From Podarcis bocagei (Eukaryota), in NCBI GenBank assembly GCA_964188305.1, contig OZ076888.1: a DNA stretch of 64,000 nt, one strand, 5' to 3'. The notes below the pieces were generated by a model. That model was not told the origin of the DNA and did not search any database. It saw only the letters and a program-made list of their open reading frames with translations. Made by a program: the position numbers and the translations under genes. This document shows positions 1-64,000 of the stretch, piece after piece (within the stretch, counting starts at the first letter, position 1; the number at the start of each line of letters is the position of its first letter).

Positions 1-382
1 TCACACAGGCCTACTACCCACTCCTGTTCTAGGCACCACAGGGCTCCTTTGTGTGACTCACAATCCCCAATTTAGGAAGGCCTGATATTTATGTAGAAAA
101 GATGCTATGGGAAAACAGCTTATTTTTATATTACCTTGTAGCAGATGTAGTTAAAGTGCAGGTGATTCTCGAAACAAGGTTTCTTCAGAAATCTGTGATT
201 GGTTAATTTATTACTGACTGATTTATCATTTCATGTTTTAAAATTATGCCATTGTTCTTTATGCTAGTGTAGTAGTTTTGCTTTTAATAGCTGTCAGCTA
301 CTTTGAAGACTTGGCTGGGCATAATTTTTAAAAAAGAATTCATGATTTCACAAAGAAGAACCTGAGAAATGATATTACTTAC

Positions 383-549
383 AGGCTCCTGCATGGGGTG
401 ACTTAGAGGTTTGTCAAGAGCTGCCATGTTACTGGGCATGTCTGGAGGGTGTGACAACTGAGGAGGCCCATGCATGAAGTCATTCATAGAAGTTCCACCA
501 GGATTCCCGTGTGGAAAATCAAAATTGCTGTGACCTTGGTAACTGTTAC
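383..549 (-). CDS. ZMIZ1: ZMIZ1 exon, [56 protein letters not shown]
   Basis: Acceptor gtctag|GT, donor CCT|gtaagt; 167 bp. Confidence 0.95.
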
Positions 550-708
550 CTAGACAGCAGAAAGAGAGGGAGAGTTACTTTAAAAGAGTACTTCAAATCC
601 ACACCTTTACCCAAATGCACAATGTGATCGTTGTACAAAAATAAGAGATAAGAGCTCTTTATACAGGAGTTAACAACATTATTGCCTCTTTATAGTCTAA
701 TATGTATT

Positions 709-716
709 CACACACA

Positions 717-774
<58 letters not shown>
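709..774. repeat. (CA)n(GA)n compound microsatellite
   Basis: Direct inspection. Confidence 0.95.
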
Positions 775-2590
775 CATTATATAAGGCAAATATATAATAA
801 ATAAACCGTTGACTTGTAATGTGACTGCTTGCCTAACAAATGATTTCTGTGGAATACGTTGTGTTCAAAAAGTGGAACCAGCATGTGTCAGTTAAAAAAA
901 TAAAGTTTTAAAGGCTGCTTGCTCAGGCCATCTAATAAAAATGAAAATATAAGGAAAAATGGGATGGAGAAAGAGATGCAGACAAAAACATAAACCCCAC
1001 ATTTAACACACACTGAGGTCTATTCAGCAGTGTCTTTATCTCCTCTCCCCCCGTTACTACTCCTGACCTGGCCAACTGTCCCTCAAACCTATGCTAAAGG
1101 TCTGTGTCTTTTTTTCTTGAGCATCTCAGTTAAATCTCTTAACTGCAATGGCAGCCCTTGTGGTTTAAATGCTGTGAACTAGGAACAGAACTAAAACTGC
1201 TAAGTTATTTCACATAAGCCACTGAACAGGATCATGTTGAGCTTTGAAATAATAGGGCAGCTTTGCAGCTTGCCCAGAGGGGATACAGTTTTGTCAACTG
1301 AAGAGCAGCAGCTTTACAACAGTCAAGCCAAAACAGAGTTTGATGGGACTTGAAGCATCTGCATCATTTGCTTTCCGGCACAAGCTCAATTTGAGGAGAA
1401 ATTTAATCTCAGAGGAACAGAAGTCATTAGCTGCGTAAGACTATTTCTTGGGGAAGCGGAGGCTTTGATCTGTCATGTAAATACAGCAGAGCCTTGCTAA
1501 TTCTCACTTTGCTAATCTGCAAACCGGCTAAGGCTGCCATCCTTTGCATGCTGACTCGGGGGTGCACCCCACTGAACGCAGTGGGATTGGCTTCTAAGAA
1601 ATATACATATGATCAGGTTGCATGTCTTGCAGAGCTTAGCAGCCCCCACCTCCCTACCTTTCACAGCACTGATTTAAGAGCAGGAAGCTCTTGATACATG
1701 TCTCTTATGTACACATCACAATTTTCTACAAGTTGTAACACAGTATGCCGAAATGTGAAGGTTAATAATTAAGTCTAAATCACCCGTGTGAAACTTGTTG
1801 ATCAAAACCTTGCTCCATGATGCCTCTCCGTGCAGGTAGAAAGGAAGGATGGCAATTTTGCTTAAACCCTGTCACTAAGCTTTTTTTGAAAAAAAAGTAT
1901 TTGTATTGATTTTTACTAAATATGCAAGAAATCATTACTGGAATTGTAAAGGCACACATTTCCTTAAATCATCTAGAACAATCAGACAACAAAAAAGGAA
2001 GAAAAATAAACAAAAACATGCTCCCGTTTCATCCCATCTATTTTGCTGCATATACATCAACTGTCACCAACCTGGTGCCCTCCTGGCGTTTTGGGCTACA
2101 GCACCGATCAGCCCCAACCAGCATGACCAATGGTCAGGAACGATGAGCGCTGTAGTTTGAAACACCTGAAGGGCACCAGGTTAGTATGTATGTGCTTCAT
2201 AAACCAGCAGATAAGCATCTTCTGCACGTCTCTGCATGCCTGCACCACTGTAGCATCCTTTAAAAAATTGCATCAGATGCTTACTTCTTTTGTGACACAT
2301 GGAAGTTCTCAAATGGCTCTCTCCCCTCTCCCCACAGCAATATCAAGCCATTTTCCTCTTCACTGTGTAATCTCCCTTCCAAACCATAAGCAGAACACCT
2401 GTGACCCCTGCCACTCAATTTAAGGACTGCCTACTGTTCTGCCAATAGGATGCTTCACCAACCTGTTTCAGATCAACTGCCTGGAAGAGGAAGATATGCT
2501 CACAACTGCTTCTGAGGTGGGCAGTAGATGGTTAGTGGCAGATACTGTTTGATGGATGCAAACACGCATACTCAAAACGTTTAAACCCAC

Positions 2591-2838
2591 CTTGGTTACT
2601 GTATTCATTGGAATTGTTGCCGCCGGGTGGAGGTGGGATTGAGGGGTAAGGTGATGGGCCTGGACCCAAAGCCGCAATCATCTCCATCACATTAGGCATG
2701 ATCATCTGGCTGGGACTCATGGTTTTAAACCTCTTGGAAGGCATGCCGTCTGGATCATCTTTGATGTGAATGTCTGACTTGATTGGGACAGGCCTCCAGC
2801 TGCACGTTGGGTCAATTGTGACTTCCTCAAACTCTGAG
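2591..2838 (-). CDS. ZMIZ1: ZMIZ1 exon, [22 protein letters not shown]...[27 protein letters not shown]...NEYSNQ
   Basis: Acceptor tacag|CTC, donor CAAG|gtgggt; 248 bp. Confidence 0.95.
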
Positions 2839-3423
2839 CTGTAAAATAAAAGAGGCGCTCCACACTACTGTGTCTCCTTGATACTGTACACACACACACA
2901 CACCCCAGTAGAAGTGGCCATTCTTAAATTAGGTCCACAAACCCATTATCTGAAAAGCTCTGCTTGGATGGTTCTGAACCAACAAGCATGTCTGTTTACT
3001 CAGACAAATCCACAGCAGCATAAGCTCCTTTGTATAGCCTTGCAAAACTAGCTACGCTTTTCTCGGAACAAACATACTTTCCTCTGCACGCCACTTCTCT
3101 CATTGGCCACTTAATAGGACTGTCATTGATGGGGTGAGGTTGTTAACAGCAGGTTAATACAAAGTCGCTTTACTGGGCCAAGCAGGCAGCAGATGTGCCA
3201 CAAGTATAACCCACGGTAGACCTGCTTTGGATTTGAAGTGGCCAATGCCTATTTATTATTTCAGTTTGTTGTCTCTCTTCTCCTTGCTATCAATGTACAG
3301 CTCAAAGACCTAAAGCTTAATGGATTTCTGCACTTAAAATCAGTGCCCAGAAAAAAACCTCTGGAGTAGAACAGCATCAAAAACAAAGGGATTCCACATT
3401 TTCCAATGGTAAAATTACACTTA

Positions 3424-3522
<99 letters not shown>

Positions 3523-4475
3523 TTACAAACATGGGCACACACATGTTCATGACGCTCTGTAGAACATTTCTAAAAGTCCGTCCCCTGCCCTGACGAACTT
3601 ACAAGTAATATTTTTTTCTAATTCTCATAATCTGAATTTAGATTGTATTTACATGGAGTTCATTTTGGTGTGGACTATGAAGGGGTTTAATCAGTAATTC
3701 TCAAACAACATCACTTGAGGTCTGTAGAGTGTGCACACTTGTGAAATTCCAAGGAGGGATTGGTGCCTGAGACAGGTGGGGTCTTTTCCCAATCAAAGCA
3801 GGGGGAGACTGAACGTTCCTGGTAGTGGGCCTTACTAATTTATGTTGGACTTGTAGAAAACCATCAAATCACAGCTTCAGATTTTGCAGAAAGGGACAGT
3901 TTTAGGTTAAGACAGAGACTGAAAATATCTTCAGAGAACCTTTTCCTTATCAGCATGCTTCTATGGAACCCTTGTACATCATAAAGGGTACTGCAGAATA
4001 TCTAATGGCACACAATTCACACAGGCATTGGCCAGGGCTCTTTGATCTCATGGTATGAGCTGAAACAGTGCCCTAAAACACTTTCTGCCTTACCCTAAAT
4101 TTTCTTTTCCAGTTAGAGCAAAGACGCAGAATTTGTGTAGTAGTGGTTGGTTTTCTTTTAAACACTACTGTACATTTTGCGTCCTCAATAATTTCGAGCC
4201 ATTCCCCACACACAAGGATTTCAAAGGAAAAGCCTTTATGCATTCCAAACTATTTGCTCTTCAAATGTCAAATGGGTCACCTCTCGTGAAAAAGAAAATA
4301 CATATTAAAAATACTGAATTTTTAAAATGGCCTCTCCTATTATTCTCTACATTTTCATGCATCTTATTCAATCATCTCATATTCTTCCTCCTCTTAAAAC
4401 ATAATCTCAGTGGTTGCAAAAAAAAGGTTTTTAAAAAAATTCTCACTGCAACTTATATTGAATAGCCACACTTAC

Positions 4476-4543
4476 TTGCATACAGGACACCTCCACGTCC
4501 CTCGTTCACAGTTCAGCTGCAAGTAGGATTCCAGATCAAAGCA
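4476..4543 (-). CDS. ZMIZ1: ZMIZ1 exon, SP-RING, CFDLESYLQLNCERGTWRCPVC(N)
   Basis: Manual translation; acceptor tacag|TGC, donor AA|gtaagt; 68 bp. Confidence 0.96.
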
Positions 4544-4826
4544 CTGTAAAACAAGAAGTCAGTGATATTAGCTACACAACTCTACTTTCAAATTGATTAC
4601 TAATAATAATAAATTTCAAGTTCCTTGGGAATTAATAACAAATGCACTAAGGGGTGAACAAAGAGGACTCATTGGAATTCATGTTCATGCTAAATTTATA
4701 CTGTTCTGAGGATTACTTTGAATTTGTGATCGACCAGGAAAGAGAAGCCCACACCGCCCATGTATGGTGCTCCATTAGGGGCTTGATAGTTCTCCATATT
4801 TTGCTGGGGTTTGCTGCGTGCTGTCA

Positions 4827-5072
<246 letters not shown>

Positions 5073-5236
5073 TCAAGAAAGATGGCGCAAGGGGGTGAGA
5101 ATACAATAAATATGGGGCACCATCTTAACGTTGCTGCATGAATTCTGCGCCCCGTATAAAATTCCCGAGACAGAATTGAGTTTCAGCCCTACATTTAGCT
5201 CATTCTATGAGCATAAGCAGAGAAGATATCACCCTA

Positions 5237-5368
<132 letters not shown>

Positions 5369-5703
5369 TCAAAATTAATTCATCTGTGTGGGGTACATCT
5401 TCCATTAAACAAATCAGAGATCCTGGCTTTGGGTACTATATCGCATGATGGAGAGGCAGCTACACAGAAAGACACAGCTCCTACCTTTAGGAATCCTCCC
5501 ACCCGTTAAGATCATTAGGGAAAGCGCAGTGGTTCAAATTCATCCCAAGAGATGCATTCCACTGTCTCTCGAGACAGATGGACGCCAACACCACCTCCCA
5601 CCAGCCCCAGTAAATGTGGCCATTGAACAGGGATGATGATGAGTGCAGTTTAGCAACATCTGAAGGGCCTTTCCTACTAGGGATCTGATGGAACACTGCA
5701 TCA

Positions 5704-6057
<354 letters not shown>

Positions 6058-7291
6058 TCAATTTCCCCTTGTTTCTGAAAGCCGTGGATACATTTTTCTG
6101 CCCCCTTAATTTTGTTTTGTGCAACATGATACTCTTTTAAATTATTTGACAAATAAGCACATGATACACATCTTGTATGGGCGGGTTATTTACATAAGGA
6201 AGAGTGTGGTGTTATATATTTTGAGAGTAGTAATAATATCGATACTTTACAGTTCAATACGACTTTTCATATGGTTGACCTCAAAGTGCTTTACGCAAAG
6301 GTGGGCTTCTAAGCAGCAGAGAGGGGGAAAGGTGCGGTCAGGAAGGTCCTCAAGAATTAGGATTTAGAAATGAGAAAGTAAAATATGTTACCATAATCAA
6401 AGAGTAAATAGACAGTCTCATCCTGCCTAAATCACATTCCCTTCTGTTCACCAGAAAGCAACACTAGAAAGGTGACCAGCAGAAAATAACTGACCCAAAA
6501 GTAAACACCATGCAGCAAGCACAAGCAACAATCCTTTCCTGGTTGCCAGTTCAGTGTTTATTGCGAAGAAACACAGGCATTTAAACATGTGTGGTCCAAT
6601 CACATTTGATTGTACCACATGTGTTTTTGTCATTTAAACTTGGGTACATCTTCTGCCTGGTTAAAAAAGCTACATCGTGAATCAGCCCTGAAATGCCACT
6701 AAACATGAGTTTGCGTAAGGTATAAGTGCTCATGGCATTCTCACTCTGCTTTAGAAACAGATAAGAAAAACATAGGAAGGTTAAAGATGAACTGAGATTT
6801 CATTTTCTCCTAATGTGCTGAAGCATCCAGAAAGAATCGGGATTACGTGTTGAAAGCTGAAAAGAAGAGCTGAAGAATTTGAAAGATGGCAGTCAAAGAC
6901 AGCAGAGTCTAGAGCTCTGTGAACCCCAAATTATGGCACATCCAGGGGCCTTTGGAAGCTTTTGCTTTCTGCTGCTCTTAAATGCAGCTTGTTGCAACCA
7001 AACTGGGGCTTGTGGTGCTGAAACAAGCCAGCTTAATAACCCATGGCCTGAAGCTGGTATGAATGATGTTGACTCCAGCCAGGATTTAAAGCAGGAATCC
7101 TGATTTGAACAAAATGATAAGCTGCACTTAAAGAATCAGAAAGGAGAAGTTTCTGAAGTCCTCCTGGTTACACCTGATGGGATGAAGGAGATTGTGAGCC
7201 AAACACCTACTGTGACTTGTGCAGAAGCACAACCGATCAATGTTGGTTTTTGATCCATGCCAGTGGCTATAAAGCCAGTTGCAGCTCTGGC

Positions 7292-7636
7292 CAGGGACGC
7301 GGACTTATAAAAAATATTGGGGGGGGGGGCAGGAAAGCTCATGAATAATAAATAAGCTCATGAATATGCAAATAAAGTGGCGCCGCCTCCTCGTGAGCGA
7401 ATAGGGGAGAGCGTGCTGCGCCTATTAATCAGCTCCGAAGGAAATTGGGTGGAGCTTTTGCTCGGGAGGGAGGGCAGGAGGCATGCAGCCCGACCCTGTG
7501 CATTTTGGGCTGGGGGAGGGGCGGCGATGGCGCTCTGCTGGAGGGGCGCCGGAGATTATTGGGGGGGCAGAGCCCCCCTAAACGAATTTTTGAGGGGGCT
7601 CGGGCCCCCTCAAGCCCCATGGAGTCGGCGCCTATG
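7292..7636. mobile_element. hAT-type MITE (345 bp) with GC-rich interior
   Basis: Perfect 8-bp TSD GCTCTGGC (7284-7291, 7637-7644); imperfect TIRs CAGGGACGCGGACT / AGTCGGCGCCTATG. Confidence 0.85.
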
Positions 7637-9174
7637 GCTCTGGCCCATCTGCGCCTTCATCAAGGGTTGTCCTCCTCCCCACTTGGCTGCCACACAGTGG
7701 TGACAGTGTGTCCTGCACACATTGCCAGTGGGCCCCATCATACATTTGGCTCCCTAAAGAACATATGTTTGGCAAGCATAACAAATCCATAGTCCCCTGA
7801 AAGGGTGGGCTGGAGAGCCAAAGGTGTATTGGGTTGGGGGTTTTCCACAAGAGCAAATTCCAAACAGATCTCAGCCATATGGTGCTTGTATAAACATAAG
7901 AAAACCAACTTGAAGTAGGGAGCCAGGAAGTACTGGTTTTTTGATATGTTTATGGAAATACAATGGGTGGAATGTTGTGGCTAGAATGGGACCTTTGAGT
8001 GAAGGGCAGGCTATAAATAACTGAATGAAATACATGTTGTTATTTATTAAACGCTTCAACAGTATTTGGCATATTATAAATTATATCTACTGGACTGTTT
8101 TTGTCTTACCATTGTGAGCTGCTTTGAGTATTGCTGTGCATGGTAAAGTGACCAAATAAAGCACAACAAACAAAACAATAACATAATAAAGACAGCCTCA
8201 GTTACGGTTTCATGTCACTGTATCTCTTGCCTCTATGACAGCTGGTGTGTAATTATGGAACAGCCTCTCCATGGAGGCTTACGAGGCAACACTGCTGCAG
8301 CTTGTGCTGGAAGCTAAGACCATCTTATTTTCCCAGACTTTTTTATTTTTGACAGCCAAATTTTGATAAGACTGGTGTAATGGTGCTGTGCTATATTTTT
8401 AGGCTATTACCCTGGGGTGGTGTTTTTTTCCGTTTTGCTAAAAGGCTTTGAGGTGTCCCCCCTTCCCAAGGTATGTATGTCATTAATGCTTCAGGTGTAT
8501 CCAAAGCAAATCTGGCTGCCACAAAGTATGGAGCTACTCTACACTCAAAATCCTAACGCTTGGGTTCCTGGTCTGCCTGCTACTATGGTGGCTGTTAATA
8601 TATGTGCAATATTAAGATTAAAGCAATAAAATTGTTTCCATGGTGTTCTGTGCTGCCTGGATAACTTGTGCAAGCTAAGAAGATGGATGTGTGCGCTCTC
8701 TCTCTGAACAATAGATGAGTGAACCACCACCGTCAACTTAAATTCTTAATTTTTTATGTCCTCACAAGAGAATTAAACACAATTTTATATTGGCATAAAT
8801 TATTTCCAAGAGAAAAGTTGCATGATGCATAAAGTCATAATAAAATCCTGCTGCTATAGCAGAATCAGCTAGAAGCCAAATACTTCAATTTTAGGAAACA
8901 TCTCCACCAATCTTATTTCACCTGTTCTCAGCAAAGGGGGAGAGTCAGGACTTGTCTTAAAGGTTGTATTGTTGTCTGTTAGATTTCTGAAGGAAGTGTG
9001 TAGATGCTTCCGAACCACTGATTTAATGCAGTCTGGATGTCAGAATGTGACCCTACTTCCCAAGGCAAAATAGGTTACAGCCTCCCCCCCCCCCCCAGCC
9101 ACCAAAGGAAGAGAGCATCTCGTCTGCTCTTTTGTTCTCAAGCCTTCAAGGTCTGCCCCACACCACAAACCTAC

Positions 9175-9316
9175 CTCCACATTAGCGTCTGATGCACCGT
9201 GGGCCGTAGGTGAAAGACATGGTTGCTGACCGCCAAATTGTGTTCCAGCCGGAAGGGCTCTAATACGACCCCGTCTCTCACAGGGAACGTCAAGCGCAGT
9301 TCATCGTTATGGTTGG
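9175..9316 (-). CDS. ZMIZ1: ZMIZ1 exon, [46 protein letters not shown](R)
   Basis: Acceptor cccag|CC, donor AG|gtaggt; 142 bp. Confidence 0.96.
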
Positions 9317-10783
9317 CTGGGATCGAAGAGGGAGAGAAAGCGTGAACTTTCCCTTTAGCATCTGCAGTGCGATAACAACGCATATATTTATACTGGACAA
9401 TATGACACGGCTCACTGATCTTTTGCTGGGCTGATCTTACGGCCTATTCTGGCATCACCCTTCCACTCACATGCATGCAGTGTGAATGGGAGTTCTGTGT
9501 TTATTTGAGCATCTGCTATATCTGACTTTACCCATCCTTTGCTAATAACTGCAAACCTGCCCCCCCCCCCGCTTCCATCTTCAGAATAATCCTGTTATAT
9601 TCCCTCTGCTCCACTGCCCAGAGCAACCCTGTGGGGAAGGTTAGATTGGGACACCATGGCTGGCCAAAAGTCACCCAGTGAACACTGAGACACACTGGTT
9701 TCCCCAGCCGTAGTTCTAATCTAATCTAATCTATTACACCATGCGGGCTCTCAAGTCACTTCCCTGCCTTGAGATACAGAACTTGCTTTTGTATAGGGCA
9801 GCGAAAAAAGTTTGCAGGTTTGAGCTCACTGTGCACAGGGATGGGGAAGGAGGAAGTAATGTCCTAGTGACCCCGAGGATGAGCAGCCTGTTGCCCCTGG
9901 GCCTCAGAGAATTTTATCACAGTCCCACAGGTTTTGGCTTAGAACCCCAAGATCATCTGCTTTCATGTTAAATGATAAATCTAGTTTTGCAGCCCATATG
10001 ACTACAGAGGTATCTCTAGTTGCATTCCGCTCTTGTTACGGAACGGCACCCCAAAATGGATTAAGTCCGCAACTAGAGGTACAACTGTATAGAGATTTGT
10101 AAATATGCAGCAACAGTCAAACTCTTAGGTAACAAATACCCTGAAAATACAAATGAAAATAGTGTTTTAAGAGGCTCTTTGGACGTTACATTCCTTCAGG
10201 ATTGTCGCTTGGCAGAGTGGCTTGCACCTTGCAGCCAAACAGCCAAGATCCTACAGTTACTTGAATACGGGATCCCCCAGGGTCAGGGGAGATCCTGTAT
10301 TGGCACAACTGTGGGACTGCCTAGTGTGGCTGTCCTATAGTGGCAAGAGTGAGAGAGAGCACTTGAGAACCTGGCCCAGTGTCACCCAAGGAGACTTTAA
10401 ATATGGCAAATAAAGGAATATATAAGTGGGAGGGGGGAATCCACCCTCCATTTCCCATTGCTGTACACTGCAGATCTCTTCCTCCATTATGACAATTTCA
10501 GCCTGATTCTATCTACTTTTATCCAGAAATAAGTTCTACTGATTTTGATTAGAGTTGCTTCCAGACAAGTATGCCAAAAACTGAAGCATTTATGTTTTCT
10601 TCTATTTAGTTAACCTTTCGTAAGGCTGCCGGTCACCCCATGTATCAACGGGCAATCAACATTTCTGTCTAGAAGGCAGCAAGCAGGCTGGTATTTATCG
10701 AGCAAAGTTTCTGGGACATGCAGTTTGTGGAAAGGAGAAAGCAGGGTTACGGGAAAAACTGGGAAGCTTCATTTGCTACTTAC

Positions 10784-10958
10784 TTGGAGGTGGTGGTAAA
10801 GCATTGATATTTGGTTTAATGTCAGGTGGGAATGGCGGTTTGACATCTTGATTAGGGGACAGGTATGGAGGAATATTGCTCCCTGGAGTCATAGGTGGCG
10901 TGGGGTTTCCTGGAACAGGTGAGTGAGGGTAATTCGCCACAGGAACAGGCCTTGATGG
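10784..10958 (-). CDS. ZMIZ1: ZMIZ1 exon, [26 protein letters not shown]...INALPPPP
   Basis: Acceptor ttttgcag|CCA, donor A|gtaagt; 175 bp. Confidence 0.96.
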
Positions 10959-12259
10959 CTGCAAAATGGTAATTGCAATTGAAAAGAGAAGAGAAGAAAA
11001 TTATTGCAAGTGCCCCACAGCAGTGGAATGTGAACTAAAACACCAGGCGATGCGAACATAGACGTATTAACACAACACGCAATGACACAGGGAAGGGCTG
11101 TACAACTCTTGATCCACCATGTCAAATGAAGCCCACCAGCCATATGTGGCAGCCAACCAGGGACTTAATCAACACCCTATTTTGCTGCCTACTATAGTGC
11201 TTACATTTAAAATAGGAAGAAGCAACAGCTTCTGGCTGGCCACAATACAAAGCTGATGAGCGCACTTTGCTTGGTGGATTAAGCTATGCAAGCCTAACAC
11301 AGGGAGATCTATAATTTGAGAACATTAGGACTTCCTGGCAGCTCTTGTCAAGCTGAGAAAGCTATTGCTCGAAATGTCACCGTAATCACACAATTACATT
11401 TTCTATAAGTAACAACCGCAAAACAGTTAAGAAGCGGGCCTCCAAAACGGTGAAAAACAGGAACACACTGAGGGGAAATAGAAACAGATGTCTGGTGAGT
11501 GGAATTATAACCACAAAGTCCTGATAAGCTGAGGCAGAGTCTTGCAACAAAGCAAAGAAATGGAAACAGAAAAAAGTTGGCATTTTTAAAATGGAAGGAG
11601 ATTCCGCTGTTCAAAGAGGGAAGGTGCTCACGAAGAAACTCGCAAGGAGGACTCTGAGGAAAGGATGGCAGCACTCAAGGGAATAACACACAAATGAGAA
11701 CATAGAAGGTGGCAGCTGTTAAAATGGCAGACACCCACAGTCAAACAGAGGCAAAGGTAAGAAACTCATTGTCTCAGAAATTACGTCCATCAAACCCATC
11801 ATAGAATTCAACGCAACAAAGCTATTACAGTCCAAAGAAGCACACCAACTGGGGAAAATGTCCTGAGGAGAGTGGGGAGCCAACAGACAAAGAATTGCTT
11901 CCAAGTGGGCAGGAAAACAAGCTGGTGGATTCCAGGAGAGCCAGCCCTCAGTTAATCTTTCCTGCCTTTGACCACAAGGTGGAGCCATACCCCTTGGTGA
12001 TTACCTTCATTACCCAATGAGAGAAACTGCAGCCGCTGCCTCTCTTAAAGTTTAGTTACAAATTACTGCACACTTTGACCTTATTATGCTGTTTCCTCAC
12101 TCCTGCCACCATCGTCCAGTGATGTGGGTGTGGAAACACATGTACTACACAAAACAAAGCTGGAAGGAAATAACTCAGTATGGAGTGAATGTTTTAGTGA
12201 CTCCTTGCTCCTTATAACCTCCATGGTCAGTGGGCTCTCAGATTAGTTATTGTTACTTA

Positions 12260-12485
12260 TTACGCAGAAACTGGCTAAATGACTCATCAGCTCAGCATTG
12301 TGAGAAGCTCAACAACTTAAACCCTAAACAAAGTTCAACAACTTCAATCCTAAAAAAAGCTCTACAAACTTTGGGGAAAAATTATAAAAAAAACTCAACT
12401 TCAATCCTAAAAAAGGTTAACAACTTTGGTCGGCCCTTCACTTCATCACATCTGGCCCTCTTTGAAAAAAGTTTGGACAGCACTG
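12260..12485. mobile_element. Truncated hAT-like element, one end only; left boundary approximate
   Basis: Ends ...GGCCC...AAAAAAGTTTGGACAGCACTG (hAT-like TIR with GGCCC subterminal motifs); internal repeat CAACTTCAATCCTAAAAAA occurs twice. Confidence 0.55.
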
Positions 12486-13871
12486 GTGTATGCTGACACC
12501 AGACAAGTGGTGGAAAGAAAGCTGGTCTCCCCTAAGCCACAGTTAGTTGGATGGAAGCAATGCCTCCCGGGAGTGATCCTGGTACTCTTTTGCATGTTTT
12601 ACACCTCAGAAAGGGGAATGCTTTTGGCCAGGGGGTGCTAACCTGAGGGAGGCCTTGCAGATGTTGCAAGACAACAACTTGCACCATCCCTGACTAGAGA
12701 GGGGGAGGAATTCAGTTCAGTTCCCATTTAAAAGTGAAGTTTCCCAATTCACCCTTTCAGAAACAATGTCAGGACTGGAACAGGGGCATCCTTCAAAATT
12801 TGCATTTTGAAATGCAGTTCTCCAGGCAAGTAATGTGTAGAAAAGTGCATATATCATGAGTCTGTTATAACATACACGAATGCATTATATTTGGGGAAAT
12901 TGTTTTGGGAGTCCAGCAGCACGCAGAGAGAGGAAGGGTGGTCACCTCTGCTTTACCCTCCAGCATTCTGCATGAAAATAGGGACATTTGAATGGGGTGC
13001 TCCTATGTTCATGAGGAATGTTGATAGTAATTGCTGGTGGGGCAGAGACAACCAGTGGAGATGGAGGTCCTTTGGTAGCAAACCATCTGCTCATAATGGT
13101 CAATGAAGCACCAGAAGGAACTTGGAAGAACAGCATTGCATTGCCCAGGAATTATCTTTGATTCATCATGACTCCCAGACAGCTTTGATGCTCCATCATT
13201 CCATATACAGAACCATGTCATCCACACTGTAGTCCATGGCAGAGAGAAGTGGAGAGATGGTTCAACATCACTGGGCTGGTACATTTTACACCATGGCTAC
13301 TGTTGTCCTTACTATTTTAGAAGTGTTCTAGGACATGGAAACTTGACAGGTAATTGTGATAGTATCACTCCATTTCTTAATCTCACAGATATACAAACAA
13401 TGCTGGCAAATATACAGATAAGCAACAGCTGTTTTATGAAACTTGAGAAAAAGAGATACAAACTTAAGTCAACAGGAACTTACTATTTCAGGGTGGCCCA
13501 GCTTTTCATACCAAGTAGGCCACAAGAGTACATGGACAGGGAACCCGCAGGCCACACACATACGCGTGGAGGGGGGGGGCGCGAGGGAACGAGGCAAAAA
13601 TATGACCATCCCCTCCAGCCCTTGCGCTGACTTCCCAAAGCCAGGAAGGCAAGGCACCAGGCTCTTGCAGGCTCCTAGAGCCTTCCTGCCTTATTCCCAA
13701 AGCTGGGAAAGCACTAACTGGGCTTTGGGAAGGAGACAGGACCCTGTCAGAGCCTCACACCTCCTTCCTAAAACCCAGCACCTTCTTACAAGAAAGGCAT
13801 CAAGGGCTGCCAAAAAGACATTGAGGGCTGTATGCAGCCTGTTCTAGTTGCAGCCTGATTGTTTGGGTGTT

Positions 13872-13973
13872 GTTCAACTAAGATTTACTCAGAGTAGGCC
13901 CATTTAAATTAATGGCCCTCAGTCGTGTTCATTAATTTCAATGGGTCTAGTTTTAAGTAAAATCTAGTTGAAT
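13872..13973. mobile_element. Degenerate palindromic MITE-like element
   Basis: Imperfect inverted arms TTCAACTA...CCCATT / AATGGG...TAGTTGAA. Confidence 0.5.
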
Positions 13974-14038
13974 ATAGCTCCAAAAAGTCACCTATACTTA
14001 TTTACAGATTCCAGAATGGAGCTTGTGAACTCCGCTTA

Positions 14039-14260
<222 letters not shown>

Positions 14261-14971
14261 CTATTTTGTAAAAAAGGGAAGGCAAATTAGAAAGTGCACC
14301 TCCAGCTGAATGCAACTGATCTCCCTATGTAGTGGAATTGACTTCAAACAAAAATGATCACAAGCAAATGGTTTGACTTCATTATACCTTGGCTGACACT
14401 TTCAAATGTTAGTGTGGTAATTAAAAACCTAAATTGTTTAATTGCCAGGCTCTGCTGAATACTAGCAAGTCCCATCAGCCCAGTCGGAGTGCTCAGGCCA
14501 AGAAAGTGATGTTTCTGATAGTTTTAAGTGTAGGGCTTAAAAGAAACATTGATTTATAAAAATGGGATAAAATCCAGTCAAAGCGGAGCACTTTAAAATC
14601 CAATACTGACAAACTTCCTAAAATTTCTCTCACTGAATTCAGTGGGATTTAAAAGTGCTTAACTCTGGTGTGGACTGTTCCTATTATAAATGATGAGGCA
14701 TAATTTACTCACCATCAATTATATATTTTACAGCACCACAAAAACACTGATTTTCAGGAAAGGCAGTATAAAGCACATATAAATCTTAATAGCAGTGCAC
14801 ATTCTGGAGACCTAAAATATATAACCACATATATAGCTGTGGAGTTGTATGCCTCACAGAGTAAATGAAATTACCATCAACACACACCCAGCCATGTATT
14901 AAATTTCAGTGACTGGTGCATAAATCATGTGTGAGTTTTTTTGCAAATTATCTATCATCCATATAATGAAA

Positions 14972-15012
<41 letters not shown>

Positions 15013-15310
15013 ATAATATTTGTACACTGCCCATCTGACTCTGGGTGGCTTCCAACATATATATATATAAACATAATAAAACATTACATGTTAAAAGGCC
15101 TCCCTATATAGAGCTGCCTTCAGATGTCTTCTAAAGGTTATGTAGTTACTCATCTCCTTGACCTCTGACGGGAGGGCGTTCCACAGGGGGTGGGTGCCAC
15201 TACCGAGAAGGCCCTCTGCCTGGTTCCCTGTCGCTTCACTTCTCGCAGTGAGGGAACCGCCAGAAGGTCCTCAGTGCTGGATCTCAGTGTCCAAGCCGAA
15301 TGACGGGGGT
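14972..15310 (-). mobile_element. L2/CR1-group LINE 3' fragment with (TAC)n tail
   Basis: (TAC)n at 14972-15012 followed by GGGAGGGCGTTCCACAGGG...ACCGAGAAGGCCCT, which I recognise as a reverse-oriented squamate LINE 3' end. Confidence 0.65.
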
Positions 15311-15384
15311 TGGCCACACTCCTTCAGAAACACATCATCTGTATAGCATGCATAAGAGCAGGAGAAGCCTCTGCTGCTACTCAC

Positions 15385-15654
15385 CTCTCCTGGATACGGT
15401 CTCTTCATGGCCTGCATAGGCAAAGACTGGGGACGCGGGCCAGGGTAGGCTTGCTGTGGCATCCTTTGCCCGTGGTTGAAGGGATTCATTCCAGGCGGCC
15501 TGGGCTGGTTCATGCCCATAGGTGGCCCACTCATACTGGAAGGCGTCATGCCCGCTCCCATACTGGCAGGGTTCATGCTGCCTGGCATGGAAGCCGGGCC
15601 ACGGGGGCCAGGCTGGTTCATGAACTGGCTGTTGTAAGCCTGAGTTGGACCCAT
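15385..15654 (-). CDS. ZMIZ1: ZMIZ1 exon, [19 protein letters not shown]...MKRPYPGE (alternative acceptor extends to 15672, adding VCSSFQ)
   Basis: Acceptor ttccag|ATG, donor GAG|gtgagt; 270 bp; second in-frame AG 18 nt upstream. Confidence 0.95.
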
Positions 15655-15931
15655 CTGGAAAGAGGAACAAACCTTCAACAGAAGAAGAAAAAAGAATAAA
15701 ATGCGACATGCATTTAAAATGGGAGGGGGAGCCAAGTTGAAGGGAGTCGGGGATATGTCGCATTTTAAAATCAGCAAATGGGGAGGGCGGTAGCGTTCCT
15801 CCGCCTCTATTTCTGCTTGCGGCAGGTGTAACTGGAATTCTAAAAGTGACTAAAAAGTATGCAAAAGTTAGTAAGCTTCTCAGAGCCATGGGAACTCCAT
15901 GTTGTGGCCTGTAATATATGTTGTACACGTC

Positions 15932-16028
15932 TACTTTTTGTTCTGTGGTGCTTCAAAATAAACTCATAATAAGTATACGTTGTACACTTACTATGAGTTT
16001 ATTTTGAAGTACCACAGAACAAAAAGTA
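15932..16028. repeat. Near-perfect inverted repeat, 47-bp arms with a 3-nt loop
   Basis: 15932-15978 is the reverse complement of 15982-16028 with 3 mismatches. Confidence 0.92.
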
Positions 16029-16794
16029 AAGGAATGCACCACTACCTACTATAGTTGGGTTTTTCAAAAGGGATAAAAAGTCATGAGGTAAGTTTTGGGA
16101 GCAGAACCTGTGACATTCTGCATGTTCTCTATCACTGAGCTTCCCCCATTCTTGGAGAATCTCCCCCTCTTACTTCCCTCCATTTACTCCTACACTCTTC
16201 ATCCTGTGGTTTAACCCATTGTCATCCCATAAGAGGACCCACACTCTTATTCCAACAATTGTGTTGCCCAAATCTGGTAGTCCTCCCTCATGTCTCTTTA
16301 CATCTCCTTCAGAACTTCTTTATGCTTTTGCCTAATAGTCCTTCTGCATTGGCAGGTTTTCACAGCTCTCTGGATGTCATTGGCTTTGCTGCTCTGATGT
16401 CACAGAACAACTCACCAGCTGAATGCTTTAAAGGCTACACAATCTAAATTTTGAGGTACATAATCAAAACTCTTTTAAACTGAATTGCTTCATCTAATGT
16501 AGTAAACCACTAACTTCCAAAGATTTCTTTGTCAGTGCACAATGCTTGAATGGTCTCCAAGAAAAGACATTGAACCCTTCTATTCATGTATGTTTTAGAG
16601 ATGAAAGGGAAGAAATGCCACTGCTTCTCTTATAGGTCAGGTGGTTGTATTTTAGAGTAAAGGGCTCAGGAGCAAAGGTCTAAGACTGGCTTACAGGGTG
16701 AAAAAAATCTCCTAGGTAAAGAAAACATAGCTCTGATGCAAAACTTCAGGCCAGCCATCAAATGTATACAAGAGACTTTCTCTCTCTTGCTTAA

Positions 16795-16920
16795 TCATAG
16801 AATTATAGAGTTGGAAGGGCCCCAGAGGATCATTTAGTTCAGCCCCCTGCAATGCTGGAATATGCATTTGTCCCATACAAGGATTAGACCTGCAATCTTG
16901 GCATTTTCAGCAACATGCTC
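16795..16920 (-). mobile_element. CR1-type 3' end fragment
   Basis: ATCATAGAATTATAGAGTTGGAAGGG...TCAGCCCCCTGC resembles the reverse CR1 terminus. Confidence 0.5.
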
Positions 16921-17663
16921 TAATCTAGGTATGAACTTTTTATTTCTCAGGCCTCTCTTCCAGGACCCTAAATGAGTCTAACACTTAAGATACAGGTGGT
17001 GATGCTTTCTTTTCACTAGAAAGGGGAGCTTCATAGGTTTACAAGTAAATAAGTTCCTGGTGGTGAGCTAGGAAGCTGCAGAAAACATTGGGTTCAAAGA
17101 GTGGCTGAGCAACTAGAAGCTGGGTGTGTTAGCAGCAAAGATAGGCCATCTATAATAACCAACATATATATTCAGGAACTTTTCTGCCCCTTTAATTATT
17201 TGAGATATCTAGAGAGGGCTTTGCCCTTCCTTCCTTTTGTGATGCAAAATCTTCAGAACACGGCTCTTTGTGGTAGCCTTATTTATAACTCTTGAACCAA
17301 CATCCCAGGAACCCCTCTAAGCCATCTCATTACTAGAAGTCTGGTTGTTTCTCATGGGTTTTAAAAGTTATGGTGTTTCTTTACTGCTTTCTTTGGTTTT
17401 AATCTGTTACACATTTATTAATTATGGTTTTTCCTCTATTTGACTTTATAGTTCCAGTTGTGACTGACGGTATATTTAACTTGTCAACCTTTTTTCCAGA
17501 AAGGGTGATTAATGTATTTAAGAATTAAAGAAAACGAAGGAGCATTTCCATCCAGCAATCACCTGCTTCTTGCATATGCAGTACATTCCAGAAAATGGGT
17601 CAAGTTTTTGTAACTTGAAGTTACCAATTATGCCTAAAGCATAATAAAGGGGAAATGACTCTA

Positions 17664-17921
<258 letters not shown>

Positions 17922-19354
17922 TCAGTGTTCGAGCTTGCATTTGGGACTATAACAGAAACAATATACGGGGGGGGGGGGGGGAGGGAGAGATGTGCAGAAT
18001 GAAAGTGAGATGCTACAGTTATATACCAATATTTGATAATCCCCGTACAGAGTTTAGGGAATTCTGCAACTGCAGCATAACTCTGGATGCTTTCAAGTAG
18101 AATGTTTCCCCCCACAGAATTGAGTCACTTTATACTTCTCTGCTGATTTCTTCTGCTACTTTAATTCTCACACCTCATTCCAGGTGGCAATCCTTTGCAA
18201 ATTCCCCTCTTCTCCCCTCCCAAGAGTATCCACTGCAAACGTACTATTTACATTCATGCTCAATTCCCAAACCCACCCCAGTCCCAGCTTTCTGATTGTT
18301 TTTGTTCCCTTTCATGAATTCTGTAATCCCCATCCGCTGAGAACTTTTGCAGGGAATTGCTTTTATCCATTTGCCTATTTTCTCAGAAATGTGGTGGCTC
18401 CAGAAAAATTCACCAGGCACCCCATCTTCAGGCAACCTGGAGGAAGGAAGGGCTTCCCCTCCTCAGTGGGGGCAATGACAGCACGTTGGGGTACTTGGTA
18501 GGTCTAGGTGTGCCAATATGTATTGATGACAACATCAGTCTGCATAAACATAAATCAACGAGGCGTGCCTGAATTGTTTCTGAACGATGCAGATAAATAT
18601 AACCATCTCAGACCAATGTTTTGTCAGATGAATTTTCTGTGGTGACAATTTGAACGCAAGCACAGTATTGTTGGGCCTCAGATTCAGTCACATTCAAAGA
18701 TCATTCTCTCATGCAAAGCAGCAGTACTTGTATCCATCAATATCCTTCTCCTCCTAGCTTAGCAAAATGTTAATCATGGCTAAACTGTGGTTTGTGTCAC
18801 AATTTCAGAGTTAATTAAAACTTTATTTTAGGTGTTTATTAGAGTTAATTGATTGACCTAAGTCATTTGCAAATCATTTCCTGCTACTGTGATTAATTTC
18901 CCTCTGAGTCTAGACAGCCTTTTTTTTTTAAAGCAACTATGTAGCTTTACTAGGCATAGTTAACTGTAACCCCTTCAGACTTTTTGCGTAAGCAGGGGGA
19001 AGAAATTGACAGCATGATTATCCATTAACAGTACACTATACTGTTAAGGCTCCAGCTCCTATGCTTATGTCACCCTCTTCTTTCACTGTTTTTTTCAAGA
19101 ATGCCCTAAAGCTGGGACTGTGATTTTTATTCCCTTATTGCAAAGGTGATGAACAATAAGAAAAGTGAAATTTCAGTAAGCTAACCATCTTATAACTATA
19201 TATAGTTTAGGTTCAAAGACCCCATAACTACATAACTTTCAGTAAGACAACCATTTTATAACCATATTATAGAACACGGGTGTCAAACACAAGGCCCGCG
19301 GGCCAAATCCGGCCCGCCAGACCTCGCCATGTGGCCCGTGTAGCCGCCGTTCTC

Positions 19355-19660
19355 GCTGCTGTTCTCGCCCGTCCAGTGCACCATCGCCTGGTTGTGCGCC
19401 GCGTCACCTCTCAGCACGAAGGAGGTGGTGAGCAGAGATGCCGCCTCCGGAGCTCCCCCGCCGGCACGACCCCACAGGCCGCCCGCCTCGTCCCGCGGGC
19501 TGCCGTGTCTCTGGCGCCCGCTCCGGTCCAGCGGGCGCGCCGCCCAGGAGGCGCCCAGCGCGAGCAGCAGCAGCAAGCAGAGCGGAGCTGCCTGGCCGGA
19601 CGCTCCTCCGCGCGCCCCGGCAGCCGCTGCTGGCGCCGTGCTCGGCCTCCGCTGCGCCGC
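19355..19660 (-). pseudogene. SORCS2: Captured SORCS2 exon-1 coding fragment (signal peptide, propeptide, start of VPS10 domain); GC-rich upstream sequence extends to about 20080
   Basis: Translation AQRRPS...[15 protein letters not shown]...[29 protein letters not shown] matches my recollection of SORCS2 MAHRGPS...LLLLLLLLGACGAA...[28 protein letters not shown]. The FVL(K/R)GD and WTGENSS residues favour SORCS2 over SORCS1/3. The start-Met position is GCG and no exon 2 follows. Confidence 0.88.
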
Positions 19661-20640
19661 CGCCGGCGCTGCCGGGCAGGGATGCGAGTCTGGCAGGCGA
19701 GACACGGAGGTGGAGGACGGGAGGGAGCGAGCCGAGATGGAGGCGGGAGCGCGGCGCGGACGGCGGTGTGGAAAACAACGTGCCAGCAGGGCTTCCACGC
19801 CCAGGCGAGGCGCAGCCCCACCGAGCCCCGGAGCCCGGCCGGCCGCCTTCCCCGATGGCTGCTGGCAGCAGGGCTGTAGCAGGCGCACCGGAGCAAGTGG
19901 ACGGGAGCCCTGCGCCCGCGCCTCCTCCGCCTCGCTTGCCACGGAGGACAAGGGGAGGCGGCTGCCTCAGGCAGCAGGATCCACAGGGGCAGCTCGGTCC
20001 ATAGTGGAAATTTGCTTCCTCCACCAGCGCCAGATCTGGTGCCGTGCGGGCGCCTCACCCGCCCCGAGCCAAGGGAGCACAAAATAATGATAACAATGCC
20101 TATTTATTCTATTGGGGGGGGGCACCAAATTTTGTCCTCACTCAGGGTGGGTGCCATATTACCAAAGTCCGCCCCTGCCCCCCCCTCAATGGGATTTGAA
20201 ATCCAGGGATTTGAAATCCAATACATTCCTAGGAGTGCCCCTGTCCGTACTGAGTAAGGCCCTCAGCCCCTAAAAGCAGACGATACCAACTTTTCAACAT
20301 TGTGATAGTGATGTTGTGATATGGTAGCAATATATTGCAGTGTTGAAAAGCAGAGGGAGGAACAAGCAGCATTGGCCCCCCTCAGAAACTGGGGTGCAAC
20401 CGGCACATCTCTCCCCCCCCACCAGCGCCTGGCACAGGGAGGAGGCAGCAACAGGCGGAGAAGGAAGAGAAGGCGCAGACAAGCCCCAGCCACAAGACGC
20501 AGTCTGGTAAAGGTGCCCTCAGACTGGGCCTGCACAATGTTATGATACATCACCACAGGGGCAGACTTTAGTAATCTTTCATAACAGGGGTGTCAGCCTG
20601 AATAAAATATTGAGGGGGGCAGGTAGGCCCCACCTCACAT

Positions 20641-20699
20641 CACCATCATCATCATCATCATCATCATCATAATTTATTACTGGTCAAAGACCAGCTTGA
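20641..20699 (-). mobile_element. Short 5'-truncated non-LTR retroelement 3' end nested in the Pack-hAT
   Basis: 9-bp TSD ACCTCACAT (20632-20640, 20700-20708); on the minus strand a hairpin CTGGTC-TTT-GACCAG, then AATAAA, then a (TGA)n tail. Confidence 0.75.
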
Positions 20700-21274
20700 A
20701 CCTCACATAATTTATCACATGCCACACACACCCCATTTAAATGTCAAAGCCCATCAACTTCGGGGGTCTTAGCCTGCTCAAATATTTTAGGCCGATATAA
20801 CCGGCCCTTTGAGGGTGACCAAACTGCTGATGCGGCCCCTGATGAATTTGAGTTTGACACCCCTGTTATAGAAGGACTATAATCTCTCTAGCATGTCAGA
20901 TTTATGATAGTATGGGTCTCTTGGGGTCTGATCAGATTAAGAGACTGGAAGTGGCCCTCAGGTTTGCCTGTTCTTTTCCTCACCTTGGGATGATAAGTGA
21001 GCAACCAAACCAGAAATCACCAGACTTTTATTTCCATATGCAGTCTCCATGTCCTTGTGAAACAGAATTTGATTGTTATTTCACAAGGCCAGGAAGATCC
21101 AATATTCAGATTAATGTGGTTGGTCCTTCCCACAGTGAGGAGTAGGCAAGAGAAACATGTGACTCCCAATCTCAACATAGGCATGAAGTATCAGCTGAAT
21201 AGGCTAACTGCCAAGAGTTTCCTCTGTATACTTCTATATGAATATGGCATTCACTACTAAATGTGGGCTTTAAA

Positions 21275-21408
21275 CAGGGCTGGGGAACCTGTGGCCCTCC
21301 ATATTCCTGGACTACAACTCCCATCATCCCTGACAACTGTCCATGTCAGCTGGGGCTGATGGGAATCTCTCATTCAGTGTCTGGAGGGTCCTAGGTTCCC
21401 TATCCCTG
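21275..21408. mobile_element. Short hAT-type MITE, common squamate family
   Basis: TIRs CAGGGCTGGGGAACC / GGTTCCCTATCCCTG; degenerate TSD gctttaaa/actttaag; internal ACTACAACTCCCATCA palindromic core. Confidence 0.75.
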
Positions 21409-21824
21409 ACTTTAAGAATGGATCAGGCAAGTTCACAGAGAATCAATCCATTGGTGCCTATTAACTGTGAGAATAACATGGATCCTCCATCTACAAAGGC
21501 ACTGTATCACCCTATTCTGGATGTTAGGGGAAGCAACAAGAAAAGCTCATTAGCATCATGTCCTGTTTGTGCCCTTCCCAAAGGCATCCGACTGACAACT
21601 GCTGAGAAAAGAATGCTGGGTTGGATCTAGCAGGTGAGTTTTTATCTGCATGTCTTATCGAGCGGAGGGAGCGTGATATGCCTCTCAGACATGTGTATGT
21701 GGTCCATGTGTTGTATGACAAAGGACCTTGTCATTTAAGCTGCTCCTGCTTAAAATACATCCATTCATTGCCTACTTACATGCCTGAGAAGTGCCAAGTT
21801 CTATTCTACATAAACCAGCCTTAC

Positions 21825-22042
21825 CTTCCCCCAAAGCCTCCACTCCCTGGGTAGTTGGGCCGCCCATACATGCCCGGTTGTATGTACGGCTGATTGGAGC
21901 CTGCCTTGGCCGAGAACTGCTGTTGCTGCCCAGCAAACTGAGGTGAATTCATGCCAGGATTGCTGGTAGTCATCCCAGAAGCCATGGGATTTCCTCCTGG
22001 GTTCATAGGATTGTTAGCATTTGCCATAGGATTTCCCAGCAC
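21825..22042 (-). CDS. ZMIZ1: ZMIZ1 exon, [17 protein letters not shown]...YPGSGGFGG(S)
   Basis: Acceptor caaccag|GTG, donor AG|gtaagg; 218 bp. Confidence 0.96.
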
Positions 22043-23316
22043 CTGGTTGAAAGAAGAAGAAAAAATGGAAGTGGCATCTGAACAGTTCTGACAGCTCTGA
22101 TAGCAGCACTCATTCCATTACAGGAGGTGTAACTCTGTGTCAGGTTGTATGCTTTTGTGCAGACAGTTGCAACTTCAATCTCTGGCAGATCCAGAGAAAG
22201 GATCTTTGGAGGGACCTGGGGTGGGGAGCCTGCTATCTTGAAACACTGCTGTGGACCAATGGACCAATGGCCTGACTCTGTCTAAGGCACCTTCCCTTAT
22301 TGCTCACCCTTATTATCTCAGGTCCCTACCTATCCAGTGGTCTTAGAGCACGGGCTATCTGGAACCACATAAGAGTCCCCAGAACCCCAGATGACTAAAT
22401 TCAGTCTTGGTGATTCCTTATTTTCTCCTCTAGAATCTCCATGGTCCACTAATGTGTTTTACATTTGCAAAGCAAGAATGCAAATTCAGGATCTCTCAAA
22501 GGTTAAATATATAATGAATTGGCATTAAGTGATCGCTCTTGCTTCAGAACATAAGGAATGTGTTGCAGAATAAAATCAAGATGCACCTAGTGCAGCTTTA
22601 GTTTATTTTTAAATCCTATCAACCAGCAATTACTAGGTTATCCACTCGAAATCCCCTGGTGGACAGCGGTCTACCTTCTGCTCATACCTGCACTGAAAGA
22701 TCCTAAGGCTACAGGTCTTGTTGCCTTTGAGAGCATGGGTGTGCCTCGTTTTGCTGCCTGAGGTGAAACAGGAAGGGGCCACCCTGTCCTGCCGCTGCCA
22801 CTGCCTCCTTTACCAGGGTCACACAGAAGTACCCACAAAGTGATGACGATGGTCATGATCTCACAGAGTACATGAGATCTCACAAGATTTTGGTGGGATA
22901 CTGCTGGAAGCTGCCCGAGGCAGCTGCCTCAGCTTCCCTTACGGGCAGGCAGGCCTTGTTTGAAAGCCAGATTTAGGCCCAGTAGAGATGGATGGATCTG
23001 TCAATTTCAATTTCACACAGTGCCTGGTTTTTCCAGTCACTTTGCAGTTTTCCTTTTTCTAATATACAAATCTTTGCAAGCAATTTCCCCATATAATGCA
23101 TTTTCATTATGTTAAACATGCACATCTCTGTGTGCACTTCCTACAGCGAACTGGAGCAGTGTGTCACAAGATTTGGAGAAGCACAAATTTCATAGGATAG
23201 CTATGTTTTGTTTGGGACACGTGAACATGGTAGGTTTAGTGCAAGCCAAACGATCCCCCTCCAGCCTCCTAGAGCCCCAGGAATTATTCTTTTCAGCCTC
23301 CAGCAGATCTGCCTTA

Positions 23317-23523
<207 letters not shown>

Positions 23524-26484
23524 CTAGTATATAAAGTCATACTTTATAATTTAAAGGAGTGCTTGGGCTAGGTGTGAAGAGCAATCTTTTAATTTTCATT
23601 CCCCAGCCAATACACTAGCTTGGTGAACTGCCTGACAGTGATAACATTTACAAAGTTAATAGCTTCTGTTTGGTTGCAAGGAGAGCAATTGCTTTTGCAT
23701 CAGCGAAGGGAAGAAATACGTTTGACAGTGAAGCACAAATGCATATGACAATGATTATGGAGGTGAATGGCAATGAAATTAGTTGAAGCATGAAGAGCTT
23801 CACTTTTGAAACTATGCTACCTGCAGAAGTGGCAAATGGCAATAAATTTGCAAAAGTGGATTTTTAGCAACTGAAGCAACACATGAAGCAAAGTGGATGC
23901 TTGGATACATTTGCTTTGCCAATGTCATTTATTTTTAAGCTCTTGAGCCACCGTGGCTTTAGCTCCCTTGTCCCAGCTCAATCAGGTCTAGACTCCAGCT
24001 CTTTCTTCCTGCACTGGCTCACAGCAATCCTTTAAAGGAACGGCAATTGCTACATGAGCTAAAATTAGAATTCAGAGGGCATCCTCTCACACGTTGCATA
24101 AGCAGCACACCCAAAAACCCCTATTAAGTGTTCTATGAGAACTACTGTGGTACACAGACTAAGAATCAGCCGTGAAACAGGAAATCTGCAATGAATTTAC
24201 TAGGTAAGGGTCTTCTCTCTTTTGGTCCATCATCCCAAATCATCAATCTGGGGATAACAACCCTGACCTGCCTTACAGGGGTTGTTGTACGTATGCTGAG
24301 ATAAAATATATTCAAAGCACTTTGGACATTCGAAAAGCGCTGCATAAAAGCTTTTATTGCTATAAAACCCTGATGTAATAAAATTACATATTTTGTGACA
24401 CATGATAGCCAGGATTATCTGCCCACCCCCACAATAAAATAAACTCATGCATACAGCTAAATAGATCTAGCCTCTCTTTCTGTGAGCTTAGGTTGATATA
24501 GACATAAACAACATGCTCTAAAAAAATCCCCATGACTTTGCTATGTAGCTGATCACATATGGTAGAAAACTCTACAAATGTCACAATCCATTTGCATCAC
24601 AAGCAGGATCTAGATGGATGGTTGATTCCAATACAGCTCAAGAGAGCTTCCTGGAGCACCAAATCTACAGGCATGTGCACAGTCAATCTGACGGGATATT
24701 AAGGAGAACAGGAGGCCTGCACATGTCTCTCACCTCCCTCCTCTTGTGTCAGGCGCAAGAGAGAGTTGGATGATGGACATAAGAAGCCCAATATTCTCCT
24801 AACATCTCATCATGCTGCCTGTTCACACATAAATGGGAAAGGGAATCAGGGCTGTAGGATGCTAACTTTGGACCCTCCATGCACAAGTGCTGCACCTGCA
24901 GATGTGAACAGACCATGCCCGCAGGCACTATATCCACTTGTAAATGTATTATTATTTATTTACTGTATTCTCAAAACCTGCAACCTACAGCTTGGTCTTT
25001 GATGTGTGTCTGCTCTGCGTTAATTGGAATACATGCATATCATATTTTTAAATTTAAATAGGTGCAAGCCATTAACACAGGAATGTAAAATATAAAATTT
25101 CAAGCTTTCCAATATGTATAAATTAAATAACCTTTGAAGACAGGTATGAATGTGATGAATAAATACAGGGGTTATGGTACTGGGCAAAGTCAAGCTATCT
25201 TTTTGTTGAAGTACGATTCTGCTAACTTTGGTTGCTATGATTTCCAGTGCTGGAGCACTTGAGGCTGTTTATTACAGATAATGGAAGCACTCCTACTCAA
25301 AATGTGTGTTACATAAAGCTTTAATTATGTGTAATAATTAAAAACCAGCAGTTAAGTTTTCTTTCTACACGGCATGGGGATCCAAACATGCCAACAGCTC
25401 ACAATCAAAATTGACCTAGCAGGTCCTACCTGTTGAAAATGAGCGATGGACAAAAATAAAAGTAACAATACAAATGGAATAAACAAACTGGATCTGAAAC
25501 ATCTTCTTAACCATGATACATAATTAAGAATGCAAATGTTTATTTTGAGGGCATCCCTTTGAAATGGATATTGTGCATGACTGGAGGGGATGCAATGGGA
25601 ACAGAAACACAATTTAAAGGGTGTTTAGCTTCCTCCAAAACTTAAAACAAGCTGACTTCTCAAGAGTAACAATGGGGGAAGTTTTAACATTAACTTTCCT
25701 TTGGGGGTCAATGCTATTGTAGATAATTTTCTAACCTAAATAAGCATAAAGACACTGGCTTTCAATTTGTGTAACCTGAAGTGGATTGTACCAATGGCAT
25801 CATCACAATCATCTTTTCTTTTTTTTTAAGAAAAAGGAAAGAAAAGAGAAAACATAAATGTGGGCTCCATGTTGCAGATTGGGGCTAGAGGTGAACCGAA
25901 AGGTTGAAGACAACCACCTTAATGCAACCTGAGACTTATAATAGGTGTTGCTATGATGAAGCTACAGGAGACACCAAGGACTGAAAATAATCTGTTAGTC
26001 CGTCAACACTTTTATTTAGACCCTCGTTCTTAGACTAATTATTACCTAGGGAATACTGCACACAACATGGAAATAGGTTGCACTGTGAATACTGAAACTT
26101 GCTATCTAGTAAAAGCTATCAAGTAAATGTGCCAAGAATCGGGATACTAGTTTTTATACCACAGTGTGATTTTATGAAAACATTGTAGCAAAATCCTTCC
26201 ATCAATAGCACAGTAAAGCACTAAAATCAAACAATTAAAGAAACTGCAAGATCAAGGACAAAGTATTTGCTTGCAGTCAGCTGGGACATTAGTTTTCCTC
26301 ATCGTCTGGGACCGTACGTTACAGCCAATTCACTTTTCAGCCTCCTAGCTGCTGCTTCTCTACTGAATGGGTGTCCTGGAAGCGGGAATCCTTTCCTTGC
26401 CAGCTACTTCCCCACTGCAATTCTCCCTGCCATTTTCCCCGTCAGCTGGAGTGTCAGCATCATGTTTCAGTCATGTGCCTAGAA

Positions 26485-26645
26485 CAGTGGTTTCCAATTA
26501 GCTAAGTTCTGCCCCCCCCCCCCCGTTTTTCAGAAGCCAAGCCATGGAACCTTTTGCAAATTTTGATACCTCTATAGTACCTTTTGTTACGTGAATGGTG
26601 CCACAGACCCCCTGCAGTCTGCGGACCACCAATTGGGAACCACTG
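26485..26645. mobile_element. hAT (Charlie-like) MITE
   Basis: TIRs CAGTGGTTTCCAAT / ATTGGGAACCACTG; TSD gcctagaa/gtctagaa (7 of 8). Confidence 0.8.
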
Positions 26646-28361
26646 GTCTAGAACATTAGTAAGGGGGTAACAATGGAGTGGGGTGCAAGGGAAATCAAAG
26701 GGGGTGTTTGGGGGCATGGAAGCCCCACTTCCACACACAACTTTTGTCTCCCGATTCTGCTTTTGAGAAGAGGCACCTAGGCTTTGGAAATTTAATTTGG
26801 CAGCATAATGCGTTCTATCAGTCTGAGTCTCTTAAGTGTCACTGCAACCGGTGTTTCCTTGATTCTTTTATAGAACACTCTAGTGTCTATATGCTTAGCT
26901 GTAGGGTAATGCTTTCACGTATTCTGCAGTCCCTCTTCACAATGCCCACATTTACTGTGGCCCTGTTCTTTAATACCCCAATCCTGCAATTACCTGCTAG
27001 GCAGTTTGCTGGGGTCTCATGCTAACAAGATGCACTGCAGGTAAGCACAGCTCCTTAAACTTCCCAAAATCAGCTAAGAAAACTCCAGTGGTCATGGGCT
27101 GGAAGGTGGAATCAGGAGACCTGGGTTCAATTCCCTAGACTCAGTGAATAGCCTTAAAAAAAAAAACCTTTCCCAGGTTTAGTTCTCTATGTGTATAGCA
27201 TAAATAATGGCGACTCATCTCATCACAGAACTATCATGTGAAGATAAGTGAAGTAAAAATGTTGTTTCCCTCCCTGGGGCTTAGTGAGAGGGCATGACAC
27301 AAGTCTCCATTATTAAACAACTACCCCACCCTATCTGAAATGTCCTTAGGACATTTCTGTCTGACTTTGTGTACAGTCACTGTAACTGTTCCCTATTCAC
27401 ATTGGCACATCTTGTCTATGAAAACACCTTTGATCCGAGAGCAGCTTTTTGCTCTGGTGCTGTTTACCCACAGGCCCCACTGGTAATGCCAGTGAAGGAG
27501 TAAAGGCAACTTTTGGTGAGTTTCCTTAGGATTGAAACATGAAGCATGGATTTGGTGGTACAAAGAGGGAGCTATCAAAGGACAGAGCACTGCAGAGAAC
27601 TGTTCCTGAAGCACTAAATGCAGGGAAAGAACCTGGGGATGAATAGCTATGGGTAAATCTATCTAAGTATATGAACTATCCCTTTCTGTGGCTGATCCAC
27701 AGAGAACAAGGGAGTCTTTTACAGCCTATTTCAGAGCCTGGCTCTTTAGCGCAAGCTGTAGAGACTCACGCTTTCAGCTCTGGAGGTCCCCGTTTCAATC
27801 TCTGGGGTCTGTCAAGATGGCAGCCGTCACATATGCACCTATGAATCAGAAGGGAAAGTGTAGGTCCAGAATAAAAATTGAAAGCCCTAACAAAGCACAT
27901 TGATTACCCTGTTTTGCATGTGGTCCTCACAATGATGTCATCTATGACCTGGGGCTAAGTTATGCTTATAGCTACCCCAGACAATGGGCAGGCAAGCACA
28001 CACTCACTCACTCACTCACTCACTCACTCACTCTTGGCTTTCCTCATTTCATCCAACTTATCTTTGCTTTCAAACAGGAAAATTGCAGTATTATCTAATC
28101 AGCCTCCGTTACTTTACCACCAAAGAGGAAAAGGAGCACATTAGCAAATCACAAAGCTAGATAAATTGCTAATATTTTGTTACATACTCACTAACACACA
28201 AAGAATAAACTACAGTCTGATATGTATCTACACAATACAGGGGGTGTGGGGGTGCTGTTCTGAAAATACCATATTCACATTGAGTTTTCCCCTGCAACAT
28301 ATAATATTGCTTATCTCATGTCATGGCATCATCATGTGCACCTCCCTGCGTTTGACAGCAG

Positions 28362-28570
28362 CAGGGGCAGACTTTGGTAATACGGTGCCCTGAGCAAGGG
28401 CAAAACTTGGTGCCTCCCCCCCCCCCAATATTTATTATTTTCGCAGTAATTACTTTTGGTGCAGTTGCTTTTTAAATTGATCTTTTCAGTAGGTAGTTGT
28501 ATAAATTGTTGTTGCCATTTTGCGCACCCTGTGCAGGGGAACATCCCACACAACCCTAAATCCGGCGCTA
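28362..28570. mobile_element. hAT-like MITE; same family as the fragments inside the Pack-hAT (20101-20177, 20556-20575)
   Basis: Starts CAGGGGCAGACTTTGGTAATACGGTGCCCTGAG..., nearly identical to the reverse complement of 20101-20177; ends AAATCCGGCGCTA. Confidence 0.6.
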
Positions 28571-29729
28571 CCAGCAGCAGCAGCCAATAGCATGGACTGG
28601 GGGTGAAGAGAGACACACAATGCTGCAACCATGACACCATGTTACAGGTATAAAGGGAGAGTACTTGACATGGGGATGCCTATCATCTTGCTCATAATAA
28701 TACTTTTTTTATTTATACCCTGCCCATCTGGCTGGGTTTCCCCAGCCACTCTGGGCGGCTTCCAGAATATGTAGTTCTGCCCCAAGACACAAGGGAAACA
28801 CTTTGAAATAAATATTGGGGTTGCGGTTTGAAACTGCAGGCTATGTGAATTGATGCGAGAGGAATCTGACATTCCCAAAGACATATGTGAAAAACAGTAT
28901 TAATCTCAGAGTCACAACACTGGACATTAACCACTTAGCAGCTCTGATGGGGAAACAAGTAATGCAGGTAGTAAAACAATTGGAGAGTAGAGTTAATCCG
29001 TAACTGTGAGGGCTGGTGCCAGAGGCTGGCTCAGGCAGGCATGTGCTGGAGTGCAGAGCATTCTGAAAGGCCCAGTGAAGTGATTATGCCATCGTTCTCA
29101 CTCTGCCTGATATGCCAAGAAGACTGGAGGCTTTCTCAGAAGCATAGTGAGAAACAGCACAGAGGACTAGAGTGTATCTGTATGACAGACCAGTTGAGCA
29201 TATAAGCATGAAAATCTGCCCAATACGGAGTCTGACCACTGGCTCATCTTGCCCAGTGTTGACTACTCATTGACAGCAGCTTCCCAGGGTTTCAGTAATG
29301 GGTTTCCCACACCCTTGATACCCGATATCTGTAATTGGAAATGCCAGGGACTGAACCATGTGCAAGGCATGGGCTGCCTCAGGGAGCTACAGCCGCTGTC
29401 TCCGAAGTGAGAGCTTGATGGGGGAAAGCAGGATGGGAGGTTAGGGGAGAGAGACAGAACTAGGAAAGGAGGCCAGGGGAAAGGTGGAGGACAAAGTGGA
29501 CCTGATCCCCATGCCAGGGGATACCAGGTATAGCCGAAGATGACACCAGCCACATCTCTCCCTTATGCGTCATATGCCACTGACTGAAACCAGTGTACTG
29601 TGACCAGACCAGATACACTAGACTAGAGTGTTCAACAGGAACTTGACATAAAAAAAAATCATTCTAAAGAATTGAACTATAAGAAACCTGCCAATATAAG
29701 ATAAAACTAACTGTAGTCCAATTAACTTT

Positions 29730-29870
29730 GAGGAGAGCCAGTGTGGCGTATTGCTTAGTGTGTTGAACTTTGACCCAAGAGACTTGAGTTCAAATCTATG
29801 ATGAGCTGTGGGTGACTCACCTTTCCTTTGCCTAACTCCTCTCACAAGGTTGTTGTGAGGTTAAATACTG
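29730..29870 (+). mobile_element. Degraded tRNA-derived (MIR/Squam3-like) SINE
   Basis: GAGAGCCAGTGTGGCGTA... head, box B-like GAGTTCAAATC, and CACAAGGTTGTTGTGAGG core. Confidence 0.6.
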
Positions 29871-30659
29871 CCCTCATCCCTTCTGTGTCTAAATAAAATT
29901 TATAAATTACTAGAAACGTCCCTTCCTCACCCTACTCAAATTCACTGAGCTCAGGTGAGGACCTTGGGGTGCTCTGTAGTACATCCTGTTGCAAAGAGGT
30001 AAATGTAAAGTCTCTTCTGGAATTGGCTCCTTGCACTGCTCCTTTTATGCTGGGAATCCTAATCAGTGAGTCAGCTCCTTCTTACAGCTCCCAGGAAGGC
30101 AACAGTGATGTAGGAACTAGCTGAATCCCTGACTCCTCCCAGGTTGCCTTGGGCTCCAGGCATTATTAGGGCAGCATGAAAAGCAGCAGCTTCCTTGCTG
30201 CCAGGATAATGCCAGAAGGGGGGCTTAGATGACAAGATGCTACAGAAGACATTTCTCTTGTCTCTGTACCAGTTGTGCAGAAGAGGAAACTTTGGCGCAT
30301 GCAGCCTGACAAGTCATACTACCGCTGCAGGACTGATAAAAAACTGTACTTGTCAAGATTCCATCTTTTAAAAACTACTGAAAGCTTCAAAAGCTTGGTT
30401 CTTTATTGCTGTGTTTTTCAAACTGTGTTCTGGGGACCTCTAGAGTTCTTAATGAGAAAATCAGGAAACGTGGGCAAGCTGCCCAAGACAACATCTTTAT
30501 CACAACCAAATCCATCCCTGCCATGCAGAGCCACATGAGATTTTTTGGTAGCATGCTTCATTCAATGGGCTGGGCCCCATGTGCCTACTTTAAAACAGTG
30601 TTTCCCATCCTTTTTCTGACCACGGCCCCCTTTCAACATTGTTTCCTTCCTGTGCCCCC

Positions 30660-30747
30660 CATGGGCATAGCCAAGGGGGGCAGGGTAGCTGTCCCCCAGT
30701 AAGAGGTTCTGCCCACCCCCCTAACAAAAATCCTGGCTGTGCCCATG
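30660..30747. mobile_element. Tiny MITE (88 bp)
   Basis: TIRs CATGGGCATAGCCA / TGGCTGTGCCCATG; no clear TSD. Confidence 0.55.
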
Positions 30748-30803
30748 CCCCTGCCCCACCGGTAGAAAGGTAGCTATTTAAATGTTTTGTTTGTAAACAG
30801 AAC

Positions 30804-30842
<39 letters not shown>

Positions 30843-33800
30843 TTAAATAATAAAAAAGTCAGCAGACAAACCTCACAACCTGAGAGAAAAAGTAAGGTAA
30901 CAGACTATGTTTGGAAGATTTATTATTATTATTATTATTTGTTATATTACCCTTCAGTTGGAAGAGCCCAATCCTACTAGGAATTGCAATGAAGAAAAGT
31001 TTCTCAATATAGATTTAAGGGCACACTGACAGCAGCACTCAATAAACCACCCTCTCCCTTGTGTTCATCTCACTATTTACATATCTGAAAACTTCAGATT
31101 TTAAATGCTGCAGCCTTCAAACATTCTCATCATTTACGGGTCATCTTGCACGCTTATAATAAAGCAAGATATACTGACTCTTCTGAAAAGCTCTTCATAT
31201 ACACCTCAGAAATGAACTGCAGTGAACTACAACACACCAGAAGCAAGCTAATTTAAATTTTTCTGCACCATTTAACTGTTCCTGCTACTAGTACATCGTA
31301 CATTCATTTTAAGAAATTCCAACTGTGTTCAAAAGTTTCAGAGGAAGAGTAAGCTGACTTCAGGAAAGAAATGATGGAATTATCTGTACACTGACACCAA
31401 CTAAGAAACCAAACCTCTTTAACTGTGATGTATGGTAACCAGGTCAATAGATTTCTCATGATTGTGAGATGCAAATTGCACTTGACTTGCTCTCACTTAC
31501 ACATGCCTGAAACATGGACTTGACCCAATACGCTGGAAAAGTCACCGGATATTAACCTTCCTGTTCACTAAAGAGAAACAGGTATATCTTAACCAAACCT
31601 GCCAGCATCTTAAGATAGTACATGATGAGAACTGTGACTAAGGGCTCATCCACACTTGGCTTTGTTCTGCATTTCTAGCCACAGGTCTGGGCTTTGCAGG
31701 TCTGTGTCTGAGCACTTTTTATTTTTGTTTTTCCCTGGCGCATGGGTCTGTGCCTAGAGAGTGTAGGGTAAAGGACATGCCCTTGTTGTGCCTTTGGGGC
31801 CCTGCCTGCTTTCTGAAGCGGAGAGTTCCAGGATGACAATTCCATTGGTGAATTCCTTTTGACTATTCCTAGAGTCAGACTCTTACACTTGGAGGGGGGC
31901 AGTGAAGAATTTTCCTTTAGGCAGTGACTGAGATGAGGAAGTTGTCTTCTACTGCACTGCAGCACATGGCTTCGTTCATTTGAACCAATGGTCCTGAGGT
32001 ATTGGCCTTTTAAGTGCCTTTCTGAAAGGCAATGGGACTGCTTCTAGCCCACAGTGGGTTATCTGGGCATTTGCAGGGTCAGCCCAGGACATTTTGGTGC
32101 CCACGCAGAGCATCTTGTGCAAGCCTTAACAAAACAAATGGAAAATGCTGAGGATAACTACTCTGGTAGATTATACCTTCTGTTGCTCCAAGTCTGGCCC
32201 TCAAAATGGTGGCTTCACCTTGCCTCATGGCAAGATCTTCTGACTGCATTAATATACGGCTCCAAAGAAAAGCAAAAACTTAACAACTTTGGAAGGACCA
32301 ACTGAAAGTTACAAAGTAATGAGCTAGTAAGATGCTGTTGGTAAAGGGGATGCTGGAGGCACACCTGGCAATTCTTGGCAGATAAATGCAGTGAGTATTT
32401 GTGACAAGTGCAGAAGACTTCAAGTTGCTCCAAGGTATCCTGGGAGAAAGAACCTGTGCTTGCTGCACCGTATTACTGCAGTTACATATTGCAGTGGAAA
32501 CCCTCAAAAGGCCCTTTTTAAAAATGCACCTTTTTCTTCTCTCTCCTTCTTGTTCTTGCGGATATTTTTTTAAAAAAAGAAATATGTTACACTGTGCTTC
32601 TTTTTGGATTCCCCCCCCTAATGAATCAACATAGCTGCCTACATTTTTGCCTGCCTTGAATGAAATCTCTAACTTCAAAAGCTTGCTATTTCAAGGTTCA
32701 AGGTTTCTGCTCATCCTTGAGTTAGTGTGAGTGGAGTAGAAGAAACAGGCATGAGGGCATACATTGTGGTATGAGACAATAAGAATAAGGACAATTTAGG
32801 ATATCTATCAATGAAATGAAAAGAGGAATTTCTTTTTTTTTACTATGTGCAGGTGAGAGATACGCAAATAAAACTGTTTCTGTAAAACTCATTCACATGT
32901 CTCTTACATGTACTTTGTTTAATCTTCATCTAATAGAGACTTCTGTGTCCCAATCTGAATTAATTATTTCTATAGAGTTCTTTTCCTAAAGCTGTTTACA
33001 ACCCTTATCTCTGTTATCCTCCCAGAAACCTTCTGAGGTGAGACTAGGATGTAAGAGAGTGAGTTGTCAAAAGCCAAACACTATTCTGATGGACAGCTGG
33101 TGTGGTGTCGTGGGTACAATAACAGAGTTAGGCCAGGGAGATCATCACTCAACCATAAATCTCACTAGATGATACCTCTGCCTCTACCTCTACCTGTGAA
33201 AATAAATATGTAATCATGTACATCACTCTGAGCTCCTTGGAGGGGGAAGTAGGATAAAAATGTAGTAAGATAATACTTCATGGTTGAGTAAGTATTTGAT
33301 TCTTGGTTCACCATGTTCAATATTTTATCCACTGCATAAAATGCTCAAAATTTTACACCCCCTTGGCCTCAGATTTGGTGTATTTAGACCTACAAAGCCT
33401 AAGCACAGTATTTGATGAAATACTTACATGTTTGGCTTATGTGCTAAGGTATGCCATGTTAGCAAATTCCGCATTGCACATCAGACAGACAAACTATGTG
33501 GTTGCTCCCAGTATACAGCCACATTACTCCTCCCTTCATGTTTTTTACTCCTACCCTATGCTGAGTTGAGGTCTCATTCAAACCTGGGCTTGTACTTAAG
33601 CTCTCTCCTCACTAATCACAAGCTGTAGCCAAGAACAAACTCACTGTAACCAATGCAAACATTATGATCCTTAGGTGTAACCTGCAGAGCACCTAGTAGA
33701 AACCAAGGCTGCATTCCCACGACAATTTAATCCCCCATGATGTTTCCCTAACTGTTAAGGTCTGCACTATATTTGAGATTTCACTTCTTGAACTATTGTG

Positions 33801-36019
33801 GAATATAGCACTCCTTTCCATATTATCTGCACAATGTTTTTTTCTGGAAGCAAATAACACAGAAATAAGTACTAAACTTCCACTATATTCCACTAGAGTT
33901 CCGAAAGTGGCTTTTACATTGTGTCAAAGTTCAACGATAATGTGGAACTTAACAGTTAGGGGAAAGTCATGGAAACAAAATGAACTGGGTTGTGGATGTG
34001 GTCTAAGTCTGCCAACTCTTTCTATTAGAGAATGTTTTCAGTGATGAAGCAAGAGTATACCATTCCATTGGAAATCGGGTTACTAAACATTGTCTAAACA
34101 CTGTGACCACTGCAGCTTATTTCTCCCCAACCCCATGTGTCTTCCCTCTTTGCTTAACATCCAGCCTGATTTTATGGAGAACTCAAAAGGTTTCTCACCA
34201 TTTTGTGATACTTTAGTTGACCCTAATAAAGACCTTGACCTAATGAGGTTGTTGGTATATCCATTTGGAGAATAAGATGCTATAAATCATGCAAGCAGAT
34301 GGCAGAACCCAGCCCTCTTAAATTTAGATTAGGGAAAGAGATTGAAATTTTATTTAGAAGCTCAGTTTGGATGATTCTGGATTTGGAAGCAAAGCAGTTG
34401 GGATCCAAAGAACGGCACAATTGGTTCTAGACACCAAAGGTCTTGTGCTTCTCAAACAGCAGTCTCCACTTTTGAAAGGGGCTTTCAAAAGCAGTGTGTG
34501 ATATGGCACAGGTGTCTGCTGTTTAAAGCCGAAGAAGTCATCTGCCAGTGGCCATGCTCAAGTTATTGAGTGTGCCCCAAAGAACTCTTTAGAGCCCAGC
34601 CAAGAGTGTATAGCTGAGGCCAACCCCATAAACACTTGGTGCCCATGTAAACTCTACACAGAAAAACATACACAGCATGCTAGGAAAATGATAAAACTAC
34701 GCTGGAAAGGAAGATAGTTGTTACAGAAAATGCACCCCAGATATTGGATTTATCTATTACCATACTTTCAAATTATGGGATAGAATCACCTCCCCCCCTT
34801 CCAAAAAAGATTCTAATGTTGCACTCAATTCCGGCATTCAGGTAGACTATACACATACACACATTGCTACAGCCCCCCTACGACAAATCCCACCTGCTAT
34901 TAACATCCCACCTGTTACCTGTGTTCCAAAGACACTAAAAATGCCTAACAATCATTTGCAGCTTGACATACACAATTTCATCTTTATTGCATTTCACAGC
35001 ATCAGCCAGCCCTGTTTCATCCATGATTTATTCAACCCATGTGCCAGCATTCAAAGGAAATTTCTCCGTTTACCCCGTTAAGTAGCAAGGCATTAATTTT
35101 ACTTGTACTTATCAAAATACCTTAGGATTCTATATCCAGTTGATCCTTCAATAATGAGGATAACAATAATTTTAAAAACCGAACCAAGACACCCACCCAG
35201 TATTCTACCATTGCCTGTTGCCTTGGTAATCCAAACGCCCAGGAACTCACTGATTATCGGTGAATGGGAATGGCATTGTTCACACCGCAGTGCCTCTGCT
35301 ATGTTAATGTGAGATAATGGCAGCCAGAAGAATCCTTTTGTTCCCAGCTTTGCTGTTTATTCATAGTGCCTGGAGGTCAGCAATTGCTACAACAATCAGG
35401 AAAAGAGCTACTGAAACAGATTCCACTTCTGGGTTTTGTTTTGTTTTAATTTTTGCCTCCAAAACCAGAGAGAGAGGAAGAAGAAAAAAGCTCTGCACAG
35501 AAACCAGGGAACTGAAGGATGATCTACAGGGAGAGTGAATCAGAGAAGGTATAGCAGGCAGCATGAATGAAGGGTTTGATGGATTTGAGTCTGTAAATCC
35601 AGCTAGTATGCTAGTATGCATGCCCAAAGAACAGCAAAAATAGCTTTTGAAAAGAAGAGACAAGACATTATTATTTAGCATTTTTGCCCCCCTACATAAA
35701 CCCAGCCATGCCATGCTGATTAATCTATTTTAGATTAATTTTAATAGGTTAATCATTTGCAGTAACTAACTTTTTATTGGAATCAGTTCTTTCCAACATT
35801 AATCTATTATCACATTTCTATTTCTATTTATTTACATATTCACCAGCTTTGTGTGCTGTCCTTTCAATGAGTTCAGTGTGACATATGGGAGCTATCATTT
35901 TTTATCCTTAACAACAAGCCTGTGAGGTGGTATGGGCTCAAAGTGTGTGACTAGTTCAGGGTCACTCAGGAAATTTCCTGGCAGTGTAAGAATCTGATCT
36001 CCCAGATTCACATCCACTC

Positions 36020-36500
36020 AATGTGATGCTGCCCTTGAAAACGGCCTGGAGATCACAGCCAGAGCAAATTGCGACTGCCTGACTGATTTGGCCACTCACA
36101 GCTACATCACATCAATTATAAAAGGTATCTGCTGGCTTCCTATATGCTACCAAGCTGAATTTAAAGTTATAGTGTTGACATATGAAGCCCTGAGTGCTGG
36201 GAATCCATTATCTGAAGGGGCAATTATCTCTGCATTGCCCAGTCCATTATTTAAGATCTGCCAGGAAACGCCTTCTTGCTATATGTGGAATCTGGGGACC
36301 TGGTACTTGGAACAGGGCCTTCCTGGTGGTGGCAAGCCAATTGTGGAATATTCTTCCCTTAAAATCTGGATGATTAGTTTTATGCATAGCAGAAAACATA
36401 CTTCTTCCTACAGGCCTTCAGGAAAGGTGAGTGTGTCCATAGCCAAATCAATCCACCTGGTTTATCAGATGAATGAACTGCATTTTGCCTGCTGGTTTAA
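36020..36500 (+). mobile_element. Degraded L2-like LINE 3' ORF2 remnant
   Basis: Translates HSYITSIIKGICWLPICYQAEFKVIVLTYEAL, resembling the L2 C-terminal 'HITPVL..LHWLP....FKV..LT.KAL' motif. Confidence 0.6.
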
Positions 36501-37770
36501 AGATTTTTAATTAACTTTGTGGAGTATTTTATCATGTATTTTTATTGTCATGACCTGCTCTTTTGCTATAAGCACCCCCCCCACACACACACCCCAGATT
36601 CAAACCTGAGTTACAGTGTATAGCCAGGCGTGGCTGTACACCCATCAGGTGCTATCCCTACCAGACTCTGGCAAGGTGAAGCCATTTGCCTCGTCAGGCA
36701 GATCTGACCCTCTCCTTGTCGCTGTCAGCCCCACTGGGCCTTCAACCATGCTGCCACCACAGTGCTGTTGCCCTCACTGCTGTGTCCTTGTTGCTGTGTT
36801 GTGGTGACAGCGCACACACAGCTTAAGGCAAGGGTGCAGTTGTGGTGGTGGGGCTGGAAGCAGGGAGGGGGCTGGCATAGTGGGGATGGGGACATCATTG
36901 GGGCATTTTGCCTACAGCGGCTAAACATCTTGGGCCAGTCCTGCTCTGCACCTTAGCTCCCAACTACATCCCTTGAATCCCTGAGTTACGAGTCCTCAGG
37001 AAATGGGACGGTCCCACCTGCACCTGCTTCCTAATCTGATCTGCATCTTAGATGCAGGTAGATTCCTCATTCAAGCAAACATGGGACTTCATGTGTTATA
37101 TGAGGGGGAGACATAGGGCATGCACAACACATTATTACTCTTGTTGTGTTCCTGTCTGAAAAGGGCCTGAGCATCACTTCATGTGAAGGAAAACCATGAC
37201 TAGATCCACGTAACCATTTTTCTTGACTGCAAATCACTTACTGTCCTCAAAACGGAATTGGGCCATAAGAGGAAACCATTTAAGAATGCTACAGCTCATT
37301 ATTAGAATCCATATTTTAATATTTTCTTTCTCACCCTTTTTTAAAAAAAATACAGATGAACAACAGCACCAAAGCAGCCTACCCCTTCGCCAAATAAGTA
37401 TATTCTTGGAGTTAACATTTATTCACCCAACCAAATTAATCTTCTCAGTTAATGTTCTCCAGGCTTGATTAATCTAGAGACTAGAGAATGCTTGATTATT
37501 ATTTTTTGAGGGGGGGGGAGGAGGATGTAGTGGGACCTTAATGAAAACCACCAAGTCCCCCTGGCTTCCTTTCAGTTTTAGCCAAATTGTGCCCACCCTT
37601 TTCTAGAAGCCTTCAAAAAGTAGCAGGTAACTTGGCAATTAAGACGGCCGTGTCATCTTCGTAGGAATGATTGCAAGCACTTGATTTCTGTAGGCTCAAA
37701 TGTGTTGTGGATCAAGACCTATGCAGCCTCTCAGTTTCACTATCAGTTGAGGAAAAGGGGAGAGCGAAGC

Positions 37771-38024
37771 AGAAGAAGAAGAAGAGTTTGGATTTGATAT
37801 CCCGCCTTTCACTCCCCTTCAGGAGTCTCAAAGCGGCTAACATACTCCTTTCCCTTCCTCCCCCACAACAAACACTCTGTGAGGTGAGTGGGGCTGAGAG
37901 ACTTCACACAGAAGTGTGACTGACCCAAGGTCACCCAGCAGCTGCATGTGGAGGAGCGGAGACACGAACCCGGTTTCCCAGATTACGTGACTACCGCTCT
38001 TAACCACTACACCACACTGGCTCT
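37771..38024 (-). mobile_element. Full-length tRNA-derived SINE (Squam3-like), relatively young
   Basis: Minus strand begins AGAGCCAGTGTGGTGTAGTGGTTAAGAGCGG (box A), has a GGTTCG box B-like motif, a GGGTGACCTTGGG core and a (CTT)n tail. Confidence 0.85.
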
Positions 38025-40130
38025 TTGATAAGCAGCTGCTTATCAAATGATTTTACCAAAATAAACTATGGTATACGTATTACAAGAATGCAGTAAGTCT
38101 AAATTTAGCTTATGAATTGTAAGCACTGATGTCAGCTGATGTCAGACTTCCAGGTCATGGTTCTTTCTGTATTTTTTTAAAGGTTATTATGTTCTAGATA
38201 TGATTCAACAAACCACATAATCAAAGGGGTTCTTCCTATGACTGGTACAAAAATATTAAAGCAAAAGGGAGTGAAATGGCCAAAATCCCTTCCTTGTCCT
38301 CAAGCTTGAAAAGAACACCTATATGATATTTCAGATGAACTTCATGGATGCCTAATAATGCTAATAAATAATAAAGCCCCTAACTGAATTAGTAGTTAAT
38401 TTCATCTTCCATTTAATTTTATCAAACCTCTGGAATCAAATCACTTGTATTTTTTTAAATAAAAAAAACTTCATCTCTTTATTTTAATCAATTCTGATTT
38501 CTCTAAGAAAGCATCCAAATACGATCACTGGTTGTAAGGAAATTGCCATTTAATTAATATTGAAGGCAAATTTGGGGATGATAGGAGATAAAAAAGGAGC
38601 CAAAAAGACTTGCGATAACAGAAAATGCTGCAGTGAGCAGCTGTGTGTTTGCAGACATTGTTACTGACACTGCAAAGCATTAACATGTGCTATACAAGCT
38701 GCAACAAGCACCTTACTAAGTGTACAAAGCACAACAAGGTAAGGAATGGCTCTGAATGACTACTAAGTAGATGCTCTTGTTGAAACCAGGACAGGGTTTG
38801 GTGTGCGCATGCCTTCTTTAATTTACAATTGTTTTTAAAAGCTTGATTTTGTCAGAAAATTATGCTCTAATTACCTGCTGCCAATTGAGTTCACATTAAG
38901 CATGTCTAGGTCTTCGCCTGACCATGCAAAGGGTTGAACTATGGGTGGGGCACACAAACCCTGCCCCCAAAGTTTCTGAACTTACAAGTCTTCTCTTCCC
39001 TGTCTTATCAAGGTTCCTGATTGTGGACTGGTTCACTTAGAAATCCCCTTCAGACCTTCATGCTAAATGCACAAAGGTCTGCAGAGAAACCGTGTAGTAG
39101 CTGAAGCAGTTGGAGCTGGGTATAACATTCACCCTGGTTAAAATACTGTGTCTGCCACATACTCTCTTGCCTTAGACAAGCCTTCTCATGCTCCTCTGCA
39201 AACTGACCTGGCTGATGTGGGGCTAATTTAGATAATGCATGGGAATTGTTTTGAACATTTCAAATGCACAACGCAAATGCAAAATATACATGCTAGACCT
39301 TCCTTTTTCATCTTTTCATTATTTTTTAGGATCAAAAGGAATATACTGGGCACAATTCAGCAATTTTAATTTTTAAAAATATTTTCTATATTGCCCTTAA
39401 TTGCAAGTGATCCCAATGTAGTTTACACACAATCCAATGAAATCAATGCAAACCCAGGCCACAATTTGTTTTCAGTTCTGTACCCCTTCTACAGCTCAGC
39501 ACACATATCCCACAAGCTACTTGAACATTTATTCTGAGTTTAAGACTGTGCATATCCTAAAAAACAACAATATTCCCAGTTCTCTCTTAAGATAACTTAC
39601 TAGATTTACAGAAAAGCTTTGTCTTCTAAGCAACTCTGCCTCCAGAATTTAAATCTACACTTCAGCTGGGGACCATAAAATACTTCATAGACTGTTTTCT
39701 CTGAACAGACTATTTTCTGATTCAGTTAATCTGGGAATTATAGCAATAACAACTGGTATATTTAATATAAACATCAGCAGCTGTATAATTGAATGCTGTT
39801 ACCTTAGACCTTAGAAATCACATGCTCATTATACAATGAAGTTTCTGGGGGAAAGTGGTACAAGTGCAAAATGTGCTGAATGTTGACATTCTCACGTGAA
39901 TGCTGATAATCTCAGATGATGTGTGTGAATGTCCAAATGTAGAAATGTCATTACTTTTCAGACATTCACCACTGAATACTGACAGGTGACTGTCAACATT
40001 TGAAGATTTATTCTTGAGCTTTCAAATATTCACAGAATTTGCCTCTGACAATCAATTTGAATGTGTGAATGTCACCAAAAATTGGAAACCTCACTGTAAC
40101 ATATTGATGGTTTCAGGGCACTAAAAAGTA

Positions 40131-40390
40131 CCGTATTTTTTGCTCTATAAGACTCACTTTTTCCATCCTAAAAAGGAAGGGGAAATGTTGTGTGCGTCTT
40201 ATGGAGCGAATGCAGGCTGCGCAGCTATCCCAGAAGCCAGAACAGCAAGAGGGATTGCTGCTTTCACTGCGCAGCGATCCCTCTTGCTGTTCTGGCTTCT
40301 GAGATTCAGAATATTTTTTTTCTTGTTTTCCTCCTCCAAAAAGTAGGTGTGTCTTGTGGTCTGGTGCGTCTTATAGAGCGAAAAATATGG
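40131..40390. mobile_element. Tc1/mariner-type MITE with internal palindrome
   Basis: TA|CCGTATTTTTTGCTCTATAAGAC ... GTCTTATAGAGCGAAAAATATGG; internal inverted repeat at 40231-40301. Confidence 0.82.
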
Positions 40391-42543
40391 TGCATATTTT
40401 TTCAGAACTGAAAGATCTATTTATAATATCCTTAGAAAGAGGTACTGTAAACTCTTTAATATAACTGTCAGCTAGAACATGTGGATATCACTTCCTTGAG
40501 ATCATGGCCCTCAATTCTTCTGCCAGGCACCCATCAACATTTGTGGCATATTTCATATATTTTATATTCATGCAACTGCCTGGCTGCCTACTTCTAGCCA
40601 GTTCGCCAAGCTTTCTTTGTCCTAGAGCTACCACCACACATATAGGGAGAAAAGGATCTCCAAGCTTCCATTCTGTGCAACTGGGTCTCTTTCCTGTAAC
40701 TTTTGAGTATTTAAGAAAACATACAATAAATACGCCCCTGGGAGCTTATGTCCTTGCTTATTTTTTTCACTCATCACTCAAATGTGCATGGGAAGGAAAG
40801 GGGCAAAAGAGAGGGGAGGGAATCCAGATAACTTTGACTAGACAGCAGGAAAAAAAGGACAACACTCTGATCTTTTGAGTACAATTATAATGAGGGCAGA
40901 TCACAGAATATCCTCAGTGAGAAGCTTGTAACAAAAGACCACAGAGAGAGGGAAATTTGATGGGTTTGGTTAAGTGACTCTCATGACAATGTGTGCTGTG
41001 TTAAAGTGGGGACCCTTCCTGCCTTGTGATGTAACCTTGCCACCTTGTGCTGCTGATAGGGTTAAGTGTATGGAGGGATTGTGGATCAGCAAGTAAAACA
41101 GGAGAGTCTTAGTGCTGCAGAATGCAGGATCCTAAGTGGGTGGTGGGCTAGAGCAGGAAATAAGGGGGAAGCAAGTGATACAAGAGAGAAAGGCAGAGAG
41201 AGGTGTTAGTGAGCTGAGTGGCCAAGGACTCTGAGCAGAGCCAAATGAGAGTGGAGGGTGCTGCAGACCCACTTCCTTGCTGACCTCACCTCTGCTTCTT
41301 GGGGTACATCACCCAAAAATGATAGAGCTTTGGTAGAGCTTTCCAAATGACCCTCTCGCCCTGCTTGTTTGCTCAAAGGATGGAGCAGAGAAAGGGAAAA
41401 GAGGGAGCTGTGTTGAAATAAGCAAGTTCTCCAAACACTTTGAATTAACAGAAAGAAAACCTGAGATCTTTTTATTTAGGAGGGGGATATCTCAGGTTAT
41501 TTTTCAAACCCAATCCAAGAGCTTAGGGAAATTATTTGCTCTGCCCACCCCACCCCTATACAAGCTGGTGGAGAAGTTTTCTTCCATTGGCTTAAACTGA
41601 CAAGGATGGGAGAATCCTACAGGAACAAAACCTGAGGCTGAAAGAGGGGCTCCTTTCCTCCTGGTCCTCAGCAAGTGGAGGGAGGCCCCTCTGCCTCCCA
41701 CATCCTCAGATTTCAGCCATGCAGGGCTTCTAAACTCCCCACGCAAGCAAATGGAACAAAGCCACTCCATTAGCTTGCATAACTTTGTCTGGGGTGGGAG
41801 GAGGAGAACCACGCAGGGCAAAACTGTCAATTCTTCTCCAGCTTGGATTTCCATCTTAAGTGCCAAAGTGCAAGCATTTGGAGCCACTCACTCCTTTCCA
41901 TAACCCCCTATACTGATTGGTCTCATTTGCATGCAAGGCTGGCCAAAATCCATGGTTAGGGAAATTGGCCAATGAATGCAGTTGAAGAAATCTCCACCTG
42001 GCTCTTCACTTCCTAGAGCAGGGAAACATAACCTGGGGCGGCTGGTTTAGCATTAAGTATGAACCAGTACTCTTGGTTTGTTGGAGAGAAACAAACCATA
42101 AGCTCTGGTTCACATGTTGACACTAAACCAGCTGCTCCTGGGTTTGTTTCCCCACTCCAGGAAGAGAGGAGTGGCTTGTGCATTGGTTCATCTCCCCAAG
42201 TATAATTCCTGGCCACCAATACATCTGAACATGCAATTCCACACAGATCAGAAATATAAGAAATAATTTACTAAATAAGAGGAATTCAGCAATGTGGAAT
42301 CCAAAGAGGCTGAGGTTCAAGTTTGATCAGAACACATACTCATGCACTTCACATGAGTGCCTGGTGCAAACGTAGCAGAATTATAGCCAAGCTTCCAAAG
42401 ATGCTTGGATTTCTATCGCTCTTCCCTGCGTATAAAATGCAGCTATATCCCCTATTTAGCAGCAGGCATTCCAGTTACACCACCGATCACAGTAACTAAT
42501 GCTGTGTGTGCTCTTGCAGGGCAAAGGCCTGCATGGGACTCAC

Positions 42544-42679
42544 CTGTGTGAAAGGGAGGGTTTCATGGAGCTCATGGGCGGCTGCATGGGGAGCTTCCCA
42601 GGAGGGTCGTTTTGCCGACTTTTCTGGTGACGCAGCAGCAAGAGTCGTCCCAGCTCCTCACACCACGACGAGAGCAGCG
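42544..42679 (-). CDS. ZMIZ1: ZMIZ1 exon, [45 protein letters not shown](S)
   Basis: Acceptor ttccag|CG, donor AG|gtgagt; 136 bp. Confidence 0.95.
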
Positions 42680-45600
42680 CTGGAAGCAAAAACACAAAAG
42701 CGGTTGGAAGAATGAATTCTGTATTACAGTCACGAACACACACACATATATGGATAAGAATATTGTTTAGATATTTACCAGTATAATGCTTACAATAAAA
42801 AAACCAAGCAGCTCATCACCCCTGACCATTGGCTGTAGTAGATGGGGCTGATGGGAGCTGGAATTTAAGATCATCTGGAGTGCCACAGGTTCATCTCTGA
42901 TATAAACTGTTTTATTAAACTTTATTCTGAAGTATTCTGCTGTAATTTCATTTGCCTTGGTGATTAAAACCTTGGTCCACCAAAATTGTATACCATAACC
43001 CTCTTCTTACTTCATTTCTGTCCTTTCTAGCCTTACCACTTCATTTGAAATCAGAATAGTCTCGTTATTATTTAAAGCAATTTTTAAAATGCAAGGCCTT
43101 ATTTTAGTGTTTAGCACCCTGAGAAATGACTACATTTCATGGGCTGTGCCAAGTTTTCGAAAGCAAAATATTTTCAGCATGAAAGGAAGGCTTTGGCAAC
43201 TCCTCAGATACTCCCCCCCCCATTTTCCACTGTCATGTCTTTCAACATAATTCTTTTGCCAGCTACATGGTCCCAGACCATCAGAGATCATGTAGTCAGC
43301 ATGATGACGTCACAAACCCAGGCAGATTTGGATATGAGAAAATGCCACCATGCCCACTGATCAAGAAGTTAAGAAACACCGATCTCACTAGTTGCTGGTC
43401 CCTGGTTTAAAACTGGGTAGGTATAACAACTGAAGGGGTTGCTTAGTGAGGAAGCTCACTGTTTTTTCTTTCTTTTAGAATTTCTATATCCCCTCTTCAC
43501 TTTTAGTGATTAATCCCTTAAAGACAGCATGCACACTATGCTCTGGACTAATGCATTCTAAGCACAGAGAACTACTGTGAGCTCCTTCTCTCTATTAGCC
43601 AAAGAATCTGTCAACAAGCATTTGATCAAATTGTGCTCACCCTTTATCCCTGGCACATTATTACTAATGTGCCAGCAACAAAGGGTACTCGCCCTCCCTT
43701 TTCCCCCTCTCTTTTATGTTGCCTGGAGATAACAATCACTATCTAACATTACACTGTGGCCACTTGAGTTCTGAGGGGGAAAGCAGGGGGAGAAATGAAC
43801 AAAGTGTTCTGGAAAAACTGTAAATGCAGCCAGTGTTGGCATAAAAGCAAATGCAGAGCACCTCCACACAAGCTGAACGCAATTACGGTGGTGTCGAATG
43901 GAAACCATCCATCTTAAGTGTAGCTTTGATGCAAGGGGTGAGTTGTTCCTCAAATGTGAGCATATAATGCTCTCGACAAATAAAGATAAAAGGAGGAAGC
44001 AGTCTAATGATTCTGTGACATGAATCTGCAAAGGAGTGCCAGTAAACCTGCTTTGCATTGGGAGACAGACAAGGGGAAAAGCAGGAGAAGGAGTGGCAAC
44101 AGCAGAATACCACCTGGTTAGCTGAAAGAAAGTTTTCCCTCACCCAGTGTAAACAAGGTGAGATCAATATCCATGAAAGTAAATATCTGGTTCATATATG
44201 TTGCAACTGTGAAACGTAAAACATCACAGCATGGCCCTCCTTTAGGTAGATGCGCCATACATCTGTGTTTGTGGTAGGTGGATGTTTGGGTTTTGTTAAA
44301 GGAAGAGTTTCAGGGAAGAGAGAAATGGAAATTACTCATTGCCATCTTTTACTTCTGGGATTTCTAGACATTTGTATGAAGGCAGAAATATTATGACACC
44401 CATGGTAGGGAGAAATGGCTTCCATGTGTTAGCAAAGGCTCAATCCTGGAGTACAAGTACTTGGGGAAGTTCTCTTGCACAAGCATCACAGAAATCAACA
44501 GGAGCTCTACAAGATCTCCCACTCTGCTGTCCTTCAATGCAACATGAAGCACATGCCTCTCAACTGAACTGGTGTTATTTTATTTTTAATATTCATAAAT
44601 TGCCTCTCCATATTAACTATGAGCCCATAGTTATGCCGAGGCATTAAAGCACACTGAAAACAGCTAAAACGAGCAAATCAGAAGTGCATTTAAATGCAAC
44701 AACTCCAAAAACTGAGTTTCTCAGTTACACTAATCCTCAGCAAAGACTGAAGGAGGCCAGCCTCTCCACAGAGGGCAACAACCAAGGCAACAGTATCCTG
44801 TGCTCTCATTGGCTAGCGTTTCTCGGTTTTTGGCAGGTGTACTAGTTAGAGACAGAAGGGAACCTTGGCCCCCAGATTTCAACCCACTTGTGATTATTCC
44901 TCCAAAGCACCTGTATTTCTTGCCCGCTCCCTGGTTATAATTACAATTTCGTTTATCAACAACAAAATGGTCCAAAGCCACAAGTCTCTTTTAAAATGTG
45001 TGTTGATTACACAGCAATAATGAGGGGACATAAAACAGTAAATGCAACAATGCTCTTAAAAAGTTTTTCTCTTTTTGCATGAGTAATTTATATCCTGAAC
45101 GTATGTAACAGTGGGACTGAAAACCCTGCAAAGAATCTTTTCCCCTACTGAAATGTGAAATGGTGCCGTTATTGCTCTTTTCCACCTCCTCCAAAGTCTT
45201 TGTGACTGAACATTAAATGAGCATAGACCGGAAAAAGCATATCCTATCTTCTCCCACTGCCGCAGAAGAATGACAGGGAGGAAACGTAAGAGTTTCCAGA
45301 CCGCTCTCTGCTACAGAAGCCTGCCTCCACTGTACCAGGCTGCATGTGGCCCAGGAAAATTGAATAGACACAGGCCACACACAGACCCATCTGGTGCAGC
45401 TGGATTTTGGAGAACATGACCATGCTCTGCCCATTCCAGTAAGATGAAACAAACAGAAAATTAATTTGCAGATTACTCTATTCATCTTTAGCATGCTTTA
45501 GCTGCCGCTTTTTAGGCCCCAACTGTATTTAGGCACCTCTCATCTCATTGAAACTCAAAGCACGAGAAACTCAGTATCACACTATAATGAACAGATAAAG

Positions 45601-48600
45601 CAGCAAGCACAAAGGACAGCCGCAGATGGTGCCAACAGTCAGTTTCTCCTTCTCACACAGAGCAGCCAAGCAGCTGCGTTTCCCCCATCCCCCCCCCCTT
45701 ATAAAACAGGAGCACAGATTTTACAGATGGACCCTCTCAGCTCTACTTTCTGCTGCAGTTTAATGCCTGGATTTCAGCCCACTGCTACGCTGCATTGCTT
45801 TCGGCATTGCAGAACTGAACATTAAGAACCATCTCCCTCTTGACTTCCTTCCCTTAAATGAAGACAGTTGTCCTTTTGGCTGAAGCACTCAAAGACAGCC
45901 TGGTCTCCACCCCACCCCACTGGCCACCCCAATCCTTCAGCCACCAAGGTTTCCCCTGTACGTCACAGGACAGGGAAAGGTTGACAGTTTTAAAACAGTC
46001 CTACAATAAATAATATGCAAGGATGATGGGCACAAGAGGTGGCCAATTATTCACTGGATAAAAACTCAAGACATGGTCAAACCTGGGGTGCTAACTGATG
46101 GTTCTGGATAAGTGTTTCATTTTGGGGGAATTAAGAAAGAAAACAGCTTATTTGTGTACAAACATCTACTCTATGGAACACTAAATATTGACAGTTGAGA
46201 CCTGCTCGTCAAACAGATGAGAAGGGGAGCAATCGGTGGAGAGATTAAATACCCTAATCTATTTTGTGCCTAAACAGGTACAATCTTCAGTCAAGCAAGA
46301 AAGAATCTAGAAGTTCATCAGCCTGTCCAGAAAAGTGGAAGGATCAGACAGGTACAGGTTTTAATGGATTGTGGCACATATTGCATAATGCTCCTGCATA
46401 CAGAAAACAAGAAGCCCACAGAGAGGACTAGGCCAGAACCCTCCTCTCTGATAGATGGCAAGAATTATAATTCAAATCTACAATTCCCCACCTCAAGACT
46501 GAAGTAGTCTTGAACCACAAGAGCTCCGTACTCAGAATGAACAAAAATTCTAAACTACACCTGAAAATATTTCCCACAGGATAGTACAGTAGTCAGCTAA
46601 GTTTTACTCAGTGCAGATCTATTGAAATTAGTGGGCCCAGTTTAGTTGATTACCACCCATAATTTTGTGGTGAACTAAAGATGAATTAAATTCATTTTGG
46701 GACAAAACTTTGAATGATTTCTAGTTCATCTTCCAGTTCATCCCCTCCACCCATTATAGTATTATAGTTCCAATACTATGTTTATATTAGGGCTATTAAC
46801 TAATCAAATAATGTTTCTTATTATTCACCTATCTTTTAACCAAATTAAAATAGTTTAAAAATGTAAATAAATTTGCATATTACCCCAAACCTCAACATAT
46901 GTGCCCTTTTGATATTAAAAGAAGTATAAGACAATTGACAATTTAATACACAACTATAGCCATTGTAATTTCCAATTACAGTAGGCAAAATAGTTCAGAA
47001 AAATAGAAACAAGGGCCTTCTTAAACTACAATCCCACCAATGAAAACTTGCCCTCCCTGTTAATTTTTTTCTGAGCAATTAATCAAGCTTGACATGACTG
47101 ATCTACTAACTAAAGCTTGAAACCTTTTTTAGAGATCTTTAAGCAAGGGTGTGGTTCCCCAGTGACCATTCCTTCCTTTCAAAATGAATACTTCAAAATG
47201 AAGAGCTTACATCTGTTTTCATGCTTATTTTATGAAACAAAACAATGGGGGCAGTTAATGCCTTCAAATCAGGAGATTTAATAATAGATAGGGCCAATAA
47301 ATCCCCTCTTTTTGGGGGGAGGGGTGTAGGCAGGACTCAGGATGAATGGCAAAGAGGCTCAGTGACCAGAAGTTACTGCTAAATTTGCTAATGTGTGCCA
47401 AGCTAACACAACACATGTGACTATTGATTCTGGAACCATCAGGCATAGCTGCTGTGCTGCAAAACGCTGTGGTAAGCATCTACGAGAGACTAAATGAACG
47501 AACGGACTCCCTGGAAAGTGAAATACAGAGGCTCATGGTGCTAATCTATTTACCCATTATGATACCCTAGTATTAGTTACAGTTTATCACCTCAGTAAAT
47601 TACCGCCTCTTGTTAAGAAACGTGCTTCAAGGTGCGACAAACTGTTATTTATAGGCGTACACTATATTTACAGCTAGAAAGGCAGGTGAGGAAGGGGCAG
47701 GACAGCAGCTCAGTCATTTCAATGCCTTTTGCTTCCCAGGAGACAGCGGGGAAAGCACAATAGGATTACAGCTTCTTGCTGCGGTTAAGCTGCAGCAAGA
47801 GTTCAATAGGCAGCACAGCACTATTTCCTTCTTGGCTGCTCCAGGAAATCTTTAAGGAAGATGCAAGGTTTGGTTGTGATAAATGCATCTCTGCATTGAT
47901 TGCTTTTCATTCACAGCAAGTGGAGCCATCCAATGCTAATGGATGCACTGCTATAGGCAAAACAAACCAATAAATGCTTCCACCACCACCCTTAATGGCA
48001 CCCTTTACAGATGTGCAATCCTGCATACTGCACAGTGTACTTTATGCCATGGAAGATTGCTGAGCAGTTGCAGAAACGGTTCACACAGTTGCTGCATCAC
48101 TGCAAAAACTTAAATCCTGTTTACAAAGACAGAAAACAGAGCAGCTTGGGCAAAAGAGCGTTGTCTTGGTCACAAAATAGTTGCAACATTTTAAGTGCCA
48201 TACTGGAAAAATTCAAAAGACACTGTCCGTCAGGCACGTATTTCAAATAGCTATGCAACAAAACATTATTTATTTAACTTTCATCTTTATTATCTACACC
48301 TTCCTCCGAGGATCACAGAGTTATGGGGTTATACCTGGACGTATGGCAGCCCTACACAACGCCATTTATGAGTTTATGTTATATAAACTGGATTGCCACT
48401 GTCCAGAGAAGCCAAAGTGATGCCCTTCAGATATTGTCTGACTCCAACTCCCATTGGCCTCAGCCACTGTGCTCAGCTGTCATGTAGGATCGGAGCTGTC
48501 GTCCAACAACAATGGATGAGCACTGTGTTACTCCTGCCGTACCCTACTGGCAAGAGGTCAGGAAACCTGGCAGACACCTCTGGACCCTCGCCCACTGCCC

Positions 48601-49459
48601 AACCCCACCCCACCCATCTACTAACACTATTGATGCTCAGCCTGGGTTCTCAGCCACATAGCCGCTTGCTGGCTGTCCCAGACAGAATTTAGACTCTAAT
48701 GTTAGACTTTAATCTATATCTAGACCCTTAAGTAAATCATTGTTGGATGTATTTTCAAAAGGTACTGAACAGCCAGGACTCCTGCAGTGCTTGAAGTGAA
48801 CGAAATGGCAGGTGCTCAGCACCTTTAAACCACAAGCCAATTTTCTGTAAGCACCAATATGGATTTAAGAGCTTAACGGCACACACATGGATTTCAAAAT
48901 TTGCTCTTTCTTCAGCAGATTACTTATATATATTACAATGGCAGAAGGGAAAGGGAGAAGGAAAAGTCTAATAATGGCCTTTTATATGAATTTTCCAGAG
49001 ACGTATTCCATAAACACACTGTATACTGCAGCAATTATTAATACACCTCTTCTTTCAAAAGTGAAAGGAGAACAGGGGCGCATTAATTCCTATTAATTCA
49101 GAGGCATAATAGTTCAAACGGGGAAGGGGACAAGTATTCTACTGCCAAATTCATTTTCTGAAGCATCCAGGCCTCAGCCTCTCTGACCTGAGAAAACCTT
49201 TGCTTCAGACTCTCTTGTTTGCTCTCCCTGTCAATTCATGGACCAACAAGGACAGAATCAGGCAGCTTACTCCCATAGTCTCCAGTTCCCATTACAGTCC
49301 ACAGAGCCTATTTGACACCACCTGGATGGGATGGCCTCAGCATGCTCCCACTCCTTCTCTGAAATGGGATACGTGGCTCATCTCAGCTATCTGCCAATCT
49401 CCCATTCCCACCACCCTTCTGAGTAACACCCCTCCCCACCTTCTCACTATATAGAAGGA

Positions 49460-49560
49460 TCTGGCAACTTCTGTTTCAGTGTATCTGAAGAAGTGTGCAT
49501 GCACACGAAAGCTCATACCAAGAACTAACTTAGTTGGTCTTTAAGGTGCTACTGGAAGGG
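49460..49560 (+). mobile_element. Penelope-like element terminal fragment containing a minimal hammerhead ribozyme motif
   Basis: CTGAAGAAGTGTGCATGCACACGAAAGCTCATAC...TTGGTCTTTAAGGTGCTACTGG is the characteristic reptile Penelope pLTR end. Confidence 0.75.
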
Positions 49561-50002
49561 ATTTTTTTATTCTGAAATGGGAGTTTAGGTTGAGGCAGAA
49601 AGTAGCCCATATTTGATGGGGAATCTCCCTTGAAGCCATATGGCAGGTACAATTAACAGTTTTCTGGCCTGAGGGTAACATGCGCTCTTGGGGGATGTAT
49701 TCGAGCAGTGTGTATATCAGACCAATACACACTCTTTCACACACAAACTTGTCCCATGCACACACATAGTGGACACATGGGCACACACACAGGAGCTGAT
49801 CCATACATATCTTCAGAGGAGGAAGACAATTGCCCACTCAAATGATCCATTTGATGGCTGGGGAGGGGGCTTCACCCACTCCAGCACTGTCTACCTTTCC
49901 CTTCCTTTTTACAACTGATGCCCAAATTGGGGCGGGGATCACCATCCTGATTCCTAACACCTTTTCTTAGAGCACCCTTACCCAACCCAGTGCTCTCTAA
50001 AT

Positions 50003-50342
50003 CATGGGCAGGCAAACTAAGGCCCGGGGGCCGGATCCGGCCCAATCACCTTCTAAATCTGGCCCACGGACGGTCTGGGAATCAGCGTGTTTTTACATGA
50101 GTAGAATGTGTCCTTTTATTTAAAATGCATCTCTGGGTTATTTGTGGGGTCTGCCTGGTGATTTTACATGAGTAGAATGTGTCCTTTTATTTAAAATGCA
50201 TCTCTTGGTTATTTGTGGGGCATAAGAATTCATTCATATTCCCCCCCCAAAATATATATATATATATATATATAGTCCGGCCCTCCACAAGGTCTGAGGG
50301 ACAGTGGACCGGCCCCCTGCTGAAAAAGTTTGCTGACCCCTG
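50003..50342. mobile_element. hAT MITE with an internal duplication of about 60 bp
   Basis: Perfect TSD CTCTAAAT (49995-50002, 50343-50350); ends CATGGGCAGGCAAACT / AGTTTGCTGACCCCTG; repeat at 50091-50149 and 50162-50220. Confidence 0.88.
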
Positions 50343-50930
50343 CTCTAAATGTTCGGACTACAACCCCCATCAGCAGATTTGACAGCAGTGCTGGTGGGGC
50401 TTCTGGAAGCTATACCTGATGGAGTGTACCAGGCTGAGAAAGGCTGCTTTTGAAGCTGCTGACTACAGCATTAACTGGGTATTGTGTAAAATCTCATCAT
50501 GTGCTGCTTCATACACAGCCAGAACAGAAAAGAAGACAATTGATTTCTTGGGCAGCTCTGTTAACGCCCCCCCCCCACCTCTCTAATTGACATGGCATCT
50601 CAATCATTGGGGGGAAAGTGTGTACCTCTGAAAGATACAGATTCAGAGAAAGAGGTGAGATAGGAAGGCGGCATTGACGAATGCAGAAAGGATTCCACAT
50701 GCTTTAAACTGCAGAACCCAACATCTTCCTCCTCCTCTAGATTCTGAAATACAGACATCAAGAGCTTTGGAATTACTTAACAAGGCCAATCTTTCAATGG
50801 AAGGTGCTGGTGCCTTCTAACTCAGGGATGTGTGAATAACAGACTCAGATCCCATTATTAAGAAGGAAAATATGGAGGAGAAACATAATTTTTACCATTA
50901 ATTGCTGCCACAGTGCTTGACCCAGATGTA

Positions 50931-51172
50931 CAGTGGTACCTCGGGTTAAATACGCTTCAGGTTACATACGCTTCAGGTTACAGACTCCGCTTACCCAGAA
51001 ATAGTGCTTCAGGTTAAGAACTTTGCTTCAGGATGAGAACAGAAATCATGCTCCGGCGGCGCAGCAGCAGCAGGAGGCCCCATTAGCTAAAGTGGTGCTT
51101 CAGGTTAAGAACAGTTTCAGGTTAAGTATGGACCTCTGGAACGAATTAAGTACTTAACCCGAGGTACCACTG
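50931..51172. mobile_element. Tc1/mariner (Tigger-like) MITE
   Basis: TA TSD on both sides; perfect TIRs CAGTGGTACCTCGGGTTAA / TTAACCCGAGGTACCACTG; internal GCTTCAGGTTA repeats. Confidence 0.92.
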
Positions 51173-54100
51173 TACTTTTTAAAATATCCCTGGCCTGTTT
51201 CAAACCATCAGTGACATCAACATAGTCAAAGCCCCTTCCCTCCGAACTGCACAAAGCAAGCCAGCTTATTTTGGTTTTTTAAACATAGGCACACAAAATC
51301 TGAATGAGCTTCTTCACAGCCAATGGTACTAGGGGCCTTTGGTAACCTATGAATTTACAGTAATTTGAGATGTGAATCAGAAGAAGTTGGAACATACATG
51401 ATCAGTAACTGATTTGTGCTTTTATACATTTATATTCTAACACCCAGTTTCACCTATATTTGTTTCTGTTTAAGATTGTGAGGTTGGTCAGTGAGGTTCC
51501 TGGAATCATGGGAGAGAGGGCAATAAGGTATTAATCCAACCAGCTTGGTATTGTCAACTATGACTGTTACCAGCTCTCCAATTCTCCAGACATGGGTCTT
51601 TTCCTGCCACACCTGAAAGACGCCAGGAATTGAACATGGAACCTTTTTCATGCAAAGCATGTAATCTATTACTGAGCCGTCCCCCAAGCATATAACCCAC
51701 ATGGCAAAGGCCAAGTGACAGAAGATGTACACCAATCATTGCTTAAAAAAAAAAAGGGCCTGGTGGTAAACAGTGCCATTCTTGTAGGCAGTGTTGCATG
51801 GTAACTGGCATTAAAAATCTGGCACTCAACAGCAGTTAACATGGCATATACAGTGTCCATATTAGCCAAGCTGAATAATTAGAACCAGACAGGCTGTTGG
51901 CAGCAAATGCAGGATGCTTGCCGAAGTTTCAAAGCATCCCTAATTAGGAGGCAGAGCAGATAATGAAAGACACAACTCAGCCAAGTACAGGATCTTAGAT
52001 AATTATTATACCCAACAAAGGAGATAGCAAATGTAAGAAAGAGACCATATGCGCACGTATGTGTTTCTACCAAAATATCACGGGGGAAAATAGTGTGGCA
52101 GATAAAACCTGCAAAGTATTACCAGTATGTTCAGGGAGTAGACGTCTGCTTTGTGCTAGAAGACAAGCCATGCCATTAGGCAAGAAACATAGGATGGTTT
52201 GTGTACGTTTGGAGGGCTAGTCCCATACAAACTAGGTATCAATAGTTGAAACAATAAGATATGGGGTGAAACTGGGGCATAAATAATGTAAATGATTGTC
52301 CTGATAGGTTAAAGAATTCATCAAGGGACTTGAACCTGGCATTACCTGGAAGCTGGACCTGTTGTGGGCAATCCAAACAAAGAATGCCTTGGTAGATCAC
52401 CTAGTCAGCAGAGGAACTAAGATAAGACAGGTCACCTAGCCAACAGAGGGTCTAAGAGAAGAAGAAAGCACAGCAGGAGATCCCATGTCCAAATAAATCC
52501 CTGCTCTCCTCGTGCCCTCCTGAGGGTGAGAGAGAGAGAGAGAGAGAGAGCAAGCCCAAAGCTCACACCAAATCTCACATGAGGGGAAAATTCCAGGAAT
52601 AAAGGAATATCTAGAGACTCAGAAAGAGAAGCCTAGGATGAAGTTACATGTCTGGTGGCAAATGCTGGATTGCTAGTCCCATGTCTACTGTCAAGCAGGC
52701 AAAATGGGATCAGACAGGTAAGAGGATGGTCATTTTCCTCTGCAACCCCCCCCCCCATCCACTGTCCCCACAATTTCCTGGGGTTCAAAACGTGCTTACT
52801 GGGCAAATGGGAGGGAACAGCTATGGGGGAAGTTGCAGGAGAAAAGTAGCAGTCGAGAAAAGGAAATCCTATATTTGACAGCACAAATCTAGTTTGAACC
52901 CAAGGCTTCATTTACATATAACCTGGGATCCTTGGTTGCTCCCACAACGGGGAGATTCTGTGTAAAAGCTTCCACCCACATGGTTCTGCTAATAAAGAGA
53001 TTTTAACAAAATGCACACAAGTGACACCTGACCCTTTATACAACACCTGACCAGAGACAGAGCAACTACAGAAGAGGGAACTAGATGATTGGTGGTAAAC
53101 ATAGGATTCCTTTCCCCAGGCTGTTGCTTTTCTTCTGCAATCCAATCTCCAGCCCCCTCACCCACTGCTTTACAAATATATTTTAAAAAACCTCTACAGC
53201 TTAATTTGTCGAACAAAAATTTTGCTCCCCCTGGAATAAGATTTTTAAATGAGAACATGGCCTACGAGAGCACAATAGCTGAAGGCACTTGCTGAGGAAA
53301 GATTCTTATTTGCTAACATTTAAAGAGGCTTAGCTAAGCATGGTAGGAGGAGCTCATTACAAGCACTGCTACAACATTCAGTCTGACAGGATGCTATTGA
53401 TTAGAATATGAGAGACATAGTAAAGCAATATAACCATTAGGGAAACAGCTCAGATATTTCAGAAGAACGATAGTGCTGCAGCTCTTGGATCTCTTTGTCA
53501 GAGCAAGAAGATGAGACTAATGATTTCAATGACTGTGCTTTCTAAAACAGAAGATCATCAATTTGATCTAGGCAAACATTTAAACACTACACATGCTTCT
53601 TTGGAAGTGGTTTTTTTAAAAAATGTTAAATATGAGAAAATGAACATTTAAATGTGAAAATGATGATCTCCTTACTTAGAAAAGAGAATTCGGCCACAAG
53701 CAAAATATACAGAAAAACTGGAGCTTCGTAAGACATATAACATAATACAATAGAATAGCAGGTGGGATACACACTATTCCAACTTGTTCACGAAGGACTT
53801 TCTAGGGAGAAGCCCCAATCTGGTATAAATCTTGAGTATGTATGCACTCCTACCCCACCCTGACAAAAGCAAGCAGTGAAATGGGTTGTACTGGGTTTAT
53901 TTGAAGGTGGCATGTCCTGATACAAAGTTTATAAAGCCATACATGGCATAGTCTGCAGACAAAGTAGATAGAGAGATGTTACCCTCCTTTCCTCATTAAG
54001 ACCAGAAAGTGATTGGTGGGAGATTTAGGACAGACAAAAGGAAGTACCTGTTCACACAGCACACAATGAATTAACAATGAATGGTGGCCAGTGCCTTTAA

Positions 54101-54929
54101 GAATTTGAGGGAATTCAAGGGGAACAACAATGACCTCTCTCTGCCTAACTGGTTCCTGCCTCTAGGGGGAGTAAAACCTAACCTCAAGACTTCAAAACCA
54201 GACCTTTAAATCCTAAACATCCAAAATAAATTTATACTCTACTGGGGAACAGAGTCAGACAAGATATACTGGCCCCCATAATAAATACTTATTCACCCAC
54301 ATATATTAGCAAGGTATATAGTCCTAACCTTAAACACACGCACATACACGTACCTTAAACACACAACACAATAGGACATTAAGAATGATGCTGGTACACC
54401 CCATCAAAAATATACACATTTAATAAGTTATACTTCTAGACTTCCTTGAGTGATTCAACAGAACATATTAGATGCCTCTCATGAGCATCCTTTATTTCAT
54501 TTAAGGATGAAAGGGGAATTATTATTGCAGATCAGAAATTGTAGAACAGTTAGAAAATTAAATAGAAAAGAAAATGACCAGTAATCTTCAAGACAGGCAA
54601 AATCACAAAGTGATCATTCTGGAACCTGAATTTTCATTTATCCACCTGCTTTATAAGCCTACCACATCCTAAAGATGGCTAACAACATACTTTATATTAT
54701 TCTCCCACATTCTCCTCTTTCTTTCAAATAAAATAGACAAGACGCATATAAAAATCCACCCCCAATACCAGCCAAGTATCAATCATGAAAGCCCAGCCAA
54801 AGGTATTCATATTCTATAAACTATAGATAGGTGAAATAATAGTCTGCTAGCATGTTCTGGAGACTTATAAAGGAGTTTGAACCGTCTCTTTCCCCCAAGC
54901 TGGTCCAGGACACGAATTTCCTTCTAATT

Positions 54930-55136
54930 CAGAGCTTTCCAAACCTTTCATGTTGGTAACACACTTTTTAGACATGCATCATTTCCACGACACAGTAGTT
55001 CAGTTTTACTACCAAACCAGAGGTGAAACTAACCCATTTCCAGCCCCGGGAGGAGCACGGGGAGCGTTCGCACAACACACCTACACACTGCAGCTGACAT
55101 ACTAATATGTCGCGACACACAGTTTGGAAAGCTCTG
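54930..55136. mobile_element. hAT MITE
   Basis: Perfect 15-bp TIR CAGAGCTTTCCAAAC; TTCTAATT flanks both sides (right copy offset by 2 T). Confidence 0.85.
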
Positions 55137-58100
55137 TTTTCTAATTCCTCTGGCAGCCTTCTTTTCATTTATTTATTTATATTTTAACTTATCTTTCAAT
55201 TACAATATTGGGACACGAAGGGTGCTTTAAAAATTTCCAGTTTATGTACAATTTTAAACAAGGTTTAAACACAGACTAACTCTGTGAGCCTATACCAGTT
55301 TACTCAGAAGTAAGTCCCACCTAATTCAATGGGGTTTACTCCTAAGTAATCCTAACGTCTTAGCATCCTAACATCATGTTCAAATCCTGGTATTTCTATC
55401 TCATTCTGATGCTTGCACCATGTGCTAATTAAACTCCTTTTCAGATTGGTTGTCCACTTCCCATAGCTTCTATATGCATTTTCCCTTGCCATTCATTTAC
55501 TCTGTTCTAAGTAACACTGCAGAAGATTCATGCATTACTTGACTGAATGCCTGATTGCCCCTCTTCGTCACTTAATTTCTGCCATTGCTATCTTCCACCC
55601 CACCACAGACTCTCTATTTATTTGATTCCTTTGTAAGCCTGTGTAGGTATCACTTTAGGATCCGTATCCTGTTGGAGTAACTGGACATGAGAAGGAGTTA
55701 ATTTCCTTCATGTACGTAAATCACCCCAGGTGCAAGGTGAGCCAAGCCATTGCTTTGGTAACAGCTCAGTGCCCTGACAATATCTGTGGTTAATGCATGC
55801 CAGCTCAGCAGTGTCTCTTGGTCTGCTGTTTGTCTGTCTGTGTGTTAGTCAGTTACTTTGTATTGTATGCATCTGTATCTGTAAACCCCACAAGCTGTAT
55901 ATATATATATATCTGTCCAGAACTGTTTTACTGAGCCTTATCTTCTGCAGCAGTAAACTATCTGAACTGGTCTTTGCTTCTGTCTGGTGACTGGTATTGG
56001 GAGCAACTTACACTGCCTATCTTACTTGAGATTCCCAACACCGTATCCTGTTAAATGGGTTTCCATCTCCCACCATATATCATAAAGCAAAACTTGCTGT
56101 ATATGTTGGACCATCTGGCAAAGAATTTCCCTGCCAGCAGCAACCATTGATATAGATATGGATGGTAGTGGTTAACAAAATGACTGGATGGCAGAAGAAA
56201 CCTTTTGGTTTTGGACTAATGTGGTTGTTGTTTTTACCAACCCCCCAGGCTAGAACCCAACACTTTAAAAAACACACATGCATTAAAAAGTATTATCGAG
56301 GACTGCACAAAGAACCATTTTAATGGCATTTAAGTATCATTTTTGTTCCAGATTATCTACTACAACCATAAATGCCACAATGAATTGTCAAGTGAAAACA
56401 TAACTGACCGGTATTGCAAGGGGAAGTAGGGAGGTAGGTAGATATTTAGTTTATCTGTTTTTCAAAGAAAGGAAGGTGTGTGTATGTGAGATAATTAGAG
56501 GCCTTCAAAGAGGAGAGAATGAAAAGAATGAGTCTATTTAATTCAATGACTGGAAGAATGAGACTATAATGAGGCATAAAATCATTTTATAAAAAGGTAA
56601 ATTGGCCTTTCATGTTCAAGTAGTCACACAATAGAATGAACTGGCCATTGCTGTGGAAATTAAATAATGTAGCAGAACTAAACAGAGAAACCTAATACTT
56701 GAGCAAACAAAATGTTAATATTTCAGGAATGAGCAAACTGCTAATTTTTATGGGACTTTCAAGCCCGTGTGAGTGTGTGTGCATCTTTTGCAAATGTAGG
56801 AGTCTACAGAGCCCCCAAACTCCCTATTCTGTTGTTCTTATTTTCTCTTTTCAAAACATGAAATTAATAATTTTTGGGGAAAAGAGAAATGAAAAAAATA
56901 AAAAAATCACAATTATGAAATAATGAAATAGTTACAAAACTTTTTAAAAAACTGGAAAGCCATGAAGGAAACACAAATGCACGAGGAAACTAAATTTGGA
57001 TGCAACATGCACAGTGCATGTATGGCCTGGGCTCCCAGTGATTAACAAAAAACCTCTAGCAATTGAGAAAGACTTGAAAAGTGTCCTGGGAAACTATGAG
57101 AAACTATGAACTGAATTTTGACACGCACAGCAAAATAAACATATAAATAAAATAAATGGTAGTTACGTATGGGTGCCACCTCTGAGAGCACAACAATCAC
57201 TGACACAATCTCAGTACAGGGAAAATATCCAATTACATCAGGAGGTTACACAGATATGCAGTTTTTAGGGCCAAATTCAGTTATCCTAAAACAAACAAAA
57301 CCCCAAAATAAAAAGTCTATTTAGCCAGAATCCCTCTAGAATGATGATGCCCAGGTCAAGGATGACCTACTGAGCATTTATAAATCTTGCATCGTTATTG
57401 AAGATACATTGTGGAAAGAAAGCCAGTGCTCTGTGAGTAAGTCCCTTTGGTAGGAATACAAGCAAAAATTGTCTGCAACTAAATGGAATAGATTCTTCCT
57501 AGGTTGTAAGTAAGGTACTAAACCAAATGTTTAGGAGATAAACACGGCAGCCACAGGAGCAAGCGGTTCCATAGCCAGCTGCCATGTTAGTGGTCAAACA
57601 ATGGAAGGTAAGCACTCTAGGTCTTTGGCAACCGATGACTATGAAAAATCTGTTTGATTTCCTAAGTGAGGTGAAGTGCGAAAACACCCTTTTAAGTGCA
57701 GGTTTTCAAGTCACCTGCCCTAACTCTGCTAAGATTTTGACACATCTTGGATGAATTTGGCATGTAATTCCGCAGTAAATCGTAACAATTGTTCTGAGAT
57801 TTATTGCTGTACTTTTCTTGTCTACATGATTATATCTTTGGCTGAAGCTTCCAGGCTGTAATTGTATGGTAACTCAATGTGTTTATGACTAGTGCTTATA
57901 ATATCTTTGTTTCCTAAGGCATTCTTGTTTAACAAACAAGTATATAGTTCATTGGTAAAGAATAAACATACTAACAACAGTATGTATAATGTTAAGGTAT
58001 AAGCTTAGGAAAATTAGCTGGGCAAACCAGGAGGAAATGCAAAATTCAGTGCTGCCATTTTATCTTGCCTTATGGACAGCATGGTCAACCTGTCTCTGCT

Positions 58101-58261
58101 TCGTATGATGTACAAAAGAACACCCCATTTAAGCTCCACAGACTGTTAAACAAAATCAAAGTATAGAATTATCTTGCCTGCATTCATTTTCGATTAAAGC
58201 TTTTTCTTTTATTTTTTTGGCTCAAGGGTCACACTGAGGGTTCATTGCCCCCCTGACAACC

Positions 58262-58460
58262 ACATGCCAGCAAACATCTATGCACACACTCACATGTGTG
58301 TATGGAGTTGCACACATCCATTTACGGTACATATGCACACACACATACACAAAGCGAAAGGAGCATACATACACAGACAGACAGGGAGACGTGCGTGCGT
58401 GCACACATACACATTCATACATTCAGGTATGCAAACAAGCACACTCACTCACATATACAC
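58262..58460. repeat. Degenerate CA-rich low-complexity tract
   Basis: Direct inspection. Confidence 0.7.
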
Positions 58461-61400
58461 AAACAAAAATGAATTAATTGTCTTGGAATGGTTTCTTACA
58501 AGCACCAACAATGAATTCCAATTACAGCATAGTTAAAATAATTATCATGATTTTCCTCCCCCTACAAACATACTTTTAAAACATTAGTTGACACAAATTT
58601 GCTTGTGGGCTTACTTAAATGGGCTTATTTACAGGTAAGTGTGGCTAGGACAGCAGCCTTAGCTGCCTTGGAATGATTTACAATGGTACCCATGTAAATC
58701 ATGCTTCTAAGTAAGAGACAACTGGTGGAGTAGGTGCCTAGATCTCTCTTTAGAGTGGTGGGAGAGCAGAACCGGATGGGATGGTACCTTCCTGTTGTCC
58801 TTCCTACCTTCCTGTCTCTCTCCACCACCTTCTGTCTTTGCTGGGCGGGGCAATCTTCACCAATAACAACAAAGAGCAGTCAAAAGTTGCAAGCATTGTG
58901 ATGCCTTCTGCAGCAATTGAAAGTGATGGTTGAGTTTTGGCTGCCAACAGCACCACAGGCAGCTCCTGATTAGTGCTATTAAAAGTGCACCTGAAAGCTG
59001 CAACACTCACTTTTGGAGGACACGTTTTGGGGTGCTCCTACAAGCCCCAGTTCACAGAAAATTAGCTATCTGAGGGCAATTGGAGAAGCCCAATGAAACA
59101 CCTGACACATTTGGGAGGGAGAGGAAACTCATCCTCCTCTGTGATAAGTTTTGATTCAAAACTGGACCATATCATGAGACCTACTGTGGGCTGCTGCATC
59201 CAATGAGCCACTAACATTTTCTCTTCTTTTTCAATCAAGGATTTTGCTGACTGACGAACATCTATTTGTACTGGTTTCAGGTGTTAATGTGTATATTTTT
59301 GTCATTATTTTATTTGTGCTGCTATGAATGTTACTAACATAAGGTGATACGTTTTGTCAGTGAAGGGAGGAATGCAATTGTTTAAAGAAACAAATAGATA
59401 TTGATAATCTGATTCTGATTACAGACAAAGATTAGCAGGATGTGTAATATGGACACTTGCCACTACTGAGATTTGGCCTCCCAAAGTCCCTGATGTTGAC
59501 AGCTTTAGGACATTTTTAACCCACAGTGTCATATGGACAAAAAGGTTGCAGGGAGACGTTTCACAAACTCCCTCTTTAAGAAAATCTTGTGTAAAAAAAA
59601 AAAAAAGCCTCGACTATTGTAATGCTGTAGGCACAGGGCTGTCTTTGAAGACCATTTGGAAGCTACAGTTGGGTCCATGAGATAGTCCATATCCCAAAGC
59701 ACAGTACTAACAGATTCAAATGTTCAGAAAACACACAGCACAATCCTCATGAGACTATGACACTTCAGAACAAAGGTGGAGGGAATCAAAAGCCTGGGTT
59801 GGTTGGTTGGTTGGTTGGTTTGTTTATTACAATTTACTATTAAAATGGTTACTATTTATTACAAAAGAATGTGACGGAATTCTCATCCAGATAAAAGCTA
59901 TCTATTCTTAAATTGGGCTCTATACAATAAAGCCAAAACATTCAACAGCTACCCTTATTCAGCAGGATTAACATTTTATAGCTTCACTTTGCTTAATGTA
60001 TCATCTGTAGGAAACCGTGGCTGGGATTAACAAAGTATTAAATCAGGCAAAACATGAAATTCCGGAAGAGATTATAAAACTCTAGAAGTAGTGAGTGATC
60101 AAGCTTAACTGGACTTTGAAAACAGAAAGAGTTCTACTTGATGGATTTTTCATTAGATTAAAACCAGATATTTACTCACCATTAGAAGAGGGGGGAGGGG
60201 GAGAGAAACCCATCATTACAGAAGCCAAATAGAGGGACAAAGAGACAAAGAGACTTTAGAGACTTGTTTGTCTCTAAAGAGATATTCCAAATGCTTTTTG
60301 AAACATAGTTAAACAACCAGCTGGAGGAAAAGAACAACTGAATACTGACTTTATTAATTCATAGCAAAACCATAATGTAGGTTGATGCTTTAAGAAACAA
60401 CCCCCTTTATATTTGTCAGTTTTCACATAACTGATTTTCCTTCTAGTGTAGGCCTCCACAATCTGCACGCTGCCAAATGCTGTCCACAAGCAACATTTTA
60501 TAACCTGCCAATTGCTTAACAACCTCCCCCATTTTGCAGTTCTAGCTAAGCAACAAACCCTTAATAAGCAGCCACGCATAGCTGGTGGGCTGCATTGGAA
60601 TACTGGGCTCATGAAGACCTGCTCTAGAGGTGTTTTGCGGGGGGACTAAAATAAGTTTATTTTATTTTAATCTCTCCTGGAGGTTTTCTGAGCCCTAAAA
60701 ACCCACTCATTAATACAGAACCTGAATTGATCAAATGAAAAGGGGAAAAAAATCTTCACCTCTCAAGTTTGATCTAATGTATTCAAGCCAGTCTACATCT
60801 CATGCAGAATGAGGTGGTAGAATTCTAAATAGCATCACTTCGGATGCAACTTCATATAAGGATTGCTTACCCTTTAAAGATGCAATACAAAACATGCTTA
60901 ATTCTGGGTGGGAAATCACAGGAAAAGGTGCAATATTTAATTCACAATAAAGGGTACCAAGTAAAGCCTGTTTTGAAATAAAAATACATGGGGCAACTAA
61001 ATACAGACAGGTGCAATGATACCATTATGTATAATACCTTTTAAGGCTCCCTGATTCTGCAATAGAAAGGAAGCAAAAGTTCCAAGAATGGATAGCATAA
61101 GAGAGAATGGTGGCTCTTGTATTTATATCCTGCTTGTAAGCTCCTTGGGGCACGTTCCTGCCTTGCTACACTGCAAATTGTCAAGTACATTGGATAGGGG
61201 CTATAAGAATGAATAAATAGTAACACCACCATCACGATCTACAACACTGCCAAAGGAACATTTTTCTTTCTCCCAGTAGTCCCCAGCAAAACCTTTTAAA
61301 ACGGAGTTTGGCTCAGAGGCATTTTGGTGGGTTTTAAAATCAAGTGATCAAACCTATCCAATCTGCAGCTGCTCAAGTGAGTGTGTGGCTCTGCTTGGGA

Positions 61401-62409
61401 GGCATCTTAAAGATAAGCTGCAAAGAGCAAGGAGCGTGATGCCCTCTAATGTTTTCCAAAGGTCATGGAATTCCAGTGTCATGAAATGATTACATAAAGA
61501 GGATCTGTAGATTCTTATCTCCTCGCAGCGTTTCAGGCTATTCAAAGCTTACTGGCGCACTAACCATGGCTTATGATATAACTAAAGAGATACTGCCAGA
61601 TAACAGCAGAAATAATGACATGAGACAGGTAGCTGTTCACAGCAAGGCACTGAATAGGGTCTATAAGCGAGGGCTTGTGGGGATGAGCTGTGCTTGCCGT
61701 TGCAGAAAGTGGCTGCACAAATGAAGCTTAGACCTATCCTTAGACAGTTGTATCAAGACAGCAGCTCCACAGGCAGGGGCGTCACCTTTTTGCATGCAAA
61801 AATTCTTGCATCCCTGGCTGTGTGCCTCTATATATTTGCAGATTTTGTTTCTTCCTGAAGGCAATGCTTCCTCACCTGTGCAGAGACCATCAAGGGATGC
61901 TGTGGAATCTGGTGCCTAAAATATGGCCTGATGTGAGAACATAATTAACAGAGATGGAGAGGCTCTGGACTAGCCAGTTGTTGACTGAGAGATTAAGCAC
62001 ACTTTCAGTCTTCTTTTCCAACATTTATAGAGATTCTTTTTGTTTGTTTTCTTAACAATGCATTTTTACCAGGGTATGATACAATCTTGGAATTACTTTT
62101 AGAGTGATTTCCCTGGTACAAGTGGATGGTGAAGACAGGAGGAATTAATTTGAAATCTTTGCCCATATCTCTGTATTCACTTATTTTTTCTACTTCCTTT
62201 GCATTACAAATGATCTCAGCAGCTCAGATCCAGAAGTTTGTACAGAACAGAACAGACAGTGTACCCTTGTAGTAAGTACGTCTGGAAGCTTTTAAACTTC
62301 CAAATCTTGTAAGTCTCCTGGAGACCAGGGCAATTAATTCCCTTTTCCCAGATAAGTTAGACTAACAGCAAATACTGTTACCAAGGAACTCACATATATA
62401 CAGTCATTC

Positions 62410-62440
<31 letters not shown>

Positions 62441-62479
62441 CCACCTTTGGAAAAACTCTACTTGACGGTATTTAACAAA

Positions 62480-63470
62480 TACCACCCTGTTGCAAATCCT
62501 CCCTTTGAGGACAAGCTACTTGAGAGGTTTGTGGCATTGCAGCTGCAGACAGTCATGGAGAAAACTGATTATCTAGACTCATTACAAAGTTGGGCCTGGG
62601 ACTGAATCTGCCTTGGTCACCCTGATGGATGACCTCTATCAGGAGGGGACAGCAGAGAGTGTATCTCTTACTAGATTTCTCATTGGTTTTTGATCACTGT
62701 ATCCTCCTGGTATCAGAGATATTGTTCTGCAGTGGTTCAAGCCTTATCTCCAGGGCAGGTTCCAGAAGGCAGCATTGGATGAGTGCTTTTCAGACCCCTG
62801 GCTCTTGAACTATGGGATGCTGCAGGGCACTACATTGTCTCCAATGTTATCTGACATCCACACGAAGCTGTTGGGAGTGGGGGTTTTTGAGCAACGTCTG
62901 AATCAGGATTGGCTGAGAAGAACCTGGACTGGTGTCTAGATGCAGTGGTAAACTGCTAATAAACTGAGTCTGAATCCTGGCAAGATGGAGGCTCTGTGGG
63001 TAGGTGGTTTCTAGGTCTGGCAAGCTGGTAAACTGTCTGCCCTGGAAGGGGTCACACTCTCCCTGAAGAAGCAAGGGCTCCGTGTGGGGGTCCTTCTGCA
63101 CCCAGCTCTGCCACTAGAGGTGCAGGTGGCGAGGAATGCCTTTTACCAGCTTCTGTTGGTAAGACAGCTATGGGCATTCTTGGATCTGGATAGCTTGACC
63201 ACCACAGTTGTCCATGAATTGCTGAGCTCACAATTGGATTACTGCAATCTGCTTTATTTGGATGGGGCTGGTCTCAAATGTGGCAGCTGGGGGTGGGGGC
63301 AAACTACCACCAACAGGTGACATGTAACACCTTGAGGAATTTGCATTGGTTCCTAATCTGCTTCTGGGCCAGATTCGGCATGTTAGTGACATATAAGGCC
63401 CTCTACAACTTAGAGTCGGGTTACCTGAGAGACCACTTTATCCCTTATTTAATCTCAGATTAATTTGGGG
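62480..63470 (+). mobile_element. Degraded L2-clade LINE ORF2 (reverse transcriptase) remnant
   Basis: Frameshifted motifs GPGTESALVTLMDDL, QG..LSPML, SQLDYCNLLY, LRNLHWFLI...VTYKALYNL. Confidence 0.8.
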
Positions 63471-64000
63471 CAAAAAAATTAGTGTGGCTGCCTGTGGTTT
63501 TGTGGAGTAACGTTCTTGTTCAAGCAACTGAAGACCTTTTTGTTCTGACAGGCTTTCCTAGCTGGATAAATGGGTCTTTGACACAAGCATCTATTTTGTA
63601 TTGTTTTAGTTTTGTTTTAAATGTATCAGTTTGGGGGCTTTTAAAAACTGTTTTGATTTTACTTTGCCTTGAATCAGTTGTGTAGAAAGCGATTCATAAA
63701 TACACTAGTTAAACTAATTAAACAAAACTGCACCAGGGTTTTCATATTCTGCATCACAAAAAGAAAAATTCTACAACCTACACAAGTTTGTCGTATCAAA
63801 TCAATGATAAATGAATGAATGAAGAGCAGCAATCAGCTATGCCACACACTAAATCCCAGCCTTCTGACTGCTGGAATTTCAAAAAGAATTGTCTCAACAC
63901 TTTAAAGCCTCTGCTGACAGTATAAAGGTCTATAAACCTTTAACTTCTTGAAGAAAAATACACAACATAGTGTGATATCCAGGATACTGACTTGTGTGAC

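Follow-up and report, generated by a model that had tools for sequence, protein, structure and literature searches.

A Pack-type hAT element carrying the promoter and first exon of SORCS2 in an intron of a ZMIZ1-like gene

Results and discussion

We describe a transposon of ~1.6 kb, at positions 19275-20865 of the window (i.e., the whole 64-kb stretch of DNA analysed here), that we regard, from the evidence of its sequence, as a genuine Pack-type, non-autonomous hAT shell around a gene fragment. It carries no transposase, and 90% of it is SORCS2 DNA. In our reading, to which we give a probability of roughly 60%, it is an old Pack-hAT that originated by gap repair within a hAT MITE, with SORCS2 DNA as the template and probably within the very ZMIZ1 intron where it now resides. 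As in the animal Pack-TIRs catalogued by Tan et al. (2021, Nat Commun 12:4280, PMC8277862), both ends of a TIR transposon are identifiable and a parental copy of the cargo exists elsewhere, here in Podarcis lilfordi.

Element boundaries and superfamily

The 14-bp inverted ends pair at 13 of 14 positions, and a perfect duplication of exactly 8 bp (TTATAGAA, read directly at both 19267-19274 and 20866-20873) lies on either side of the element, just as the initial annotation had described. The left terminus (79 bp, 19275-19353, plus strand) consists of a 14-bp TIR, CACGGGTGTCAAAC (19275-19288), and GC-rich subterminal GGCCCG motifs, and the right terminus (74 bp, 20792-20865, minus strand) bears the TIR CAGGGGTGTCAAACTCAA on the minus strand, on which positions 20852-20865 read CAGGGGTGTCAAAC. 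The left terminus is unrelated to the SORCS2 locus of Podarcis lilfordi (sequence L001), SORCS2 homology stopping at 19354, and no homology to L001 was found for the right terminus either; these borders between transposon and cargo rest on one parental sequence, possibly from a different species than the window. When the whole 64-kb window was scanned for a perfect 8-bp duplication together with 14-bp inverted ends at no more than one mismatch, this element was the sole structure recovered, and the same combination occurred in none of 60 Markov-1 surrogates.

The superfamily assignment made earlier, i.e., a non-autonomous hAT, is supported by the 8-bp duplication and by its sequence: TTATAGAA fits the hAT target consensus nTnTAnAn, its second and fourth letters being T and its fifth and seventh A, and agrees with NTNTANAN, the hAT target pattern given in Table 1 of PMC3014272. 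By the criterion applied to the ends (short TIRs of about 10-25 bp with a terminal YARNG), the right end, CAGGG, fits the motif and the left end, CACGG, departs from it at position 3. The architecture of the termini resembles that of a 306-bp hAT MITE at L001:10185-10490.

The captured segment and its parental locus

The cargo (1,438 bp, 19354-20791, minus strand) is colinear with P. lilfordi L001:1803-3286 and corresponds to a parental stretch that begins 1.2 kb upstream of the SORCS2 ATG and takes in exon 1 up to its last base. It fills about 90% of the element and leaves only the two end pieces of 79 and 74 bp as the transposon's own. The initial annotation had put the cargo at about 0.7 kb, and this estimate has to be doubled, as the AT-richer DNA at 20081-20791 is also a copy of SORCS2 upstream sequence. 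The captured CpG island (19341-20080) has 74% GC, a CpG o/e of 0.88, and 89 CpGs, compared with 39-45% GC and a CpG o/e of 0.10-0.19 in the flanks of the element, so the GC- and CpG-rich stretch is indeed as unlike the intron as had been noted.

The captured upstream DNA (20081-20791, minus strand) is made up of old repeat remnants, and matching remnants occur in the same order in the SORCS2 promoter of P. lilfordi. Among them are the remnant of an M-family MITE (20585-20791) and a pair of outward-facing CAGGGGCRGACTTTRGTAAT ends (20158-20177 and 20556-20575); an end related to CAGGGGCRGACTTTRGTAAT is also found at window position 28362. The inner TIR-like motifs (20585, 20158-20177, and 20556-20575) are thus old repeats already present in the parental promoter. 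A mosaic of nested transposons, as these motifs might imply, was discarded because the pieces stand in identical order in the P. lilfordi promoter. For P. lilfordi we also rejected a macrotransposon, i.e., two family members flanking the parental exon 1, since no matching end exists within L001 and the intron that follows the parental exon 1 is unrelated.

The exon-1-like coding part (95 codons, 19355-19639, minus strand) runs up to the point where exon 1 meets intron 1 in the parent. Its minus-strand frame encodes a hydrophobic leader followed by a SORCS2-type peptide that matches mouse SorCS2 (PDB 6ffy, E 3e-9; the sole PDB match) and is 94% identical to a Podarcis lilfordi Sortilin-Vps10 protein (P0001), which continues past the end of the frame with VILILTKYYH. 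A homologue search with the cargo frame matched only this protein and one from a distant lizard. The mouse and the P. lilfordi matches are in line with the reading of this frame as a signal peptide and the start of the SORCS2 VPS10 domain. The frame carries the motif WTGENSS, versus WSGHNSS in a SORCS1/3-like match (P0004), and this difference, like the human sequences, would favour SORCS2 over SORCS1 and SORCS3. A 97-aa ORF of the cargo gave no match in a homologue search.

Compared with P0001, the 95 residues show seven differences, five of which are CpG transitions. The parental start codon has changed from ATG to ACG in the copy (19639-19637), leaving a frame without ATG, and the splice donor GTAAGT of the parent is absent; a simple donor-site scan produced no strong candidate for a replacement. 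The 3′ breakpoint lies no more than 1 nt from the boundary between exon 1 and intron 1, a placement that simple template switching does not predict. A 12-bp motif beginning with GAGAAC is present at the junction.

A separate parental SORCS2 locus, which the initial annotation expected elsewhere in the same genome, was found in P. lilfordi: L001 carries a real SORCS2 gene model, with its 5′ end, downstream Vps10 exons, and a Sortilin-Vps10 domain. Over 19406-20791, this P. lilfordi parent is 93.5% identical to the copy.

Host gene

The host is a ZMIZ1/ZMIZ2-family gene, and the element lies in one of its introns in sense orientation. The intron is delimited by an upstream exon at 21820-22045 (minus strand, 88.9% identical to outgroup L004:165-390) and a downstream, Ala/Thr-rich exon at 17686-17896 (minus strand, 86.3% identical to L004:1825-2035), and two further ZMIZ1-like exons occur, one at 15383-15732 and one inside 5704-6054; the second of these matches PF25527 (E 6e-37). 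The exon map is fixed by the outgroup contigs L004-L006, which were reached through a ZMIZ1 exon and in which the intron is too diverged for an empty site to be located. The earlier placement in a ZMIZ1 intron therefore stands at the level of the ZMIZ1/ZMIZ2 family; by its sequence, the gene is probably ZMIZ1 itself.

Divergence and age of the copy

Over 19406-20791, mismatches between copy and parent amount to 6.5% of aligned bases (gaps ignored), with 21 indels. The changes at CpG sites are directional, with 23 parental CpGs appearing as TpG or CpA in the copy versus 4 in the opposite direction. Of the CpGs that could be aligned, roughly one in five has been lost from the copy, whose island retains 89 as against 130 in the parental stretch. 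An ACG in place of the start codon, the missing donor, and the loss of CpGs are not what is seen in a functional first exon and promoter, even with a CpG o/e still at 0.88. Because it has no start codon, no splice donor, and an asymmetric loss of CpGs, the copy behaves in its decay as non-coding, methylated DNA would.

The parent contains 6.2% of the element's 31-mers, and the sequencing runs of organisms A-I hold 0.26-0.54 of them. In at least seven related organisms, the runs contain words of the element for which the parent is no possible source, and in organism G the flanks hold about 0.5 of their words, the same fraction as for the assembled part of the element. Going by these word shares, from which presence in other species is deduced here rather than from alignments, the element appears to be common to several related species, and the capture event appears to be old, i.e., older than the separation of several related species of wall lizard. 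This runs counter to the recent event initially proposed, as do the 6.5% mismatch, the 21 indels, the lost start codon, and the missing fifth of the CpGs.

Origin of the element

The sequence of events that we favour would begin with a double-strand break or an excision gap inside a hAT MITE. Repair synthesis would have jumped to the SORCS2 locus as its template before returning to the other terminus, most probably filling the gap at the present site in the ZMIZ1 intron, in which case the TTATAGAA duplication would date from the original insertion of the MITE. The 1.2 kb of promoter and repeat DNA that the copy contains on the upstream side of the CpG island speaks for DNA as the template. Against filling in place stands the observation that SORCS2, the parent, and ZMIZ1 are probably unlinked, whereas in-place filling is biased to nearby parents and it is the mobile Pack-TIRs whose parents tend to be distal (PMC8277862).

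The same observation lends weight to the nearest competitor, in which the capture took place first at another hAT site and the loaded element later moved by cut and paste into the ZMIZ1 intron, with TTATAGAA made on arrival, a Pack-MULE-like, capture-then-move route that Tan et al. (2021, PMC8277862) call FoSTeST. This is the order of events that the title of the initial annotation conveys. The parent sits at an unrelated gene, the termini are short with breakpoints near the TIRs, and multicopy mobile Pack-TIRs not only have distal parents but also tend towards GC-rich DNA (PMC8277862). The intact ends and duplication are in keeping with such a move as well, but they are equally expected from an ordinary MITE insertion that was filled later. 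Moreover, 98.6% of animal Pack-TIRs are single-copy, and those that are single-copy were mostly formed by transposition-independent gap filling (PMC8277862); no further copy of the cargo exists in the 64-kb window or in the 95-kb L001. We therefore hold capture followed by transposition to be a serious contender, though clearly the less probable of the two routes. The position of the 3′ breakpoint would find a ready explanation if a break in the MITE had been patched from an RNA, i.e., an unspliced-upstream, exon-1-only SORCS2 transcript, either reverse-transcribed or used directly as the template, since such a filler would stop at the 5′ splice site. The last letters of parental homology are AGCAGC and a single G, beyond which the parent reads GTAAGT, homology to exon 1 of a distant lizard (L002) stops at the identical base, and we estimate that chance would place a breakpoint so near the boundary (1 nt or less) in ~0.2% of cases over a 1.4-kb span. 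However, the start of the copy, 1.2 kb ahead of the ATG, lies in an old MITE remnant some 0.75 kb before the CpG island, an unlikely place for a transcript to begin, and the copy has neither poly(A) nor exon 2; an RNA origin thus seems very improbable to us. We give even less credence to an artefact of assembly, in which a GC-rich piece of a SORCS2 contig was misjoined into the ZMIZ1 intron. GC-rich first exons are hard to assemble, but matched hAT ends and a perfect 8-bp duplication would not result from a misjoin, the copy and the true SORCS2 locus have diverged by 6.5% with directional CpG decay, and copy-specific words recur in contigs from many independent runs and species.

Possible transcription, a possible wider family, and significance

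The putative RNA runs of two organisms (their kind being guessed) hold 0.12-0.23 of the element's words and almost none of those of the flanking intron, and no more than about 0.06 of the former could come from the parent. On account of these shares, the captured promoter may conceivably still drive transcription inside ZMIZ1. This forms part of a broader and, in our view, doubtful proposal, namely that the element belongs to an abundant lacertid hAT family whose termini are short and GC-rich and whose “cargo slot” has repeatedly taken up CpG-island promoters with their first exons. Were this true, such a lacertid family would be the vertebrate counterpart of the Pack-MULEs of rice.

As a vertebrate example the element is clean and well delimited: a DNA transposon has brought a second copy of an entire promoter and first-exon unit into another gene. 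It is useful for the study of capture because its breakpoints are resolved to the base (on one parental sequence) and its parental locus is identified. The breakpoint at the splice donor is unexplained and could bear on the template that was used. If a hAT family had recurrently captured CpG-island 5′ ends in this lizard lineage, vertebrates would possess a system resembling Pack-MULEs, and promoters and first exons would have a route by which to spread into introns.

Comparison with known systems

Animal Pack-hATs have already been catalogued, and this element adds one more case. Among 370 animal Pack-TIRs, 208 are hAT, the commonest carrier (Tan et al. 2021, PMC8277862), and with such numbers the statement that gene-fragment capture is much less well known in vertebrates overstated its rarity there. 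Exonic sequence is over-represented in animal Pack-TIRs and many of them are transcribed, and we found no mention of lizards in the main text of that study (PMC8277862). The element shares with them TIR ends and a target duplication around a piece of host DNA that has its parental copy at another locus. It differs in the length of its cargo (1,438 bp vs a median of 224 bp; PMC8277862), in carrying a whole promoter and first exon that make up 90% of its length, and in having a probably unlinked parent and one breakpoint on an exon-intron boundary.

The Pack-MULEs of plants (rice and others) likewise capture gene fragments between TIRs, with a bias towards GC-rich DNA. Their capture bias favours the 5′ ends of genes. 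They are Mutator elements with 9-11-bp duplications and long TIRs, in contrast to the hAT features, 8-bp duplication, and 14-bp TIRs seen here, and there is no sign in the present element of amplification or of a small-RNA or coding function. The GC bias is common to Pack-MULEs and multicopy animal Pack-TIRs (PMC8277862).

Within lizards, the non-autonomous, hobo-type hATs of Anolis carry “extraneous DNA” (Novick et al. 2011, PMC3014272), and they resemble our element in their 8-bp duplications and in foreign interiors that include other repeats (PMC3014272). However, the TIRs of hobo_AC (TAGGCTTG...) are unrelated to those of the element, and the Anolis fillers are described as repeat-rich genomic DNA rather than as promoter-exon units of identified genes. 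A closer match of the ends is provided by TcMar-N15_AC of Anolis carolinensis, whose TIR consensus, CASRKGTGTCAAACTCAA (PMC3014272, Table 2), is matched at 18 of 18 positions by the right end and at 17 of 18 by the left. Yet that family is filed as Tc1/Mariner, with a TA duplication, whereas here the duplication is exactly 8 bp and follows the hAT target pattern, so the resemblance may be confined to the TIRs, or else the old Anolis family may have been misfiled.

The Helitrons of vespertilionid bats are vertebrate DNA transposons that also capture host promoters and first exons (PMC4224331, PMC4778049). They are rolling-circle elements without TIRs or target duplication, and they acquire their cargo by read-through at the 3′ end, in contrast to the gap repair that we favour for the element described here.

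Structure and cargo of the element

The stretch at 19275-20865 is a real Pack-type hAT element, old and decaying, which holds the promoter and first exon of SORCS2 within an intron of a ZMIZ1-family gene. Its left end, CACGGGTGTCAAAC, and the minus-strand reading of its right end, CAGGGGTGTCAAAC, match at 13 of 14 positions, and a direct repeat of exactly 8 bp, TTATAGAA, abuts both (19267-19274 and 20866-20873), i.e., the 14-bp TIRs and perfect TSD of the initial annotation are directly visible. A script run over the whole 64-kb window, demanding a perfect 8-bp direct repeat around 14-bp inverted ends that differ at no more than one position and are spaced by 100-6000 bp, returned this element only, and no such structure occurred in 60 first-order Markov surrogates. 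Given that a looser criterion yields ~0.5 chance matches per window, the weight rests on the strict match. The duplication follows the target pattern of hAT elements, NTNTANAN, and the right end follows YARNG. Transposon DNA proper is confined to a left terminus of 79 bp (19275-19353) and a right terminus of 74 bp (20792-20865).

Read on the minus strand from 20791 to 19354, the element is colinear (local BLAST) with positions 1803-3286 of the Podarcis lilfordi SORCS2 locus (L001, OX395132.1:86460851-86556432), which begin 1.2 kb before the ATG (L001 3001) and reach the final base of exon 1. This puts the cargo at 1,438 bp, 90% of the element, and not at the GC-rich ~0.7 kb initially proposed. 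The GC-rich interior (19341-20080) has 74% GC, a CpG observed/expected ratio of 0.88 and 89 CpGs, the flanks 39-45% GC and ratios of 0.10-0.19. A minus-strand frame encodes a hydrophobic leader followed by a SORCS2-like peptide, which the initial annotation took for the start of the SORCS2 VPS10 domain: its sole match among solved structures was SorCS2 (6ffy, E 3e-9), and the one strong relative in an exhaustive profile-free search (E 2.5e-43, 94% identity) was the 285-residue Sortilin-Vps10 domain protein of P. lilfordi (CAI5780462.1), which beyond ...GENSS reads VILILTKYYH.... In a 524-residue model from the sturgeon Acipenser sinensis (P0004, flagged UNVERIFIED_CONTAM), a SORCS1/3-like exon-1 peptide occurs twice in tandem, perhaps reflecting duplication or else an artefact of assembly.

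The AT-richer half of the element was considered as transposon DNA and ruled out, as the same debris occurs in the same order in the P. lilfordi SORCS2 promoter; the inner TIR-like motifs (20585, 20158-20177 and 20556-20575) are old repeat debris of that promoter. An old MITE family, 'M', left a remnant in the promoter and hence in the cargo, and four more copies (L001:20512-20577, 38073-38203, 42014-42144 and 58734-58826) are ~75% identical and end in ...TTATTCAAGTTGGCACCCCTG. The repeat family characterized by the TIR CAGGGGCAGACTTTGGTAAT has one more end at 28362-28430 (80% like 20114-20178), followed by a SINE-like stretch near 28700-28780. In the captured copy, the CAT/ATG microsatellite at 20638-20673 exceeds its counterpart in the P. 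lilfordi parent (L001:1922-1935) by 24 bp.

Decay and age of the captured copy

The parental ATG is ACG in the copy (19639-19637), no other ATG exists in the frame, and 7 of 95 residues differ from the P. lilfordi protein, five of them through CpG transitions. Compared over 19406-20791 with the P. lilfordi locus, the copy is 93.5% identical ignoring gaps, with 82 mismatches and 21 indels. Changes from parental CpG to TpG/CpA in the copy number 23, those in the opposite direction four, and this asymmetry shows the ZMIZ1 copy to be the derived, decaying one; its apparent rate of CpG loss is typical of methylated DNA. The retained CpGs had been read as a sign of youth, but 89 remain in the copy vs 130 in the parent, and the high remaining ratio reflects a very dense starting island.

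In a word index, 0.26-0.54 of the element's sampled 31-mers were present in run contigs of related organisms (A-I); the parental locus as a whole contains just 6.2% of its 31-mers. By our own arithmetic, the fraction of flank words retained is ~0.98 in organism A, 0.94 in B, 0.6-0.75 in C, D and F and ~0.5 in G, i.e., a flank divergence of roughly 0-2%, and the assembled, non-GC-rich part of the element gives fractions similar to those of its flanks. From these word shares, as distinct from alignments, we infer that the element is common to related species and older than their split. At ~4.3%, non-CpG divergence between copy and parent is roughly double the flank divergence of A-G, itself derived from word shares and not alignments, and the "recent" event of the initial annotation is therefore unsupported. 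Within a single study of organism I, the share of the element's words is 0.37 in one run (X27) and 0.01 in two others (X34 and X35), which may be a presence/absence polymorphism or merely differing library types.

Host intron and possible transcription

A minus-strand ORF (5704-6054) matches the GBD-like domain of ZMIZ1/ZMIZ2 (PF25527, E 6e-37). The Pro/Met-rich exon at 15383-15732 matches human ZMIZ1, and the host is presumably this paralogue. Through this exon we reached outgroup contigs (L004-L006) that place further minus-strand exons at 17686-17896 and 21820-22045, 86-89% conserved with the distant contig L004. The element is therefore intronic, separated by 955 bp from the upstream host exon and by 1.4 kb from the downstream one, in the orientation of the host gene; the proposed ZMIZ1 intron thus stands as a ZMIZ1/ZMIZ2-family intron, with ZMIZ1 itself as the presumed member. 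The intron measures 3.9 kb here vs 1.4 kb in the outgroup, where no counterpart of the element was found and divergence is too great to show an exact empty site. A conserved intronic block (18734-18871, 79%) may be a regulatory element.

Putative RNA runs, their kind being guessed, of organisms G (X15, X31, X18 and X33) and H (X20 and X32) contain 0.12-0.23 of the element's sampled words; nearly everything they share with this region falls within the element, and almost none in the flanking intron. The parent can supply ~0.06 and, by our estimate, termini common to other family members ~0.06, which could account for the lower shares but not for 0.20-0.23. These words suggest element-specific transcripts, perhaps from the captured promoter or from part of the element. 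A donor scan found no strong substitute splice donor after the exon-like part.

Origin of the capture and comparison with known elements

Ends of hAT type with an 8-bp duplication, a DNA copy of a contiguous promoter-exon block and decay of that copy are all evident. The capture probably arose during gap repair, when synthesis moved from a hAT MITE template to the SORCS2 locus and then returned; an internal break or an excision could have opened the gap. Upstream, CCTAAAATATTT... (window 20791, L001 1803), within the old MITE remnant, marks the start of homology; past it the parental repeat runs on and the element changes to its own terminus. Downstream, it stops at ...GAGAACAGCAGC plus one G, at most 1 nt from the SORCS2 exon 1/intron 1 boundary; there the donor GTAAGT follows in the parent, and in the copy GAGAACGGCGGC..., which repeats the final exon bases imperfectly over 12 bp (window 19343-19366). 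Homology to exon 1 of a distant lizard (L002) ends at the same base. Simple template switching does not predict a breakpoint so close to the boundary. A filler derived from RNA would account for this position, but the copy begins far upstream of the CpG island, within a repeat, and has neither poly(A) nor exon 2. Scanning L001 revealed no family end close to exon 1, and thus a two-element macrotransposon origin is unsupported for P. lilfordi.

As no second copy, empty site or cargo-free precursor was within reach, we lean towards formation at the present ZMIZ1 intron site. That the loaded element formed elsewhere and then moved here, as the origin of the cargo in an unrelated gene would favor, we put at about one in three.

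The termini resemble those of a 306-bp hAT MITE in intron 1 of P. lilfordi SORCS2 (L001:10185-10490). This MITE has the duplication GCATAACT, TIRs CAGGGGTCGGCA and CAGGGGTAGGCA, 60% GC and a CpG ratio of 0.96, and its subterminal architecture resembles the element's left end. The same intron holds a 3.5-kb element (L001:11252-14733) with perfect 12-bp inverted ends, AATTCGTTCCGG, and an 8-bp duplication, AAGTACTT. The published TIR consensus of Anolis TcMar-N15_AC (PMC3014272) also fits, but that family is filed with TA duplications, in conflict with the 8-bp hAT-pattern duplication seen here. Among 370 Pack-TIRs from 100 animal genomes, 208 were hAT and 98.6% single-copy, attributed mostly to in-place gap filling, while the rare multicopy ones, with distal, GC-rich parents, were attributed to switching followed by transposition (Tan et al. 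2021, PMC8277862). Animal Pack-hATs are already known as a kind, and this element adds a further case.
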